64,000 nt of DNA from positions 448,001-512,000 of the forward strand of contig JBEPYN010000002.1 of assembly GCA_041641305.1 (NCBI GenBank), in the 5' to 3' direction. The stretch's first letter is position 1. Every line of letters starts with the position of its first letter. The notes below the pieces were generated by a model. The model had not been told where the DNA came from and made no database searches. It saw only the letters and a program-made list of their open reading frames with translations. This document shows, piece after piece, positions 1 through 64,000 of the stretch. The DNA comes from Nitrososphaerota archaeon (lineage in GTDB: Archaea > Thermoproteota > Nitrososphaeria_A > Caldarchaeales > Caldarchaeaceae). The translations under genes and the position numbers were made by a program.

Positions 1-659
1 GCGACATCGTCAAGACTGCAGGGCTTTGCCTCCCCAGCGCTGCAAGCTATCAGGCCTATGGCCGGTATGTAGGGGCCGGCGGCTGCGAAGGCCAAAGACG
101 CCGCCAGAAGCCAGCCGCCTATACCCTTCAGCTTCCCACCGGGAACCGCTAAAAGCGCCACACCTATCGGCGCAAGGGCGACCGCTAAGCTTCCGAAAAC
201 GGTCAGGAACACCATCAGAGTGAAGCCTGTGATTAACGTGACAGAGAGCGCGAGCCCCGGCAGAGAGGCGATTACGCTAAAGATGTTGGCTATCGCCGGC
301 CCCACTATAGGTATCAGAGCAGTACCCATTCCTATGCCCGTAATGATGGCCAAAATGGTGAAAGCCTTCATACCAAGCCCCATGTATATGTCAGGTAGTG
401 AAGCACAGGGCGTCCTCTCCGCAGAAATAGCTTGGGACACCATGCCGACTATGCCGTTGAAGGAGTTAGCCGTCCCGAGGATAGCTATGAAGCCGGCTGA
501 GACGAGGGCATAGCTGATAAGCTGTCCACCCCAAGAACTTCCATGACCTCCGGGTAGGGGCAGCTTGTGTAGGGCGAGTCCAATCCCATAGCCTATGGCT
601 ATAAGCGACCAAGCAACAGCCGCCCAGGCTCCAAGCCCGGAGTATTCGCAGGCTATCAC
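1..659 (-). CDS. Multi-pass membrane protein, CedA/VirB6-like (3' end outside window)
   Basis: Manual translation from GTG 659 (RBS GAGGTGG upstream) is open to the window edge: MIACEYSGLGAWAAVAWSLIAIGYGIGLALHKLPLPGGHGSSWGGQLISYAL..., many TM segments. The LPLP..WG..LI pattern resembles the CedA N-terminus. Confidence 0.65.
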   Translation of the reverse strand, partial: MIACEYSGLGAWAAVAWSLIAIGYGIGLALHKLPLPGGHGSSWGGQLISYALVSAGFIAILGTANSFNGIVGMVSQAISAERTPCASLPDIYMGLGMKAFTILAIITGIGMGTALIPIVGPAIANIFSVIASLPGLALSVTLITGFTLMVFLTVFGSLAVALAPIGVALLAVPGGKLKGIGGWLLAASLAFAAAGPYIPAIGLIACSAGEAKPCSLDDV

Positions 660-731
660 GGATAACCACCTCTAACCATAAACCATATTTTGAAAAAATA
701 TGGAGGGGGTTGGCCCCAACATGTTCACCTA

Positions 732-1175
732 CTAGAATCGGGGCACCTCCCATGGGCTGCTCGGCTGCGGCGGCGTGGTACCAAAGCCAGCGCCTGTCGT
801 GGCCACGGTTGCGGCAAAGTAGAGCAGGTAGACGCCTAGGGCTGCCAGCCCGGCGAGTATCAGGGCGCTGTCAAGAAGCTGGCCGCCGGCGTCCTTGGTT
901 CTATGGCTCCCCGTCGGCAGGAACTTTAATGCTAGACCTGAGCCCAGCAACGCAGCCGCTATCAGGAGCAGGAGCTGCCCAAACCCTGACACCGCGCCCT
1001 GAAACGTGTTGGCTATCGCCGCAGGCCCTCCTCCTTGCCCCGTCTGTTGAGCCATTGCAGCAAGCAGCAGGTGCGCGTTGGCAGCCGCTAGGCTTATGGT
1101 CGTGGTCGCGAGCCGCAGCCTACCGCTTCTCAGCCCTTTTACGAGGTTTGACCCTTTCCGGGTGTGGTGCTTCAT
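732..1175 (-). CDS. CedA1/TedC/VirB2-like pilin precursor
   Basis: Basic leader, then two hydrophobic helices joined by LALKFLPTGSHRTKDAGGQLLDSAL, similar to CedA1-type pilins. ATG 1175 lies ~35 bp from a TATA-like element. Confidence 0.6.
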   Translation of the reverse strand: MKHHTRKGSNLVKGLRSGRLRLATTTISLAAANAHLLLAAMAQQTGQGGGPAAIANTFQGAVSGFGQLLLLIAAALLGSGLALKFLPTGSHRTKDAGGQLLDSALILAGLAALGVYLLYFAATVATTGAGFGTTPPQPSSPWEVPRF

Positions 1176-1196
1176 GGCTTTCTCGAGACCATCCTC

Positions 1197-1588
1197 AAAT
1201 ACGATAATACTTAAGCTTTGGCTGAATCTGAACACTTTTGGTCGGCCACCTAGGTCGGCCAGTTTGGTCGGCCACTCTGGTCGGCCAAAGCTTATAAAGG
1301 AGCATTTTTCATATAACCCCGTTATGGCCGCTTCTTAATATAGCTATGTTCGCATTTTTCGCACTTGGCTCTATAAGCCTTTTATCACCATTTCTTTACT
1401 TTTTAATACTTTTTCAGGAATTTTTTGGTTATCTGGTATTTTTTTGTGTGCAAATTACCTTCCGCATTATTGATAAGCTTATCGGTATGGTTTTTCATGT
1501 TGGTCGGCCACATACTGTATATATTTTTGCTGGTCGGCCAGTTTGGTCGGCCACTCTGGTCGGCCAAAGCTTAAGTATTATCGTGTTT
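1197..1588. promoter_or_regulatory. Divergent control region: 26-bp inverted repeat containing BRE/TATA-like elements plus 8 operator/iteron-like boxes
   Basis: AAATACGATAATACTTAAGCTTTGGC (1197-1222) versus GCCAAAGCTTAAGTATTATCGTGTTT (1563-1588), one mismatch. AT-rich core between the repeat clusters. Confidence 0.7.
1239..1566 (+). repeat. Eight (T/A)GGTCGGCCA boxes, mostly at a 13-bp period
   Basis: Copies start at 1239, 1252, 1265, 1278 and 1501, 1531, 1544, 1557. The box is an imperfect palindrome (TGGYCGRCCA). Confidence 0.95.
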
Positions 1589-1589
1589 T

Positions 1590-2545
1590 AGGGTTGTTGA
1601 ATCCATGCGAGATTCGATGAAGCCTGCGGCTGGCTGAGCCGGGATGGGGCGTCAGCGGAGCGCTCCGACGACGGGGTCCGGCAGGTACCCCGTCGCCCGA
1701 GGGCTGGGCGCCGGCATGCCTGGCCCAAGGTCCCAGGCATTCGCATGGATGAATGCCGAAGCCGGCGATGGATAGGTGGTCCGTGACGGAGAGGGGCTCC
1801 CCGGAGGGTGAGAAAGCCACGCACCACACCCGGAAACCCCGCCCAGGGAACCCCGTAGAATAAACCATCAAGCCCCCATATATTGTTTACCGGGGGTCTC
1901 GGGTGGGGTATATGATGGGTGTCCCGTGAGCGGTCGGGGTCAGGGCCCGGGGTCATCCCGGGTGAGGCTGGATGGTCCAGCAGCCTGCGACGGGTAGCCT
2001 CGGGAGCTTGGCGTGGTCCACCAGAGTATATCCGGGGGATTGTGGGATGATGGCTGGGGCTGGCTCGGCTGCCCAAGGGGGCTGGGCAGGGCTTGGATGG
2101 TTCATCCAAGTGGGTGCTACCCCGCCGGAGCTGGTGCAGCCGGCTGGTGTCCATCCCTTGGACGGTTTATCCAAGGGGGTGACGCCGGCCCAACCCAGAG
2201 CCATTAGAATCACTAGAATGTCCTCTCCGTCTTCTCTGGGCTTCCGCGTCCGGGTTGAAGCCGCCCGCCCAGAAGCCGCTACAGATAACAGCCCCACACG
2301 GACCGGGGTGCGGCGAAGAGGCGGCTAAAGACCCGGGACAAGGGGGAGAACGGTTGGCTGATTCTCCCCGCCATCCCGGAGCCCACACCCGGGAAACTCT
2401 TCCCGGCAACGCCCGTTCACGCGGGCGGGGGGCTCAACAACACAATGCCCCCCGAAGATGCCAGGGAAACTCCGGAGGTGGGCTCTCCGGAATTGTCGTC
2501 CGGCGGGGGGAGACGCCCTCGATGGCCCGTCGGGGTTGCGAGGTG
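1590..2545 (+). ncRNA. Candidate long structured non-coding RNA or leader
   Basis: Starts just downstream of the TATA-like element at 1570-1577. Very GC-rich with nested stems (1601-1610/1741-1750, 1669-1677/1687-1695, 1716-1723/1733-1740, 2092-2110, 2155-2177, several in 2270-2535). No convincing ORF. Confidence 0.45.
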
Positions 2546-2561
2546 AAAGAGAAATGAAGAC

Positions 2562-2813
2562 ATGATGATTCTTTTGCTTGACGGCGGCTCTATCAGTGCA
2601 TCGATAGCAAGCGCTATAAGAGATGTGATTCTGTTGATTTTCGACATCCTGACCCCGATAATCAATATAATCGGGGTCGGCATGATTGCAATAGGGCTCC
2701 TGCTGGGGCTCGGACTCCGGCAGGAGTTCCTCGGCTTCCGATTAGCTATCGGCGGAGCGCTGGCTCTTCTAACTGTCCATGTTCTAGTGCCATTTTTATT
2801 GTCATTCATCTGA
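2562..2813 (+). CDS. Small hydrophobic pilin-like (VirB2/TrbC-like) membrane protein
   Basis: 83 aa, two to three hydrophobic helices, GAGGTGA upstream. Confidence 0.65.
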   Translation: MMILLLDGGSISASIASAIRDVILLIFDILTPIINIIGVGMIAIGLLLGLGLRQEFLGFRLAIGGALALLTVHVLVPFLLSFI

Positions 2814-2997
2814 CTTCTCTGACCTCTTAGCGACCCAAACTCCCCTCCTTTTTTTCCGTGGAGGCTTTCTCCCCCCTTTCGTATTGTCTGTTAGTGTCCG
2901 CCCTCGCGGGCGGAGCCTCCGGTCCCCGAGTCCGGGAGGCTTCCGCCCTTGTGGGGGAGAGGGGCGGAGAAGCCTCCCGGCGGGAGGGGTGAAAGAC

Positions 2998-3135
2998 ATG
3001 AGTGACTTCCAGAAGGTGTGGGGAAGCGAGGACAGCTTCTTAACCTACCAAGCCAAAACTCGGAGGTCATACCTCCGAGTCCGGGCTAGTAGGTGGGAGG
3101 AGCTCGTCCTCCATCTCCAGAACCAGCTCTTTTGA
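2998..3135 (+). CDS. Small hypothetical protein (45 aa)
   Basis: GGGGTGA RBS then ATG 2998; followed by a C-rich/T-run terminator-like tract. Confidence 0.5.
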   Translation: MSDFQKVWGSEDSFLTYQAKTRRSYLRVRASRWEELVLHLQNQLF

Positions 3136-3273
3136 CTGGCTGTGACAGCGCCAGCCAGCCAAAACACCCCTTCTTTTTTTCCTTCATATGCCCATACGCC
3201 TGAAACATGGCGTCCACCCCATAATCATTAAATGGGGTGGCGGGGGTGGTTGGCTGGCTCGCGCCTGGCTCCA

Positions 3274-3557
3274 TGCCCGTGTGCTGGGGCTGCATAGGCC
3301 TTGCCCGTGAGCGGGTCTATGCATCCTGCGCCCTATACACCGGCCACCCCCGCAGGGTCTTGCCCGTGTGCGGGCCCTGTGGTGAGCTTGCCCGTGAGCG
3401 GCTCCGGTGTGTGGGGGGCCTGCTTGCCCGTGTGCGGCGGCTGTCTGCAGGCAGGCGCTTGAGGCGGGTGACAGGGATGTCTCCTGCACCATGTGTTTGC
3501 CGGACTTGCCCGTGAGCGGTCGGCATACATGTGGGGAGCCTTCCTGCCCGTGCGCGG
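3274..3557 (+). repeat. Seven TGCCCGTG(A/T/C)GC(G/T)G direct repeats, irregular spacing
   Basis: Copies at 3274, 3302, 3361, 3389, 3425, 3507, 3545. Confidence 0.9.
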
Positions 3558-4199
3558 TTGGCTCCAGCGGGAGACACCCAAGCAGACGACATACAGACGA
3601 TGTTCAGAGGTTGTTCAGATGCTCCGCCAAGGAAGCTCTCGGAGCCATCTTATCCATGGGAGAGGCATGGTGTCTCTTCCATGGGCTTACTCTATCAAGG
3701 CGCCGTGGGGGTGCTTTGATGGAGAGGCTCCTAGCCCTGTTGGCGGAGACAGGTGACGAATAATGCTTCCGAATATTTCTGACGACATCCCCGAAGATTG
3801 ACACTGGTTCCATGGATTAAGCAGCCGATTCAACAATACCTAGGAGATACAGAGGTTCAAGGTATTCTGATAAGCAGTCGGATGACTCTAGATAACTACA
3901 ATGGTCTCAACAGGTCTCTAATAAACGCCGACAAAAACAGGTCAAAGACTATCAACGATACTTAGCACCTCCCTCGGCGGGCCAACCCCGGGAACAGGGG
4001 CTGGGAGGATGCGGAGACTCTCCCGGGCCGCATAGGCCCGCCTCCCCACAAAAACACGGGGAGGGAAGATGACCCTCCAAATCCTCCAAAAAATCCCCTG
4101 GCTCCCGGGGGTAAGGTCTGGATGGCGACCAGGGACTCCGCGGATGGGCGGGTCCGACCCGTCCGTGGAAACACTGCCCATCGGCCATATGGTGTGGGG

Positions 4200-4466
4200 G
4201 TGCAGAAGAAGTTGACAAGTAGTCTGCTGGTACCCGGATTGATAGCTCTGGCATTGGTCTATGGGATACAGTTGGTCAACGAGGGGCATCTGTTCGAAGG
4301 TGTTCTGTTGATGGTTGTAGGTATCTTTGGCGGAGTGTATGCTGAATACCTTCTGCAGAGATGGCGCATGAGTTACTGTGACTACTGCGGGGGCAAGATG
4401 AGGAAAGATGTCGGCGGACTATACTACTGCGACAGATGCAGACGCTTCGCTCCTCGACGGGCCTAA
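4200..4466 (+). CDS. Two-TM membrane protein with C-terminal Zn ribbon
   Basis: GTG 4200; two TM helices; CDYC...CDRC. Confidence 0.7.
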   Translation: MQKKLTSSLLVPGLIALALVYGIQLVNEGHLFEGVLLMVVGIFGGVYAEYLLQRWRMSYCDYCGGKMRKDVGGLYYCDRCRRFAPRRA

Positions 4467-4480
4467 GAGGGCGTGCAGGC

Positions 4481-5944
4481 ATGTGGGCTAGAGTTTTTGT
4501 GACACTGATAATCATCTTTGGCTTCGTAGGGTACGCTTGGTATGCAGCCATGTTAGCCTCTCAGAGATTGTTTGAACGTGGAATCATCAAAGAATCACCT
4601 ATGCCAACAATAGATGTCAAAACAATAACAACACAGGTGGCTCAGTACACAGGCATCGCTGTAACCCTGCTAATGATAGCCATTGTGGTAAAGAGGGTCG
4701 TTGAATCGGGTAGACTTCTGGGCGTCATTAAAGTCTCCGACCTTCAGAGGCATCTACTACTGCTTGGACCAACCGGTAGCGGCAAAACAAACACTGCTAA
4801 ACAGGCGATTGCCTTAGCCGTACGTCGTGGTGTCAGGGTAATCGTCATCGACTGGAAAGCCCTCTTCTCTCCGCCAGCGTTTTTCACGTCTCCCCAGCTC
4901 AGTTCCGCCGCATAGGGTTCGCGTGGAGCTTCTGGCGGAGCTGGGAGGGCCCAGAAAGGCGAGTACGTTAACTTCATCAAGGGAGCCTCCGTCGTCAGGA
5001 AACTCAACGTGTGGGACAACGGTGGTAGGTCGCCGAAGGAATGCGCTGTCCTCGCTGTCGAGACATTGAGAGAAATTACACGCGATATCGCAGATGTTTC
5101 ATCCGCCAGCGCAGCCCTTCTCCTGAGGGAGCTTGTAAAGCTCTACGGGAGAGGGGTGCCGAAGACATCCGACGTAGTTTCAGCTCTTGAGAAGTTCATA
5201 AACACCGCAATGGCGGAGCGGAGACTTGCCGAGGCGAATATGGCTTCTGCATTGCTTAGAAGGATGATGTGGCTCCAGATAGACGAGGAGAGGCCTGCGA
5301 AGAACATCATAGGCTCTGACAGGGTTGTTGTCTACGACTTATCAGAGCTCGGAAGCGTCTACCTGAAAACCATCTACAGCCTCAGCATCCTTTCAAAGAC
5401 CTACTACGGGGCCCTTAGACAGGGACAGTCCCAGAAACTAGAGACGCTGGTGATTGCAGAAGAGTGCCAAAACTACATACGTGGTAGGCGTTTCGACGAG
5501 CCTCCGTCGATTGGTGAGAGAATGGCTAACGAGCTGAGGGCCTACGGCGTCGGCATGGTCCTGATAAGCCCGGACCCTGTCCAGATACCCTGGCACCTCG
5601 CCAGAGACGTTGCAGCAGTAATATCCATAGGACTTCAGGCGATACCCGACAGCGTCAAGGACCTGTTGAGAACAATTGACCCCAAACAGGCGAAGAGAGT
5701 AATGATGGGTAAGAAGGCCTACGTCTATTACAACGGCAAACTGAAGACAGCCTCTCCGCCCAAGCCTCCAAAAGAAATAGAACTAAACGTTGACGTAAAA
5801 GAGGTGATTGAAGAGACTAAGCCTGAGGAGACTGTCGAGACTACTGCTACACAACCAGACAACTCTGGGGCAGAGGAGAGTGTTCAGACAATGCCGATAG
5901 AGCAGAAGGAGCCTTTGGAGGAGGCCCAGAGAGGCGTGAATTGA
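4481..5944 (+). CDS. Membrane-anchored HerA/VirB4/CedB-like ATPase, spliced join(4481..4857,4957..5944), 454 aa
   Basis: Two N-terminal TMs, Walker A GPTGSGKT, IDWKGEY restored by splicing, Walker B LVIAEECQN, ELRAYGVGM motif. Confidence 0.85.
4858..4956 (+). other. 99-nt archaeal-type pre-mRNA intron (bulge-helix-loop) in the ATPase gene
   Basis: Central helix CTGG 4852-55/CCAG 4951-54; AAA at 4856-58 and 4955-57; inner stems GCCCTCTT/GGGAGGGC and CTCCGCCAG/CTGGCGGAG; in-frame TAG at 4913-15. Confidence 0.85.
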
Positions 5945-5990
5945 TAGAGAGCCGGGGAAACCTCCTCTAAGGCTTGAAGAAGATGAAGAG

Positions 5991-6755
5991 ATGGTCGATG
6001 AAGACGAAGAGCAGGTGACAGAGGCCCCGCATGGGCGCATACCCCCACGGGAGGGAGTCCCGCCAAGATGATGTGGTGGTTGTGAGCGCCCCGGGAAAGC
6101 CGAACCACAGACACAACAAGAAAAAGCAGAAGAGGAGCAGGCAGATGAAACCACTGGTGGATTCCCCCTCCACGGCCACATGGTCGTGGAGGAGGCTTTC
6201 GCTGACGAGTCGGTTCTACGATGTGTTAGATGTGGGGCTTCGGCCTCGCTGACAGAGGCTACACAACTCATGGAGAAGCCTTGCCAAGAACCTCGAATGA
6301 CGCAGGATAACCTTCAGACCCGGTGCGGATGTGGACGGCCGGCGACAAAGCTTATGCCGTCATACGACCCGATAACCATGACGTTTAAAGACCTCTGCCT
6401 GTGCGACGGCTGTGCCAACGACTACCTCAACATCCTCAGGAGGTCAGGCCCAGCCCTAGGCAAGATGAGGGGGAGAATACCTGCGAACGGCTATTGGTTC
6501 AACCTTTACAACACCGTCTTCCAGGAGCTGGCTGGGACATACCCGTGCCCAGCCTGCGACCAGTTCTTCGACGACCTGTATTCCGCGGTCAAACACTTCG
6601 GCGAAAAACACATCGACAAGACAAAGACTCCAGAGGAGGTTGTCATAGACGGGGTTCCCGCCCTTAGGACATGGCAATACATATGGTGTACAAAATGTCT
6701 GAGGTTCTTCGAGAACGAGCGACATTTCCGTTCACATCTCCGAGACCATAGGTGA
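5991..6755 (+). CDS. Multi-Zn-finger protein with acidic N-terminus, spliced join(5991..6031,6098..6755), 232 aa
   Basis: One frame interrupted by a single TGA inside a BHB-bounded insert. CxxC motifs and C2H2-like fingers (CPAC...HFGEKH, CTKC...HLRDH). Confidence 0.75.
6032..6097 (+). other. 66-nt canonical BHB pre-mRNA intron
   Basis: Outer GGC 6023-25/GCC 6099-6101; central CCCG/CGGG; bulges CAT 6030-32 and AAA 6096-98; inner GGGCGC/GCGCCC; in-frame TGA at 6069-71. Confidence 0.8.
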
Positions 6756-7120
6756 AGCAGATGAAGTTCAGGGGAAAAATTTACAGGGATGGGGGAAGGC
6801 TGAAGCTGGTCTTTGACAAGCCCCTCCCGCGTGGGAGGGTGACGCTGCTGCTGACGAGGGTGGACGGAAAGGCTATGGAGTTGAAGTTCGATACAATGAT
6901 AACCAACAACGACCCCTATCGATTAAAGTGTCGGTTGCCACCGTTCCCGGAGCTGAGGCCCGGGGCGGTGGTCGAAGGAATAATCGAAGACGAGCTTAGA
7001 TGCCGCTGGTGCGGAGCCAAGTGCTCCGCACTCATCAACAACCTCTGCGACCATTGTTTCGAGGTATTCAACAGCCCCTACAAACCCCCTCTGGGAGAGG
7101 GTTGGGGAAGGCTGACGTAG
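6752..7120 (+). CDS. Hypothetical protein with C-terminal Zn finger
   Basis: GTGA overlap with the upstream stop; CRWC...CDHC. Confidence 0.7.
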   Translation: MKQMKFRGKIYRDGGRLKLVFDKPLPRGRVTLLLTRVDGKAMELKFDTMITNNDPYRLKCRLPPFPELRPGAVVEGIIEDELRCRWCGAKCSALINNLCDHCFEVFNSPYKPPLGEGWGRLT

Positions 7121-7285
7121 ACCACCGGCCAAAAACCCCAACCTCCGGGCGGTGACCCGGGGTAAAACCCGGGCGCCCCCGGCTATTTTTTCCAAGGGGC
7201 GTGTCCCGTCGGGAGCTTTCCCGGCGGGGCATGCGCCCCCTTGGCCGGGAGGCTCCCTAAGAGGGCCGCTCCGGAGGTCTAAAAA

Positions 7286-8221
7286 ATGGGCAACAACGAG
7301 AAGTGGACTCTGCCGGTGGTCTATGGAAACCGGAGGGTTCGTAGGGAGCTCATCGAGGTGCTGATGACTGTTGAAGAGTACAACGGATACACGGTGCTTT
7401 ACCTATGGTTCCACTTCCCCTACGACTGGTTTACAGCGCTAAAACCCTATGACTGGGAGCCTGTTGCAATAGCGTTCAAAGACAGCCGACCCGCCAGAAT
7501 CTTCTGGAGACCTCACTGGGCGCTTAGATGCACACGGCCTGTACTTGTGGATAAGAAGACTGTTGTCTTCTACATAAGCCCCATCAAGGGAAACGCTCCG
7601 AGATGCTCCCACTTCGATGTACTGCGGTCCATACTGGAAGACCCGTCGACCTACGGAATACCTTATCGAAAGTTCAAAGAGCTACCGCTGAAAAGCCTTC
7701 TGAAGGATGGGTGGCCGCCCGAGCACGAAGCCCGCGCCGAAAGCTTCAGAGAATACGTTCACCGAGGCCTTGAAGACATAAAAAGATGCGGGGGCGTATA
7801 CAGCGTGGTAATGGGCTTCTTCACAGACCTCCTCAGGGCCTACCTTATGGCTAGGAGGAGAAACCTCGACGGCTTCTACTATTATCTTAAGACGGCATGG
7901 GAAAACACCACAGAGAGGTTCAGGAGGAGCGGACCCGGCTACGAGATGTACAACCTACTCGTCGCCGTCAAGTACCTGCTGATGCTGCAGAAAGCGACTG
8001 GTGAAGGGCCGACGGAGCGGTTCTGGCGGGACATGGAAGGCGACCCTATCCTTCCCCCAGTGGTTAGAGCGTTGACAGGCCACATCTGGTACCCCATAGG
8101 GTTGCTGATAGCAGATGGGTATACGCCAGCCCAGCCGTTCAAAGACTTCGTTGATAAAAAATGGAGACAATGGTTCAGAGACGCCCTCAAAGCCTGCAAT
8201 AAACACGCAAACGAAGCCTAA
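7286..8221 (+). CDS. Hypothetical protein (weak NPP1/Vps62-like YLWFHF..DW..DWEPV motif)
   Basis: 311-aa ORF with GGAGGT RBS; family assignment is tentative. Confidence 0.75.
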   Translation: MGNNEKWTLPVVYGNRRVRRELIEVLMTVEEYNGYTVLYLWFHFPYDWFTALKPYDWEPVAIAFKDSRPARIFWRPHWALRCTRPVLVDKKTVVFYISPIKGNAPRCSHFDVLRSILEDPSTYGIPYRKFKELPLKSLLKDGWPPEHEARAESFREYVHRGLEDIKRCGGVYSVVMGFFTDLLRAYLMARRRNLDGFYYYLKTAWENTTERFRRSGPGYEMYNLLVAVKYLLMLQKATGEGPTERFWRDMEGDPILPPVVRALTGHIWYPIGLLIADGYTPAQPFKDFVDKKWRQWFRDALKACNKHANEA

Positions 8222-8584
8222 ACCCCCCACCTTTTTTCCAAGCCACGTGGTCCCGTCTGGGGTTTTTCCCTGGGCGGGGCCATGTGGCTCCGCTCCGGGG
8301 GAGGCTCCATGATGGGTTGCGGCGTCCAACGCCCCTGTGACAGTCCCCGAGGCGTGTGAGCGCGTAGGGGATGAGGGGCGAGGGCCTGGCCGCCTCCTCC
8401 ACGTGGAGGCCGGGGTTTGACCAAGCCCCTTTCCCTCGGGCGCCATGCAGAGGGTTTGGGAGAGGTGTGGCTGAACACCGTGTTCCTATTCCCCTCATCA
8501 GGGAGGGGTGTCGGGGCACGGCTAGTAGGCCATGCTTCCCCAAATTCCTCTGCGTGGTTGTCGGAAAAAGGGGCTGGGGAGGTG

Positions 8585-8695
8585 ATGGATATGAAAAACT
8601 GGAAGAGGTGTTTAAAATGCGAAGAGTTGAACGACATAAACGCAGCATTCTGCCATTACTGCGGTAGAACGTTAGAAGACGCGGAGGAGGTCTAA
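8585..8695 (+). CDS. 36-aa Zn-ribbon protein
   Basis: GGAGGTG RBS; CLKC...CHYC. Confidence 0.65.
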   Translation: MDMKNWKRCLKCEELNDINAAFCHYCGRTLEDAEEV

Positions 8696-9001
8696 ATGTA
8701 CCTAGTGAAGCTGCACACGGACCTTCGGGTACAACGACTCGTCTCGCGACCAGTGGAGATATTCTTTGGAGACTTGGTGACGACGATACCGAAGTCGGCT
8801 ATAGTCTGCGATGCATGCAACCAACAGGTCGCAGTCACGGAGCAGGACCTGAAAAACTTAGCGATGGGGTACGCTGTTGTAGACGGGGAATTCATCCTAG
8901 AGGTCGTATGTGAGGAATGCAGACAGCGCTACTTCGACGACATCCCGGTGTTCGACACATTAGAGGATGCCGAGGAGGTCTACGAGAAGAAGGTGAGGTG
9001 A
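8696..9001 (+). CDS. Zn-finger protein (paralog of next ORF)
   Basis: CDAC...CEEC; abuts the upstream stop. Confidence 0.75.
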   Translation: MYLVKLHTDLRVQRLVSRPVEIFFGDLVTTIPKSAIVCDACNQQVAVTEQDLKNLAMGYAVVDGEFILEVVCEECRQRYFDDIPVFDTLEDAEEVYEKKVR

Positions 9002-9003
9002 AG

Positions 9004-9285
9004 ATGGAGTTCCTAGTTTCGCTATTTACTGACAAAGAGCTCTTGAAAAAACTGCTGACCCCAAAGATTGTCATTAATGATTATGGTTACACGATTGTTC
9101 CGGCTAGGCTTGAATGCAGCCACTGTGAGCAGAAACTGCCTGTGAGGGAACCGGGAGGCTTTGCCCTCTTTGACACGGAGGGGACTCTATGGGAACTACT
9201 ATGTGAAGAGTGTAAGCAACGATTCCATTCAGGAACACCGGTTTACGAAACTTTGGACCAAGCTATTCCAAAGCAGAGGTGGTGA
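9004..9285 (+). CDS. Zn-finger protein (paralog of previous ORF)
   Basis: GAGGTGA RBS; CSHC...CEEC...PVYETLD. Confidence 0.75.
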   Translation: MEFLVSLFTDKELLKKLLTPKIVINDYGYTIVPARLECSHCEQKLPVREPGGFALFDTEGTLWELLCEECKQRFHSGTPVYETLDQAIPKQRW

Positions 9286-9287
9286 AG

Positions 9288-11088
9288 ATGGTCAGGGTAG
9301 TGGAGCTTCGGGAGGAGACTGAGCTTCTAGAAAAACTCAAGAATCGCTTTCCACACACTAGTCTACGTAGATATCAGGCCGACATCGCTAATAGGGTCTA
9401 CGAGAGCCTTTCCAACGGCTCTAGCATTCTTCTGGAGGGCCCTACGGGGCTGGGGAAGAGGCTATGAGGAGACTGTTTATGGGGGGTGGTTGGCTGGCTG
9501 GCGTCTCCGAGCCTCCTATACAGCCCCTGTATGGGCCGCGGTGAGCGCCTACGCGGAGGAGAAAGGTCTGAGGGTTCTATGGCTCACCCGGACGGCGTCC
9601 CAAGTAGCTCACATCGCCAGCGAGATAGGATGCATGCCCATCTACGGCCGCCGGCTTCTCTGTATCCATGAGACGGTTAGCAAGGTTGAGCAGAGACGGT
9701 TCAACGCGGCTTGTAGAGTTGTACGACTATCCGGACGTTGCTCATACTATCCCGGAAGGCCTAGCCAAATAAAGGCGAAGACTGTTGGAGAGATTAAAGA
9801 TGCCGGTAGGAAGTCGGTCACATGTCCCTACGAGCTTCAGCTGACATCGATGCCATACTCGACGTCGCTGGTCGCCACCCATAAACAGTTGTCTGTAGTT
9901 TCCTGGCTTTTGGCAAAATGGCGTTGGACCCGCGAGCGAACCATCTTGGTGCTCGACGAGTTCCAGAACATCTTGAAGACTGTTCTCGACCTCTCAAAAG
10001 ACGCCATAAGCCTGGCAACGCTCCACAAGGCCGCCGCAGAGGCAGCAAGGTATGGCTTCAGGGATATTTCCAGCAGTCTTTCAGAAGCTTATCAAAGATA
10101 CAAGGCGGTTGACGTTGACGAGGCTGAGGTAGAAAACCTACTGCCCAGCTTCGAAGAGCTCTTCGAGGCGGGGCAGGAGATACAGGCTAGGAAACTTGAG
10201 GAGAATGTTGTACCCGCCAGCTATGTGTTGAGCGTCGCAGACTTTAAGGCTGCTCTCGGCCAGCAGAAGCCCCTCCTAGTCAGGGAGGGTGAACGGGTTT
10301 GGCTGGAGGCGCTAGCAGACCCACGCGAGGAGCTTGAAAAGATTCTCGAAGGCTGGAGAACGGTCATAGCTATGACGGCCACGATGGATGCGGAACTCGT
10401 TGAACGCATGGCTTCAACCCAAGTGACGCTGTTGCGAGCAGGGTGGCCCTTCGACGATAATCTGAAGGCATACATTGTCAGCGGCCTTACGACGAGATAC
10501 AGGGACAGGGATGTGGAGCTCTATGAAGATGTCCGATGGCTTATAGAACAATCTCATGGAATGAGGACTCTCGTCTTCCTACCCAGCTATGAATTTGCTT
10601 CAATGATTCAGAAGAGGCTTAGCGACGCTATCGCCGAGCAACGGGGGATGACGCAGGAACAGGTGGAAGCCACGGCCGCTGAATTCGCGGAGGGTGGAAA
10701 AACGCTTTTAGCCGTCTTCGGTGGAAGGCTGGCAGAGGGCATCAACCTCCAAGCCGACTTGGTTATGCTGGTGGGCATACCATTCGCGAAACCATCACCG
10801 CGAACAAAGAAGCTCGAGGACAAGCTTGAGAATGTCTTTGGGAGCAGTGACCTTTCCCGGCTACATGGACTAGTTTTACCGGCCCTCTTTGCCGCCGTGC
10901 AGGCCGCCGGTAGGGCTGTCAGAGGCCCCAATGATAGGGCTCTGGTCCTGCTCGTCGACGACAGATACCGCCGTTTGACAAAACACTTGCCCAGATGGTT
11001 CAGAGACTTGGTCTCAGATAAGCCGGTCAAGCTCACAGATGTTCCCATTCTATTGGATGAGTGGTTGTCATGGATGAAGAGCGTTTGA
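9288..11088 (+). CDS. XPD/Rad3/DinG-family Fe-S DNA helicase, spliced join(9288..9458,9520..11088), 579 aa
   Basis: Q motif RRYQ, Walker A GPTGLGKT restored by splicing, four Fe-S cysteines, LDEFQN, GRLAEGIN, QAAGRAVRG. Confidence 0.9.
9459..9519 (+). other. 61-nt canonical BHB pre-mRNA intron in the helicase Walker A motif
   Basis: Outer GGGGCTG 9446-52/CAGCCCC 9521-27; central GGGA/TCCT; bulges AGA 9457-59 and ATA 9518-20; inner GGCT/AGCC and GGAGAC/GTCTCC. The insert causes a stop and a frameshift. Confidence 0.92.
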
Positions 11089-12512
11089 GACACGTTCTTG
11101 AACGCATCCGCAGACAGAACATCAACTACGTGAAGCTCAGAGGACTTGTCAGCCGATTCATGACTCTCAACCCCGAGGCAGACCCAGAAGCAATAGATTG
11201 GACAGCCGTCTACGATGACTCCCTAAGCTACGACGAACTCGTCGAAGCATTTGAAAAAGAGTATCCCATGTACCGGTGGCGTGAGACAGCTCCCGCAGAT
11301 GACAAACAAATCGAGGACATGCTGGTGAACCATATCCTCAACCAGGTCGAGGACCTTACAGAAGAGTCTCTCAAGTCGCTCGTCAATGCCTTGGAGGAGC
11401 GGCTGGAGGCTCTACGGCAGGCCGAAACCCCGGCATCTCCGACGGAGCAACAACCCGAACATACACAGATGCAACATCCTCAGCACCAACCGCCGACTAT
11501 GACTGAAAACATACAACAGCCAGCGCCACAGCCGAAGGTAACCCTCAAGCTTCTCGCATCCTACCCCTTCCTAGCGGAGGCTAGGGAGGTGGTTAGGGGC
11601 GTGAGCTTCGAGGGTTTACCCAGGGCGGTATACAAAAGAGCCCGGGAGAGGCTAATGGAGGCTCTCGAACGGGGAGAGCTGGGGGTTGTTCCCCGGCTCG
11701 ATGAACCGTTCGTGGAGCTTCTCTCCTTTCCCGTGGCGAAGGCCGTTGTCCACACAATCGACGACGACTGGCTGAAAAGGCGATGGGCCCTCGCAGAGTC
11801 AGCGAGGGTCGAGAGGCTTCTACTGAAGGAGAATGCGGATGTCTCAGAATGGCTCCTCTCCCGGCTACTTGAGGTCAGGCGAGAGGGAGAGGAGTATGCG
11901 CTGAGGTTCACTGATTACCTAAAGCTTGCTGAAGGCCTTACCACCGATATCTCATGGAAGCTAGTAAACCAAAAACTGCATCGAGGCTGGGTCTTCATAA
12001 CAAAGACTCGTCTCATACGACTCATCAGACAAAAACTCTACCAACTTCTCTATAACAGCTTCCAGCAGACGCCCAAACTGACAAAAATACCTCAACAAAT
12101 CGCCGAAATGGTCGCCGACATAACCGAGGAGCTCCAAAAAATCAAAGCCCGGGCAGGACGGGTCACACCCGTCAAAGGCGCAATACCGCCCTGTATGAAG
12201 ACGATTAGCGATAGGCTGGCGGACGCCAGCCACACAGAGAACTTCGTATACGCCGCCTACTTGGTCAATACGGGATACAGCATCGAGGAAATCGTTGATG
12301 TCTTTAGGAAGAGAGCTGACTTCGACGAGAGGATAGCACGGTATCAGATAGAGCATATAGCGGGGCTGAGGGGGAGCCGTGTGAAATACCGGCCACCTTC
12401 ATGCTCCCGCATGCGGGAACTCGGACTATGCATCGAGAACGGAAGACTATGCCCACCGAATATCCACAACCCACTACAATACCGACCTAGACAACAGCGA
12501 CAACCCACCTAA
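11070..12512 (+). CDS. DNA primase large subunit (PriL)-like protein with ~150-aa N-terminal extension
   Basis: LASYPFL, W.LVNQ.L..GWV, and an Fe-S C-terminus PPCM...DFDERIARYQIEHIAG...YRPPSC...GLC...C...NPL. Confidence 0.85.
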   Translation: MDEERLRHVLERIRRQNINYVKLRGLVSRFMTLNPEADPEAIDWTAVYDDSLSYDELVEAFEKEYPMYRWRETAPADDKQIEDMLVNHILNQVEDLTEESLKSLVNALEERLEALRQAETPASPTEQQPEHTQMQHPQHQPPTMTENIQQPAPQPKVTLKLLASYPFLAEAREVVRGVSFEGLPRAVYKRARERLMEALERGELGVVPRLDEPFVELLSFPVAKAVVHTIDDDWLKRRWALAESARVERLLLKENADVSEWLLSRLLEVRREGEEYALRFTDYLKLAEGLTTDISWKLVNQKLHRGWVFITKTRLIRLIRQKLYQLLYNSFQQTPKLTKIPQQIAEMVADITEELQKIKARAGRVTPVKGAIPPCMKTISDRLADASHTENFVYAAYLVNTGYSIEEIVDVFRKRADFDERIARYQIEHIAGLRGSRVKYRPPSCSRMRELGLCIENGRLCPPNIHNPLQYRPRQQRQPT

Positions 12513-12667
12513 ACACCCCCTATTTTTTCTTTCCCCGATAGGAGGCCCTTTCCGCCGCTCTCCGGCGGGAGGGGTTCCTCCTGTCGGGGAGAGGTGGACT
12601 CAGGCCTCCCGGGAAAGCCATGACATTAAGTCATGGTACCGGACCCGGCCACCGGGGTAAAGGTGGC

Positions 12668-13066
12668 ATGGACTCGTCTCCCGAGAGGCTGTTTGATGAC
12701 TCGGGAGCGCCCGCGGTTCCAAGGCCCGCCGCGGGCGACAAGTGCCAGGGCCTGAGTTCGGGGGGTGGTTCGACTTATGAGCGTCTGCTGGAGCGCTACG
12801 GCGGCTTCTTCGAGGAGCTTGGCTATGGTTGTCTCGCCAGCTTTAAGCATCTGATTGAGCAAGTGGAGGTGACTATCGATACGGCGACATCTAATGATGT
12901 CAACCTGTTTGCTAAGCTCCATGTGCTAAAGTCTGCGAGGGCCTCGGTAGAAGTATTTACGGAGTATTATAGTCGATTCCTGCCACCTACTGTCGTCAAT
13001 AACCTGCGAGCTGACCTGACATTTCTGCTTGAGCGTGCTGAGGAGGTGGTGTTGACTTTTGGCTGA
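12668..13066 (+). CDS. Hypothetical protein
   Basis: AGGTGG RBS, ATG 12668; overlaps the MTase start. Confidence 0.65.
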   Translation: MDSSPERLFDDSGAPAVPRPAAGDKCQGLSSGGGSTYERLLERYGGFFEELGYGCLASFKHLIEQVEVTIDTATSNDVNLFAKLHVLKSARASVEVFTEYYSRFLPPTVVNNLRADLTFLLERAEEVVLTFG

Positions 13067-13970
13067 ATTCATAGACCCCACCATTCTGAAAGGGTGGTGG
13101 GGTTCCGAGGAATACCAGAGGCTGTTATCCTTCGAGCCGGAAAATGCAGGTGACTACTATCGGTTACCATTCGCCAAATACAACGAGCTCTTTCCGTTCA
13201 TCAAAGTCAAGATTGAGCACCCTGCAGTGATGAACCCATACTTGGCGATTTTCCTTTGGCGGCGTTACGTAAAACCAAATGATGTAATAATCGACCCTAT
13301 GGCTGGGATAGGGGGTACACCCGATATGTAGGGGCCCAGCTTTATCCCAGCCATAGCCTGCAGATTGACCAATGATAACCACTTAATCCTCAACGATATT
13401 GAGTCGACTTACGCCAGACTCTCTGAGGAGCTTCTTTCGGAGATGCTGGTCGTTACTAATCACAGCACCCTGCTGGACGTCTACAACGTAAACGCTGCCT
13501 CTCTTTATGAACTTCTTAGACCAAGAGGACTTGCTGGAGGCGTACGGAGGAGGGTTATTATTACCTCTCCTCCGTATGGCCTCCTCAGGCCCTGTGATAG
13601 CTTCAGCCCGAGGTTTGGCAGACTGACGGTAACTTCCGCCGGTAACCTTAGCGTGATAACCGGTAAACACTTTAGGGCGGCTTGGCTGGGCGTGCTGACT
13701 TCGATGTATCTCTGTCTCAACCAGTTCCATAGAAACCGTGACTTGGCTGTGATTGTCCTCAAAAACTTCAAGAATAACAATGTGGAAAAGGCTGTTGGAA
13801 AAAACCTCGTCAATTTAACGGTTGAACTCGCGGAGTTCGTTGGATTCAAACATCTCGAGACGCTGAAGTTCAAGATTTCAGGCAGCCACTTCGCCAGATA
13901 CCACGACATCAAGCAACATGTCCATGACCTCTGGCACGAATATGCGCTGGTCTTCCGCAAGGTGGTGTAG
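13059..13970 (+). CDS. Amino (N4-C/N6-A) DNA methyltransferase, spliced join(13059..13318,13340..13970), 296 aa
   Basis: HPA motif, SAM-binding IIDPMAGIGGT, catalytic IITSPPY. Both ORF halves are in one frame, separated by a TAG inside a BHB insert. Confidence 0.85.
13319..13339 (+). other. 21-nt canonical BHB pre-mRNA intron next to the SAM-binding motif
   Basis: 16-bp outer helix CTATGGCTGGGATAGG/TTTATCCCAGCCATAG; central GGGT/GCCC; bulges ACA 13317-19 and AGC 13338-40; inner CCC/GGG; in-frame TAG at 13329-31. Confidence 0.9.
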
Positions 13971-14819
13971 ATGAGGATTTTCGCTGATGTTCATAGGAAA
14001 AAGGATGACAGCGGCTACCGCATCACATATACAACTGACGGCGAAGTCTTTAAACACGTTGATTCTCCGATGGACATCCCCGCGCAGGCAGGAGACGAGG
14101 TATTCGTTGACACTATACCGATAATCCACACCGACGCATTCATAGAGCTACTGAGGAGAGGTGTAGAGGTCTATTATCTACGAAGACTCTCACTTATTGA
14201 AAAGACAAGACAGAGACTGGGGATACCGAAGTCAGCCAAAAATGACGTAAAAATTCTGATGAACATTGAGAAGAAATGGTTCAAGAGAGTTGACGAGGAC
14301 TTCTTGAGCATGCGTCAGATTATTTCGGCGTTTAGGAGATTGGATAGAGACAAACAGAGGTTGGAGAACCAGTCTAAGGACGTGCCGGAGATTACAAAGG
14401 AAAGCTTCAGGAGGCTCATAGACCATACAGAGGAGGAGAAGTTGGTAATAGCCAAACCAATAGTAGAAGAAGCAGAGAAGAGGCTTTCGTTATTTAGAGT
14501 AGTAGCGCAGGAGCTGGGTGTTGCAGACGATAATCATTCGATGGGAAGAGAGGCACTGGCCGAACTACTGACATACGTAGACTTCAGCAAATCCTTCAGA
14601 AAAGTCAGAGAGTATCTCGGACTCTTCAGAAACCCGAAGACCAAAAACATGAGATACAGCCACAGTTCTAGGAAGGCGTTGAACCGTCTAACAATGTCGC
14701 TGACGGGCAGAGAGCCAAAAGCAGAAGACGAGGAAACAATAGCTTTCAAGATATGGCTGACGTTCCGACGGGAAAACCAAAAGAGGCTGGCGGGCATACC
14801 GGCCCAACAACAGGGATAA
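13971..14819 (+). CDS. IS110-related RuvC + coiled-coil + Nop-like protein (TasR-like)
   Basis: IFADVH, VFVDT and KSAKNDV resemble the IS110 RuvC acidic motifs. F.KSFRKVREYLGL...RYSHSSRKAL resembles the IS110/Nop C-terminal domain but lacks the (Q/S)SG serine loop. Confidence 0.7.
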   Translation: MRIFADVHRKKDDSGYRITYTTDGEVFKHVDSPMDIPAQAGDEVFVDTIPIIHTDAFIELLRRGVEVYYLRRLSLIEKTRQRLGIPKSAKNDVKILMNIEKKWFKRVDEDFLSMRQIISAFRRLDRDKQRLENQSKDVPEITKESFRRLIDHTEEEKLVIAKPIVEEAEKRLSLFRVVAQELGVADDNHSMGREALAELLTYVDFSKSFRKVREYLGLFRNPKTKNMRYSHSSRKALNRLTMSLTGREPKAEDEETIAFKIWLTFRRENQKRLAGIPAQQQG

Positions 14820-14910
14820 AACCCATAGGCCGGTATGTCATGTTATAAAACGAACTGGCTCTCTTGCCAGTTATGTCCCAACCTTTAACGACCGGCCTCT
14901 TTTTGGGTTT
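14819..14910 (+). ncRNA. Candidate dual-guide RNA (tigRNA/bridge-like)
   Basis: Stem AGGCCGGT/ACCGGCCT, apical stem AACTGGC/GCCAGTT, and a symmetric internal loop with two copies of ATGTC-N9-AACG; outer AAACCCA/TGGGTTT. Confidence 0.65.
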
Positions 14911-14948
14911 CCTAGGTGTTGTTTGGTGGTTGCCTGCCAGCCAACCAT

Positions 14949-14990
14949 CCCCCTATTTTTCCCTTCTTTTTGTGATGTTTTTTGTTTATA
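14949..14990 (+). terminator. Archaeal oligo-T terminator-like tract at the element end
   Basis: CCCCCTATTTTT followed by further T runs; similar tracts at 2843-2855, 3165-3180, 7185-7191, 8223-8237 and 12514-12528. Confidence 0.55.
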
Positions 14991-15017
14991 TCATGGGTGT
15001 GGGGTGTTTTCGGGGGT

Positions 15018-15460
15018 ATGGTCTCTGAGCTTGGTTATGGTGGGTTTGTTGCGGAGGTGTTGAGTGGGCTTGGTGTGGGGTTGGGTGATGAGGTTGAGGT
15101 TGTGAGAAATGGGCTGCGGCTCCGCGGGTTTGTGATTGCGCGTTACGAGTATGGGGCGCCTGATGTTCTGGTTTTGAAGCTTTCGAACGGCTACAACATA
15201 GGTGTGCGCATCGATGCCTCTACACAGATACGTAAGCTCTCCTCAGCCGTCGCGCCATCTTTCAACCCACCTCCACCCGCCCAGCCTCGGGAAAACCTGC
15301 CCCGCGTCATGATTGCCAACACAGGCGGCACCATAGCCAGCAGAATAGACTACAGGACAGGAGGAGTTAAACCCACTCTCACTGCATCGGACCTCGTCAG
15401 CATAGTTCCCGAAATCGCGGAGAAAGCAAACGTCTCAACCGAGATTCTGATGCAGGTTGT
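15018..15460 (+). pseudogene. gatD: 5' fragment of Glu-tRNA(Gln) amidotransferase subunit D
   Basis: VLKLSNGYNIG and TGGTIASRIDYRTGGV are GatD motifs. Similarity stops at ~147 aa, where the next gene's promoter begins. Confidence 0.85.
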
Positions 15461-15490
15461 GAGTATGTTTATAACATCATCCAACACAGC

Positions 15491-16417
15491 GTGTCCATGG
15501 TTGTTTTCTTTGGAGCAGTCATTCCACGCTATGACGTGGATTTTAGAAAAGTTGTGGACACGGTTTTGATGTTTGAGGAGCTTGGTTTTTCCTCGCTCTG
15601 GGTAACTGACCACATGCAGCCCCGCCGCGCCTCACGCATCCTCGAGTCATGGACGCTTCTCTCAGCGCTTGCGCCTGTGACGGATGCGAGACTGGGAACG
15701 GTTGTCCTATGCTCATGCTACCGCCACCCCTCTCTTCTCGCGAAAATGGCCGCAACCCTCGACATCATCAGCAACGGACGCCTCGAGCTCGGCGTTGGAA
15801 CAGGGTCGGAGCCACAGGCCGAGGAGCTAGAGGCCCTTGGAATGGAGACATGGAAGCCCAAAGAAAGAATTCCACGTCTGCGAGAATATGTTGAGGTGCT
15901 GCGGCTGCTGCTTTCCGACGGCGACCCCGCCACCTACCAAGGCAGGTTCTACACGCTCAAAAAAGCGATGCGCAACACGCCCACGGTCCAGAAACCACAT
16001 CCACCCATATGGATAGGTGCGCGAAAAGGGAAAATGGTTAAGCTGGCGGCCGAGATAGGCGATGGCTGGAACTTCTACGGCGAAACACTGACAGAATACA
16101 GAGAGGCCGTCAAACATTTTGACGAAGAATGCGACAAGCTAGGCAGAAGACCGAGCAAAGCAATCTTCACAAACCTCCTAATCTACAAGGATGAAACGGA
16201 CAAGAGGGAGAAGATAAAGCACCTCGGCGCCTTCGAAACCGAGGAACAAGCCCTGCGCAAAACCTTTACACTCCTACACGGAACCCCTGACCAAGTCATC
16301 AAACAGGTTGAGGAGCTACAGAGTCTCGGCGTCGGACTCGTCATCCTACGAGACATGGACCCAGAAACATCAAGCATAAAAGACTTCGCCAAAGAAATCA
16401 TCCCATCCTTCAAATGA
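15491..16417 (+). CDS. LLM-class (luciferase-like, probably F420-dependent) oxidoreductase
   Basis: LWVTDH, RHPSLLAKMAATLD..SNGRLELGVG, PVQKPHPPIWIG-like motif. Confidence 0.9.
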   Translation: MSMVVFFGAVIPRYDVDFRKVVDTVLMFEELGFSSLWVTDHMQPRRASRILESWTLLSALAPVTDARLGTVVLCSCYRHPSLLAKMAATLDIISNGRLELGVGTGSEPQAEELEALGMETWKPKERIPRLREYVEVLRLLLSDGDPATYQGRFYTLKKAMRNTPTVQKPHPPIWIGARKGKMVKLAAEIGDGWNFYGETLTEYREAVKHFDEECDKLGRRPSKAIFTNLLIYKDETDKREKIKHLGAFETEEQALRKTFTLLHGTPDQVIKQVEELQSLGVGLVILRDMDPETSSIKDFAKEIIPSFK

Positions 16418-16461
16418 GCCAGCACAGAACAAGACCCGCCCACATCCAGACAAACGCTAAG

Positions 16462-16914
16462 TCACCCGACGTAGACCGCGCTTAACCCTTCACTCAAGGC
16501 GATATCACATAGTTTCCTGTCAGCGACTACTATTTGATCAGCGGATACATATTTCGCGGACGTTATCTGCAGCGCGTCAGCCTGGTAGATATGATGTTTC
16601 TCTATAAGCTTCCAAGCATCTCTCAATATGGAAAACCTTAGATGAATTATTGTTAGTGCGCCGAGCCTCGTCAACCGGTTCAGCTCGTTCAAAAATCTTC
16701 TCTTGGCCGCGACACGGTCCTCTTCACTTCTCCTGCCTATTGTATAGGCTTTATCAAGAACTCCCAACATCTCGCCTATATTCCATACGCTTGACGCGAG
16801 CTTCGCCCCGCCCGCGTAAGCGCTTCTATACAGCGACCTGACGAATTCGCTGCCGGGCTTATCCACGTATCTCTTGACGATTGCACTAGTGTCCAGATAA
16901 ACTATCTCTCTCAT
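16462..16914 (-). CDS. vapC: PIN-domain VapC toxin
   Basis: YLDTSAIVKRY, ADALQ, ADRKL. Confidence 0.9.
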   Translation of the reverse strand: MREIVYLDTSAIVKRYVDKPGSEFVRSLYRSAYAGGAKLASSVWNIGEMLGVLDKAYTIGRRSEEDRVAAKRRFLNELNRLTRLGALTIIHLRFSILRDAWKLIEKHHIYQADALQITSAKYVSADQIVVADRKLCDIALSEGLSAVYVG

Positions 16915-17158
16915 CCCTCATCTCTCTGACGAGACCACTTACTAATCCTGTGGCCGGCTTCACAGGCTCAAAATCAAGCTCTATCTCCCCCTGTTCAGCT
17001 AACTCCTCCAAAGCGGCCTGTAGATCTATCATCAGCTCCTCGCGCATCAGCTCTTCGAGCAAAACACTAACCTCCCTCTCCTGTTCTGCGGCATACTTCT
17101 TGAACCTACGCCAAATCTCACCGTCGACGTATACGCTGCTTTTCACCTTAGATGACAT
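16886..17158 (-). CDS. RHH antitoxin (VapB-like)
   Basis: KSSVYVDGEIWRRFKK RHH motif; overlaps the vapC start. Confidence 0.8.
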   Translation of the reverse strand: MSSKVKSSVYVDGEIWRRFKKYAAEQEREVSVLLEELMREELMIDLQAALEELAEQGEIELDFEPVKPATGLVSGLVREMRDERDSLSGH

Positions 17159-17372
17159 CTTTCGACTAATAGTATACCTTGTCGGCATATAAGCTGTTCG
17201 GTACATCGGTCTTTACCTACATAAAACAAAGACTCCCCATTTTGAGGTGAGTACATAGACCCAATAAATCACCAAGTCGTGGATGCAGTCAACACATGTG
17301 TTTTTTTATGTCCATGGATGGTTATCGTGGTTTTTTGTAATATTTATTAAACGGGCTCGTATTACAGAACCC

Positions 17373-17648
17373 GTGAGCACGATAAGCTTCAGGGTTGATA
17401 AGAGACTTAAAGCAAGGGTAGACAGGCTTCGCCACATAAACTGGAGCGAGCTGCTCCGAAAATATGTTGAGACAGTGGTGGAGCAGGAGGAGCAGAAACA
17501 AAGGCCACGCAGAGACCCTTTAACGATGAAACGCGCGGTCGAGGAGATGGATAGACTGGCGAAAATCACCGAAGGCTCGGATTGGATAGCGGCGGATGAG
17601 GTGATAAAATGGAGGAGGAGAAGATTCTCGTACTTGACGCAAGCGTAG
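17373..17648 (+). CDS. RHH antitoxin (VapB-like)
   Basis: TISFRVD..LK...INWSELLR; imperfect palindrome at 17351-17374 after a TATA-like element. Confidence 0.8.
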   Translation: MSTISFRVDKRLKARVDRLRHINWSELLRKYVETVVEQEEQKQRPRRDPLTMKRAVEEMDRLAKITEGSDWIAADEVIKWRRRRFSYLTQA

Positions 17649-18037
17649 CTGTGAAATGGTTTAACGTCGAGCCTTTTCGCGACAAAGCCCTGCTGATAAG
17701 GGACAAATATGTTAGAGGTGAGGTGGACCTAATCGCACCATGTCTCCTGTTCTTTGAAGTGGCTAACGCCTTGCGATACAACCCTAGGTTTGGAATAGAA
17801 GAAGTTAAATCAGCTCTTGCGGCTTTAGAAGACCTAGGCATAACAATCCATGACCTTAGGGGAGAGTTGAAGTTCTTTGCAGTAGAGGCTGCGTATAGGT
17901 ATGGGATCACGTTCTATGACTCGTCCTATGTCGCGTTAGCCATGATGGAGAATGCAGTTCTCTACACCGCTGACAAAGAGGTTGTTGCTAAAACGATGCT
18001 CCCGAACGTTAAACATCTTGCAGAATTAGCGCCGTGA
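17609..18037 (+). CDS. vapC: PIN-domain VapC toxin
   Basis: VLDASVAVKW, EVANAL, ITFYDSSYVALA, TAD. Confidence 0.9.
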   Translation: MEEEKILVLDASVAVKWFNVEPFRDKALLIRDKYVRGEVDLIAPCLLFFEVANALRYNPRFGIEEVKSALAALEDLGITIHDLRGELKFFAVEAAYRYGITFYDSSYVALAMMENAVLYTADKEVVAKTMLPNVKHLAELAP

Positions 18038-18099
18038 CTGAAAAAATTTCAGTTATTGCCCGGCGCGAGCTTAAATTATTCCCCTGCAGAAACATAGTT

Positions 18100-18516
18100 G
18101 TGAAAGTAGTTTATGACACGGTTGTGTTGAACACAAGGTCGCGGGTTGAGTTGCATGATGTTTCTCATGAGGTTGAGAGAGTTGTCGCGGCGTCTGGTGT
18201 GAAGCAGGGGCTGGTGAACGTTTTTTCACAGCACACCACATTCGCCCTCTACCTCAACGAGAACGAGTCAAACCTCAAGCGCGATGTGCTCGAGTTTCTC
18301 GAAAAGCTTGCACCCCAGAGAGAAGGATACCACCACGACACAATCGACCCAACCGCCAACACTTTCTCTCACCTCCGCTCCATCCTCCTCAGCCACGTCA
18401 TAACACTGCCGATAAAAGACGGCAAAGTAGTGAGAGGCACGTGGCAATCCATCATAGCAGCCGAGTTCGACGGCCCACGAACACGCAAACTCCTCGTACA
18501 GGTTTTGGGCGAGTAG
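18100..18516 (+). CDS. YjbQ/UPF0047 family protein
   Basis: HTT..L..NE, HD...N..SHL, GTWQ....EFDGPR. Confidence 0.9.
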   Translation: MKVVYDTVVLNTRSRVELHDVSHEVERVVAASGVKQGLVNVFSQHTTFALYLNENESNLKRDVLEFLEKLAPQREGYHHDTIDPTANTFSHLRSILLSHVITLPIKDGKVVRGTWQSIIAAEFDGPRTRKLLVQVLGE

Positions 18517-18519
18517 AGG

Positions 18520-19062
18520 CTACACCTTCAACAATCCGCGGAACCCTCTGCTCCCGTAGAAAGATTGTGCACTATTCGCTCCTATGAAGACAGTGTCGTA
18601 TCTTCTCTGTCCATATATTGCTCCGCCGAGTTTCCTGATTTTCTCCGGTGTTTTAAGCCAGCTGGATGTGCGGAGGTCAAATTCGCTGAAAGACTGCAGC
18701 CACCTGTACTGCTCCTCTGTCAAAACCTCTACACCCATGGATTTGGCCATGTCGAAGACGTTTCCACGTGGCTTGACACCTTTTCTCAGCTTCTCTGCCT
18801 CACGGTCGTAGCAGAGATTCCTCCGCCCCTTCGGGCTCTCGGCTGAACAATCCATGAAAACATACTCGTCATCAACGTATGCGACCAGACAAGGCTCACC
18901 ACCAGTCTCCTCCATCCTGCGAAGAACCGTAAGCTTATCTCGCTCCTCCTGCAGAGCATCCACAACACGCTCCCACACAACACCATCCAACGGAAACCTC
19001 TCACGAGCCCACTCAAACCTCTGCCTCAAAATATTCAGCAACCTCTCCTCAACACCCACCAA
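18520..19062 (-). CDS. DUF4256-like protein
   Basis: MEETGGEP, DCSAESPKGRR, FDLRTSSWL, RGFRGLL. Confidence 0.8.
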   Translation of the reverse strand: MVGVEERLLNILRQRFEWARERFPLDGVVWERVVDALQEERDKLTVLRRMEETGGEPCLVAYVDDEYVFMDCSAESPKGRRNLCYDREAEKLRKGVKPRGNVFDMAKSMGVEVLTEEQYRWLQSFSEFDLRTSSWLKTPEKIRKLGGAIYGQRRYDTVFIGANSAQSFYGSRGFRGLLKV

Positions 19063-19143
19063 GCTCTATCTCACGCCGCATAAGCAACAATGGCTGAATT
19101 TATGCAATCGTGTTTAAATATCCTCAAACAAGAATCAAAACAT

Positions 19144-19248
19144 GGGCCCGTAGCTTAGCATGGATAGAGCGCTGGCCTCCGGAGCCAGAGGTCGTGAGCG
19201 GCGGTACGGAAGTGCCGCGCCGGCAGGGTTCAAATCCCACCGGGCCCG
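19144..19248 (+). tRNA. tRNA-Arg(CCG) with a 30-nt non-canonical intron (19197-19226) at position 51/52
   Basis: Acceptor GGGCCCG/CGGGCCC; anticodon arm CTGGC-CT-CCG-GA-GCCAG. The T arm GTGGG-TTCAAAT-CCCAC forms after cutting bulges TGA and AGG around helix GTCG/CGGC. TTTAAATA upstream. Confidence 0.93.
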
Positions 19249-19302
19249 TAAAATATGTCACTGGAGGGGTTGTGGATTTTTAACAAGCCGTGAATATAGC
19301 TT

Positions 19303-20187
19303 TTGGGTGTTATGGTGCAGAGTCTCTCGGCTTACTGGGACTGGGTTGCGAGGACCTCTTTCCATCTCAGACATGATAAGCCAGCGGTCACCGATGTTTT
19401 CTACCGCCAAATTGTTTTGTCCCTGCTTGACCAGCTCGTGTCAGGGAACCCAAGGAGGATTCTCAAACTCGATGCCTACAACGAGGCAACCAACACCCAA
19501 TACGGCTACTATTTGATGAAGAACGACCGGGAACTAGTCCTCGTGGACATATCGTCGGGGATAGCTAAGAAAGCGTACGAAAGAGCCAAGGCGAAAAAGC
19601 TCTACGGCAGAACACATATAGTTGTGGGAGACTTTAGACGATTGCCGCTGCGCTCCGGATGCGTCGACATGTCATGCAGCTTCGGGAGCATCGAACATGT
19701 TCCCGAATATGATGTAGCCTTCTGCGAGCAGGTCCGTGTGGTGAAGGAGGGAGGCGAGGTCGTCGTCGGGGTTCCCAACATCGCCAACCTCTGGTTCAGG
19801 GTCGTCTCAACCAAGATACTCCATGTGCTGGGATTGATGAGGAAGATGACAAACCCTGAGAAACATTTTCTCAGGCCACAGCTCATAGCCCTGGCCAAAA
19901 GCCTCGGCCTCTCGGACATAGTTTTCTCCGGCTACCACTTGTTCCCGAAACAGCTCAGGTGGCTGGACCTGTGGCTGGACTCGAGAGGGCGAAACCCTCT
20001 CCGTAGAAGCGGCCTCTTTTTCTGGCTACTGAAGGGCTTCACACTGCTTGAGCTCAAGTATCCGTTTGTGAGAAACTTTGCTGAAATGATTTTGGTTAGA
20101 GGTGTCAGAGTAGTGGGACAGGATAGAGGGCGGCGAAGTATAGGAGATGAAGCAGCAGATAAAGGCCTGTTAAAGCAGTCCACTTGA
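19303..20187 (+). CDS. Class I SAM-dependent methyltransferase
   Basis: GDFRRLPL, SFGSIEHV, RVVKEGGEVVVGVPN. Confidence 0.8.
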   Translation: MGVMVQSLSAYWDWVARTSFHLRHDKPAVTDVFYRQIVLSLLDQLVSGNPRRILKLDAYNEATNTQYGYYLMKNDRELVLVDISSGIAKKAYERAKAKKLYGRTHIVVGDFRRLPLRSGCVDMSCSFGSIEHVPEYDVAFCEQVRVVKEGGEVVVGVPNIANLWFRVVSTKILHVLGLMRKMTNPEKHFLRPQLIALAKSLGLSDIVFSGYHLFPKQLRWLDLWLDSRGRNPLRRSGLFFWLLKGFTLLELKYPFVRNFAEMILVRGVRVVGQDRGRRSIGDEAADKGLLKQST

Positions 20188-21361
20188 CCGACTTGCCTGA
20201 GCTTTCCTCGTAAAGTCTTTTGCCGAGAAAATATGAGATGGCGATTATTACTGGTGGAAGAATTGTGAGGATATAGAAGAGGTATATCAGGCCTCTGAAG
20301 GCCATGTTGACTATGATCCAGCCCATCAGGCCGCCGAACCAGTAGAGAGATGTAAACCGGCCCAGCGCATCTTTTCTCGCAAGCCACAGCATGTAAAGCA
20401 TGGCGGGCACCATGAAGGCCAGAACTGTCCAGCTCACCTGTATGACATAGCTGTATCTAAGGCCCGGCGTAACCAGCGGCCCCGTAACAACCGTTGCGGG
20501 GTTAATCTGGTATCCGGGAACTATGGCAACGGCCCTTGTCACCGGGTAGTTGAAAAACCACTGCCATATTTCGCTGCGTCCCGCTGCCGTAGGGTTGCTG
20601 ATGCTCAGCCTCGAGAGCATCAGCGAAATTCTTTCAACAAGGTTTGATGAACGGGGAACGAGGATGACCCACTCCAGCAAATACCACAGCACGGCGACTG
20701 AGACACCGGTGGCTATGAGAAGCGTCAGCACAGTTTTCCAGTCAAACCGCTGAAGCCAGCTCCTCTCTTTTTTACGAGTTTTTCCACCGGTTTTCCAACC
20801 TGTGTACAGTAGCAGGGGGACAATAACTACGAGCGCCGACTCTTTCGCGAGGAAAGACGCCGCGAATAAAGGCGCCGCCAATATCTTCCGTTTTAAGTTA
20901 TCGTCCAGCAGAAAATAGATTCCGGCGAGCAGGAAGACTAGCATGAATATGTCTATGCGGGCTACGCGGGAGAAGTAGAAGGTGAGGGTTTCGAATGAGA
21001 AGAGGAAAGTAGCAATTGGTGTTGCATAGCTATACTCTTTTCGGCCCTGAAACAGTCTGCTAACCACGAGGTAGAAAATAGGTATAGCTATTGTTCCTGC
21101 CACAGCGGACATTATACGCCATCCAAAGGGGTTGTCGCCGAACACCAGCATGCCTAACGCTATGAGCATCTTGCCCAGCGGAGGATGTCCATACCTAGGG
21201 TCTATGGGCAACCCCTGCTCATTCTGACCCAGGATACTTCTTGCATCTGGCACATAGTAAACCTCGTCACCTATCTGTCTGTCGGGAACATCCAGCTTAT
21301 ACAGCCTGATAAAAAAAGAAGCAACAGTCAACAAGATGATGAAGACGATACGCTTATTCAT
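20105..21361 (-). CDS. PMT/GT39-like lipid-carrier-dependent glycosyltransferase
   Basis: GDEVYYV, HPPLGK, FGWR, SRVARID; many TMs. Confidence 0.85.
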   Translation of the reverse strand: MNKRIVFIILLTVASFFIRLYKLDVPDRQIGDEVYYVPDARSILGQNEQGLPIDPRYGHPPLGKMLIALGMLVFGDNPFGWRIMSAVAGTIAIPIFYLVVSRLFQGRKEYSYATPIATFLFSFETLTFYFSRVARIDIFMLVFLLAGIYFLLDDNLKRKILAAPLFAASFLAKESALVVIVPLLLYTGWKTGGKTRKKERSWLQRFDWKTVLTLLIATGVSVAVLWYLLEWVILVPRSSNLVERISLMLSRLSISNPTAAGRSEIWQWFFNYPVTRAVAIVPGYQINPATVVTGPLVTPGLRYSYVIQVSWTVLAFMVPAMLYMLWLARKDALGRFTSLYWFGGLMGWIIVNMAFRGLIYLFYILTILPPVIIAISYFLGKRLYEESSGKSVKWTALTGLYLLLHLLYFAALYPVPLL

Positions 21362-21430
21362 TCGAGAACGGTGTCTCTGCTCTTATCTAAAAATTTTAAT
21401 TTTGACGGCCCGTTTAAACGAGTTAAGGGT

Positions 21431-21787
21431 TTGGTTAGAGACCTTGTCTACTGGCTGATGCTGCAGCGGTCCCAGTGGTATAGCAGGGAGAAATTAGCCC
21501 GTATTCAGGCCAAGAAGCTCGGCAAGCTCTTGAAACACGCTTATGAAAAGGTTCCGTTCTACAGAGGGGCTTACCGCGACATGTTTACTGAAGATCTTGG
21601 AGAAAATCCTCTAACGGTGCTGAAAAAGCTTTCCCTCGTATCTAGGAGGATGCTGGCTGAAACTCGGCTTGAGCTGCGGACAGCAACATCCATCAACCCC
21701 GCAAAATGTCTAAAACGGCATACAATGGGATATTCCGGAGAATGTTATACACCAAGGAACTACGCGTTCATGTATCGTGTCTATTAG
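21431..21787 (+). pseudogene. N-terminal fragment of phenylacetate-CoA ligase/CapK family
   Basis: SQW.SRE.L..IQ.KKL..LLKHAYEKVPFYR; ends just after a degenerate P-loop (TMGYSGE). Confidence 0.7.
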
Positions 21788-21824
21788 TCTTCTTAGCGGC
21801 TTATGTTGTTCTGGGGGAGATTGG

Positions 21825-23003
21825 CTAGCTTGTGGCTGCCCATAGTTTCATGAATTTGGAAACCCGTGTTAGAACATTTTTCTCACCCACCGCTGCCCAT
21901 GTTTTGATGTAGTCAACCATGGCATGTGGACCCGTGAGATGTAGCCATTTTACCCGACGCCACGCCATGTTGTAGGCTTCCTCGAGGGCTGTTGTATTTT
22001 TTCTCTGGGCCAAAGCAACTACTTTTTCCATGTTGTAATGCGTAATCTTTGCTATTGTTTTCCTACTGTCCTCGAAGCTTCTGTCCAAGAGTGATAGGGC
22101 ACTGGCTATGACTCCTCCGGCTGTTGATATTATGTCGGGTATTATGTTGATGCCCTTGTGTTCGAGGATGCGGGCGGTTGTTGTGGATATGGAGTAGTTG
22201 GCTATAGGGGCAACTATTCTACAGGGTATCGGCTCCGTGATGGTTTTCGGTCTTGCACCGGGAACGAAAATGTCTGCCTCGATATTTGTGATATTTGTAG
22301 GCGGTAGGAGACGGGAGCCCGGGTTCTTCTCGGCATAGATGTTGAGACATTTTTCTCCATGCTCTGCCCTCATATCCAGCAGCTGGTCTATGTCCAGGCC
22401 TTTGTGGTTTAAGAGAGTATGGTATTTGTTGGAGACCGCTACTATTCTGTAACCACGGCTGCTCAGGAGATAAGCTGCCGCGGTTCCCATGTTTCCAAAC
22501 CCCTGTAGTGCAACCGTCTCCACATCAATAAGTTGTTTGATGTGTTTGAGCGTTTCTATGGATGCGTGTAGACTCTCTGCGACGGCAAGCCCTGTGCGTG
22601 ATGGGATTGTTTGTCCACTGTGTAGTGTGGGCCGTCGCACGCCACCCAAAAATGAGTAAAGATACTGTACGTCTTCTTCGCTGAACCCCATGTCTGAGCC
22701 GGGTATGTAGCTTCCCTCAACCAGCAACTCTCTGGTTTTTTCAACAAATTTCTGAATCAGGGTTTTCTTGTTCACTGTTTCCGGGTCGGCCGCTATTCCT
22801 GTCTTGGCGCCGCCTACAGGTATACCTGCCAAAGAAGACTTCAGCGTCATCAGACGGGCCAACATCTCTGTCTCAGCTCTTGTCACGTCGCTGGCTATTC
22901 TAACTCCGCCCCAGCTAATCCCCATTATGAAAAAGTCTATGACAAGCCATCCACGGGCTATTCCAAGGTCAAGCTCTACAACCTTTCCCGGACGCACAAT
23001 CAA
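21825..23003 (-). CDS. Glu/Leu/Phe/Val dehydrogenase family
   Basis: GGVRI, LARLMTLK, GGAKTG, QGFGNMG, PDII..AGGV. Confidence 0.9.
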   Translation of the reverse strand: MIVRPGKVVELDLGIARGWLVIDFFIMGISWGGVRIASDVTRAETEMLARLMTLKSSLAGIPVGGAKTGIAADPETVNKKTLIQKFVEKTRELLVEGSYIPGSDMGFSEEDVQYLYSFLGGVRRPTLHSGQTIPSRTGLAVAESLHASIETLKHIKQLIDVETVALQGFGNMGTAAAYLLSSRGYRIVAVSNKYHTLLNHKGLDIDQLLDMRAEHGEKCLNIYAEKNPGSRLLPPTNITNIEADIFVPGARPKTITEPIPCRIVAPIANYSISTTTARILEHKGINIIPDIISTAGGVIASALSLLDRSFEDSRKTIAKITHYNMEKVVALAQRKNTTALEEAYNMAWRRVKWLHLTGPHAMVDYIKTWAAVGEKNVLTRVSKFMKLWAATS

Positions 23004-23126
23004 CTACCTTGAACCATGCGGTGTAGCCAACTTGTTAACCTTTGTTAAGCCCCAAACAGGCCACCCTAGTCCGCGTATTACAACATAGTGGTTAAGGTTT
23101 TTTGACTGGTTTGGATATTTTCTGCT

Positions 23127-24323
23127 GTGCTTTCTTCACTTGATGAGTTGATGGCTCGGCAGGATGTTGACGCCGTTGTTGTATATGGTGAGTCGACGGC
23201 TTCTTGTCCGGAGTTGGCTTATCTTGTGAGGGCGCCGGTTGCGCGGGGTGGGTTGTATCTGAAGAAGAGGGGTGAGGAGCCTTTGCTGGTTGTGAGCAAC
23301 CTTGACGTGGAGAGTGCGCGAACTGGTCAGGTGTCTCTGGTCAGGACCTTTGACGACTATGGGTTGAGGTTGTTTGTGCGCAGGTTTGGGCGGGGCCGTG
23401 GCTGGGCAGAGTTTGTTTCAGAGGTTTTGCGGAGGGAGAGAGTAGGTGGATGGATTGTTTTGGCTGGCAGGTTTGAAGCGGGATGGGCGGTTTTTCTCGC
23501 GGAGGTTCTCCGTCGCCGCGGCTTCCGCGTCAAAGCCACTCCGGGGCCCTCGCTGCTCGACATTTGTAGACGAACAAAGGACAGCTGGGAGATTGAACGC
23601 ATCAGAGAAGCCGGCCGAAAAACCGTCGCCGTTGCCCAGCGAGTTGAGAAAATTCTTGAGGAAAGCCGCGTGGCGGGTGATAAAGTGCTTTATGAGAAAA
23701 AGCCTCTGACAGCCAACATCCTCCGACAGAGCGTTCGACAAGCATGCGCCGAACAGGGCCTAAACCTCGTTGAAGGATTTATCCTCGCCGTCGGAGAGGA
23801 GTCAGCAGACCCACACTACAGCGGCGAAAAAGACACGCCAATAAAACCCGGTGAACCGGTTCTTCTCGACATCTTTCCCGCGGATAAGACGGGCTACCGC
23901 TACGATTTCACAAGAACCTACTGCGTCGGACGAGCCAAACCACTCCTACGCAAAATGTTCACAGACACCGTTGACGCCCAGAACGCGGCGCTGGACATGA
24001 TCAGGGATAATGTTGTCTGCGAAGCCCCGTTTATCCGTGTTTGCAGGCTTTTCATGGCCCGTGGATGGCCCACTCCGCTGAGCAAGCAGCCTGTTGAGAG
24101 GGGTTTTGTTCACGGCCTCGGCCACGGACTTGGTTTGACGATTGGTGAAGAACCCTACCTAACACGATTCAGCCGCGACAACCTTCTCACGGGCGACGTC
24201 GTCACTGTTGAGCCGGGCCTCTATGACAAGAGTTTTGGAGGTGTCCGCGTCGAGGATGTCGTACATGTCGAGGGTGGTGGTTGTGTTGTTTTGGCTGAAC
24301 ATAGGCGGGAGCTGGAGCTTTAG
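23127..24323 (+). CDS. Xaa-Pro aminopeptidase (M24)
   Basis: D..DFTRT, HGLGHG, VEPGLY, GVRVED metal ligands intact. Confidence 0.9.
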   Translation: MLSSLDELMARQDVDAVVVYGESTASCPELAYLVRAPVARGGLYLKKRGEEPLLVVSNLDVESARTGQVSLVRTFDDYGLRLFVRRFGRGRGWAEFVSEVLRRERVGGWIVLAGRFEAGWAVFLAEVLRRRGFRVKATPGPSLLDICRRTKDSWEIERIREAGRKTVAVAQRVEKILEESRVAGDKVLYEKKPLTANILRQSVRQACAEQGLNLVEGFILAVGEESADPHYSGEKDTPIKPGEPVLLDIFPADKTGYRYDFTRTYCVGRAKPLLRKMFTDTVDAQNAALDMIRDNVVCEAPFIRVCRLFMARGWPTPLSKQPVERGFVHGLGHGLGLTIGEEPYLTRFSRDNLLTGDVVTVEPGLYDKSFGGVRVEDVVHVEGGGCVVLAEHRRELEL

Positions 24324-25129
24324 CCGAGGAAAACCCAGAGAGAGTAAGCTGAGAAGGCTCCGTAAAATGATGTCAAAAGATTGACCAGGTCGTTGTTGAT
24401 AAGCCTGCTTCCACCGAGATAAAGTGTCTCTTTTCCGCAGTGTTTCTTGACCTCGACAGCTCGGCCACACACGGTGCACCTGTACCTTGACTGGACGAGT
24501 CCGCCGACGACGCTGTCGAACAGGCTCCCCGTAAACCCTGAGAAAACGCTGACCAGGGCGACCTTGTTGAAGGGCAGCGTGGCTGCGGAGAAGCCTGTGT
24601 AGAAGAAAATCGTCGCCGTGATGATGAAGCCTGTGACGAAGGCCGACATCAGGCCGAGAGGTGTAACGCCGCCAGGTGTCCCCGGCTCAGTTCTCTTCAA
24701 AGAGGTAATCAATATGGGCGGTCTTTTAGAGAGGAGGCCCAGTTCTGTCGACATGGTGTCGGCAAAAACCGCTGAGACCGCTCCTACGTAGAGCGGAAGA
24801 GCAGTGGAGGGGTCGTTGAGAAAGTAGCCGGCCGTAGCTATGAGGGCCGCCGCAAGACCGTTGCTTATCACGTTGCTCCATGTCCTCACGCCTCTGCCGT
24901 ATTCGCCGTATTTCTCGCGGTAGCGGTATCTTGTGGAGAAGCCAGATACGATGAAGAAGACGAGGAGAAGGAGGAAATGCATTCTGCCCCCGAAAATGTA
25001 TATCATGTAGCCCAAGACCGCGGCTGCCCCGGCTCCACGTAGGTCCAAGAAACGACCTGCAAGTGCCGCGGCTCCAACAGCGGCTATGACCACCGTCGCC
25101 TCTAAAAAATTCGTCAACAAACCCTTCAC
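24320..25129 (-). CDS. DUF92 membrane protein
   Basis: RTWSNV.SNG, ADTMSTELG, GTPGGVT, DSVVG, NNDLVN. Confidence 0.85.
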   Translation of the reverse strand: MKGLLTNFLEATVVIAAVGAAALAGRFLDLRGAGAAAVLGYMIYIFGGRMHFLLLLVFFIVSGFSTRYRYREKYGEYGRGVRTWSNVISNGLAAALIATAGYFLNDPSTALPLYVGAVSAVFADTMSTELGLLSKRPPILITSLKRTEPGTPGGVTPLGLMSAFVTGFIITATIFFYTGFSAATLPFNKVALVSVFSGFTGSLFDSVVGGLVQSRYRCTVCGRAVEVKKHCGKETLYLGGSRLINNDLVNLLTSFYGAFSAYSLWVFLG

Positions 25130-26394
25130 TTCGCCAACATGTTTAACATCTTTTCAAGCGAGTCGGTGACCTGTGTTCTGGTGGTGAGGTCGCGGAGAGT
25201 AACTGTGCCGTCTGCGGCCTCCCTGTCACCTATGATGACCAGGCTCCTTATTCCCCTGTTCACAGCCGTTTCGATGGCGTCGCCCAGCTTCTTCCGAGAC
25301 ACGTCAACAGAAACACTGTATCCATTTTTTCTCAAGAGGTCTGCTACGCGTAGAGCGTAGGATGACGCTTTGTCGGATAATACGGTGAGCAGGATGCTGG
25401 GGGGAACGGTGTAGTCTGTGTTTTTTCTGCTGAGGAGATGCATCTGGATGCGGGTTATGCCGATGGAGCAGCCGACTGCTGGAGTAGGTTTTCCGCCGAA
25501 GAGCTCCACTAACCCGTCGTAGCGGCCGCCGCCGTTAAACGACAGCTGTTCTCCTTCGAGTTTCTGCTCGAAAATCATACCTGTATAGTATTCGAGGCCT
25601 CGTGCAAAGCCGAGATCCACTTCGATTGAGATGCTTGGGTCAACGTTTCTGATGAGCGAAACAATTGCTTCGAGGTTTTCCAGCGACTGTGATGCCTTGG
25701 GCCATGGTGAAACGATGTCCCGGGCCTTCTCAATCACTTTTATGTCTCCACGGTGTTCGGCGAGGCGCCAAAGCGTTTCCACCGCCTCTTTTTCGAGATG
25801 CTGTTCCATCAGCTCCCGTGCCTCTGTATACATTTTGCGGTCGAGGAGAGAAAGTACAGTGTCCTGCGTTTTCTGCTCAACATTCTCCATTATTCCACGC
25901 AATATCCCCACGTGCCCAATCTTGAAACGCTGTTCAACAAGCCCAAGCCGTTGGAAAACATCTCTGCTGGCCAAGATAATCTCCGCATCACTCATTGGGT
26001 CTCTGCTACCGAAAAGCTCAAGACCCCCTTGCCAAAACCTCCTCCTCCTACCCCACTGCGGCTCATCATATCTGTAACAGTCGGCGATGTAGCCAAGACG
26101 GAGTGGCAGAGGCCTCCGCGAAAGCTTGGATGCCACAAGCCGTGCAACAGATGCTGTGACCTCGGGGCGAAGCACGAGTTTGCGGCCGTGAGGGTCGTCG
26201 AAAACAAACATACGATGCCTAATCTCTTCACCAGACTTCGCCTCAAAGAGTTCGAGATATTCGAGGGTGGGTGTCTCAACCTCCTCGTAGCCATAGAGAC
26301 GGTAAACCTCACGGATGACATCCACTATGCGCTGCTTCACCGCGAACTCTTCGGGAAGCAGGTCATCCATACCACGTGGAGGCTCGAATGACAC
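25126..26394 (-). CDS. hisS: Histidine--tRNA ligase
   Basis: PRGMDD, LRPEVTAS, ARGLEYYTG, GGGRYDGL. Confidence 0.97.
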   Translation of the reverse strand: MSFEPPRGMDDLLPEEFAVKQRIVDVIREVYRLYGYEEVETPTLEYLELFEAKSGEEIRHRMFVFDDPHGRKLVLRPEVTASVARLVASKLSRRPLPLRLGYIADCYRYDEPQWGRRRRFWQGGLELFGSRDPMSDAEIILASRDVFQRLGLVEQRFKIGHVGILRGIMENVEQKTQDTVLSLLDRKMYTEARELMEQHLEKEAVETLWRLAEHRGDIKVIEKARDIVSPWPKASQSLENLEAIVSLIRNVDPSISIEVDLGFARGLEYYTGMIFEQKLEGEQLSFNGGGRYDGLVELFGGKPTPAVGCSIGITRIQMHLLSRKNTDYTVPPSILLTVLSDKASSYALRVADLLRKNGYSVSVDVSRKKLGDAIETAVNRGIRSLVIIGDREAADGTVTLRDLTTRTQVTDSLEKMLNMLAK

Positions 26395-26488
26395 ACTTCA
26401 CACCTTCCCAAACACTTGCCACCTCTCTATAAATGGTTAACAAATTATGTAGCAATCATCCATCAGCGTTAATACATGCCTCGACAGC

Positions 26489-27646
26489 GTGATAGACATG
26501 GCCAACGGCTCCGCTAAACTGGTTGCCGCGGTTGTCGCCGTAGCGGTCGTTTTGGTGGGCCTCAACTTCTTCTTCTACATCACGGTGAGGGAGGATGTTT
26601 TACGTCTTCAGCAAGCGTTTTCTTCGCTGCAGAACCCAACTGTTGAAAAAACGGTCACCCTCGTCTCGCAAGTCACCTCTGTGGTGACCGTCGCGGGAAA
26701 CCGTCCCAGCTACGCCGACATCTACGACATGGTGAAGGGCTCGGTGGTTTTGATCCGTGTCTTTTCTCAAGCTGGTGCGGCTGTGGGCACGGGGTTTGTG
26801 TATGACACGGAGGGCCACATAGTGACAAATAATCACGTTGTCGCAGGTGCTTCAAGCATCAGAGTTGTGTTCTACACGGGGGAGATGTATGCCGCCTCCA
26901 TAGTTGGCACAGATGTTGACAGCGACTTAGCCGTGATAAAGCTGGAGAACCCGCCGAAGAACCTTAAGCCACTTAAGCTCGGCAACTCTACAGAGCTCAG
27001 AATAGGTGAGGAGGTTGTGGCCATCGGTAACCCGTTTGGGCTTGAGGGAACCCTGACCACGGGTGTGGTGAGCCAGAAGGGCAGACTTCTGCCGACGGGC
27101 AGAGGCTACTCAATACCGGGCGTCATACAGACAGACGCGGCCATCAACCCGGGAAACTCCGGAGGCCCCCTACTCAACATGAGGGGGGAGGTTGTCGGCG
27201 TCAACACCGCGATTGAGCCGGGCGGGGTCGGAATCGGATACGCCGTGCCATCGTCGATAGTTGCCCGGGTTGTTCCAGCCCTGATAAAAGACGGGGTCTA
27301 TAGACGGAGCTGGCTTGGGATAAGCGGCACAACCCTTGACATGGACATAGCCTCTGCAGGAGGATACAACGTCACCCGAGGAGTCCTGATAACACAGGTC
27401 GTGAACAACAGTCCTGCACAGAGAGCTGGTCTAAGAGGAGGGGACAGAACGGTGGTTGTTAACGGTGTTCAGATTGTTGTTGGCGGAGACGTGATAGTAG
27501 CCGTCAACGGTGTGCCGATACACAGCATCGACGATCTTCTCGTATACATGGAGGAGAAGACCAGCCCCGGCCAAACCATAACGCTAACCATAGTGAGAAA
27601 CAACCAGTTTATTGACGTCTCCCTGTCCCTCGCCACGAGGCCGTAG
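26489..27646 (+). CDS. HtrA/DegP-like serine protease with PDZ domain
   Basis: TNNHVV, DLAV, IQTDAAINPGNSGGPL; N-terminal TM. Confidence 0.95.
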   Translation: MIDMANGSAKLVAAVVAVAVVLVGLNFFFYITVREDVLRLQQAFSSLQNPTVEKTVTLVSQVTSVVTVAGNRPSYADIYDMVKGSVVLIRVFSQAGAAVGTGFVYDTEGHIVTNNHVVAGASSIRVVFYTGEMYAASIVGTDVDSDLAVIKLENPPKNLKPLKLGNSTELRIGEEVVAIGNPFGLEGTLTTGVVSQKGRLLPTGRGYSIPGVIQTDAAINPGNSGGPLLNMRGEVVGVNTAIEPGGVGIGYAVPSSIVARVVPALIKDGVYRRSWLGISGTTLDMDIASAGGYNVTRGVLITQVVNNSPAQRAGLRGGDRTVVVNGVQIVVGGDVIVAVNGVPIHSIDDLLVYMEEKTSPGQTITLTIVRNNQFIDVSLSLATRP

Positions 27647-27647
27647 A

Positions 27648-28574
27648 CTATGTCTCCTTGACACACCTGTTCCTCAACAGCCCAACCTTCTCAATCTCTG
27701 CCTCCACGACATCTCCGTCCTTTAGAAACTGTTTGCCAGCGGCCGCAACGCCGGCGGGCGTTCCCGTGGCTATGATATCGCCGGGCTCAAGGGTTAATCC
27801 GTCGGAGATATACTCTATCAGTTCACCGATTTTGAAGAACATTTCATCTGTGGAACCGTTCTGACGCACTTCTCCGTTGACCTTCAACACCAGCTTGAGC
27901 GGATACGGGCTGCCTACTTCGTCTCTTGTGACGAGGTAGGGGCCGCATGGCGCTGCTGTGTCGAGGCTTTTGCCGAGTATCCAGTTTTGTCCGAAGGGGT
28001 TCAGCTTCTCCGGCCACCCTGGCGGGAGCTGTTTATCACGGAAGCTTACATCGTTGAAAACCATGTAGCCTGCTATGTATTCTTCCGCCTTATTCGCAGA
28101 AATGTACTTTCCTTTTTTACCGATTACGACAGCGAGCTCTATCTCGTGGTCCACCATGGTTGAGGTACGGGGGATGATTATGTTTTCCCCGTGCCCGATT
28201 AAGCTGTTGCCGAATTTTCCGAAGAAATACGGCTTCTCGGGGACGGTGACCTTCATTTCTTGTCCGTGTAGCACGTAGTTGGCTGCGACGCATAAAATCT
28301 TCTTTGCATCAGGAACAGGGGCCTTGAAAACTATCTCAGATTCTTTGTAGTATACGGGTTTGCCATCTCCAAACTCCGCCGCCTTTTTTCTGAGCTTCTC
28401 CACAAGTCTCGCAGCTTCTTCACCTGCTGTTAATAGGCTTCTCATGGAGTAGAGCCAGCGCGGAGCATCCTCGCCATAAACCAGCCTGTAGGCGGTAGCA
28501 AGGTCTAGCACACCCTTGTCAGTTAACAGCCCAACCCTTCTCTCCTCACATTTTTCAAAAGACAGTAGCTTCAT
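27648..28574 (-). CDS. Fumarylacetoacetate hydrolase family protein
   Basis: DHEIELAVVIG, NDVS.RD.Q, GKSLD, PGDIIATGTP. Confidence 0.93.
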   Translation of the reverse strand: MKLLSFEKCEERRVGLLTDKGVLDLATAYRLVYGEDAPRWLYSMRSLLTAGEEAARLVEKLRKKAAEFGDGKPVYYKESEIVFKAPVPDAKKILCVAANYVLHGQEMKVTVPEKPYFFGKFGNSLIGHGENIIIPRTSTMVDHEIELAVVIGKKGKYISANKAEEYIAGYMVFNDVSFRDKQLPPGWPEKLNPFGQNWILGKSLDTAAPCGPYLVTRDEVGSPYPLKLVLKVNGEVRQNGSTDEMFFKIGELIEYISDGLTLEPGDIIATGTPAGVAAAGKQFLKDGDVVEAEIEKVGLLRNRCVKET

Positions 28575-28659
28575 TGGCGACCTACTCGCCACAAGCTAGT
28601 ATATCAGTTATTTCTTGAGAAAAAGAAATAAGCCCCTAAACCTTTTTGGTCATGGCGTT

Positions 28660-30144
28660 ATGCAGGTTCAGGAGTTTTTGGGTCTTTCGTTTGGAAGGCT
28701 GCGTCACTTTGTTAACGGAGAGTGGATAGACTCGCGGACGGAGGTCTGGAGACCTGTGTATGATCCGGGTGCGGGACGGGTTATAGCCGAGGTTCCTTAT
28801 GCAACTGATGAGGAGGTCAACGCTGCTGTTGAGGCTGCTGCAGAAGCTTTTGAGAAATGGAGCCGTCAACCTTTCCTCGAACGCGTAAAATACCTTTTCC
28901 AGATGAAGCGTGTCCTAGAGAACCGTTTTGACGAGTTGGCGGCGATCAACACTCTCAACCATGGGAAGACTCTTGAGGAGAGCCGTGGAGACTTGCGGAG
29001 AGCGATTGAGAACGTGGATGCAGCTATTGCGACGGTCTACACGTTGGCGAAGGGTGAGATGATGCATGAGATTTCACCGCGGATTGATGAGTATTCTGTG
29101 AAGGAGCCTCTTGGAGTGTTCGCGGTCATATGTCCATTCAACTTCCCCATCATGATTCCTTTCTGGTTTTTCCCATACGCCATCGTTTTGGGCAATACTG
29201 TTGTGATAAAGCCCAGTGACATAACCCCTGTGCCGATGACACGTGTGATGGAGGTTCTTCAGGAGGAGGTTAAGCTTCCTCCCGGTGTCATAAACCTTGT
29301 CCACGGCGGAAAAGAAACTGCGGAAGCACTCGTCAAACATCCTGAGGTTAAAGGTGTTTGTTTTGTCGGCTCGACACCTGCTGCCAAGAATATCTACAGG
29401 TTAGCGGGTGAGCATGGGAAGCGCTGCATAGCTCAGGGTGGTGCGAAAAACTACATCGTCGTAATGCCTGACGCAGACATGGATGTGACGCTACCTGCCA
29501 CGGTGTCCAGCTTCTTCGGCAACACGGGCCAGAGATGCCTCGCTGGAAGCAACCTTCTCGTCGTCGATAAAGGGTTTAAGAAAAATTTTCTGGACAAGTT
29601 TGCGCGGCGTAGCAAAGAGCTCGTGATAGGACATGGTCTTTTGCATGGTGTTGAGATGGGGCCTCTGGTGAGCAAGGCCGCTCAGACGCGTGTAAAGAGC
29701 TATGTTGAGAAAGGTGTTGAAGAGGGTGCGAGGCTTTTGTTGGACGGTACAGAGGTGAGGGTGCATGAGTTTCCCGACGGATTTTACCTTGGAGCAAACA
29801 TTTTCGACGAAGTAACGCCAGACATGACCATCGCCAGGGAGGAGATATTCGGGCCAGTTGCATCTGTGATAACAGCGTCCAGCATCGACGAAGCCATCGA
29901 AACAATCAACGCGAAGACAGAATATGGAAACATGGCGTGCATCTTCACATCAAACGGCTCAAACGCATCAAAATTCATCAAATACGTCAACGCCGGAAAC
30001 ATCGGCGTAAACATCGGCGTAGCAGCTCCAGCGGCATACTTCCCCTTCGCAGGCAGAAAAAACAGCTTCTACGGAGTGTTACATGGCCAAATGGATTCCG
30101 TCGACTTCTTCACCGACAAAAAAGTCGTGGTGACACGTTGGTGA
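28660..30144 (+). CDS. mmsA: CoA-acylating methylmalonate-semialdehyde dehydrogenase
   Basis: PFNFPIMIP, FVGSTP, GGAKN, GQRCLA, EEIFGP. Confidence 0.88.
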   Translation: MQVQEFLGLSFGRLRHFVNGEWIDSRTEVWRPVYDPGAGRVIAEVPYATDEEVNAAVEAAAEAFEKWSRQPFLERVKYLFQMKRVLENRFDELAAINTLNHGKTLEESRGDLRRAIENVDAAIATVYTLAKGEMMHEISPRIDEYSVKEPLGVFAVICPFNFPIMIPFWFFPYAIVLGNTVVIKPSDITPVPMTRVMEVLQEEVKLPPGVINLVHGGKETAEALVKHPEVKGVCFVGSTPAAKNIYRLAGEHGKRCIAQGGAKNYIVVMPDADMDVTLPATVSSFFGNTGQRCLAGSNLLVVDKGFKKNFLDKFARRSKELVIGHGLLHGVEMGPLVSKAAQTRVKSYVEKGVEEGARLLLDGTEVRVHEFPDGFYLGANIFDEVTPDMTIAREEIFGPVASVITASSIDEAIETINAKTEYGNMACIFTSNGSNASKFIKYVNAGNIGVNIGVAAPAAYFPFAGRKNSFYGVLHGQMDSVDFFTDKKVVVTRW

Positions 30145-30239
30145 ACAGTTGTCCCCCGCCACTAACTCACCGCTTCATAGACGGGCGTTGCACCGTGTCT
30201 CGAGCGGAGCTTAAGGTGTGGCGGGGGCGTATAATATCT

Positions 30240-31913
30240 CTACTCGGCCCGATATAGTTGTTGCATCGTGTATAGTTTATCTAATTCTATTTCGAAGATG
30301 GCTACTGGCATCTCTATGCCGAAGTTTTCCAGAACCGTGGGAGAAACCTCGCCGACGACACCCACTTGTGTACCGTCGAATGTGAGAGCTGCGCATCTCC
30401 CCTCTATGAATGTTCCCATGGCTTCTGGAACGTATTCGGGTTTTAGCTGGAGAAGTTTGAAGAGCTCGTCGAGGACGCTTTTGACCTCGCTGTGGCCTGC
30501 TTCTGCGTGTGCCGTTGCTGCGGCGAGCTTCTTCATCCTCACGGTTTTCTCGGCGGCTGATGGCTCGATGTATATGATGTCGCCGATCTCGAAGATTTTC
30601 TGGGGATATAGGTTGTCTGTGTTGTTTGCGAGGGTTGTCAAAAGTGAGGGGATGAGGGATGTTCTGACCATGGTGTATTCGCGTGTGGCTGGGTTTGCGA
30701 GTATGACATGCTGTGTATCACCTAGGCCAGACATTTGATAGTGTGTTTGCTCGTTTGTTAGCATGAGGTTGTGGACTTCGGTGTAGCCGAGGCCCAGCAT
30801 GATTTCGGCTACTTTTTCGTAGAAAGTTGTTTGAGGCCTTAGAGAGCCATATGTGTTTGACTGAGGGCTGACGGGTGTCATGTTGTTGTATCCGTAGGCG
30901 ACCGCGATGTCTTCGACCAAGTCGACGGGGTGGAGAATGTCTGCACGATGCCGTGGATAAAATACTCGTAGCCTTTTCCCTTTTACACTTGCCTGCATAC
31001 CCATCCTACGCAAAAGCTTCGCCGCCTCCCTCGGCGAAAGCTGCAATCCTGTCAACTTCTGCACCAGCGTCATGTCCAGCATCATCTCGAGAGGTTTAGT
31101 CTCAGGTGTGTAGAAGGATTTCCGTCCATACACGACCCTTACGCGCTGAACTTTCCCGCCAGCGTCTGCAAATGCTTCGGCGAGAATGTTTAGGGCTTGG
31201 TTTACTTTTTCCATGTCTGTGCCAGTTACGTCGATGAAGATGTCTCTTTTGCCAGGTGTGAGCTCGGTTATGGAGGCGTTTACGATGGGCGGCATCGAGA
31301 AAACCTGTCCACGGCTGTCGACGATGACAGGTGCTTTGGCGGCGTCTTTCAGCAGCCAGGCATGTTTCCGGCCTATCTCGCTCTTGGACAACACCTCACC
31401 CGGTGTCATAGCACGGTAATCCTTGAGTGGGACAAACCTAACCTCATCCATTCCGACAGCCTTGTATGTAAATGGTGGAGATATGGCTGAAAGGTCATGT
31501 AGCCCGATAGCCATTTTCCTCCTGTTTCGGCCGATCACCCAGTGAAGATCCTCCTGCATCGCAATAAACTCGACAAGCTCTGCCTCTGAGAGCTCCACGT
31601 TTCTAACCACTGCGCAGACGATGTAGGGCCTGATGTCTTCGACGCTTCTGTCCACGTAGACGCTTATCCCCGAGAGTGGATAGCTTCTTTTTCTCAGGCC
31701 GGCCTCTATTCCGAGATAGCCTCGGAGAGCCGCTGCAACACCGTAGACGCTTGAGAAATCGGGCCTGTTGGGGTTGTATTCCACACGTAGGATGTCGCCT
31801 ACTTCCTCGACGCTCATGCCTAGGGCTGCCAAGTAGTCGGATATTTCCTCGAGTGTAAGGTCTCTGCCCACGAGACGACGAAGCTTCGCAACGTCTATGT
31901 TTACGACCGGCAT
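30240..31913 (-). CDS. pheT: Phenylalanine--tRNA ligase beta subunit
   Basis: NPNRPD, QEDLH..GRNR, HRADILH.VDLVED. Confidence 0.96.
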   Translation of the reverse strand: MPVVNIDVAKLRRLVGRDLTLEEISDYLAALGMSVEEVGDILRVEYNPNRPDFSSVYGVAAALRGYLGIEAGLRKRSYPLSGISVYVDRSVEDIRPYIVCAVVRNVELSEAELVEFIAMQEDLHWVIGRNRRKMAIGLHDLSAISPPFTYKAVGMDEVRFVPLKDYRAMTPGEVLSKSEIGRKHAWLLKDAAKAPVIVDSRGQVFSMPPIVNASITELTPGKRDIFIDVTGTDMEKVNQALNILAEAFADAGGKVQRVRVVYGRKSFYTPETKPLEMMLDMTLVQKLTGLQLSPREAAKLLRRMGMQASVKGKRLRVFYPRHRADILHPVDLVEDIAVAYGYNNMTPVSPQSNTYGSLRPQTTFYEKVAEIMLGLGYTEVHNLMLTNEQTHYQMSGLGDTQHVILANPATREYTMVRTSLIPSLLTTLANNTDNLYPQKIFEIGDIIYIEPSAAEKTVRMKKLAAATAHAEAGHSEVKSVLDELFKLLQLKPEYVPEAMGTFIEGRCAALTFDGTQVGVVGEVSPTVLENFGIEMPVAIFEIELDKLYTMQQLYRAE

Positions 31914-31914
31914 A

Positions 31915-33474
31915 TCACATACCCCTCATCGCTCTAAACACTTGCAAGGGTGAGACTTCTCTGAGCCATCGGAGGTCGTTGAGGTGGAAGGTTCTGATGT
32001 CCTCGAGGCCGTAGATGACCATGGCGAGTCTCTCTAAACCGAGGCCCCACGCCAGAACAGGATGCCTTACGCCGAAGGGGTAGGTTGTCTCGGGCCTGAA
32101 GATCCCTGAGCCGCCGAGCTCCAGCCACCTGCCGCCAAGCCGCACCTCAACCTCCATCGAAGGCTCCGTGTAGGGGAAATAGCTCGGCTTGAAACGTATC
32201 TCCCTTAACCCCAGGCGGCTGTAAAAATCCCGGAGAACACCCATCAGCATCCTGAGGCTGGCATCCCGTTCAACCACGATGCCCTCAATCTGGTGAAACT
32301 CCGCCAAATGCTTCCAATCCACCTTCTCGTTGCGGAAAATTCTGTCAACGCAGAACACCTTCACCGGCGGCTGCTTAACCGTCGCAAGATGTCTAATGGT
32401 CGTCGCAGTGGTGTGTGTCCTTAGAAGAAGACGCCGCGCCTCTTCGAGAGACCATCTATATCTCCAGCCTTTCGAGCCGGTGTCCCCGCCGTTTTCATGC
32501 ACTTTTTTGACAGCGTCGATGTGTTGTGGCGGAGGATCCCCCTGCTGAGGCTCCAGTAGGTAGAAGGTGTCCTGCATCTCTCTGGCCGGATGGTCCTGCG
32601 GCTGAAACAGGGCGTCAAAATTCCAGAAAGCGAGCTCGACAATCGGGCCCATAATCTCCTCAAACCCCATCTCGACATAGGCTTGTCTCACCATGCGTAT
32701 CAGCTCGGTGAGCGGATGCCTCTTGGCCGCGAAGACAGGAGGTGTTGGAGCCCTTACATCGTAGCGGCTCAGCTTCACCTCACGCCACCGACCAGCCCTT
32801 ATCAGCTCAGGCGTCAAACGAGTCACTTCAGGCACCACCGCCTCCTCGAGCTGAGAGGCGGCTTCGCGGCCCCTCTCAGTCAAAACCACTTTTCTCACAG
32901 GCCGCTCGACAAGCTTCACCACACGCTGCCTGCGCAGAAGCTCGTCAACCACTTCACGAAGCTCCCCCGCATCAGGCACCTCCATCTCTCCAAATTTTTT
33001 CAACTCAATGAGGAAATTCTCGATTTTTGTCGGCGGCGGAACAGGGCCCTTTAGCACAACAACCGTGGAGCCATCCTTTTTCGCGAACTCAACCCAGCCA
33101 CGGCGTCGCGCCCACATCAACCCTATATCCGCTCTCTCGAGAGCTCTCACCTCGTCGACAGATGCTTCGCCGCCACGCTGCTGCAGAAACTCGACAACCC
33201 TTCTCTCGGGCAAGCCCTTAACAACATACTCCTCCCCCTCTACGTCCAAGGTGACAAACTTTCTCGATGTTTTTTCCTCAACAGTCACATAGCCTTTGTC
33301 ACGAAGCCATCCACAGGCTTTAGCGACAGAAGAAACCGTAGCCACGTCGTCCCTACTCCATCCGGAAACCGTTTCCGCAACCTTAGCCGCCAACTCACCA
33401 TAAGACGCGGCTCCGCCCAGCTGATGCAACGAGCGGAGAACAGCTTTCTCAAGCCAGTGAAAAGCCTCGGTCAT
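31915..33474 (-). CDS. pheS: Phenylalanine--tRNA ligase alpha subunit
   Basis: WNFDALFQPQDHPAREMQDTF, LRTHTT, YFPYTEPS. Confidence 0.97.
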   Translation of the reverse strand: MTEAFHWLEKAVLRSLHQLGGAASYGELAAKVAETVSGWSRDDVATVSSVAKACGWLRDKGYVTVEEKTSRKFVTLDVEGEEYVVKGLPERRVVEFLQQRGGEASVDEVRALERADIGLMWARRRGWVEFAKKDGSTVVVLKGPVPPPTKIENFLIELKKFGEMEVPDAGELREVVDELLRRQRVVKLVERPVRKVVLTERGREAASQLEEAVVPEVTRLTPELIRAGRWREVKLSRYDVRAPTPPVFAAKRHPLTELIRMVRQAYVEMGFEEIMGPIVELAFWNFDALFQPQDHPAREMQDTFYLLEPQQGDPPPQHIDAVKKVHENGGDTGSKGWRYRWSLEEARRLLLRTHTTATTIRHLATVKQPPVKVFCVDRIFRNEKVDWKHLAEFHQIEGIVVERDASLRMLMGVLRDFYSRLGLREIRFKPSYFPYTEPSMEVEVRLGGRWLELGGSGIFRPETTYPFGVRHPVLAWGLGLERLAMVIYGLEDIRTFHLNDLRWLREVSPLQVFRAMRGM

Positions 33475-33511
33475 CCCCCGTATCGGCTTAACAGCCCGAT
33501 AAAAAACCCAT

Positions 33512-34150
33512 TTAGGGAATGTTAGCAGTGAAGAACGCTATTGCGGAAAAGATGTTTGCAAGAAGCGCGAGTACGATGACAGGCAACAGCAGGAGAAGAG
33601 AGTTGCCTCCGAGAAGCGCCGCCCCCGTCACCACAGCCGGGGCAGATACCGCTAGAACCAGAACAACAGCCACAAAAACCAACACAAGAATTAGCATAAT
33701 TATTCTCAACACGGCCGCTCGTCTAAACCAGACCGAGTTTAGGACCTTTGCCGCACGGAAATGTGACAACAGCTCCAGAACAACGGTGGCGAGGCCCAGA
33801 GCAGCCAAGGCCACCGCTGCCGCGAGAAAAACAGCCAAATAACCCATTATCTGTGGAAATAAAGCCGCCGCAACCGCGGAGGAGATGTCTTCGCCGCCTA
33901 ATGCAAAGGGTGCTGACATGATGACGCCGATGATGCTGCCCAAGAAGAAAACCAGAAAACCAACAGAAGTCACGAATGTAAGAACCATCAAAATCCCCGT
34001 TGCGCGGAGAAGATTCTGCCCCGTCCTAGACCCCATCTGATACCATGCAATCCCGATCAACAGCGGTGCAACAATGTTAGCCAACGGGATAATGTTCAAA
34101 ATATAGCCAACACCACCTAGAACACTCATTTCTACCCACTTGAACAACAT
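33512..34150 (-). CDS. Multi-pass membrane protein
   Basis: 212 aa, highly hydrophobic, internal repeat-like halves. Confidence 0.75.
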   Translation of the reverse strand: MLFKWVEMSVLGGVGYILNIIPLANIVAPLLIGIAWYQMGSRTGQNLLRATGILMVLTFVTSVGFLVFFLGSIIGVIMSAPFALGGEDISSAVAAALFPQIMGYLAVFLAAAVALAALGLATVVLELLSHFRAAKVLNSVWFRRAAVLRIIMLILVLVFVAVVLVLAVSAPAVVTGAALLGGNSLLLLLPVIVLALLANIFSAIAFFTANIP

Positions 34151-34200
34151 GACCCCCTATAAGGCTTTAAATCATTCTCGGCAGAGATAATTTTTGGATA

Positions 34201-35385
34201 ATGGCTGAGGACGGCGACAGGCTTCTAATCATAGTTGTTGACAGGGATGATGACCTTGGGGTGAAGACTGGGATAAGTGGCCCCGTTGTTGGGAGAGAAG
34301 CTAATCTGGATGCTGCTGTGCGGCTTGCCTTGGCTGACCCAGAGGACCCAGACGCCAACGCTCTCTTCTACGCCGTCAAGCTCTATGATCAGCTGACCCG
34401 GAGCAGAACAGGTGTGGCGATTGAGGTCGCCACGCTCACAGGTTCCCCGAAGGAGGGGCTCGAGGCTGACATGAACATTTTCAACCAGCTCCGCGAGGTG
34501 CTGGAAAAATTTCCCGCTCAGAGCTGCATATTCGTAAGCGACGGCGAGACAGATGCGATAGTTACACCCATAATCTCTTCACAGGTGGCGATATCCTCGG
34601 TTCAGCGGGTCACCGTCAAGCAGAGTCAGACGGTTGAGCAGTCGTGGCTCATTCTTGGTAAGTATCTGCGGCTTGGTATAACCGACCCGCGGTACGCCAA
34701 GTTCATCATAGGCATACCAGGCGGCTTCATCGCGCTCTCCGCGCTCCTAAGCATCTTCGGACTGGCCCAGCCCTCCATCCTACTTCTCTTCCTCGGCCTA
34801 CTTCTGTTCCTCTGGGGCTTCAGGATAGACATTCATCTCTCGCGTTTCTTCACAGGCTTCTACAGAATATCTCAGATGCCGGCAATCGGTCAGATAAGGG
34901 CATTCGCCTACCTTGGCGCGGGAGCGTCTCTGCTCATCGGGCTGTACCTCGGATTATCATCCTCCTACACAACCTACGTCTCCCTCAACCTGTCGACTGG
35001 ACAGATAAATGACCCGGCGATACTTCTGCCCACAATACTCCGGCTCTCAGGGGTTTTCATTAGCCAGAGCATCGACTTCATAGCGATCAGCGCGATACTC
35101 GTGGTTCTCTCCAACATGATATACTACTACATCATAAGATACTATGGGTTCTGGAGAACCATTCACGCAGGTGTTCTCTCGATATGGCTGTGGGCCCTAC
35201 TCAAACGGGCGGGAGTTCTTCTTCAGCAGCCGCAGCCAGCGACGATAACCGAGAGCTCAACATTCCTATTCATTCTCACGGCGGTGATGGGTGTGGTGAC
35301 GCTGGGAGTGACTTTTGCGATGACACGGGTGCTTCGCTCAATCTATGGAAAACAGTTCAGAAAAGGAACAGCCAAGAAACAGTGA
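34201..35385 (+). CDS. DUF373 membrane protein
   Basis: VDRDDDLG.K, LADPED.DAN, VSDG..D, V.VKQS; adjacent to uppS. Confidence 0.85.
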   Translation: MAEDGDRLLIIVVDRDDDLGVKTGISGPVVGREANLDAAVRLALADPEDPDANALFYAVKLYDQLTRSRTGVAIEVATLTGSPKEGLEADMNIFNQLREVLEKFPAQSCIFVSDGETDAIVTPIISSQVAISSVQRVTVKQSQTVEQSWLILGKYLRLGITDPRYAKFIIGIPGGFIALSALLSIFGLAQPSILLLFLGLLLFLWGFRIDIHLSRFFTGFYRISQMPAIGQIRAFAYLGAGASLLIGLYLGLSSSYTTYVSLNLSTGQINDPAILLPTILRLSGVFISQSIDFIAISAILVVLSNMIYYYIIRYYGFWRTIHAGVLSIWLWALLKRAGVLLQQPQPATITESSTFLFILTAVMGVVTLGVTFAMTRVLRSIYGKQFRKGTAKKQ

Positions 35386-36175
35386 CCCGGCTTTGTTGAA
35401 AAAACTTCTCCAGCTAACAGGTGTTTACTGGGTATATGAGAAATGGCTTTTGAGAAACGTTTCCTCGGGGCAGATGCCTAGCCATGTTGGGCTTATTCTC
35501 GACGGTAACAGGAGGTGGGCGAGGAGCCGCGGGTGGCCGCCTTGGAAAGGCCACGCAGCAGGAGCGGATAAGGTCGAGGAGATTCTTGACTGGCTGCTGG
35601 ATCTGGGCATAAAAACCGTGACACTCTATATTCTCTCCACAGAGAACCTGAACCGTCCCATGCACGAGGTTGAGGAGATATTCAGGCTGATTGAGGAGAA
35701 GGCCTACTCTCTTCTTAGAGACCCGAAGATATACAAGCACCGCGTTAAGGTCAAGGTCATCGGCAGAAAGGACATGCTTCCCACAAATGTTGTGAAGGCG
35801 CTTGAGAAGCTTGAGCACGCGACTGAGATGCATGACAACAGGTTCCTCAACCTCGCAATAGCGTATGGAGGCCGGCTGGAGATACTTGAGGCTGTTAGAC
35901 AGATTGCGGAGCAGGTGAAGATGGGCCAGCTATCTCCCGAGCAAATCGATGAAAAAACTATCGAGAAACATCTTTACACGAACGGTGTACCCAACCCTGA
36001 GCCTGACCTCATCATAAGAACGTCTGGCGAGACACGTATAAGCAACTTTCTGCTCTGGCAATCTGCTTACAGCGAGTTTGTCTTCCAAGACGTGAACCTA
36101 CCAGACTTCAGATATATCGACCTTCTCCGAGCAATACGCATATATCAAAACAGGGAACGTAGGTTCGGGCTCTAA
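35345..36175 (+). CDS. uppS: cis-prenyltransferase (polyprenyl diphosphate synthase)
   Basis: ILDGNRRWA, STENL.R, YGGR, IIRTSGE.RISNFLLWQ. Confidence 0.96.
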   Translation: MENSSEKEQPRNSDPALLKKLLQLTGVYWVYEKWLLRNVSSGQMPSHVGLILDGNRRWARSRGWPPWKGHAAGADKVEEILDWLLDLGIKTVTLYILSTENLNRPMHEVEEIFRLIEEKAYSLLRDPKIYKHRVKVKVIGRKDMLPTNVVKALEKLEHATEMHDNRFLNLAIAYGGRLEILEAVRQIAEQVKMGQLSPEQIDEKTIEKHLYTNGVPNPEPDLIIRTSGETRISNFLLWQSAYSEFVFQDVNLPDFRYIDLLRAIRIYQNRERRFGL

Positions 36176-37260
36176 CCAACCTCCATCTCAGTATCCGCAT
36201 CAGTCAACTTCTCCACACCTCTCGAGGTTACAAGATATATGTCGGAGACGGATAAACCGTATCTGCCTGGGAGAAGCAGGTCTGGGCCTACACATACTAC
36301 GGCCCCCTCGCGTATAATGTCGGTGCTCGCCGAGTCGATGAAGGGATGCTCCTCAGCTTCGAGACCCACACCCCGTCCGAATAATGTTAGAGATGTGGGG
36401 TCGAGGCCAATCTCCATCGCGAAAGCTCTTGCTCTATCATATATGGAGACGGCTGAGGACCATACAGAGAGAAGTGAGCTGATGTGCTCTTTTAGACGGA
36501 TTAGCTGTTGATAAGTTTTCTTGATTTTTTCCTGTGATTTTTTGTAGAAGTAGGTGCGTGAAATTTGTGATATGTATCCTTCGACTGATGCTGATAAAGT
36601 TATCTTAACGAGTTCGCCTTCTCTTATTCCCCGGTTTGCTGGGCTGTCTATGTTGAGGAAGGTGTCTTCGCCGATGGATATGTGGGGGCTGTATGGGAGG
36701 TCGGCTTCGAGGCGGTAGATGTTGTCGGCCAAGGCTCGCCTAATATCCGAAGCCGTGGTTCCTCCGGCGATAACTTCTCTGACGATATCCATGGCGAAGG
36801 AGGCGATTGATGAGGCTTTGCGGATAAGCTCTATCTCGCGCTCGGATTTGCTCTGCCGCTGTTCATAGACAAGGTCTTTGACACAGGTGAGCGAGAGGGA
36901 TGGATAGTTCTTGATGATTGATTGATAGGTTTCGGCAGGCATGCTGTCGTAGCCAACCGCCATCCTCCTGTCACCTATGTACTCAAACACCGTTGGATAG
37001 ATTTCTCTGCGGCCGAGTCTCTCAACGATGTGTATTCGGCTGGCCAGAGGAGTGTTAACGGGGGTGTTTGAGAAGATGCTGACTGTGCCGTCCACGGTTA
37101 TCAGCAGCATCCCGTTCTGTGAACCTGTAAAGTATTGTACGTTGGATTGCTTGGAGAGAATAACCGCTTCCACAGGTGAGCTTCTAAGCCGGGAAAGAAA
37201 CCTCTCCAACCTGTCTTCATAAGGGTGCTCGCTCAACGGTGGAAAACCAGTAGAATCCAT
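36172..37260 (-). CDS. M24 peptidase-fold protein lacking metal ligands (pseudo-enzyme)
   Basis: Creatinase-N plus M24 architecture (KS..EIELIRKA, GYISQISRT, GRGVGL, GPDL, GLSVSD). Confidence 0.8.
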   Translation of the reverse strand: MDSTGFPPLSEHPYEDRLERFLSRLRSSPVEAVILSKQSNVQYFTGSQNGMLLITVDGTVSIFSNTPVNTPLASRIHIVERLGRREIYPTVFEYIGDRRMAVGYDSMPAETYQSIIKNYPSLSLTCVKDLVYEQRQSKSEREIELIRKASSIASFAMDIVREVIAGGTTASDIRRALADNIYRLEADLPYSPHISIGEDTFLNIDSPANRGIREGELVKITLSASVEGYISQISRTYFYKKSQEKIKKTYQQLIRLKEHISSLLSVWSSAVSIYDRARAFAMEIGLDPTSLTLFGRGVGLEAEEHPFIDSASTDIIREGAVVCVGPDLLLPGRYGLSVSDIYLVTSRGVEKLTDADTEMEVG

Positions 37261-37361
37261 ATTTATGCATCGTCGTGTTTTACCCCCGTAATTGGGGCAT
37301 ATCACCCATCTCCTCATCCTGAGGCATGTTGATAAACATCCCTTTACGCTGAATTAGGCGG

Positions 37362-40300
37362 ATGGTTAGAATAAAGTCGGTGGCTATCACGGGTTTTAAA
37401 TCGTTTGGAAACAAGAGAACCGTGATAAAGCTGCCGCCTGGCCTTGTGGTCATAACGGGGCCCAACGGCGGGGGCAAGTCCACAGTCCTCGACGCCGTAA
37501 AGTTTGCGCTAGGGGAGCTGAGCGCACACAATCTCAGGGTTGACAGGTTTTCTAAGCTGTTGCATGAATCAAGCAAGGGCACTGATGCTCAGGCCCTTGT
37601 GACCCTTACGCTCGACAACTCCGACCACAGCATCCCCGTTGACTCGGAGGAGGTGGTCATAAGCAGACGGCTCTACTCGACAGGTGAAAGCGAATACATG
37701 CTCAACAACCGCATCGTTTCAAGAAACGAGCTTCTCACGATTCTCTCAGCGGCTAACATCAAGCCGGATGGGTTGAACCTTGTGACGCAGGGCTCGGTTG
37801 TGGGCATCGCAGAGATGACGAGCAGGGAGCTTAGGGAGGTTTTAGAGGATGCGGCCGGCATATCCGGCTACAAGAAAAGACGCGACGAAGCTCATAAAGA
37901 GCTTGAAGTTGCACAGAAAAACATAGACATCGCGAAAGCAGCCACTTCGGAGGTAAGGTCACGCGTCAAACAACTTGAGCTGGAACGCAACCAGCTTCTT
38001 CGAAAAACCCTAGCCGAAAAAATCCTCAACAGCTTGAAATCACTCTCTCTTGTCAACGAGTACAAGTCACATGCACAGGCTTTGAAAGAGCTTGACACAC
38101 GTGCAGCTGATCTGTTAAACAGGCTTGCAGAGAAACAGGCAGAGGCCGAAGAGGTTAGAGCTAGGTTGGAGGCTCTCAGGACCGAGGCCGAGGAACTTGG
38201 GGACAGGCAGCGAGAACTGGCCGCCGAGGTCAGCAAAATAGACCGCACAGTTCTCAGCCTCGAGACAGAGAAATCCCGTAAAATAGCTGAGAAAAACTCT
38301 GCGGAAAACGCGTTAAAACAGCTGGACCTACAGCGGAGGTCTCTGGAGACACGTGTCGCAAACTGGCGGGAGAGACAAAAACAGCTCAAGGAGGAACATG
38401 AAAAGAAAACCTTGCAAGTTGAAGACGCACGCGAAAAATGGACTCTTAGGGAGGCAGAGTATAACGATTTCAAGAAACGTGTTGAAGAGCTTCAGAAAGA
38501 GGTCGACGAAGCCGAGAACAGTTACGCGGCAAAAGTGGAGGAGCTGCGTTTCCTCAAGCTCAGCGACGACGGCAAATCCCTTCTCCTCGACAACATCCAG
38601 AAACAGCTGACACGCAAACAGCAGGAGAAAAAAGAGGCTGAGGAAAGGCTTGCAGAGATCAGAAACAGCCTCAGCGAAAAAACCGAGCAACTAACCCATC
38701 TCGTAAAATCTATGGAACAGCTATCCCAGCTGCTAGACAATCAGATAAACACGGCCAATACCATCCAGAGAGAACTCGAATCAAGACGTGAAAAAACCGC
38801 GTCAATCGACAAACTCTTAGAAAAAACTCGTCTACTAAAGGCCGCTGGCCAACAGTTGCTTGAAACACTTCGGTCGGCCGTGAAAGAGGATAGGCGACAG
38901 AGTGGTCTCAAGACTGTTCGCGAAGTTTTTGGTGAGAAGCTCACGGGTGCACATGGGGCTGTTCTCGGTGACTGGCTTAACGCGGTTTTTGTCGCAGATG
39001 TTGAAGCGGCTTTGTCGCTGGCGAGGGAGGCGGCTGAGAAGAAGATTCCGCTTAAGATTGTTGCCGAGTCTCTAGACCTTGATTCGCTGGTGAAGGCCCT
39101 CACCCGCGGTGCAGGGTTTAGGACTGTGGAGTCTGTGAAGCAGCTTCAGCTCGGTGACAGAGACGTGGCCACGATGGACGGCGTGTATGTAGGAGATTCG
39201 GGAATAATCAGCGTCGCCGGCGAAATGGGCGAGGCTGTAGCAGCCGAGAGGGTAAACAGAAGCATCGAAAGGCTCGAAGCGATTGAGGCCAAGCTTCTAA
39301 AGGCGAGGGAAACCTTTGACACGGAGGCCAAGCTCGCGGAAAAACGTCTCAGAGAAATACATGCCGAAATAGAGGAGACGAGGCGGCAGCTAAACTCAAA
39401 GACTCTTGAAAAAACCCGTCTCGAGACAGAGATAAACAACTTCTCCAAATCCATAGAAAACAGCGTCCAACGTCTCAAGCAACTCGAAGACGAGGTCTCG
39501 CGCCTCATTCAGGAAAAGGAGAAGCTAACGCAGCTGTTAACCGATAAGACTGATGAGATTACTGCTCTCACACGTCTGAGACAGGAGGTGGCCGAGAAGA
39601 AGCAGATGCTGAGGAAAGCCGAGGAAGAGATGCGGAGGAAATCGCAGGAATCATCCACATTTTACCGCGCCTATATCAACCTCGAAAGGGAAAGGGATAG
39701 GCTTCTGATTGAGCTTAGGAACATAGAGGAGTCTATTGCTGGTGCAGAGAAAGAGTTTGAGCAGATTGCTCAACGTGAACATGAGCTTGCCGAAGAGCTT
39801 GAGCGACTCCGCGGCATGGTAGAGGAGCTTGACCGGAAAATAGCTGAGGCCAGGGAGGTGAAGGAGAAGGTGGAGACGGAGTTGAGCCAGTTCTCCGGGA
39901 CGCTGGCTGAGAAGAGTAAAGAGGTTAAACAGCTTGAACAGCATCTCGCCACCTTGTTGAACAAGGTTTCTGCACTTGAGAGGGAGAATAACAATTTGGC
40001 TATTGAAAGAGTTCGCATAGAGACCACCCTTAAGTCCATCGGCGAAAGGCTGCAGAGCATCGGCTCACCCGAAGAAGCGGAGACAACTCTCCCCCTTGAA
40101 TTGATCCCACATCTCGAAACAGAGGTGGCCGAGATACCTGTGGTCAACCAGCTTGCGGCTATGCAGTATGATAGCATAATCGAAAACTATCGCCTCCGCT
40201 CCACGAGGATAAACGAGCTCGAGATGGAGAGAAAACGCATACTCGACCTGATCGAGTCTATTAACAGGGAGGAGGTGGACGCTTTCCGCAGAGCCTTGGA

Positions 40301-40739
40301 CAGGGTTTCGGATAGTTTCAGCTTCTACTTTAACCAGTTAACAGGTGGAGAGGGTTTTCTCAAGCTCGAGAACCCCGATGACCCACTCAACTCCGGTGTA
40401 GAGATGCTTGTCAAGTTTGTTGGAAAACAGACCCGGAGCACTGTCTCGATAAGCGGTGGAGAGAAATCGGTGTCAGCGGTTGCGTTGATACTCGCATTAC
40501 AGGACCTGACACCGGCACAGTTCTACATGTTTGACGAAATCGACGCGCACCTCGACGTTGTATACGTCAAAAACCTCGTCAACCTTCTCAAGAAAATGTC
40601 GACCAAGAAACAGATAATAATCATCACTTTGAAGGACATTATCGCGGAGCAGGCGGATGCGTTGTATGGTGTCTACATGGCTAACGAGTCTTCGCATGTT
40701 GTTAGGACGCGGTTGAGCGAGGTGGTTGAGGCTGGATAA
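37362..40739 (+). CDS. smc: Chromosome segregation protein SMC
   Basis: GFKSF, GPNGGGKS, long coiled coils, ISGGEKS, FDEIDAHLD. Confidence 0.96.
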   Translation: MVRIKSVAITGFKSFGNKRTVIKLPPGLVVITGPNGGGKSTVLDAVKFALGELSAHNLRVDRFSKLLHESSKGTDAQALVTLTLDNSDHSIPVDSEEVVISRRLYSTGESEYMLNNRIVSRNELLTILSAANIKPDGLNLVTQGSVVGIAEMTSRELREVLEDAAGISGYKKRRDEAHKELEVAQKNIDIAKAATSEVRSRVKQLELERNQLLRKTLAEKILNSLKSLSLVNEYKSHAQALKELDTRAADLLNRLAEKQAEAEEVRARLEALRTEAEELGDRQRELAAEVSKIDRTVLSLETEKSRKIAEKNSAENALKQLDLQRRSLETRVANWRERQKQLKEEHEKKTLQVEDAREKWTLREAEYNDFKKRVEELQKEVDEAENSYAAKVEELRFLKLSDDGKSLLLDNIQKQLTRKQQEKKEAEERLAEIRNSLSEKTEQLTHLVKSMEQLSQLLDNQINTANTIQRELESRREKTASIDKLLEKTRLLKAAGQQLLETLRSAVKEDRRQSGLKTVREVFGEKLTGAHGAVLGDWLNAVFVADVEAALSLAREAAEKKIPLKIVAESLDLDSLVKALTRGAGFRTVESVKQLQLGDRDVATMDGVYVGDSGIISVAGEMGEAVAAERVNRSIERLEAIEAKLLKARETFDTEAKLAEKRLREIHAEIEETRRQLNSKTLEKTRLETEINNFSKSIENSVQRLKQLEDEVSRLIQEKEKLTQLLTDKTDEITALTRLRQEVAEKKQMLRKAEEEMRRKSQESSTFYRAYINLERERDRLLIELRNIEESIAGAEKEFEQIAQREHELAEELERLRGMVEELDRKIAEAREVKEKVETELSQFSGTLAEKSKEVKQLEQHLATLLNKVSALERENNNLAIERVRIETTLKSIGERLQSIGSPEEAETTLPLELIPHLETEVAEIPVVNQLAAMQYDSIIENYRLRSTRINELEMERKRILDLIESINREEVDAFRRALDRVSDSFSFYFNQLTGGEGFLKLENPDDPLNSGVEMLVKFVGKQTRSTVSISGGEKSVSAVALILALQDLTPAQFYMFDEIDAHLDVVYVKNLVNLLKKMSTKKQIIIITLKDIIAEQADALYGVYMANESSHVVRTRLSEVVEAG

Positions 40740-41415
40740 CGGGTTTGCTGAGCAGCTGATGTCGGCTCCTTGGCGGATACTCTTTGACGTGACACGGCTG
40801 GATAGGGTGAAGGTTTGGGAGGTGAAGCTCTCGGAGGTTTTGACGGAGTTTGCCCAAGTTCTCCGATCACAGGGCTACATAGACTTCAACATCTGCGGAA
40901 TAGCCGTTTACTCCGCCGCCGTCATACATCGGATAAAGAGTGAAAAACTTCTACAAGCCGATCAGCCGCCTAAACCCAAGCCCAAGCCCGAGATAAACAT
41001 CATGCCACCCATCGAGCTCCCCTTCAAACCCGAGCTAATTACAGCAACGCTACAGGAAATCGTGACAGCGCTTCAAAAAGCTCTTTCACAATCAGGCCGC
41101 AGCAAAACCGAGACCGCCACACCCCAGATAATGGAGAACAGGCTGATACTCAACGAGTTCATAGTCAAGATTGAGGAGGAGCTTGACAAGTTTCTCGAAA
41201 AGCTGAGAGAAATATTCAGCGTGAAAACATCTATCACCTTCTCCGAGCTTGTGGAGGGAATGCCCCGTCTCGAGGCCGCCAAAACCTTCATACTTCTCCT
41301 CTTCGCCGCCGCCCGCCGCTATGTTCTGCTTCTCCAACCCGACGAGTTCAGCGACCTCGTCGTCCTTGGGGGTGAGCTTTCTGGAGCCTCAGGCGGACAG
41401 CAAGCTGGTGGCTGA
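40726..41415 (+). CDS. scpA: Kleisin ScpA
   Basis: Follows smc; W...L N-terminus, FILLLF C-terminal wHTH. Confidence 0.85.
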   Translation: MRLDNGFAEQLMSAPWRILFDVTRLDRVKVWEVKLSEVLTEFAQVLRSQGYIDFNICGIAVYSAAVIHRIKSEKLLQADQPPKPKPKPEINIMPPIELPFKPELITATLQEIVTALQKALSQSGRSKTETATPQIMENRLILNEFIVKIEEELDKFLEKLREIFSVKTSITFSELVEGMPRLEAAKTFILLLFAAARRYVLLLQPDEFSDLVVLGGELSGASGGQQAGG

Positions 41416-41983
41416 GGCCCTCCTATTCGCGTCAGACAAACCCGTGGACATCAAGACGCTGCAGCGCGCTCTCCGAACAAGGTCACCTGAAAAGGTTCGG
41501 AAAATTCTGGAGATGTTGAAGAACGAGTACAGCGGGAGAGCTGTGGAGATAGTTGAGCTGGACGGCGGGCGATACTACATGCGGCTGAGACCCGACCTCG
41601 CAGCCCATGTCAAAAAATATACACGCCGCAAGATGCTTCCACACGGTGTCCTCAAAACCTTGGCGACAATCGCATACTACCAGCCCATACCGCTTTCAAC
41701 ACTCGCGGCAATACGTGGAAAAGACAGCTACAGGCAAATCAAGATACTTCAGGAAAGAGGGTTGGTCGAGTCTGAGAAAAAAGGCCGCACATCCGTTCTA
41801 AGGACTTCTCGACTTTTCGCGGACTTTTTCGGCGTGGAGAACACCCCGGCCTCCATCAAGTCGCTCATAGAAAAGATGCTTGCCTCGGGAGGTGAAACAA
41901 GTATAAAACATGCTTCAACTCCGAAGAAGCAGAATGGTTCAGTGGCACAGCGACCTTCACAAACGCAAAAAGACGGGGGCTAA
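41372..41983 (+). CDS. scpB: ScpB
   Basis: EALLF, LKTLATIAYYQPI, IRG, T..F...FG. Confidence 0.92.
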   Translation: MSFLEPQADSKLVAEALLFASDKPVDIKTLQRALRTRSPEKVRKILEMLKNEYSGRAVEIVELDGGRYYMRLRPDLAAHVKKYTRRKMLPHGVLKTLATIAYYQPIPLSTLAAIRGKDSYRQIKILQERGLVESEKKGRTSVLRTSRLFADFFGVENTPASIKSLIEKMLASGGETSIKHASTPKKQNGSVAQRPSQTQKDGG

Positions 41984-42323
41984 GGCTCATCCAGCCAGGA
42001 GTAGGAGAAAGAGGGAACGCGGCGGCGAGATAAACCTTGTCTCGCTTGGGGAGCAAAAAGTGGTTACACGTAGAGCATCAGGCGGAAACCTTAAGGCAGC
42101 TGTTCTATCGACGAAAACAGCCAACGTCGCAGTCGGCTCCGTTGTCAAGCGTCTCGAGATACTCCGCGTAGTATCCAACCCCAGCAACAGAGACTATGAC
42201 AGAAGAAAAGTCATCACCAAAGGCACATTAATAGAGACGCCTGAGGGTCTCGCAAGGGTCACGTCAAGCCCCGGACAAGACGGCACAGTCAACGCCGTTC
42301 TCGTGAAGCAGGGAGGGGCTTGA
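41934..42323 (+). CDS. rps8e: 30S ribosomal protein S8e
   Basis: KRKKTG, NPSN.DY.RR.VITKG, SPGQDG.VNA. Confidence 0.96.
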   Translation: MVQWHSDLHKRKKTGAKAHPARSRRKRERGGEINLVSLGEQKVVTRRASGGNLKAAVLSTKTANVAVGSVVKRLEILRVVSNPSNRDYDRRKVITKGTLIETPEGLARVTSSPGQDGTVNAVLVKQGGA

Positions 42324-42607
42324 TTAGACGTGATGGCTTGATTTTGTGGCCTGTTTACTTCGACTCTAAGAGCAGCCGTAAACAGGGGCGTCGTGTTTCA
42401 CGCGGTCTCGCGGTTCAGAGGCCGTCGGCGGATGATTTGGCGGCGGCGTGTAGGAGGCTTGGCTACGAGGTTGAGAAGGCTGAGGCTGCTTACCCTCGGC
42501 GATGGAGCAGGAGAACTGGCTATGTTGTCGTGAAGCCGCGGCCGAAGATGTCGAAGAACATGTTTCTCAAGATGGTTGCGGAAGAGATGCGGAAACATGG
42601 TAAGTAG
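42320..42607 (+). CDS. srp19: SRP19
   Basis: LWPVYFD...SR..GRRV, YPR.W. Confidence 0.93.
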   Translation: MIRRDGLILWPVYFDSKSSRKQGRRVSRGLAVQRPSADDLAAACRRLGYEVEKAEAAYPRRWSRRTGYVVVKPRPKMSKNMFLKMVAEEMRKHGK

Positions 42608-42845
42608 ACAGACGCTGCGAAGGCTAAAGCTTCTCGGAGAAGTCCTCCACATCCGCAGGGACTACCTCGTCATCAGGGCCTACACCGTGCCACGGCTCGG
42701 CGACAAAGTCTACAACGGCAAGGGCAGAGAAGTTGGTTATGTCTCAAACATATTTGGGCCTGTGTCGTCTCCGTACGTGGCTGTTAAGCCCGCTGCGGAG
42801 GCTGAGGTTGTGGAGGGTGAGGCGCTATACGTGGAGAAGAGCTGA
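42597..42845 (+). CDS. gar1: H/ACA RNP protein Gar1
   Basis: LG.VLH, VG.V..IFGPV..PY. Confidence 0.9.
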   Translation: MVSRQTLRRLKLLGEVLHIRRDYLVIRAYTVPRLGDKVYNGKGREVGYVSNIFGPVSSPYVAVKPAAEAEVVEGEALYVEKS

Positions 42846-43636
42846 GAATTTGTCCACAGTGTGGAGAGCCTTCACTCGTTAACGACCCTGCTTCGGGCGA
42901 GCTTTTCTGCAGCGTCTGCGGCTCGGTTGTAGAGGAGAGAGCAGCATCAACAACTCCCACTAAGAAAATGTTGCTCGACCCCAGGGGCGGGGTAGGGCCT
43001 AGGGTTACAAGCCTTCTACACGACGGGGGAATAGGGACAATCAGCAAGGGCCGCTTGTTCTCCGCTGACGAGAGGTTGTTGAGTCGGTTGCTGAGCGAAG
43101 TTTTCTGGATAGCCGACAAGGCCGGTCTACCTCGTCAAACAGCCGAGGGAGCGGGGGAGCTCGCGAAAAAAGCTGTCGCATCGAAGCTGGTCAAGCGCTC
43201 GAGAAGACCCGCCGCAGCGGCTCTGGTTTACCTGTCATCAAACAGCAACGGCCTCTGCAAATCCCTGGAAGAGATTGCCTCGGCGGCCGATGTCCCCCTC
43301 AACCAGCTCAACCGAGAGGTATCCAAGCTCGTTTTCGGCCTCAACCTGAAGCTCAAACCATTCAACATCGCAGCCCTAATAGACAAGCTGACACGGACCC
43401 TGGAGCTGCCGCCAACCCTGGCCAACACAGCCTGCAGAATCTACCAATCTGCAGCCAATTCAGGCAAACTTTCAGGCAGAAAGCCAGCCACCATATCCGC
43501 GGCCGCGGTCTATCTAGCCTGCCGCCGAGAAGGAGTAAAGAAGCCCCTCAGCACCGTCTCCGAAGCAGCGGGGGTCAGCGTCCTAACCCTCCGCAAAGCC
43601 ATAGCCCTTCTCGAATCAACCGCCGAAACATATTAG
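42842..43636 (+). CDS. tfb: Transcription initiation factor IIB-family protein (short), probable CTG start
   Basis: Zn ribbon CPQC...CSVCG in frame upstream of the first ATG (42968); two cyclin repeats (AAALVY, GRKP.TISAAAVY). Confidence 0.85.
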   Translation: MRICPQCGEPSLVNDPASGELFCSVCGSVVEERAASTTPTKKMLLDPRGGVGPRVTSLLHDGGIGTISKGRLFSADERLLSRLLSEVFWIADKAGLPRQTAEGAGELAKKAVASKLVKRSRRPAAAALVYLSSNSNGLCKSLEEIASAADVPLNQLNREVSKLVFGLNLKLKPFNIAALIDKLTRTLELPPTLANTACRIYQSAANSGKLSGRKPATISAAAVYLACRREGVKKPLSTVSEAAGVSVLTLRKAIALLESTAETY

Positions 43637-43686
43637 ATGAGACATCTTTATCAATAAGCAGTGCGTTTATATCATTTTGGGTAAAC

Positions 43687-44034
43687 TTGCCTGCGAAGCT
43701 TTCTAAGCTGGAGGAGAAGGCGTTAGCGCTGTTGATGCAGAATGAAGTGGGGATGCTTCAGTCGGAGCTGTGGCATAAGCTGGGGGTGACGAGCCGTGAG
43801 GGCTCGAGGATAGGTATTAAGCTGGAGCGTAAAGGCTACATTAAACGGGTTAAGGCTTTCAGCAACGATAGGTGGACGCGGAGGCTTGTCCCCCTCATTA
43901 AGCAGATAAACATAGAGCCGCTTGTCGGCGTGCCCTGTCCCTCATGTGTGTATGACAACGTCTGTGGACCGAGAGGCGAACCCCACTACAAAACATGCAT
44001 ATTGCTAGAGGAGTGGCTGAGCGGCCAGAAGTAA
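43687..44034 (+). CDS. TFE beta / RPC34-like wHTH + Fe-S protein
   Basis: QSELW..LG..SREGSR...KLE; C-terminal PCPSC...C...C...WL; next to tfb. Confidence 0.8.
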   Translation: MPAKLSKLEEKALALLMQNEVGMLQSELWHKLGVTSREGSRIGIKLERKGYIKRVKAFSNDRWTRRLVPLIKQINIEPLVGVPCPSCVYDNVCGPRGEPHYKTCILLEEWLSGQK

Positions 44035-44714
44035 AGTTGACGAAGGAGCAGTGGCTTCAGCGGAGAAGGGAAGACCCTTATTGGCGGAAAGCCAAGGAAA
44101 TGGGCTATCCCTCACGCGCCGCCTTCAAGCTTCTCGAGATACAGAAAAGATGGAAGATTATCCGCGAGGGTCATAGGGTGCTTGACCTGGGGGCCGCGCC
44201 CGGGGGAATGGCGGCGGTCGCGTCAGACATCGTCGGCGAGAAAGGATTGGTGGTGGCGGTGGACAGGGAGCCTCTTCAGCTTGAATGGCCGAACATAGTC
44301 TCGATAACGGCCGACATCTACGAAGCACGGTTGACCAGAGAGGTTCAAGAAGCTTTGGGCCAAGGTTTTTGCGACATCGTGGTCTCCGACCTCTCCCCCC
44401 ACCACTCGGGAGACTATGACTTGTTGGTGGAGCAGCAGATAGACCTCCTCGAGGCAAGCCTCAACCTTTGCCACAGGTTTCTCCGAAAGGGTGGAAACGC
44501 GGTGTTCAAGGCCTTTGAACATCCTCGTCTAAGGGTTTTCGAGAGGAAGATGATGACGTGTTTCTGGAGGGTTGAGCGTTATGTGCCCCGGTCAACCAAG
44601 AAGGGGAGCAGCGAAATCTTTCTCCTCGGCCTCGGCTACCGGGGCCCGGCTAGGCGTCGGATGCTCGACCAGCGGCGGCCCTCAACACATCCTCAAGAGG
44701 AGCATCAGTCTTGA
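43995..44714 (+). CDS. rlmE: RlmE/FtsJ rRNA 2'-O-methyltransferase (start may be slightly downstream)
   Basis: DPY..KAK..GY.SRAAFKL, LDLGAAPGG, VSD.SP, SSE. Confidence 0.92.
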   Translation: MHIARGVAERPEVKLTKEQWLQRRREDPYWRKAKEMGYPSRAAFKLLEIQKRWKIIREGHRVLDLGAAPGGMAAVASDIVGEKGLVVAVDREPLQLEWPNIVSITADIYEARLTREVQEALGQGFCDIVVSDLSPHHSGDYDLLVEQQIDLLEASLNLCHRFLRKGGNAVFKAFEHPRLRVFERKMMTCFWRVERYVPRSTKKGSSEIFLLGLGYRGPARRRMLDQRRPSTHPQEEHQS

Positions 44715-45840
44715 CAGCCGTCGGGTCCACGTGAGTTAGCGAGGCCCTGTAACCCATCGACCTCAAAGAAGCAACAAGCACTATCGGCGACCGAGGCGTC
44801 GAACCAGTTACATGAGCTATCCTATCCACAGGATAATAGCCGACAACGTCCACCTCCCCGCTTATCCTCTCTAAAACTTTCTGAGCCTTCGGCAAATCCA
44901 TGGACTGTGCGAGCATCTTCTCAACATGTTCTTCGCTGTGTAGAGGCCCCAGCCAAGCAGGCCCTACAACCGAAGCCTTGCCCCCGCATCTCGGGCAAAC
45001 CCTACTTGGGAAATCATGCAGTTGAGAGATTTCGCTGTATAGGCAGTTGCAGGCTTTTATCCATCCCATTTTCTCGAGCAACTTGATTACACGAGACCTG
45101 CCGCGGAGAACGTGGAAAAATACGCGGACAAAGTGTCTGTGCTGGACGCTGAGAACAGGTGTTGCCGCTATGTTCAACGCGGCTCCACGTATTATGACGA
45201 ATGATGCGAGGAGGCGGAGAGCCGCTTCCTTGGCGAAAAAAGTTTTCCCAGAGTATAGCCCGTATTTTCTGAAGCATGTCTCGGGATGGTTTCCGACGAG
45301 AGGCGCCAAGTCCGTGGCGGAGACACCTATGTATCCGCCGTTCGCAACAGCGCGCAGACTGTTTTCCACAAACTTTACGGGGGCGCCTACCGGGTCCACA
45401 TCAACATAGTGAACCCGCTCCCGCCATCCGCTAAGCCGCGTCAAAAACACAGCAGCATCACCCTCGAAAATCTCGCATCTACCTGCTACACCGTTCCACT
45501 CCGCGTTGAGGCGCATGACTTTCACCGCGTTTGGGTTGATGTCGTTCATCAAAACCCGTGTAACCGTGTTTGTCTCAACAAGCAGACGAATGGCTCTTAC
45601 ACCGGAGCCGGCGAGAGGCTCCGCTGCAACAGCCCCTTCGCCAAATGTTCTGGCCAAAATAACTGTCAAGTCTCTTGACAGTGCTGAGAAGGGGTTGTAG
45701 AAGACTGGGGAGCGTGTCGGAGCGGCTGGTTCACCGACGTTCGTCGTCGGAAACACGGGAGCCACAAACTCTACACGCCCCTCGCGGTACCATTTCGCCG
45801 GAAAACCCAGCGACTCCAACAAGCTCAGCTTCTCAGCCAC
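44650..45840 (-). CDS. trm1: tRNA (guanine26-N2)-dimethyltransferase
   Basis: VFYNP...SRD, LAGSGVR.IR, DVDP.G, SATD, KTDAP. Confidence 0.93.
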   Translation of the reverse strand: MAEKLSLLESLGFPAKWYREGRVEFVAPVFPTTNVGEPAAPTRSPVFYNPFSALSRDLTVILARTFGEGAVAAEPLAGSGVRAIRLLVETNTVTRVLMNDINPNAVKVMRLNAEWNGVAGRCEIFEGDAAVFLTRLSGWRERVHYVDVDPVGAPVKFVENSLRAVANGGYIGVSATDLAPLVGNHPETCFRKYGLYSGKTFFAKEAALRLLASFVIIRGAALNIAATPVLSVQHRHFVRVFFHVLRGRSRVIKLLEKMGWIKACNCLYSEISQLHDFPSRVCPRCGGKASVVGPAWLGPLHSEEHVEKMLAQSMDLPKAQKVLERISGEVDVVGYYPVDRIAHVTGSTPRSPIVLVASLRSMGYRASLTHVDPTAVKTDAPLEDVLRAAAGRASDA

Positions 45841-46373
45841 CTCTTCACCACCTCGTAAACAACCCTCGGAACCCTATCCCTATTCACCGTGTCGAGAACA
45901 TAGAGGTTTTCCCCAGCCATTTTCCTTATCGTCTGTGCCACGGGATGTGTGGCGGATACGTGGACGGTGAAGACCGAGGGTTTACCGCCGTGCAGAATTT
46001 TTTCCACGGTTTCCACGAATTTGTTGCTGAGAAGCTCCATAGGCCCCACCTCATCCACCGCCAAGACATCACATGTTGCCAAGCTTCTTTCAAGAGAGGC
46101 TACGCCAAGCCTCTCCAAATTGTCCAACATGACGACGTATTTGCCTATGCGGGGGCCTGCTCCAGCCGAAACCGATGCAAGCAACGCCTTTTCACCGCTC
46201 GTGATGTCCACGAGCTCAAACCCTTTCCTCACACCAGCCTCCCGAAGCTCACGGGTGTAGAAACCTCCCACCCTGAAGCCATCTCCCCTAAGCATCTCAA
46301 CAACACGCATCATCGCTGTTGTCTTTCCTACGCCTGGGCGGCCTGTAAACGCCGCTATCCTAGAACTCGTCAA
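45825..46373 (-). CDS. THEP1-family NTPase
   Basis: TGRPGVGKTT, GGFYT.E.R, VDEVGPMEL. Confidence 0.92.
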   Translation of the reverse strand: MTSSRIAAFTGRPGVGKTTAMMRVVEMLRGDGFRVGGFYTRELREAGVRKGFELVDITSGEKALLASVSAGAGPRIGKYVVMLDNLERLGVASLERSLATCDVLAVDEVGPMELLSNKFVETVEKILHGGKPSVFTVHVSATHPVAQTIRKMAGENLYVLDTVNRDRVPRVVYEVVKRWLRS

Positions 46374-47025
46374 GCCTTGTTTGTTTGAGGTTTTCAAGGG
46401 TGGCCCATCCCATGCGAATGTATGGTCTGATAGCAGGTTGTTCAAGGTTTTCGAGGAGCCATTTCCGTGTCCTCGGGTCTGATGGGTATCCTGAGCCGAA
46501 GTCTCCCAGCCGCCGCCTCAGCATCTCCACTCTCCTGTCACGCACCACTTTCGCAACAATAGAGGCCGCCGCGACCAAAACATGCCTCCTATCACCCTCC
46601 ACCATACACTTAACCTCCATATCCGCGTCAATCTTCTCCAAAAGCCGTCGGCGAGCACGTCGTACATCCCTGTCAGGCGAGTCAACAAACACCACACGAG
46701 GCCCAATTCTCCGCACAAGCTCCGCCATCACATCATATTCCAGATTGTTCAACCCCTCGCCGCCGTTAACCCTTAGACACGACGATATACGCCTCGGCGT
46801 AACCACCATATACCCGAGCCGAAAATTCTCCCGCAGCTTCTCAAAAATCTCCTCCCTTCTTTGCGGGGAAAGCGTCTTCGAGTCAGCCACCCCCAAACCT
46901 TTGAAGATAGGTAGTTCATCGTGCTCGGCGGCGACAGCGGCTATAACCAGAGGCCCAACCACACAGCCTCTCCCAGCCTCGTCAACACCGCAGAGCAAGC
47001 CCTTAGCCAAGGTAAATCGCCGCAA
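46360..47025 (-). CDS. rnhB: Ribonuclease HII
   Basis: GVDEAGRG, DSK.L, AAASIVAKV.RD, GSGYPSDP. Confidence 0.97.
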   Translation of the reverse strand: MRRFTLAKGLLCGVDEAGRGCVVGPLVIAAVAAEHDELPIFKGLGVADSKTLSPQRREEIFEKLRENFRLGYMVVTPRRISSCLRVNGGEGLNNLEYDVMAELVRRIGPRVVFVDSPDRDVRRARRRLLEKIDADMEVKCMVEGDRRHVLVAAASIVAKVVRDRRVEMLRRRLGDFGSGYPSDPRTRKWLLENLEQPAIRPYIRMGWATLENLKQTRLDEF

Positions 47026-47698
47026 CCATCACATGATCTTTCTCAAAAGGCTCGAGGCCGAGTGTCTCCTTTATCTCGAACCCGCTTGAGGCAAGCGTGC
47101 GCACCTCACGGTCGACCACTTTTCCCGGATCCTCGACGCTGTCGATGCTCCGCGCCTTCACAGCAAGCAGAAGACCCCCACCTCTTCGCAGCATAAGCCT
47201 CGCATTAGCGGCAACGAGGTCAGCTTGAGCGGGCCAAGCGACGTCGGCGTAGATAACATCCACGACACCGACGAGATGTGCATAGGTCTCGGGCTTCGAC
47301 GCATCAGCCAAAATAGGGACAACATTTCTCCTCCGCTCAGCGACTTTCTGGATAAACTGCTGCATAACCTTTGGAGCAAAATCAACGCCATACACAATTC
47401 CACGCAGCCCCACGATGTCTGAGACATGCGACGCAGTTGTCCCAGAAGCCGAGCCGAGATAAAGAACCCTAGACCCGGGACGGATGAAAATCTCCCTCAC
47501 ATCCTTTATGATGGCCGCGGCGAGCTTGCTTCGGAAAGGGTTCCAGACACGGTACTCCACATCATCCACTCTAACCAGCTCTTCTCCATAGACTTGGAAC
47601 CCGGGGTCAAGGCTCCTGGTCGCGGGCCTCAGCCCCTCAACACCCTCGACAACATAAACACCCTCAAAGCGTGGATGAGGCTTAACCGACACCTTCAA
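47003..47698 (-). CDS. flpA: Fibrillarin
   Basis: YRVWNPFRSKLAA, VLYLG.ASGTT.SHVSD. Confidence 0.97.
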   Translation of the reverse strand: MKVSVKPHPRFEGVYVVEGVEGLRPATRSLDPGFQVYGEELVRVDDVEYRVWNPFRSKLAAAIIKDVREIFIRPGSRVLYLGSASGTTASHVSDIVGLRGIVYGVDFAPKVMQQFIQKVAERRRNVVPILADASKPETYAHLVGVVDVIYADVAWPAQADLVAANARLMLRRGGGLLLAVKARSIDSVEDPGKVVDREVRTLASSGFEIKETLGLEPFEKDHVMVAAIYLG

Positions 47699-48861
47699 CG
47701 TCTCCTACGCCTCCGCTCAACAGTTTTCTTCACAGGCGGCGAAGCATATTTGCGGCGTATCTCCTCAACCCTCTTCTCCAACGCCTCACGCAGCTGCGCA
47801 CCCCGATCCTCCTTAGAGAAATAGTCTATGCGCGCAGCTATGCTTATCTTGGTTGCGAGGGCCCTTGCTATCTTTCCTCTCTGCCACTTGGGTGCGGTGT
47901 GTATGAGGGGGTGCTGGAAAATCACGCCGTGTTTGGGGGAGCCGCGTCCCGTTTTCAGAAACCTGAACAACGCCTTTTCCGCACCGAGAACCTGAATAGT
48001 GCTTGCGGGAAGCCGTGCAAGACGCTCAAGCCCTCCCGCCAAAGAAATCAGCCTACTGCCCAGCACGGGGCCGGCCACGGCGGAGAGGTTCGGCGCCTCC
48101 GAAGCCATAAGCTCCCTGATGTATTCGGCGGTTTTCTCGGCCAACCTGCTGACCTCAAGCCCGAGAGAAGCTGTCGACGAAAGCATCGCCGCATCCCTCG
48201 GCCCCAGCGACCCGCCAACCGACTTCCCCGCAGCCTCTACAACACGCGCGGCCAACGCAGGGCCCAAAATCTTCGAGACCACCTTCTCATCAAAACTATG
48301 CCTCAGGACAGGCACAGCAGCCAGCTCGAGAAAATCATCCACCTCAGTCACAATCGAAGCCAGCTCCGGAAAGTGAACACCATACCACTCTCTCACACGC
48401 ACATATAGCTGGTTTCGCGTTTTCTCAAGGTCGTCAAGCACCCTCACGGCGTGGACGATGTGGAGATCCCTCCTACCAGCTTCAGCCATGATACGTTGCC
48501 GTGTCAGCGCCAACGTCACCTCCCGCACAAGGGTACGCAGTTTCTCCGCCTCTGCCGGCTCCAACGCGGCCTCAACATCGACAAGCGTCCTCTCTACCCC
48601 CTCGAGACCCAGGCCAAAAGCTGTCACAAACTTTTTCAAAACTTCGCCAACCCTGTCATCCCAATAACCCAACACAGAATATCCACGATCCCGCAATTCC
48701 CTGAGAAATCCCTCAACAAACACACTGGGCACGTCGCCCGACGAAACAATACGAACAAGCTCATCCAAATCCTCGGAAAAAGACCTCAGCAAAACAACCC
48801 TTCCACCATCATCCACAGCAGCCCAGCCGACACCCGTCGGCACCACAACAGCCCGCGACAT
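47695..48861 (-). CDS. nop5: Nop5 (Nop56/58) box C/D RNP protein
   Basis: REWYG.HFPEL, PASTIQVLGAEKALF, PKHGVIFQHP, GKIAR. Confidence 0.97.
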   Translation of the reverse strand: MSRAVVVPTGVGWAAVDDGGRVVLLRSFSEDLDELVRIVSSGDVPSVFVEGFLRELRDRGYSVLGYWDDRVGEVLKKFVTAFGLGLEGVERTLVDVEAALEPAEAEKLRTLVREVTLALTRQRIMAEAGRRDLHIVHAVRVLDDLEKTRNQLYVRVREWYGVHFPELASIVTEVDDFLELAAVPVLRHSFDEKVVSKILGPALAARVVEAAGKSVGGSLGPRDAAMLSSTASLGLEVSRLAEKTAEYIRELMASEAPNLSAVAGPVLGSRLISLAGGLERLARLPASTIQVLGAEKALFRFLKTGRGSPKHGVIFQHPLIHTAPKWQRGKIARALATKISIAARIDYFSKEDRGAQLREALEKRVEEIRRKYASPPVKKTVERRRRRR

Positions 48862-49115
48862 CCGCGGAAAACACCACAGTCCCTACATTTAAAAGTGGAA
48901 GACTGGCCCACCCCTCCACGCGAAAAACATAGAACCACATGATAGCTAGTTAGAAGCCTAATGCAACAACAGACGCGATAGTTCAGACACGACCCACTAA
49001 GCAAGCTTCTCCATGCGGATGGACAGCTTCAAACCTCGAAAAAGGGCAGCAGAAATGTTCTATCCTCACGAACATGGAAATGTTTTAAATCAAACACGTC
49101 AACGGACGGAGTTTG

Positions 49116-51695
49116 ATGAAGAAAGCGGTACTGGGTTTTTTGCTGGTTTTGCTGGGATTGTCCAGCTTTATGGCAGGCCAGTTAACGACCACATTTACCG
49201 CAACCATCTACTCAACAGTTACTGAAACAACCACTTATCTCTCACAACTCAGCACCACAGTGAAAGAGTATGTTTCATCGATTGTAACTGTAACACGGCA
49301 TGTAACTAAGACAACTGTACAGCAGACAACAATAACCACCAGTAGCCCCCCAGCCCCACCATCTAACCTGAGAGTGCAAAACGCTGATTTCGGAAGCATT
49401 GTTCTTACTTGGCAGGACAACTCGGTTGATGAAGAGGGTTTTCGCATCGAGAGGAGCGAAGACAACGAGATTTTTACAACAATTGGTGAGACACCTCCCA
49501 ACACAATGAACTTTGTGGACACTTCTGTAGAAAGCGAAAAAACGTATTTTTACAGGGTCAGAGCCTACCGTGGAGAGTATGTAACCTCTCCTTCTAACAC
49601 AGTTGCGGAGACAGCAACACCATACGGAATACCTCTTAGCAACTATTTCGGCGGCTTGGGCGAGCTTGAAACAGTCGTCTCCAACGTGCGTGAACGAGAA
49701 GGTTTTGCAGACATCTTCAACCCCTACTGGAACTGGATGAAATGGCCCCAAGGCTCCAAAGGAGCCAAAGCAGAGGCATCCATAGACTTTAACGACTTCG
49801 TCTCTGGCGCAGGAAGCCAAAAAATCTCAATCCAAAGAACTAACGAATCAGGCGAGGATACAAGGCTTATTCTGACATCATGGAAAATACAGCCTAAAAA
49901 CCCTACATATAAGGCATTCTATCCTCTTCCAGGTGAGAAAATTGTATTCACTTTCAGCTACAAGACCAGTGAAAAAGTAATCAACATCGAATATGCTGTC
50001 ATGTTGTATTTCATCGTCCGCGACAACACGGGCAACGAGCGCTATCTCCCGCCACTATATGTTTTACGAACACAGGAAGCGTCACCATTTTGGAGAAAAG
50101 TTTCATTCACAGCAGAAGTTCCAGCCAATTTCACAGCCGTAAGAATCTTTGTCACCTATATATGCAGAAAATCATGTGCAGGAACATTCTGGCTCGACAG
50201 CTTTGTTCTGCATACGGAGCCTGAAAAACGTCTTCCACTGCTAGGCAAGGACAAAATCAATTTCAAGCTGGCCGCCATCCATGGAGAAGTATTCGGAAAG
50301 GATCCGCTGGAACTTGCTCAGAAATATGACCTGCTTCTAGGCGGCCTAGCCACCAACACCTACGTGAAAGGATTAAACACACAGGTTCTCAGCCTCCTAT
50401 ACTTTAACGACCCCTCCCTCGCATCCAGCAGGAGAAACAGCTCAAACACTCCTCCCTGCATGATGAGATGGAACGGCACAACACCTGTCTACGAGTTCCT
50501 ACACTACTGGCCCAGCGTTTACGGAGGGGTTTCGGAGGAATGGCTTTTAAGCGCCTCCTCCTCAGCCAAATACCCACGCATAAACAGTTCAGGATACTTC
50601 ATAGTCCGGGAAAAGTATTGCGAGTTTCTCGTGGACATAGGTCGTGAGGATGTAATCGAAACAGCGCTGAAAAACATCGAAATGCTATATGTGTACGCAG
50701 GGTACAGAAATCCCACACTGTCCCCGATCCTCTTCCACGACAACCTCCCCAACTTTGTCTATCTCTGGAACATGGACGGAGCTCCTCCATCAAAATATCC
50801 AGACCGCGAAACACGTAAAATAATCTTAGACCATATGCTCAACCGTTTAAAGAAAAGCATCTTGGACCCCTATCCCGACCGTAAAATCATAGCAAACATA
50901 GGAACATACAGCAACGAAGAGTTCCAGTATGTCGTTAGGTTTGATTACGACGGCGTTTTAATCGAGTATTTCACACGAATCTTTAACAAAACGTTGTCTC
51001 CCTCACTATTGTATCAACAGTTTCATGCTCTCAAAAATTACCCCGACAACAAGGTCGTAGTGTTAGTAGATACAGTTCCAGGACAATACGTTAAACTGTG
51101 GAATGAAAATCCTATGCTTGTCCCCGATAATGTGAGAAGACATTTTGGCTTCGTTTTGGCTGCACTATACCTGCTTAACAGACCTAACACGTATATCACT
51201 CTCCGCGGAGATGAAGGAGGATACTCGTCATCATATATTCTGAAAGATTTCTACCTCCCATTAGGCAGGCCTCTGCAAGACTTGGAAACCGTTGAAGGAG
51301 ATGAGAAAAATGGCGCTCTCTTTCTGAGAAGGTACAGCAACGGCCTAGTCCTTCTCAACACGGCGTCAAGCAGAAGCTTCACATACTTTGTTGCGGAGAA
51401 ACATCGTGACAGGGCCGGCAACGTGTTTACCGGCTTGATAACCATCCCACCCCAGACAGGACTCGTATTATATAGAAACGAAACGCAGAGCAACAGTGAA
51501 TACGGCACCTCCACCACGGCATTAACCACCACCACGGCGCCTCCGCAATATGCCAAGAGCACAGAAACCAAAAATCTTAGAGGAAATGCACCCATATGGC
51601 TTAACGAATCAAACAAGATAGCATTAAATACCGGAAAACAGACGACAATATGGTATGCCCTCCCACGGAAGCATAACCAAGGCTGGGAAAGTTAG
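49116..51695 (+). CDS. Secreted Thr-rich/FN3 protein with putative glycoside-hydrolase-like (GHL15-like) domain
   Basis: Signal/TM, Thr-rich linker, FN3 (LTWQDNS..E.GFRIER, Y.YRVRA), CBM-like region, FHDN, DGVLIE, LG.P, RRYSNGLVLLN. Confidence 0.75.
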   Translation: MKKAVLGFLLVLLGLSSFMAGQLTTTFTATIYSTVTETTTYLSQLSTTVKEYVSSIVTVTRHVTKTTVQQTTITTSSPPAPPSNLRVQNADFGSIVLTWQDNSVDEEGFRIERSEDNEIFTTIGETPPNTMNFVDTSVESEKTYFYRVRAYRGEYVTSPSNTVAETATPYGIPLSNYFGGLGELETVVSNVREREGFADIFNPYWNWMKWPQGSKGAKAEASIDFNDFVSGAGSQKISIQRTNESGEDTRLILTSWKIQPKNPTYKAFYPLPGEKIVFTFSYKTSEKVINIEYAVMLYFIVRDNTGNERYLPPLYVLRTQEASPFWRKVSFTAEVPANFTAVRIFVTYICRKSCAGTFWLDSFVLHTEPEKRLPLLGKDKINFKLAAIHGEVFGKDPLELAQKYDLLLGGLATNTYVKGLNTQVLSLLYFNDPSLASSRRNSSNTPPCMMRWNGTTPVYEFLHYWPSVYGGVSEEWLLSASSSAKYPRINSSGYFIVREKYCEFLVDIGREDVIETALKNIEMLYVYAGYRNPTLSPILFHDNLPNFVYLWNMDGAPPSKYPDRETRKIILDHMLNRLKKSILDPYPDRKIIANIGTYSNEEFQYVVRFDYDGVLIEYFTRIFNKTLSPSLLYQQFHALKNYPDNKVVVLVDTVPGQYVKLWNENPMLVPDNVRRHFGFVLAALYLLNRPNTYITLRGDEGGYSSSYILKDFYLPLGRPLQDLETVEGDEKNGALFLRRYSNGLVLLNTASSRSFTYFVAEKHRDRAGNVFTGLITIPPQTGLVLYRNETQSNSEYGTSTTALTTTTAPPQYAKSTETKNLRGNAPIWLNESNKIALNTGKQTTIWYALPRKHNQGWES

Positions 51696-52120
51696 AAGCC
51701 AGACACCCAAACTCGAGGCCAAGCCACGCAAATCACCCTTCCCACGCCAGAGAAACAGAAACAACTATCTCAAAAGAGTCCTCGCACCAGCAGCCTCGCA
51801 GACAGAATAGCTCAAACAATAACCTTCCTAAACCCTCAACACAAAACAGACTGAACCCATAGGATAAGAACAAGCGTTCTTGAACTCGGGGCAACATGAT
51901 TTTAAGAAACGCTATTCCACTCCGTGAATTTGTTAAATTATCATTTTTCCGCCACAGATGTACAGGGTATGTCTGCTTTTCTAATCTGCTTGTAAAACTG
52001 TTTCCAGTAGCAGCGTCCAAAGCTGTTACCTGAAAAGCAGTTAGATTCCTCTAGTGGATGTAGTGTTCAAGAATCTGGTTAAGAAGGTGGGGAATAGTTG
52101 GTTTCAGCGTTTTTGTTGAT

Positions 52121-53080
52121 TTATGGACTGGGTTGTGTTGTTTTCCAGTATCTTATGTATTTTGCCACCATATCCTCTATGTCTGTTCTCGGTCTCCAGC
52201 CCAGTTGTTCTCTGGCTTTTGTGTTGTCGGAGTAGCTTTCTAGCGCTTCGTGGGGTTTCAGCTCTTTTTCGACTATTCTCGAGCTGCTGCCCAACTGTTT
52301 TATGATGAGCTCGGCCACTTTTCTGACGCTGACTGGTCTCCCGAATCCTATGTTGTAAACCTCCCCCCGTCCACCTCTTTCGGCCGCCAGAATAGTGCCT
52401 TGGACGGCGTCCTTAACGTATGTGAAGTCTCTGGAAGCTGGTTTGAAGACACCGTCTACATATCTTCCGTAAACCTCAAGGTCGAGGTTCTTGGAGGCAC
52501 GTTCAGCGAAAACACGGAAAACTATGTTCCCGCGGCATCTTTCTCCCACAACGTTAAAGTACCTGACAATTACCACGTCAAGCCCATAGTCTTTGACATA
52601 CTGGCTGCATAGCTCTTCACATATCCATTTGCTGAGGGCGTAGGGCCCCATGGGGTCTGGCTTCATGTCCTCTCTGAGAGGTGGGGTGTTTTTCCCGTAG
52701 ATGCTGCTGCTTGATGAAAAAAGTATTCTGGGACTGGGTTCGCTAAGCCGTGCCGCCTCCAAAATGTTAAGCGTCGAAAGTATGTTGTTTTCGAGATATT
52801 TGTATGGTTCGTTCATGCTCAGTCTATGGGATGCCAGCGCCGCTAAATGATACACTGCATCTGGCTTGATGATTCTAAAAATTTCTTTTACTTTTTCAAG
52901 GTCTTTCAGGTCGTTGTACTCTACTTTGAGGTTTGACGCTGATTTGTGGCTGGTTAACGAGTTCAAGTTATTCTCCGGGGGTGATGGGTTGCTGATTCCG
53001 GTGATTTTCTCACCTCTGTCTAGGAGTGTTTCGACGAGGTGGCTGCCTATGAAGCCTAAAGCGCCTGTGACAACTATCAT
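52121..53080 (-). CDS. NAD-dependent epimerase/dehydratase
   Basis: VTGALGFIG, SSSS.YG, YALSK. Confidence 0.93.
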   Translation of the reverse strand: MIVVTGALGFIGSHLVETLLDRGEKITGISNPSPPENNLNSLTSHKSASNLKVEYNDLKDLEKVKEIFRIIKPDAVYHLAALASHRLSMNEPYKYLENNILSTLNILEAARLSEPSPRILFSSSSSIYGKNTPPLREDMKPDPMGPYALSKWICEELCSQYVKDYGLDVVIVRYFNVVGERCRGNIVFRVFAERASKNLDLEVYGRYVDGVFKPASRDFTYVKDAVQGTILAAERGGRGEVYNIGFGRPVSVRKVAELIIKQLGSSSRIVEKELKPHEALESYSDNTKAREQLGWRPRTDIEDMVAKYIRYWKTTQPSP

Positions 53081-53105
53081 AGTTCGGAGACGGCTGGGGC
53101 ATTTT

Positions 53106-54212
53106 TTAAGCTAAACATTTTCTGTAAACTTCCTTGTATTGCTCAGCTATTTCCTCGGGTTTGAACAGTGCCGACTTTGTAGCCGCGTTTTGGGACATCC
53201 TTGTCCATAGCTCTTTATCCGTCAACAGTTTTGTTATGTGCTGCGCTAGCTCGTGATGGCTTCTTGGTGTGAAGAGGAGGCCGTTTACGCCGTGGTCGAC
53301 TATTTCTCTGAGGCCGCCGACGTTTGACGCTATGACTGGCCTGCCGGCGGCCATCGCTTCGGCCGCGGCCATGCCGAACGGCTCGTAGATGGATGGAAGT
53401 ATGAAGATATGAGCTTTGGCCAGCAGTTTTTCGACATCAGACCTGTGGCCTAGAAACTGGATGTTGTTTTCGAGTCCCAGCTTTTTAACTAGTTGGGTGT
53501 AGCTTTGTCTTAGCGGGCCGTCGCCTGCCACGAGAAGGTTTGGCCGGCTCTGCTTGTCTATGTTTGCTATTGCTTTTATGAGTGTTTCTATGTCTTTTAC
53601 TCTGTCGAGTCTCGCTGTGGTGAGAATGGTCGGCTCCCGAGGGGGTTTCTGCTCTGTTTTTGAGAATCTTTCGTGGTCTATTGGGTTCCATATTGGTGTG
53701 GCTTTTACCCCATGTGTTTCTCTGAGGTGTGCGGCCATCCACTGGCTGCATCCCACAACTTCATCAGCCAGCTGGAGACCGAGTCTGAATAACACCGTGT
53801 TAACCAGTCTGGAGAGGAGGCTGTTTTTGTTGAGATGCGTCTCCAATACCGGGTCACCCTCCACCGTGTAGACATGTTTTATGCCGAGAATCTTTGCGAC
53901 AACCCCTGTTACCGCTGCTTCCTTGGGCCCGTGGCTGTGAATGATGTGGATACCTTGCTTCCTGGCCGTTTTTAATGTTTTGAAGAAGAGCCACATCCAG
54001 TGGAGGGCTCCCCTTACCCTAGGGTTTTCGCCGATAACCTCTACTTTTTTTGCCTTTAGTTTGTTGAGTAGGTTTTTGTCGATGGCCGATGGGTTAGGTG
54101 TTATGAGGATAGGTTTTACACCAGTATGTGGAAGGCCGAGCATGAGGTGAAGCATAGCCAGAGTCGCTCCGCCAACTCTCCCACTCGCGGTGAACAGTAT
54201 CTTCATGTTCAT
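53106..54212 (-). CDS. GT4 glycosyltransferase
   Basis: EPFGMAAAEAMAAG.PV. Confidence 0.92.
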   Translation of the reverse strand: MNMKILFTASGRVGGATLAMLHLMLGLPHTGVKPILITPNPSAIDKNLLNKLKAKKVEVIGENPRVRGALHWMWLFFKTLKTARKQGIHIIHSHGPKEAAVTGVVAKILGIKHVYTVEGDPVLETHLNKNSLLSRLVNTVLFRLGLQLADEVVGCSQWMAAHLRETHGVKATPIWNPIDHERFSKTEQKPPREPTILTTARLDRVKDIETLIKAIANIDKQSRPNLLVAGDGPLRQSYTQLVKKLGLENNIQFLGHRSDVEKLLAKAHIFILPSIYEPFGMAAAEAMAAGRPVIASNVGGLREIVDHGVNGLLFTPRSHHELAQHITKLLTDKELWTRMSQNAATKSALFKPEEIAEQYKEVYRKCLA

Positions 54213-54298
54213 CCGCCTTTTCTCAGGTTGGATGTCCTGTTTGGATGTTGTTTGGCATGGGTTTTCTGTATTCGTTGTTGCGTCAGTGTTCTTAAGGA

Positions 54299-55747
54299 TT
54301 AGTCTGATGAGGTTAGGATAAGTCTTCGGGCTTCTTCTACGGCTTGTTTAGCTAGTTGTCTAGCATCTTTGTCTATGAGCAGTAGGAATGCGAAGTAGGT
54401 TGCTGCACCTATGGCGATTGATGCTAGGGTTTGTATGGTTCCTACAGGGTTGATGATCAACAGGGTTATGGCCATTGCTATTGAGGCTGGAACAGTTTTC
54501 TCCAGGCCGTTGAAGATTGTTTTTGGTGGGGCTTTTTTCGCGTATATTAGAACCATGGGTATGATGCCTGTGATTGAGGAGGCTAGTCTGGCGGCTGCGG
54601 CGCCATGTATTCCAAGTGGGCCTGCTGTAGCGGCGGTTACTGTGATGAGGGTTGCTAGGGATAGGTAGCTTGGTAGCTGGGTGGTGAATAATGTGCTTTT
54701 TAGCAATTGTTTGCTGCTGTTTTGTGTGTCGCTTTTTTCTAGTGCGGTGATGACTGTTTTCATTGTTAGGGTTGTGATGCCTATGGCGTTGGCTGTGAGT
54801 AGCATGGGTAGTAGAGGGGCGGCTTGTATGTATCTTGTTCCAAAGATTTCGGTGAGTTGTTTGGATAGTGTGATGCCTCCTATTATCATGGGTGTGGTGA
54901 AGATGTGTAGGAATTTGAAGAGTGCTTTTAGTTCTGTTGGCTGCGCTGTTTTTGTTTTTAGGAGTTTCGGGTAGATTGTTCCGGTTAGTCCTTTTGCTGT
55001 GCCTATGATGCTTGCTATGGCTAGGGCGATGCCGTAGTGTGATAGGTCTGTTGCTGTGAGGAGGACGCCTATGATGAAGGAGTCGGTGGCTGTTGAAATA
55101 TAGCCTAGCAGGTTCTCGTGTAGTGGTATCCATATTTTTTTTAGCGAGTTTCTCAGCCATGTTTTGTTGAAGCTGTGTTTGAGATGTTGTTGGTTTGTTT
55201 TGAGTAGGTATAGTGTGTAGGCTATGTTGCCTGTCGTGACTGCTGCTACGATTCCTTCAAGTCCGTATGGTAGTAGGATGAAGGCGAGGGGGATTTTTAC
55301 GCTGTCTATGATGATTGTTCTTAGTCCGAGTTTGTGGGGTGCGGTGCTGTAGGTAATTGTTGTTAGTGCGGCTGAGATGTAGTAAACCGGTATGAGTGTT
55401 GATGCGAGGATGAAGGTTCTTGGCTCAGATTCTATGATTGATGATAGGGTGTTTGATAGGAGTATGAATACAAGTGTTATGGGTATGGATATTGCGGTGT
55501 TGAATAGTAGGGTTGTTTTTCCCACTTCTTCTCCTCGTGGGATGTCGCGACCCGCCCAGTAGGGTATGGCTTTCTCCAAGACTTGGAAGTAGGGGAGGAC
55601 GCTGCCGATAAAGAACCATGTTCCAAGAACGGGTTGAGGGAGGTTTCGCGCTATCAACACGTTGAATATGAAGCCTGTTAACAAGGTGACGAGGTTGCCG
55701 GTGAACAGCAAAGCTCCGCTGAATCGGACACGGATACTTCCCGACAA
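54299..55747 (-). CDS. Oligosaccharide flippase (Wzx/MATE-like)
   Basis: About 12-14 TMs inside a polysaccharide cluster. Confidence 0.8.
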   Translation of the reverse strand: MSGSIRVRFSGALLFTGNLVTLLTGFIFNVLIARNLPQPVLGTWFFIGSVLPYFQVLEKAIPYWAGRDIPRGEEVGKTTLLFNTAISIPITLVFILLSNTLSSIIESEPRTFILASTLIPVYYISAALTTITYSTAPHKLGLRTIIIDSVKIPLAFILLPYGLEGIVAAVTTGNIAYTLYLLKTNQQHLKHSFNKTWLRNSLKKIWIPLHENLLGYISTATDSFIIGVLLTATDLSHYGIALAIASIIGTAKGLTGTIYPKLLKTKTAQPTELKALFKFLHIFTTPMIIGGITLSKQLTEIFGTRYIQAAPLLPMLLTANAIGITTLTMKTVITALEKSDTQNSSKQLLKSTLFTTQLPSYLSLATLITVTAATAGPLGIHGAAAARLASSITGIIPMVLIYAKKAPPKTIFNGLEKTVPASIAMAITLLIINPVGTIQTLASIAIGAATYFAFLLLIDKDARQLAKQAVEEARRLILTSSD

Positions 55748-55961
55748 GCCTCAACAACTACACTCCAACCTACTAAAAGCTGTATGCTGATGTTTCCATG
55801 ACTGAGAAAAGATGGGGCCTGCGGTGTAGCAGTGATCTGGCGTATGTTTTTCTCATGCCTGTGTCATAGTTGATGATTACACAGCTCGGGCTGAGTCTTG
55901 CTTTTGGCGATGATTGTGTTTATTGGAAAAACTTCTTAAATGTTTGGAGCGAGGATATTTT

Positions 55962-56582
55962 ATGGGTCTTCTTGAGGGGCTTGTTGCTTTTAGGTTGGCG
56001 TTATTTTGCAGGGAGTTGAGGGATGGTCTGAGGGTTGCGGTGGATGTTGGATGTAGATTGGGCTGGGCTGGGCATATGTTGGCTGCTGTTGCAGGCAAGC
56101 CTGTTAAAGTTGTTGGGCTGGATGTTTACGAGCCCTATCTCAGAACCTTGGCAGAAATAAGCAAGATATATGAGCCGTTGAGGGTTGACTTGGAGACAGA
56201 GCCGATACCTCTACCCGATGGCTTCTCGGACCTGACGCTGTGCATCGAGGTTATCGAGCATCTCAGCAAGCCTGCGGGGTATCGTCTCCTAGATGAAATG
56301 GAGAGGATAACTAGGAAAGGTGGCTATATCTACTTAACCACGCCCAACGGCTGGCATGGAGCGAAAACAGAGAGATGCGTTCCTTTACAGCACAAATCTG
56401 CATGGGTCGTTCAAGATTTTGTGCAACGCGGTTACGTTGTTAAAGGATATGGGTTTAGAGGTTTAAGGGGTAGAGGAAAAATCGGTAAATTCTATCTTCT
56501 GGCTGACTATGCTTGGACTCCGGTTGCCCGCATAGTTCCGCAGACAGGGTTTGGGCTCGAGGTGTTTAAGAAGATAACGTGA
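55962..56582 (+). CDS. Class I SAM-dependent methyltransferase
   Basis: VDVGC..G, EVIEHL, GG...LTTPN. Confidence 0.88.
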   Translation: MGLLEGLVAFRLALFCRELRDGLRVAVDVGCRLGWAGHMLAAVAGKPVKVVGLDVYEPYLRTLAEISKIYEPLRVDLETEPIPLPDGFSDLTLCIEVIEHLSKPAGYRLLDEMERITRKGGYIYLTTPNGWHGAKTERCVPLQHKSAWVVQDFVQRGYVVKGYGFRGLRGRGKIGKFYLLADYAWTPVARIVPQTGFGLEVFKKIT

Positions 56583-56685
56583 AGCGTTGACATGAGGTTT
56601 TTTCAAATGAATGGATGAGCTGCGTGTTGCTGGCGATGTTGTTCAGTAATTTAACTTTTATTTGTGGTAGTTTCTGGGTTGAGGC

Positions 56686-57756
56686 GTGAAGATTGGTACT
56701 TTTGTGTCTGCCTATCCGTTTTACAACTTTAGGTACTTGAAGTTATTGGGCGAGTTTTCTAAGAGGTTTGGTGTCTATGTTTTCGCGGGATCTACCTTGG
56801 GAAAGCATTACCGTGTTGACGGTTTTAGGCTTTTGCGTGTTCTTCCTTTCAGACTTCCGCGCAGAATTGGTTACTTGGTTGGTAGTTTGTCTGGGCAGGT
56901 TTTCATGGGTTTGGCGGATGTCGATCTATACTGGTTTTTTGACACAGCTTCTCCATTGATTCTATCTGTTCTTACTAAGCCGGTTGTTCTAGATGTTGAT
57001 GACCCTAAGATTACTCTACCCTACTCGGAGAAGAAGAATGTTCCACGCTTTACTTTGGCTAGGGAGCTTCAACTTTTGAAGAATAAGCGGGTTGCAAAAA
57101 TAGTTGTTCCAACGGAGATGATTCGGGATAAATTCGTCATGAATGGGGTTGATTATGAGAAGATTGAAGTGATTCCATATGGTGTAGATACCGATTTGTT
57201 CACACCTTCTCCTCTGCCCGATGACCCGGTCGTGTTATACTATGGAACCTTTCAACACCACCGTTCCAGACTATTAGTGGACCTCGTGGAGGCTTTGGCG
57301 AGGAAGAGAGGTGATGTCAGGTTCATACTCGTTGGCGATATGCCGCCATCAGTAAGGAGAAGGCTGGAAAGATTTGTTGGTGGCAGGGCTGAGATGCCTG
57401 GGTTTGTCACCCATGACGAGCTTCCTAGCTATATTCAGAGAGCCAGAGTGTGTATTCTGCCGCAGGGCAGGTCGTTGGGTGGCAGGCTCTCATTTAAGCT
57501 TCTTGAGTACATGGCTTGCGGAAGGCCTGTGGTTTCAACGGATGTTGATGAGTCTTTCCCAGTCAAGAAATCGGGCGCAGGAATAGTAACACCTGTGGAC
57601 GCCGAAGCTATGGCCGACGCCATAATCGACCTACTCGACGACGACACGTCAGCAAAGCAGATGGCTGAAAAAGGCATAAACTACGCTAAACAATTTGACT
57701 GGCACAACATGGTAGACAAATACGTCAATCTCTTTAAACAAGTGGCTGAAAAATAG
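56686..57756 (+). CDS. GT4 glycosyltransferase
   Basis: GVD..LF.P, KLLEYMACGRPVV. Confidence 0.9.
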   Translation: MKIGTFVSAYPFYNFRYLKLLGEFSKRFGVYVFAGSTLGKHYRVDGFRLLRVLPFRLPRRIGYLVGSLSGQVFMGLADVDLYWFFDTASPLILSVLTKPVVLDVDDPKITLPYSEKKNVPRFTLARELQLLKNKRVAKIVVPTEMIRDKFVMNGVDYEKIEVIPYGVDTDLFTPSPLPDDPVVLYYGTFQHHRSRLLVDLVEALARKRGDVRFILVGDMPPSVRRRLERFVGGRAEMPGFVTHDELPSYIQRARVCILPQGRSLGGRLSFKLLEYMACGRPVVSTDVDESFPVKKSGAGIVTPVDAEAMADAIIDLLDDDTSAKQMAEKGINYAKQFDWHNMVDKYVNLFKQVAEK

Positions 57757-57760
57757 TTAC

Positions 57761-58660
57761 CTAAAATTCCCAAAAAACAGTTAAGATCATCCGTTTTTCT
57801 CCTGAACGGGTTTGAGTTAATCTTTTGGACAAGATTTTTCCGTCGCCAAGATGGTTACGCAACTCGCTGACAGATGCAACAGCTTCATGATTTGGTATAT
57901 CATGAAAATCTACCACCAGTCTTTTCACTCCCAAGGCAGGAAGTAGGAGCAACTCTTTCATGACAAAGTGTTCGCACCCCTCACAGTTGAGCTTAACAAC
58001 TTGGGGCTTATATATACTAACTAACTCGGTTAAACTTTTCACAGGCACCTCAAGTTTGGATAAATTGCCATCTGGAAATTCTAACCCATATCCAATCGAT
58101 CCATAATTTGACGGAATGTCCGGGACAGCGTTGCCCACAGCTATGTTCAATGTTTCAACGGGAAGTCCGCGACAATTCATCTCAATGAACCTAACATGGT
58201 AAGGTACAGGCTCAACTGCAACAACCCTGCCCGCCTTCTTGTACATCCACATCAGCGGCGTATCTCCCAAATAAGCCCCTACGTCGAGCACAACAAGTCC
58301 CTCAACATCCATCGGATACTTGCGGAGAAGAATGGTAGGAGGCGCCACCCCCTCGGCCTTAAGAGGTATAGTGAAATCCCTCCCGAAATAATCTCCAATA
58401 ATTAAGACATCGGGTCCAAAATTGACTACAGAAAGCATGTCACCATAGTGACGCCAGCTTTTCTCAAGCCTAACAAGCTGCCTCAAAAGCAAACGTGCAC
58501 TACAAACAATCACCCCACCACGTCTTGAAACAAACCCCCCCTCCAACCTAAACAAAGACCTCAGCAAAAGCTGAAACCAGTTAACCACATGCCTCCTAGC
58601 AACAGACAAAGCAAAAAAATAACTTCTGACGCGACTGACAATTGAAGCGTAACCAGACAT
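57761..58660 (-). CDS. FkbM-family methyltransferase
   Basis: VLDVGAYLG, AVEP, KLNCEGCE. Confidence 0.85.
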   Translation of the reverse strand: MSGYASIVSRVRSYFFALSVARRHVVNWFQLLLRSLFRLEGGFVSRRGGVIVCSARLLLRQLVRLEKSWRHYGDMLSVVNFGPDVLIIGDYFGRDFTIPLKAEGVAPPTILLRKYPMDVEGLVVLDVGAYLGDTPLMWMYKKAGRVVAVEPVPYHVRFIEMNCRGLPVETLNIAVGNAVPDIPSNYGSIGYGLEFPDGNLSKLEVPVKSLTELVSIYKPQVVKLNCEGCEHFVMKELLLLPALGVKRLVVDFHDIPNHEAVASVSELRNHLGDGKILSKRLTQTRSGEKRMILTVFWEF

Positions 58661-58710
58661 CTCATGATTTGCTGGCAGAAACTCATCTAAATACTTTTAT
58701 GAATTAGTAA

Positions 58711-59700
58711 TTAAGCTGAAACGTTGGAAAGCATTAGTGCTGTTAGCTCCTTTATCGAAAGCCGCGGGTCCTTCAACTCCCTGACACCGAGAATTTCCTT
58801 GATGCGGTCGATTTTGCAGATAAACCTGTTTTTGTCGTCGGGTGTAAAGAGTGGTGGAAACCCTTTATCCACAACCTCAACCACTGGGCTGACCCTGCCG
58901 TTCGTCAACTGCTCCACAGCCTTCTTAACAATCTCAGCAAGCTCGATGACTGTGATCGGCTCGGGGTACACGAGGTTAAAGATGTTTCCAACCCCCCGTA
59001 AGCCGCCGTCAAAAATCCTCCTAATGACCAGCTCATAGACCTTGACAACGTCCTCAACATCCACATACAGGATTGGCCTATACATGCTGTTTCTGTACGG
59101 GGTAAGGGGCAGCCCCTTGACAGCGTTCTTTATGAAGATTTTCGCAGCGGTCTGCTCAGGCATTCCAGGCCCCAGAACCGTCCCAGTCCGTACCACCACA
59201 TACGCCTTATCCCTAAACATGTAACTAAATAACCTCACCACAGACTCCTGACACACCTTAGACAAGGCGTAAATTCTAGCCCTCTCCTCAACCTTGTCAG
59301 GCCTATACCCAAAATCCTCGTCAACAACCCCCATCAACCCCGTCTCCCCGATAGTATGCCAAGTACCCGCCTGAACCATACCCAAGCATGAAACACTCCT
59401 CGCCACAGCCTCACAAACATTCTGGGCACCTACCACGTTAACCTCATAACCGAGACGAGGCTCATCATTAATCCTTGGAATCTGAACAATAGCCGTGTTG
59501 ACCGCAACCCGGGCATCATCCAAAGCGTCGGAAACGGACTTCAAATCACGAACATCACACTCGAAGAACTCAGCATCAATCTGCTCTCTAGGCCTGACCA
59601 CATCCGCAATCCTGACCCTAAAACCAATACTTGACAAATGCTTGGCAACGGACGAGCCGATAAATCCCGCCCCGCCGAAAACCACTACATCAACAGTCAT
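58711..59700 (-). CDS. NAD-dependent epimerase/dehydratase
   Basis: VFGGAGFIG, YALSK. Confidence 0.9.
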   Translation of the reverse strand: MTVDVVVFGGAGFIGSSVAKHLSSIGFRVRIADVVRPREQIDAEFFECDVRDLKSVSDALDDARVAVNTAIVQIPRINDEPRLGYEVNVVGAQNVCEAVARSVSCLGMVQAGTWHTIGETGLMGVVDEDFGYRPDKVEERARIYALSKVCQESVVRLFSYMFRDKAYVVVRTGTVLGPGMPEQTAAKIFIKNAVKGLPLTPYRNSMYRPILYVDVEDVVKVYELVIRRIFDGGLRGVGNIFNLVYPEPITVIELAEIVKKAVEQLTNGRVSPVVEVVDKGFPPLFTPDDKNRFICKIDRIKEILGVRELKDPRLSIKELTALMLSNVSA

Positions 59701-59734
59701 AGAAGCCACGCTATAAAACCATGATTTAAATTGT

Positions 59735-60910
59735 TTACGCCCTGCGTTTACCCACCTCGTCCAAAACCCGGGCAATTTTTGGAACAATCACAGCATAGCT
59801 AAACTCTTTCTCAACATGTTGTCTCGCGTTTACCCCCATTTCTTTGCGTAAAGAATCGTCGGTAAGTAGCTTGTGTAAACGATCGGCCAACGCCGCTATG
59901 TCCCGGGGCTCCACAACGAAACCTGTAAAACCATCGACCACGGCCTCAGGTATTCCCGCAACCCTTGTCGCCACAGCAGGTCGGCCGCACGCCATCCCCT
60001 CCAGCAAAGCCCTCGGAATACCCTCACCCTCCCTCGTCGCATAAGCCACAACATCAGCTGACCTGAAGAGCATAGGCATCTCCCTGTTGGGAACCGGGCC
60101 CAAGAAAAAGACAGAATCAGCAAGACCCGGTTTCTCAACCATCTTAGCCAGTCGGCTCATATAGCCAGCTTCACCAGAACCAGCAATGGCCAAAACACAG
60201 TCACTATACTTGGCACTAACTATTTCGAAGGCTTGAACGAGGTCGCCCACACCTTTTTTCTCATTAACTCGTCCAACATAAAGTACGCATCTCCGTCCTC
60301 TCTTCAACGTCTCAAGCCGCTGACTTCTATCACCCCATGGATTAAACCTGTCAACATTCACAGCGTTATGTATGTAGATAACCTTAGAGACGTCAAGCTT
60401 CCGATGGTAGAGCAAAACCTCGGGAAGCATAAGCCTCGAATATAAAACAACTTTCTCACAAGCATCCAGAGCCCTTCTAAGAAACCATCTATAGAACCTC
60501 TCCTTTCCCTTAGCCTGCATCGGGTCGCCGAACAGCCAAGTTCCTGGGAGAACAAGAACGGACGGTATGCCAGCCAACTGTTTACCCATCCATATGGCTG
60601 AGAGCTCAGGTGGGCTAAAGGTCCTAACATAAACAACATCAACATCCCCTCCCTTCAGAACAGGTGTTAAACTATAGAAAACAATTTTAGTGGCTCCGTA
60701 CAACTTGGGAACCCTGAGAGCTGGAACCTTAACAATCTCCATGTTAGGGGGCAGGTCAAATCTACGTGATGCAACAGTATCGGATACAACAAAAAGATGA
60801 TCAACATATCTGCTGAGCATCAAATATTCTTCGAAATACTGTGCATGGAGGGATGGGGCATCCAGCCCTTCAACCCGGCCGATGAAAGTCAATACATTAA
60901 CCATAGACAT
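59735..60910 (-). CDS. GT4 glycosyltransferase
   Basis: YVGR...KG, EGIPRALLEGMACG. Confidence 0.92.
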   Translation of the reverse strand: MSMVNVLTFIGRVEGLDAPSLHAQYFEEYLMLSRYVDHLFVVSDTVASRRFDLPPNMEIVKVPALRVPKLYGATKIVFYSLTPVLKGGDVDVVYVRTFSPPELSAIWMGKQLAGIPSVLVLPGTWLFGDPMQAKGKERFYRWFLRRALDACEKVVLYSRLMLPEVLLYHRKLDVSKVIYIHNAVNVDRFNPWGDRSQRLETLKRGRRCVLYVGRVNEKKGVGDLVQAFEIVSAKYSDCVLAIAGSGEAGYMSRLAKMVEKPGLADSVFFLGPVPNREMPMLFRSADVVAYATREGEGIPRALLEGMACGRPAVATRVAGIPEAVVDGFTGFVVEPRDIAALADRLHKLLTDDSLRKEMGVNARQHVEKEFSYAVIVPKIARVLDEVGKRRA

Positions 60911-60967
60911 CGAGCGTGGAAATAACCACTAAATAAACCCTATAACAACAAGAAAAACCTTGATAAC

Positions 60968-61942
60968 CTATTGGGTCTTCAATATATTCGCGGCAAAACG
61001 CATATAGCTCAAAGCATACCTCTCTATCGATTCACTCCATTCAAATTTTGTTGCAACGATTTCGCGCGCTTTTTCAGCAATCTGTGTGCGTTTTTCTACA
61101 TCGTTCAGTAGCTGTGCTATTTTTTCGGCGAGAAGCTGGGGGTCTCTCCGCTTCACCAGTAGAACGCTTTCCCCGTCACGGAGCACCTCGGGAACTATTC
61201 CAACGGGTGTTGAGACACTGGGCGTCAGACATGCCGCGGCCTCGAAAACAGTTCTCGGCCCGCCTTCAAAATGGGAGGTGCACACAAAGACAGCGGCCTC
61301 GTTATAGTGTCTAACAACCTCATCCTCGGTAACCCATCCCAGAAACCTCACCACATCAGATACACCAAGCTGTTCAGCCAAGCGGCTCAACCGCGCTCTC
61401 TCGGGCCCATCACCGAGAACCTTAACCTCCAAATCATGAAAATCACGGCGGAGAATAGGAACCGACTCCAGCAAGAGCTCAAGACCCTTTTCAGGAACAA
61501 GCCGGGCCGCTGTCAAAACCATATGCCCCCTCCCAGAGGGTTTACTGAGAGGCTTGAAAAGGTCGAGCCTAATGTAGACCGAGGGGATCACGGAAACCTT
61601 CGAAACGCCGTTTGCTCTGAGATGAGAAGCGATGTTGTTGTTGACCGCGCGAACCATGTTGGACGACCTTAGGACAAACCAGGCAGCCAGCCTGTCTTTG
61701 CGGGGAAGAAAACCCTGCTCCAAGTAGGAACCATGCACCTCCGTGATGAGTGGAGCTCCTGACAGTTTTGCTTGCAGAAGGGCTGGGACCCCGACCCGGA
61801 GAGTAGGCTCCTGCGCAACCACCAGGTCATACCGTCTCAGCCTAGGCTTGAAGAAACCCGTCACAACCTCGACCTCGCCCCAGTATCTTCTCAAGTCCTC
61901 CAAAGCTATCGAAGGCTTTCTCCCAACCATCAATACTCTCAT
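60968..61942 (-). CDS. GT4 glycosyltransferase
   Basis: ARL..EKG, EGGPRTVFEAAAC. Confidence 0.9.
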   Translation of the reverse strand: MRVLMVGRKPSIALEDLRRYWGEVEVVTGFFKPRLRRYDLVVAQEPTLRVGVPALLQAKLSGAPLITEVHGSYLEQGFLPRKDRLAAWFVLRSSNMVRAVNNNIASHLRANGVSKVSVIPSVYIRLDLFKPLSKPSGRGHMVLTAARLVPEKGLELLLESVPILRRDFHDLEVKVLGDGPERARLSRLAEQLGVSDVVRFLGWVTEDEVVRHYNEAAVFVCTSHFEGGPRTVFEAAACLTPSVSTPVGIVPEVLRDGESVLLVKRRDPQLLAEKIAQLLNDVEKRTQIAEKAREIVATKFEWSESIERYALSYMRFAANILKTQ

Positions 61943-63258
61943 GAGCCGAGTCCTACCGCCGCAAACCTCACCCTCTCCGAAAACTCTGACGGGCTGTAAA
62001 CCCTTCTCCCATCAACCAGAACAGGCCGCCTCATCAGCTTTTCAAAGGTTCGAGGCCTTAATCTCCTGAACTCATCCCACTCCGTCGCCAATATACAGAC
62101 GTCAGCCCCTCTTAAACAGTCTTCCGCAGAACCTGCGTAAACCACTTTTTCACCAAGTATTTTTCTCACGTTATCCATGGCCACCGGGTCATACACCTTC
62201 ACCACACACTTTCTCTCCAGCAGTGCTTTGATTATTTTGAGCGCAACGGCTTCTCTCACATCGTCTGTGTTGGGTTTGAACGAGAGTCCGAGAACAGCCG
62301 CGGTCTTTCCCTCAAGGTTTCCAACCATTTTTTCAGCCAGTTCAATGGCTTTTAGGGGCTGGGACTCGTTAACCTTGTCGACGGCGTCCAGTATAAGTGG
62401 GTGCTCACCCATTTCCTCCGCAAACTTCTTCAAGGCTTTGACATCTTTGGGGAAGCAGCTTCCGCCGTATCCAAGTCCCGCGTTCAGGAAATAGGGGCCT
62501 ATACGTTTATCCAATCCAACCGCTTTCGCAACAACGGTGATGTCTGCTCCCGGGATGTGTTGGCAGATGTTTGCAACCTCGTTGATGAGGCTTATGCGTG
62601 CGGCGAGGAACGCGTTACTCGCATATTTTATCATCTCAGCGTTGACCGTGTTTGTCAAGATTGTTGGCGGCATCATACGCCGGTAAAATCCTTGATAAAG
62701 CTTGAGCAGTCTTCTCCCACCTTTCCCCCAGTCATCACCTATCACAATCCTGTCAGGATTAAATGTGTCTTGCACAGCGTTGCCTTCGCGGAGAAACTCA
62801 GGGTTGACGCAGAGAAAGAGCCCATCACCAACCGTCTTACCCGACGCGTTTTCCAGCTCTTTTTTCACAAGCCCCCGCGTCGTCCCGGGAACAACGGTGC
62901 TCCTCACAACAACTGTGCAGGATCTTCTGCGGCTGGCCAGGGCCTCCCCGAGACTATGTGAAGCTTCGGCGACATACGACAGGTTAATACCTCCATCGGG
63001 TTTCGAAGGTGTTCCGACAGAGATGAAAACAAAGTCCGCGTCACTTGCTTCGGCGTAATCGCTGCTGCAGCCAAAGTTATGCCTGCTTTTTTTCAGAAGT
63101 TTTTCGAGGCCAGGTTCCTTGAAGGGTGCTTTCCCGGCCTTGATTGTCTCGACTTTGTTTTGGTCAACGTCTATGCCCATAACCTTGAAGCCTCGGGAGG
63201 CAAGGCAGGCCGCTGTGGTGAGTCCAACATATCCGAGCCCGATGACGGCTATTTTCAT
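61939..63258 (-). CDS. ugd: UDP-glucose/GDP-mannose 6-dehydrogenase
   Basis: GLGYVG, NPEFLREG, GYGGSCFPKD, FKPNTDD.RE. Confidence 0.93.
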   Translation of the reverse strand: MKIAVIGLGYVGLTTAACLASRGFKVMGIDVDQNKVETIKAGKAPFKEPGLEKLLKKSRHNFGCSSDYAEASDADFVFISVGTPSKPDGGINLSYVAEASHSLGEALASRRRSCTVVVRSTVVPGTTRGLVKKELENASGKTVGDGLFLCVNPEFLREGNAVQDTFNPDRIVIGDDWGKGGRRLLKLYQGFYRRMMPPTILTNTVNAEMIKYASNAFLAARISLINEVANICQHIPGADITVVAKAVGLDKRIGPYFLNAGLGYGGSCFPKDVKALKKFAEEMGEHPLILDAVDKVNESQPLKAIELAEKMVGNLEGKTAAVLGLSFKPNTDDVREAVALKIIKALLERKCVVKVYDPVAMDNVRKILGEKVVYAGSAEDCLRGADVCILATEWDEFRRLRPRTFEKLMRRPVLVDGRRVYSPSEFSERVRFAAVGLGS

Positions 63259-64000
63259 GTTTCGCCGCCTCTGGTGTAACGATATGAAAGTGACAGTGCT
63301 TCCATGTATGTTTCGGGTGTTCCTATGTCTAGGCGGAGCTCTTTTTCATCGAGTTCGACCGCGAGTATGTTGCCGCCTGTGTCTATGAGTTTCTGGATTG
63401 CGTCGGTTAGCTGCAGCTCTCCTCCGGCGTCTTCGGGTGTGGCGTCAAGTGCTTTCATGATGTATGGTGTGAAGATGTAGAAGGGCATGATGGCGAGGTT
63501 GGAGGGCGGTGTCCTGGGTTTCTCAAAAACCTTGGATACGCGGTGAAGTCCTCCGCCGACCGGCTGTGAAACAACCACTCCATACTGCTGTGGGTTCTCT
63601 ACTTTCTGGACAAGGAGTGTTGCGTCGTACTCGTTCTTGGGCCCGGCTGCTATGAGGTTCTTGAGAAATTTGCCGTCCTTGCTGTAGATGTAGGTGTCTC
63701 CTGCGCAGAGAAGGAAGTTGTCGTCTCCGACGAAGTGGCGGGCTGTTTTCACGGCGTCTCCGAACCCGCGTGGAGCGGGCTGGCTCACCCAAACTATGAC
63801 TGATTCCTCCAGCATCTTGTAGAATGTGATGAGCTCTGAGACGGTTGAGTATTTGCCCATCTTATCCATTTTATCGATAAAGTCCCAGTCGGGTGTGAAG
63901 TGGTCCTCGATGGCTCTTTTGCCTCTGCCCACGACGAAGCAGAACTGTCTGAACCCGAAGGTGTAGAGCTGTTCAAACAGGGCCTGTAGGAGGGGCTTGA
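63255..64000 (-). CDS. Sugar-1-phosphate nucleotidyltransferase (GalU-like), 5' end outside window
   Basis: KPLLQ...VVGRGK.AIEDHF, Q..PRGFGDAV, EKP, GELQLTDAI, DIG. Confidence 0.9.
   Translation of the reverse strand, partial: KPLLQALFEQLYTFGFRQFCFVVGRGKRAIEDHFTPDWDFIDKMDKMGKYSTVSELITFYKMLEESVIVWVSQPAPRGFGDAVKTARHFVGDDNFLLCAGDTYIYSKDGKFLKNLIAAGPKNEYDATLLVQKVENPQQYGVVVSQPVGGGLHRVSKVFEKPRTPPSNLAIMPFYIFTPYIMKALDATPEDAGGELQLTDAIQKLIDTGGNILAVELDEKELRLDIGTPETYMEALSLSYRYTRGGET

Follow-up and report, generated by a model that had tools for sequence, protein, structure and literature searches.

A methyltransferase gene of a hot-spring Nitrososphaerota archaeon (Caldarchaeaceae) is interrupted by a 21-nt BHB intron, which is very probably spliced by the host and needed for the full-length enzyme. 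The gene lies in a 64,000-nt stretch of contig JBEPYN010000002.1 (assembly GCA_041641305.1). This stretch is called the window here, and its features are listed in Table 1. Excision of 13319-13339 fused the ORFs at 13059-13331 and 13365-13970 into a 296-aa open frame that read DPMAGIGGTFIPAIA. The intron fell within the Thr codon with which SAM-binding motif I ends. The unspliced product ended at 90 aa, upstream of the catalytic SPPY. A strong local hairpin was also present at 13093-13116 (+), near the start of the gene.

Table 1. Features of the methyltransferase locus and of the surrounding element (positions in the window).
Feature	Position	Strand	Basis or remark
Candidate third intron, 99 nt, HerA/VirB4-like ATPase	4858-4956	+	MFE fold contains a BHB core; without the insert, two ORFs join and IDWKGEY is restored
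Putative second BHB-type intron, 61 nt, Walker A of helicase (XPD/Rad3-type)	9459-9519	+	Predicted removal restores GPTGLGKTAPVW and a 529-codon frame
ORF A, function unassigned	12668-13066	+	Neighbour of the methyltransferase at the majority of homologous loci; start set by comparison with homologs
Methyltransferase exon 1 (HPA motif, motif I DPMAGIGG)	13059-13318	+	Putative TTG start, overlaps upstream ORF stop
Exon-exon helix, 16 bp	13297-13312 with 13341-13356	+	14 Watson-Crick and 2 G-U pairs
Exon-exon helix, 5' arm	13297-13312	+	Fold, covariation
Central helix, 4 bp, GGGU/GCCC	13313-13316 with 13334-13337	+	MFE fold
Central helix 5' strand GGGU and 5' bulge ACA (13317-13319), cut after 13318	13313-13319	+	Fold, RNA contig, homologs
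BHB intron, 21 nt, TAG at 13329-13331	13319-13339	+	Fold, RNA contig gap, non-sliding junction
Central helix 3' strand GCCC and 3' bulge AGC (13338-13340), cut after 13339	13334-13340	+	Fold, RNA contig, homologs
Methyltransferase exon 2 (FIPAIA, ILNDIE, TSPPY, HEYALVF)	13340-13970	+	Spliced product 296 aa
Exon-exon helix, 3' arm	13341-13356	+	Fold, covariation
IS110/Tas-like gene	13971-14819	+	Abuts methyltransferase stop; LAGLIDADG-like or other genes instead in some loci

The MFE fold of 13297-13356 (+) was a canonical BHB of −35.1 kcal/mol (z −4.7), which none of 200 shuffles equalled. The centroid fold contained the BHB as well. A 4-bp helix lay between two 3-nt bulges, and this central helix was 98% paired among homologs. 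The interior of the intron formed a 3-bp stem and an 8-nt loop in the MFE fold. The geometry agreed with the published BHB definition (PMC10485636). The archaeal endonuclease places its cuts between bulge bases two and three (PMC2738675), and this rule, applied to the present BHB, predicted 13319-13339 as the intron. The junction had no microhomology and could not slide either way. The 21 nt had no 13-nt match elsewhere in the genome.

An earlier note, made from the sequence alone, had described a 16-bp exon-exon helix with two G-U pairs that closed a BHB around a 21-nt insert with an in-frame TAG, located in the SAM-binding motif. The MFE fold reproduced the helix and the closed insert with its TAG, and the spliced RNA contig and the comparison of homologs supported a BHB intron in that motif. 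The note had also called 21 nt minimal, which was not the case: inserts of 18 nt occurred in homologs, and the cbf5 intron measured 14 nt in the host and 16 nt in published cases.

The 1.66-Mb genome was scanned on both strands for BHBs with introns of 11–60 nt. At a minimum of 7 exon pairs, it gave 810 BHB-like sites. The site at 13297-13356 had the top score in the genome and was the sole one with 16 of 16 pairs; two codon-shuffled copies of the genome gave no BHB at 16 exon pairs. The next match that joined ORFs was the 14-nt BHB intron of the host cbf5 (G000 C1:76821-76834, +), whose removal restored GHGGTLDP. The scan recovered this intron at its known Asp codon, and it served as a positive control. 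The host cbf5 intron was shorter than the 16–44 nt given in PMC2738675. In the MFE fold, a BHB-like match at 12547-12580 belonged to one long plain hairpin, and it was left out of the count.

Spliced sequence was present in environmental RNA. A 141-nt contig of metatranscriptome X13 covered 13243-13403 with zero mismatches and with 21 letters absent at 13319. It omitted exactly 13319-13339, which places each cut after base two of a bulge, and the exons were joined. As the junction cannot slide, this gap equals the BHB prediction to the base. The RNA support was a single assembled contig (depth 5.6) from one run, not raw reads. X13 was the only run with a contig across the site, and RNA runs X20 and X24 gave no coverage there. 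Contigs show presence only, so they give no ratio of spliced to unspliced RNA. DNA run X9 (depth about 550), from a sample other than that of X13, retained the 21 nt with no gap. Another X13 contig of 60 nt (depth 3) joined 13272 (covering 13243-13272) to apparent ORF A sequence about 500 bases upstream, and was read as a chimera or a circular RNA.

The host genome encodes two EndA-family genes (PF01974; G000 C1:295824 and C3:39058) and one RtcB gene (PF01139), and it has intron-bearing tRNAs. By analogy with the known pathway, EndA and RtcB would act on this mRNA. The pre-mRNA would fold with its exons paired over 16 bp, which would expose the canonical BHB. The host EndA, with two subunits, would then cleave after 13318 and 13339, and RtcB would join the exons. 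Splicing would eliminate the stop and reassemble the final Thr codon of motif I, so that a 296-aa amino-methyltransferase is made. This product would serve the integrated conjugative-type element, with DNA as the most likely substrate. The intron would be kept because loss of the fold kills the gene, and regulation would be unnecessary to explain its retention. The RtcB gene (G000 C1:535991-538729, +) matched in two pieces inside a 975-codon open frame, an intein-like arrangement. A tRNA-Arg(CCG) with an intron at 19143-19249 (+) was detected on the whole genome and missed on the window alone.

In comparison with a complete congeneric genome, most of positions 1-15000 had no counterpart beside the syntenic backbone, which resumed at 15468. 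Long membrane-type genes were located upstream. The missing synteny and these genes indicated an integrated element, which is probably conjugative. An attachment repeat was looked for at the nearby tRNA-Arg and was not found. The genes were ordered as helicase, primase, conserved hairpin region, ORF A, methyltransferase, and IS110/Tas-like gene. The hairpin region (12520-12665, +) contained GC-rich hairpins conserved in at least 8 related loci and is possibly an origin or a structured RNA. The IS110-like gene moves independently and takes the last bases of the methyltransferase with it. It is not an obligate partner, and an RNA-guided methyltransferase was set aside for this reason. At 13971-14965 (+), the IS110/Tas-like gene preceded a region that was structured and conserved, with loops that varied; several copies occurred here and in genome G009.

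Further genes of the element carried candidate introns. The 61-nt insert in the helicase obeyed the cutting rule of the methyltransferase intron. At its position, L035 and L072 had inserts of 68 and 84 nt, one of them with a compensatory change. The start (G-GCT-G/A-TG) and end (GC-TCCT-AT) of the helicase intron resembled those of the 18-nt methyltransferase introns. The sequences give a weak hint that the two are of common origin. The ATPase probably carries a similar intron. A weaker 66-nt candidate at 6032-6097 (+) also folded as a BHB; the joining of a conserved gene could not be shown for it.

Splicing might also act as a regulated gate, a role that the earlier note had implied with the word "gating". 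It would then be rate-limiting or conditional, and host EndA/RtcB or temperature-dependent folding would set when, and in which hosts, the methyltransferase, helicase, and ATPase are made. Such regulation would supplement the host-spliced, required intron as the best explanation and would not replace it. Two or three enzymes encoded by one element have introns within their nucleotide-binding motifs, which agrees with it, and a negative-regulator role has been proposed for the cbf5 intron (PMC2738675). We nevertheless regard a gate as unlikely. The sole RNA contig across the site was spliced, and efficient processing seems likely for a canonical BHB clamped by 16 bp. The helicase was uninterrupted in the close homologs L071 and L074, and placement in essential motifs is equally expected if introns persist only where their imprecise loss is lethal. 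As a tentative suggestion, one family of integrated Caldarchaeales mobile elements may place tRNA-type introns in nucleotide-binding motifs of several enzymes (methyltransferase, helicase, ATPase). Such an element would function only in places and at times at which the tRNA-splicing machinery of the host acts on its mRNAs; splicing would then be a checkpoint, and the elements would be a reservoir for intron spread between genes.

The enzyme had the motifs of a DNA amino-methyltransferase, with motif I (DPMAGIGGT) and motif IV (TSPPY). A profile built from the family together with uninterrupted relatives matched beta-class DNA amino-methyltransferases in two halves with swapped order. The matches included 2zie (E 8e-27) and the N4-cytosine methyltransferase 8s9n (E 2e-19). 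Compared with 2zie, 8s9n, and M.PvuII (1boo), the family was alike in HPA...DP.xG.GT and TSPPY, and its halves stood in swapped order: motif I came before motif IV here, whereas motif IV comes before motif I in the beta class. The motifs and profiles suggested that the enzyme is a circularly permuted beta-class relative and likely a DNA amino-methyltransferase. PADLOC matches were type II methyltransferases, and PHROG matches were phage DNA methyltransferases. Fold searches were performed with the predicted folds of the read-through form (pLDDT 71) and of P0011, an uninterrupted homolog (pLDDT 84). The nearest folds were those of the tRNA guanine-N2 methyltransferases Trm14, aTrm11, and TrmN (Z 17–18, rmsd 2.4–3.4, 173–181 aligned), with Trm14 and Trm11 ranked first. 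The earlier note had named a DNA methyltransferase. DNA is a likely substrate; the best HMM hits are DNA amino-methyltransferases, and the nearest folds are tRNA enzymes.

It is rather improbable that the gene has a genuine intron and yet encodes an RNA methyltransferase of the Trm11/Trm14 kind. The nearest solved folds pointed in this direction, as did the best weak NCBIfam matches of the uninterrupted homolog (Trm14, TIGR01177). However, the Trm folds share the motif order of I before IV and are thus favoured in a sequential alignment. Family scans found no THUMP domain, and the profile matches to DNA enzymes were far stronger (E 8e-27 vs. 2e-11). The motifs HPA, SPPY, and HEY and the position of the gene within the primase-helicase module of a mobile element also argued against RNA. 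DNA is retained as the probable substrate. The neighbouring genes included no recognisable restriction endonuclease. SPPY presumably points, weakly, to an N4-cytosine target.

The gap in X13 could in principle reflect an intron-less DNA allele, skipping by reverse transcriptase, or mis-assembly at the hairpin, the insert itself being unspliced. A single low-depth contig from a library that may contain DNA is compatible with such an artefact, but the gap follows the staggered BHB prediction to the base without a junction repeat, the insert was present in every close homolog examined, and a pattern scan of the metagenome collection that allowed 0–30 inserted bases gave one match, with the 21-nt insert. 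We therefore consider an artefact very improbable. Neither the metagenome pattern scan nor the 60 relatives and 400 phylum genomes searched yielded a close allele that lacks the intron.

Relatives of the gene were present in 7 of 60 related genomes. At E 1e-8, 12 of 400 phylum genomes had relatives; 10 were from the same order, and the other 2 were weak matches, one of which (L047) had an uninterrupted motif I. The hits were named Ca. Caldarchaeum sp., Calditenuaceae HR02, and archaeon HR01. The viral contigs searched contained no relative. Database entries of the family were N- and C-terminal pieces broken at the intron point. Fourteen homologous loci, mostly from Caldarchaeales relatives, had inserts of 18–32 nt in the same codon, and most lengths were not multiples of three. 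Each close homolog covering motif I carried the insert in that codon. The inserts measured 18 nt (L003, L004, L006, L062, and L063), 19 nt (L011), 20 nt (L005), 21 nt (L035 and L021), 22 nt (L008, L015, and L036), 23 nt (L002, a decayed copy), 25 nt (L012), and 32 nt (L064).

The BHB cutting rule restored the frame over the junction in the homologs, except in two decayed copies. Full-length open frames were obtained after splicing for L003, L004, L005, L035, L062, L063, and L064. The spliced proteins aligned without gaps to uninterrupted relatives at the junction. A fixed position, a variable interior, and a restored frame, as in BHB introns, were thus found in the homologs. Copies in G031 and G016 were truncated or had other stops with the BHB retained, so some carriers are not live genes; several N-truncated copies in G031 still contained the BHB. 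In one of these, a 22-nt BHB accounts for an apparent frameshift, and the copy has further damage upstream. In L034:363-1067, motif I was degenerate, the insert had shrunk, and the central helix was damaged.

A pseudogene, a nonsense mutation, or TAG read-through with seven extra codons, which the decay of some relatives and the divisibility of 21 by three might suggest, is scarcely credible, since inserts of 19, 20, 22, 25, and 32 nt shift the frame, those of 18 nt hold TAA or TAG, the intron loops vary freely, the exons are open for about 290 codons, and the synonymous sites of the helix are frozen. Read-through and nonsense mutation were rejected on the insert lengths of the homologs and the spliced RNA contig.

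Covariation was examined in 13 aligned sequences. Of all cells, 95.4% were paired, compared with 38–47% in slid controls, and 6 of 20 pairs had changed on both sides; since the homologs are kin, these counts are not independent events. The 60-nt element was 100% identical in L021 and 95% in L035, compared with 77% and 71% for the whole gene. Third codon positions were conserved at 13/13 and 12/13 sites inside the element and at 162/280 and 131/280 sites outside it (L021 and L035, respectively). Synonymous recoding of the 14 helix residues gave a mean of 12.7 pairs and reached 16 pairs in 0.3% of trials (p = 0.003). At the RNA level, the helix peptide by itself comes close to self-complementarity, and the choice of codons makes the helix complete.

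These results agreed with the proposal of the earlier note that protein and RNA structure constrain each other. MAGIG/FIPAI forms the helix here, and MCGVG/LIPPI and MVGVG/LIPAI are found in homologs. Selection rather than decay, as also proposed, was indicated by the compensatory changes that the note had asked to be sought in homologs, the frozen synonymous sites, and pairing above that of synonymous recoding. Homologs with the same seven codons and a sense codon in place of TAG, which the note had given as contrary evidence, were not among the loci with 18–32-nt inserts.

P0011 was the nearest uninterrupted homolog, with 35–38% identity. It had a GGGA/UCCU pairing at the place of the intron and no exon helix. 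It was read as intron-less because it lacks the exon helix and excision would shift its open frame. The pairing is possibly a remnant or a precursor of the intron. The subfamily probably acquired the intron a single time, in its ancestor. The tree does not place P0011 relative to the two intron-bearing clades, so the single gain rests on the shared insert position.

The methyltransferase genes are a further family with a frame-breaking mRNA intron, with spliced sequence in environmental RNA and a location on a mobile element. Every homolog is annotated by gene callers as two separate hypothetical proteins. Such splitting implies that "pseudogenes" on archaeal elements may hide spliced genes. 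The locus is a compact example of codons and RNA structure that constrain each other at the cofactor site of an enzyme. The neighbouring introns are present or absent among elements, which makes intron gain, loss, and possible regulation directly testable.

In a 2023 review, cbf5 and HVO_1309 were the only two archaeal mRNAs given as splicing substrates of the tRNA endonuclease, and further ones were expected (PMC10485636). In the literature searched, this methyltransferase intron family was not reported, and an archaeal BHB intron inside a coding sequence was reported only for cbf5. Archaeal tRNA introns span 11–175 nt (PMC2738675). The tRNA and rRNA BHB introns have the same 3-4-3 geometry and size range (PMC10485636), whereas the substrate here is an mRNA whose codons also form the helix, with no homing endonuclease inside. 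The HVO_1309 intron of Haloferax volcanii (Schwarz 2020, PMC7714728; PMC10485636) is also an EndA substrate in an mRNA, with its spliced form in RNA-seq. It lies in the 5' UTR and breaks no frame, while the methyltransferase intron does.

The closest known system is the cbf5 intron of Crenarchaeota (Watanabe 2002; Yoshinari 2006; Yokobori 2009; PMC2738675). It is likewise short (16–44 nt) and ORF-less, and occupies one fixed codon of a key motif. It is also cut between the second and third bulge bases, has a variable interior, and occurs in hosts with two EndA subunits. However, the cbf5 intron splits a catalytic Asp codon of a core gene, and its motifs are mostly relaxed. The methyltransferase intron splits a SAM-binding motif in another gene family on a mobile element, has a canonical BHB with a 16-bp exon-exon clamp, and is accompanied by similar introns in further genes of the same element. 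It shows every testable feature of a BHB intron and resembles the cbf5 intron in mode of action. As its host gene is a methyltransferase and not cbf5, it is not a cbf5 intron.

Follow-up and report, generated by a model that had tools for sequence, protein, structure and literature searches.

A RuvC/Nop-fold protein and its dual-spacer RNA in Caldarchaeales mobile elements, with spacers that match the split insertion site

Introduction

Homing endonucleases and TnpB of IS200/IS605 elements are nucleases aimed at the empty allele, and insertion destroys the site. TnpB needs TnpA to move, and its guide comes from the adjacent flank by read-through. In IS110/IS1111 elements such as IS621 and ISCro4, a protein with a RuvC-coiled coil-Nop/Tnp fold works with an element-encoded RNA that has two guides, addressed to opposite strands with a short overlapping core (PMC11208160; PMC11208158). 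In TIGR systems, TasR acts with a symmetric RNA unit in which two spacers of 8-12 nt lie between paired boxes, and a rule for the position of the TasR cuts has been given (PMC12045711). The TIGR papers name the natural targets and the origin of the spacers as open questions (PMC12045711; 10.64898/2026.09.09.750476).

Here we describe a family of archaeal mobile elements that resembles both groups. The window analysed is a stretch of 64,000 nucleotides, C2:448,001-512,000 of a 1.66-Mb, 99%-complete genome (G000), and the genome of a relative (G009) was the main comparison for empty sites and synteny. From 128 further loci, 84 distinct guide pairs were parsed. An initial annotation, made from the letters of the window alone, had proposed a compact RNA-guided nuclease or binder carried as cargo. 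In literature searches that covered few subscription journals, no description of the family was found.

Distribution of the family

Named homologues of the 282-aa protein come from Candidatus Caldarchaeum and its relatives. A family profile matched 22 of 300 genomes sampled across the phylum, all belonging to one order, and no homologue was found in the viral contigs searched. The family resides in chromosomes of this archaeal order and is multi-copy: G000 has four full paralogues at 58-64% identity plus one fragment, and about 40 loci occur in one other genome. In G000, every full copy is followed by the same RNA structure with different 9-mers. A broken element at G000 C2:514,717-515,014 is reduced to a left-end remnant and 38 initial codons; it has no RNA and adjoins a tRNA-synthetase-like gene.

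The protein

The open reading frame begins directly past the stop of a methyltransferase-like frame; the initial annotation had called the two translationally coupled.

13059..13970, + strand: methyltransferase-like gene, divided between two frames (Pfam, weak at E 0.02)
13971..14819, + strand: RuvC/coiled-coil/Nop-fold protein, TasR- and IS110-like, 282 aa (structure model and alignment)

Pfam and solved-structure sequence searches with the protein and its alignments returned nothing significant, so the link to TasR and IS110 is structural only. The AlphaFold model has a pLDDT of 92. Compared with TasR and IS110, as the initial annotation had suggested, it shows the RuvC-coiled coil-Nop architecture, with TasR (9MTY) as the best match (Z 15.0, rmsd 4.3, 244 residues), followed by ISCro4 (Z 12.8 over 254 residues) and TasH (Z 12.2); the next match drops to Z 8.1. 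Foldseek returned IS621, ISCro4 and TasR at E 3e-6 to 2e-4 (IS621: E 2.8e-6, TM 0.59), with Nop5 a weak match at rank 46.

D6, D47 and D92 are invariant in 81 homologues and H8 is nearly so. The IS110-type RuvC motifs that had been reported are present at these three aspartates, but not as a full DEDD set: the tetrad reads D6/D47/A89/D92, its third carboxylate being Ala in this protein's own clade and Asp in distant relatives (residue correspondence to IS621 was set by motif, not by superposition). Distant homologues of 340-361 aa at G026 L227:888-1910 and L228:1096-2181 carry an N-terminal extension and Asp at the third position. The serine loop, which the annotation had called missing, is absent throughout the homologues, where about 10 residues without a conserved Ser separate the flanking motifs, and the protein has no match to the IS110 C-terminal domain, PF02371. 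In IS621, the counterpart of the lost aspartate holds the serine loop and the other three aspartates form the metal site (PMC11208158); by these roles, the joint loss of aspartate and serine loop would be coherent with an active, hydrolytic site.

Conversely, the protein could be catalytically dead, and open or bend the site while recruiting another enzyme of the element or host to break and join the DNA. A89 in place of the third carboxylate fits such a role, the stem-loop TasR proteins characterised so far are catalytically dead (10.64898/2026.09.09.750476), and Faure et al. speculate that Tas proteins aid integrases (PMC12045711). We nevertheless consider a pure binder improbable, given the invariance of the three aspartates, the coherence of the paired losses with an active site under the IS621 roles (PMC11208158), and the existence of mini-elements of 1.3-2.5 kb that encode nothing else intact.

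Modelling supports a homodimer through the coiled coil, with a score of 0.74 against 0.00 for the best control, pLDDT of at least 86, and runs agreeing in at least 92% of contacts. The mark used for this score was reached by 20 of 30 solved homodimers and by 1 of 23 monomers. Since like complexes have already been solved, the model speaks for likeness only.

The predicted guide RNA

Downstream of the gene lies one symmetric, predicted dual-guide RNA. Its stem-loop, with two identical boxes around two 9-mers, is where the initial annotation had placed it, and the predicted RNA is longer than first described, forming a rod from about 14785 to 14942 that covers the last 11 codons of the ORF.

14785..14942, + strand: predicted guide RNA, a long rod over the end of the ORF with one symmetric internal loop (folding, covariation)
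14827-14834/14891-14898, + strand: outer stem (sequence)
14835-14839 = 14873-14877, + strand: 5-nt box, two identical copies (sequence)
14840..14848, + strand: spacer A, exact reverse complement of the right half-site 15469-15477 (sequence match)
14849-14852 = 14887-14890, + strand: 4-nt box, two identical copies (sequence)
14853-14872, + strand: inner hairpin (sequence)
14878..14886, + strand: spacer B, identical to the left half-site C2:346,790-346,798, outside the window (sequence match)
14943..14984, + strand: C-run and pyrimidine tail, the last conserved part of the element, putatively terminator-like

Folding z-scores were -5.65 for 14815-14910 and -7.01 for 14775-14965, and no shuffle equalled them. 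RNAalifold favoured an alternative helix over the outer stem, and the guide-form structure was therefore counted separately. Across 36 homologous RNAs, 92% of its cells are paired and 11 pairs show compensatory changes, mostly in the inner hairpin; the pairing beats all 500 shuffles and all slid controls, a figure that relatedness among the sequences can inflate. The boxes of one half change in step with those of the other, and they pair across the loop. The check proposed with the annotation, that boxes be conserved and 9-mers variable among homologues, holds in more than 80 loci: over the 84 guide pairs, spacer positions 1-6 vary freely and positions 7-9 are A/T-biased.

An Rfam search with the RNA gave no match. 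The folded RNA has no second internal loop of the donor-binding kind, and the island element has no further box pair, though a donor signal may exist in some other form. No repeated guide array was seen, the four G000 copies and the homologous loci that were read each having a single unit.

The alternative helix joins approximately 14795-14803 with 14829-14837, so that the end of the ORF pairs with the first box and the guide-form outer stem is excluded. It covaries as well (at one pair, 30 A-U and 6 G-C, none broken), and it is possible that it acts as a folding switch tied to translation.

The target site and the 117-kb island

Comparison with G009 places the gene at the right-hand end of a very large insertion.

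1..15467: right-hand 15.5 kb of the island C2:346,801-463,467; genes for an XPD-like helicase and a primase large subunit lie here
14985..15463, + strand: gatD promoter with the 5′ end of the gene, a captured copy (87% to native C1:748,289) that starts at the TATA box
15468..15477, + strand: right half-site of the split 16-mer, carrying its positions 7-16 (comparison with G009)
15468-15472, + strand: 5-nt A/T core, found at the left junction too
15491..16417, + strand: host oxidoreductase gene, whose own TATA box is the target; host synteny resumes here

The oxidoreductase is presumably of the LLM class, as read from its sequence. The target is a 16-mer in which spacer B and the reverse complement of spacer A share 2 nt. 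In G009, this 16-mer is intact upstream of the same host gene and contains its TATA box. In G000, it is split, with its left part at C2:346,790-346,800 and its right part from C2:463,468; the reverse complement of spacer A stands at 15469-15477, where the captured gatD fragment ends. The insert between the half-sites is 116,672 bp long, and 5 nt are duplicated. On either side of the insert, G000 and G009 are collinear, and G009 runs through the break point without interruption. Of the insert itself, three samples of 20 kb were compared, and none had an orthologous block in G009.

These results alter several parts of the initial annotation. It had found no left end; there is one 116 kb upstream, outside the window. 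A nearby left end was also considered, and within 30 kb only 1-mismatch matches to spacer B were present. Its tandem 18-mer target does not occur in the genome: neither this nor five other spacer arrangements came closer than 3 mismatches. Its expectation of a promoter-like target was correct, since the 16-mer holds the TATA box of a host gene. The cargo reading, a TIGR-like nuclease or repressor aimed at an 18-bp host or virus promoter, has in its favour the fold, the symmetric dual-spacer RNA and the many targets that are TATA boxes. The comparison with the empty site contradicts this reading, and we assign it only a minimal probability, in view of the absence of the 18-mer from G000, the identity of the real 16-mer with the split insertion site of the very element that carries the gene (likewise in ten elements), the viral contigs without homologues, and one site that lies inside a coding region.

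Island genes include HerA/VirB4-like ATPases, a secretion ATPase, ParB, helicases, ribonucleotide reductase and a restriction-modification methylase, a set typical of a conjugative-type island; the DNA between the half-sites is foreign. The island is known from one assembly and may be composite. Between window positions 4436 and 13970, some of its genes (ATPase, helicase, methyltransferase) are each spread over adjacent frames. Window positions 1201-1222 and 1562-1583 form a long inverted repeat around repeated 10-nt motifs and an A/T-rich stretch, and may serve the island as a replication or transfer origin. At the left end, C2:346,801-347,073 (L193:801-1073) includes a tpiA-like 5′ end, 84 bp long and reaching as far as the TATA box, together with a tRNA-like piece that ARAGORN did not call.

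Searches of G000 for a tyrosine integrase, a resolvase and the IS110 C-terminal domain found none, with controls detected under a loose first filter. No tyrosine recombinase at all, not even a Xer-like one, matched PF00589 in G000, which the loose first filter may explain. A non-autonomous IS110 derivative moved in trans by a complete IS110 recombinase, or insertion of the island by a conventional integrase with the guide match arising later, could be invoked from the IS110-like overlap of the guides at the core and the position of the RNA downstream of the gene, as in IS1111 (PMC11208160). Apart from the missing enzymes, IS110 recombination gives precise ends and those found here are ragged, so that we hold this explanation to be very unlikely.

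Guides and insertion sites across the family

Matches between guide and insertion site extend well beyond the island. Ten elements in two near-complete genomes, ranging from 1.3 to 117 kb, each lie inside the site that their own guide spells, and in 10/10 all 12 variable guide positions match the local flanks; a random guide finds a perfect site in G000 0.16% of the time. In G000, element K4 (C1:439,870-454,531, L224) closes a 14.7-kb insert that splits a 15-mer intact in G009 and carries a type III-A CRISPR-Cas system (Cas10, Csm2, RAMPs, Cas6 and an APE2256-family protein) with repeat arrays. K3 (C1:515,550-531,650, L225) closes an insert of 16.1 kb that interrupts a coding region and contains defence genes of restriction type, namely GmrSD, an Eco57I-like methylase and an SNF2/PLD helicase; a related G009 element lies at roughly this site. 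For K2, the empty site in G009 aligns to the 15-mer without gaps but has diverged too far for exact confirmation. Six G009 elements stand between their own half-sites, and five of those empty sites are recognisable in G000. A seventh, at the K3 site, has no recognisable half-sites, and an eighth is without a parsable guide.

Draft genomes give the same arrangement. Among 71 loci, exact 9-nt matches downstream numbered 12 for spacer A and 21 for spacer B, against 0.2 and 0.8 in controls, and those upstream 8 (A) and 3 (B) against 0.6. Wherever both halves were found at 8-9 nt among the 71 guide pairs, they were always in the split arrangement; about half of the draft-genome loci showed no junction within the available flanks. 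Intact targets with a 3-4-nt centre were found for 8 of 84 guides versus 1 of 252 shuffled pairs. Spacer tails covary as a 2-nt overlap would have them (14/22 vs 6.0), and one of these pairs has a G/C-containing core. In this element's own clade, intact sites measure 15-16 bp, while the junctions of one other subgroup suggest 17-18 bp, and the A/T core is often a TATA box. Taken at the level of sequence, these matches make it almost certain that the guide specifies the insertion site.

Ends, junctions and captured scars

Fixed termini are absent, with ends that are ragged on both sides, captured flanks and truncations. Junctions lie 67-1000 nt past the RNA, and the upstream distance is variable. 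The duplication varies in length from minus 1 to 7 nt. In 9 of 10 elements, target positions 1 to 8-12 remain on the left of the insert, and the right flank resumes at positions 4-9. Junctions thus placed bracket the 3′ overhang at positions 6-10 or 6-11 that the TasR rule predicts for this target (PMC12045711), which is suggestive and falls short of proof: because the duplication varies and A/T-rich cores extend matches by chance, the junction data do not fix the cut positions.

The mini-elements of 1.3-2.5 kb encode only the protein and RNA intact. Those of G009 are internal deletions consisting of a left-end gene remnant, the last 45 nt of the methyltransferase gene, and the protein and RNA. 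The remnant derives from the gene that is intact at the island's left end, and by this make-up both ends of the 117-kb island belong to a single type of element. Many mini-elements retain the final ~45 nt of the methyltransferase gene, where the ribosome-binding site likely lies.

Host gene starts of 60-500 bp, to judge by their sequences those of gatD, tpiA and guaB, are often present at both ends. Such captured pieces begin at a 6-nt A/T run in 5 of 9 cases, against a background of 4.6%. They are read, the gatD copy at 14985..15463 included, as probable scars of earlier insertion sites. Microhomology between captured fragments and target overhangs was not evident at the four junctions inspected, where short fillers were seen instead. 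A 5′ fragment of gatD is also present at the right end of G009 L174; it seems to be an independent capture, which points to the gatD promoter having been used more than once.

A model for insertion and its alternative

Our preferred model is that the protein cuts the site and repair completes the insertion, which we think probable. By sequence comparison, the two spacers are complementary to opposite strands of a site of 15-16 bp and share 2-3 nt at the A/T core. The RNA, once made, would be bound by a protein dimer, and the complex would cut both strands hydrolytically through D6/D47/D92, leaving 5-6-nt 3′ overhangs if the TasR rule applies. Element DNA without fixed ends, including 60-500 bp of earlier flanks, could then be joined or copied into the break by repair functions. 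Capture in a staggered break would duplicate the centre of the site over a varying length of 3-7 nt, and insertion, by splitting the site, would leave the carrier immune. After transfer, the element could home into empty alleles. Protein and RNA together behave as the target-selection, and probably the cutting, module of this family of Caldarchaeales mobile elements, the choice of target having good support.

A different chemistry has been weighed, in which strand transfer is serine-independent: the RuvC site would use the 3′-OH of the element and not water, as an RNA-steered integrase resembling DDE transposases. An RNase H-like fold with three invariant aspartates, multi-copy spread (~40 loci in one genome), duplications of the target centre and the lack of any other recombinase found in G000 are all compatible with this. 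A transposase, however, needs defined donor ends, and here there are ragged ends, unrelated host pieces, fillers and truncations; the duplication is not constant in length, and the RNA has no donor loop. We regard strand transfer as unlikely, though less so than a pure binder. Since the two guides spell the site that the island has split, the island looks like an undescribed case of RNA-programmed insertion of very large DNA in hot-spring archaea.

Changes of guide

Guides change far faster than the rest of the element. Among copies that are 94-98% identical over 450 nt, 11/11 pairs have changes in both spacers, affecting about 4 of 6 positions. Of all 168 spacers, 160 are distinct. Earlier-site scars share a half-site (5-6 of 6 positions) with a present spacer in 4 of 7 cases, where 0.8 are expected (P 0.005, in a test that was post hoc and includes two scars from one element). 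At the island locus, the gatD site matches spacer A at 5/6 and spacer B at 1/6 positions. The simplest reading of these sequences would be stepwise retargeting, in which one spacer is kept and the other is replaced to match the new flank. General sharing of one spacer among relatives was considered and is not seen pairwise in close copies, where both differ; evidence for it comes from the scars and six shared spacers, and the differences imply that several hops probably separate even close copies. That no mismatched guides occur in the ten elements leans toward spacer copying or strict coupling to movement.

More tentatively, the system might amount to self-reprogramming integration, in which a 282-aa protein and its RNA insert up to 117 kb at a programmable 15-16-bp site and each hop rewrites a spacer. 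It would do so with neither a donor motif nor a recombinase, the new spacer being written from the new flank; both parts of this idea we consider conceivable and rather doubtful. If true, it would provide a spacer-acquisition route for the TIGR/IS110 class.

Comparison with described systems

The family supplies natural targets for a TasR-like system, which are missing from the TIGR work, and can be viewed as a living intermediate between bridge recombinases and TIGR nucleases. The inserts that end in its module include a conjugative-type island of 117 kb and defence islands of 15-16 kb with type III-A CRISPR-Cas or restriction-modification systems. Nested scars and fast-changing spacers make the acquisition and reprogramming of dual-spacer guides directly testable, and a thermostable, programmable cutter or integrator of 282 aa would have practical interest.

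With TnpB, the likeness ends at the guides, which in this family both lie inside the element and far from the junctions, and must therefore change separately. Box C/D sRNP Nop5 shares the Nop fold and a symmetric two-guide RNA architecture (PMC11213020); unlike it, the present family has a DNA target and retains RuvC carboxylates, and the structural match is weak.

IS110/IS1111 elements (PMC11208160; PMC11208158; PDB 8WT6, 8WT9, 9T56) share the RuvC-coiled coil-Nop/Tnp fold, the element-encoded guide RNA (downstream of the ORF as in IS1111), the two guides to opposite strands with a short overlapping core, and interruption of the guided site by the element. In contrast to them, the family has no catalytic serine loop and an Ala as third carboxylate, its RNA has no donor-binding loop, and fixed ends and a constant core are replaced by duplications that vary between 3 and 7 nt and by captured flanks. 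Cargo reaches 117 kb, and guides differ between nearly every copy.

TIGR-TasR of the stem-loop type (PMC12045711; 10.64898/2026.09.09.750476; PDB 9MTY) is the best structural match at Z 15.0, and has in common with the family a serine-less RuvC-Nop protein, predicted here to dimerise through its coiled coil, a symmetric RNA unit with two spacers (9 nt here, 8-12 nt in TIGR) between paired boxes, and a cut position that fits the junctions. On the other hand, the family has a single guide unit and not an array, and its boxes are not the TIGR C and D motifs. Its spacers overlap and covary, whereas TIGR spacers abut and do not; its intact sites are 15-16 bp as opposed to an 18-bp target with abutting halves; its natural target is known, being its own insertion site; and it occurs in chromosomes of one archaeal order rather than viral contigs. 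Within the Nop-domain RNA-guided superfamily, the family is thus outside IS110 by its lack of the serine and of a donor loop and by its imprecise ends, and outside TIGR-Tas by its lack of an array, its boxes and its overlapping spacers; its predicted mode of action combines the target half of an IS110 bridge system with chemistry of the TasR kind.
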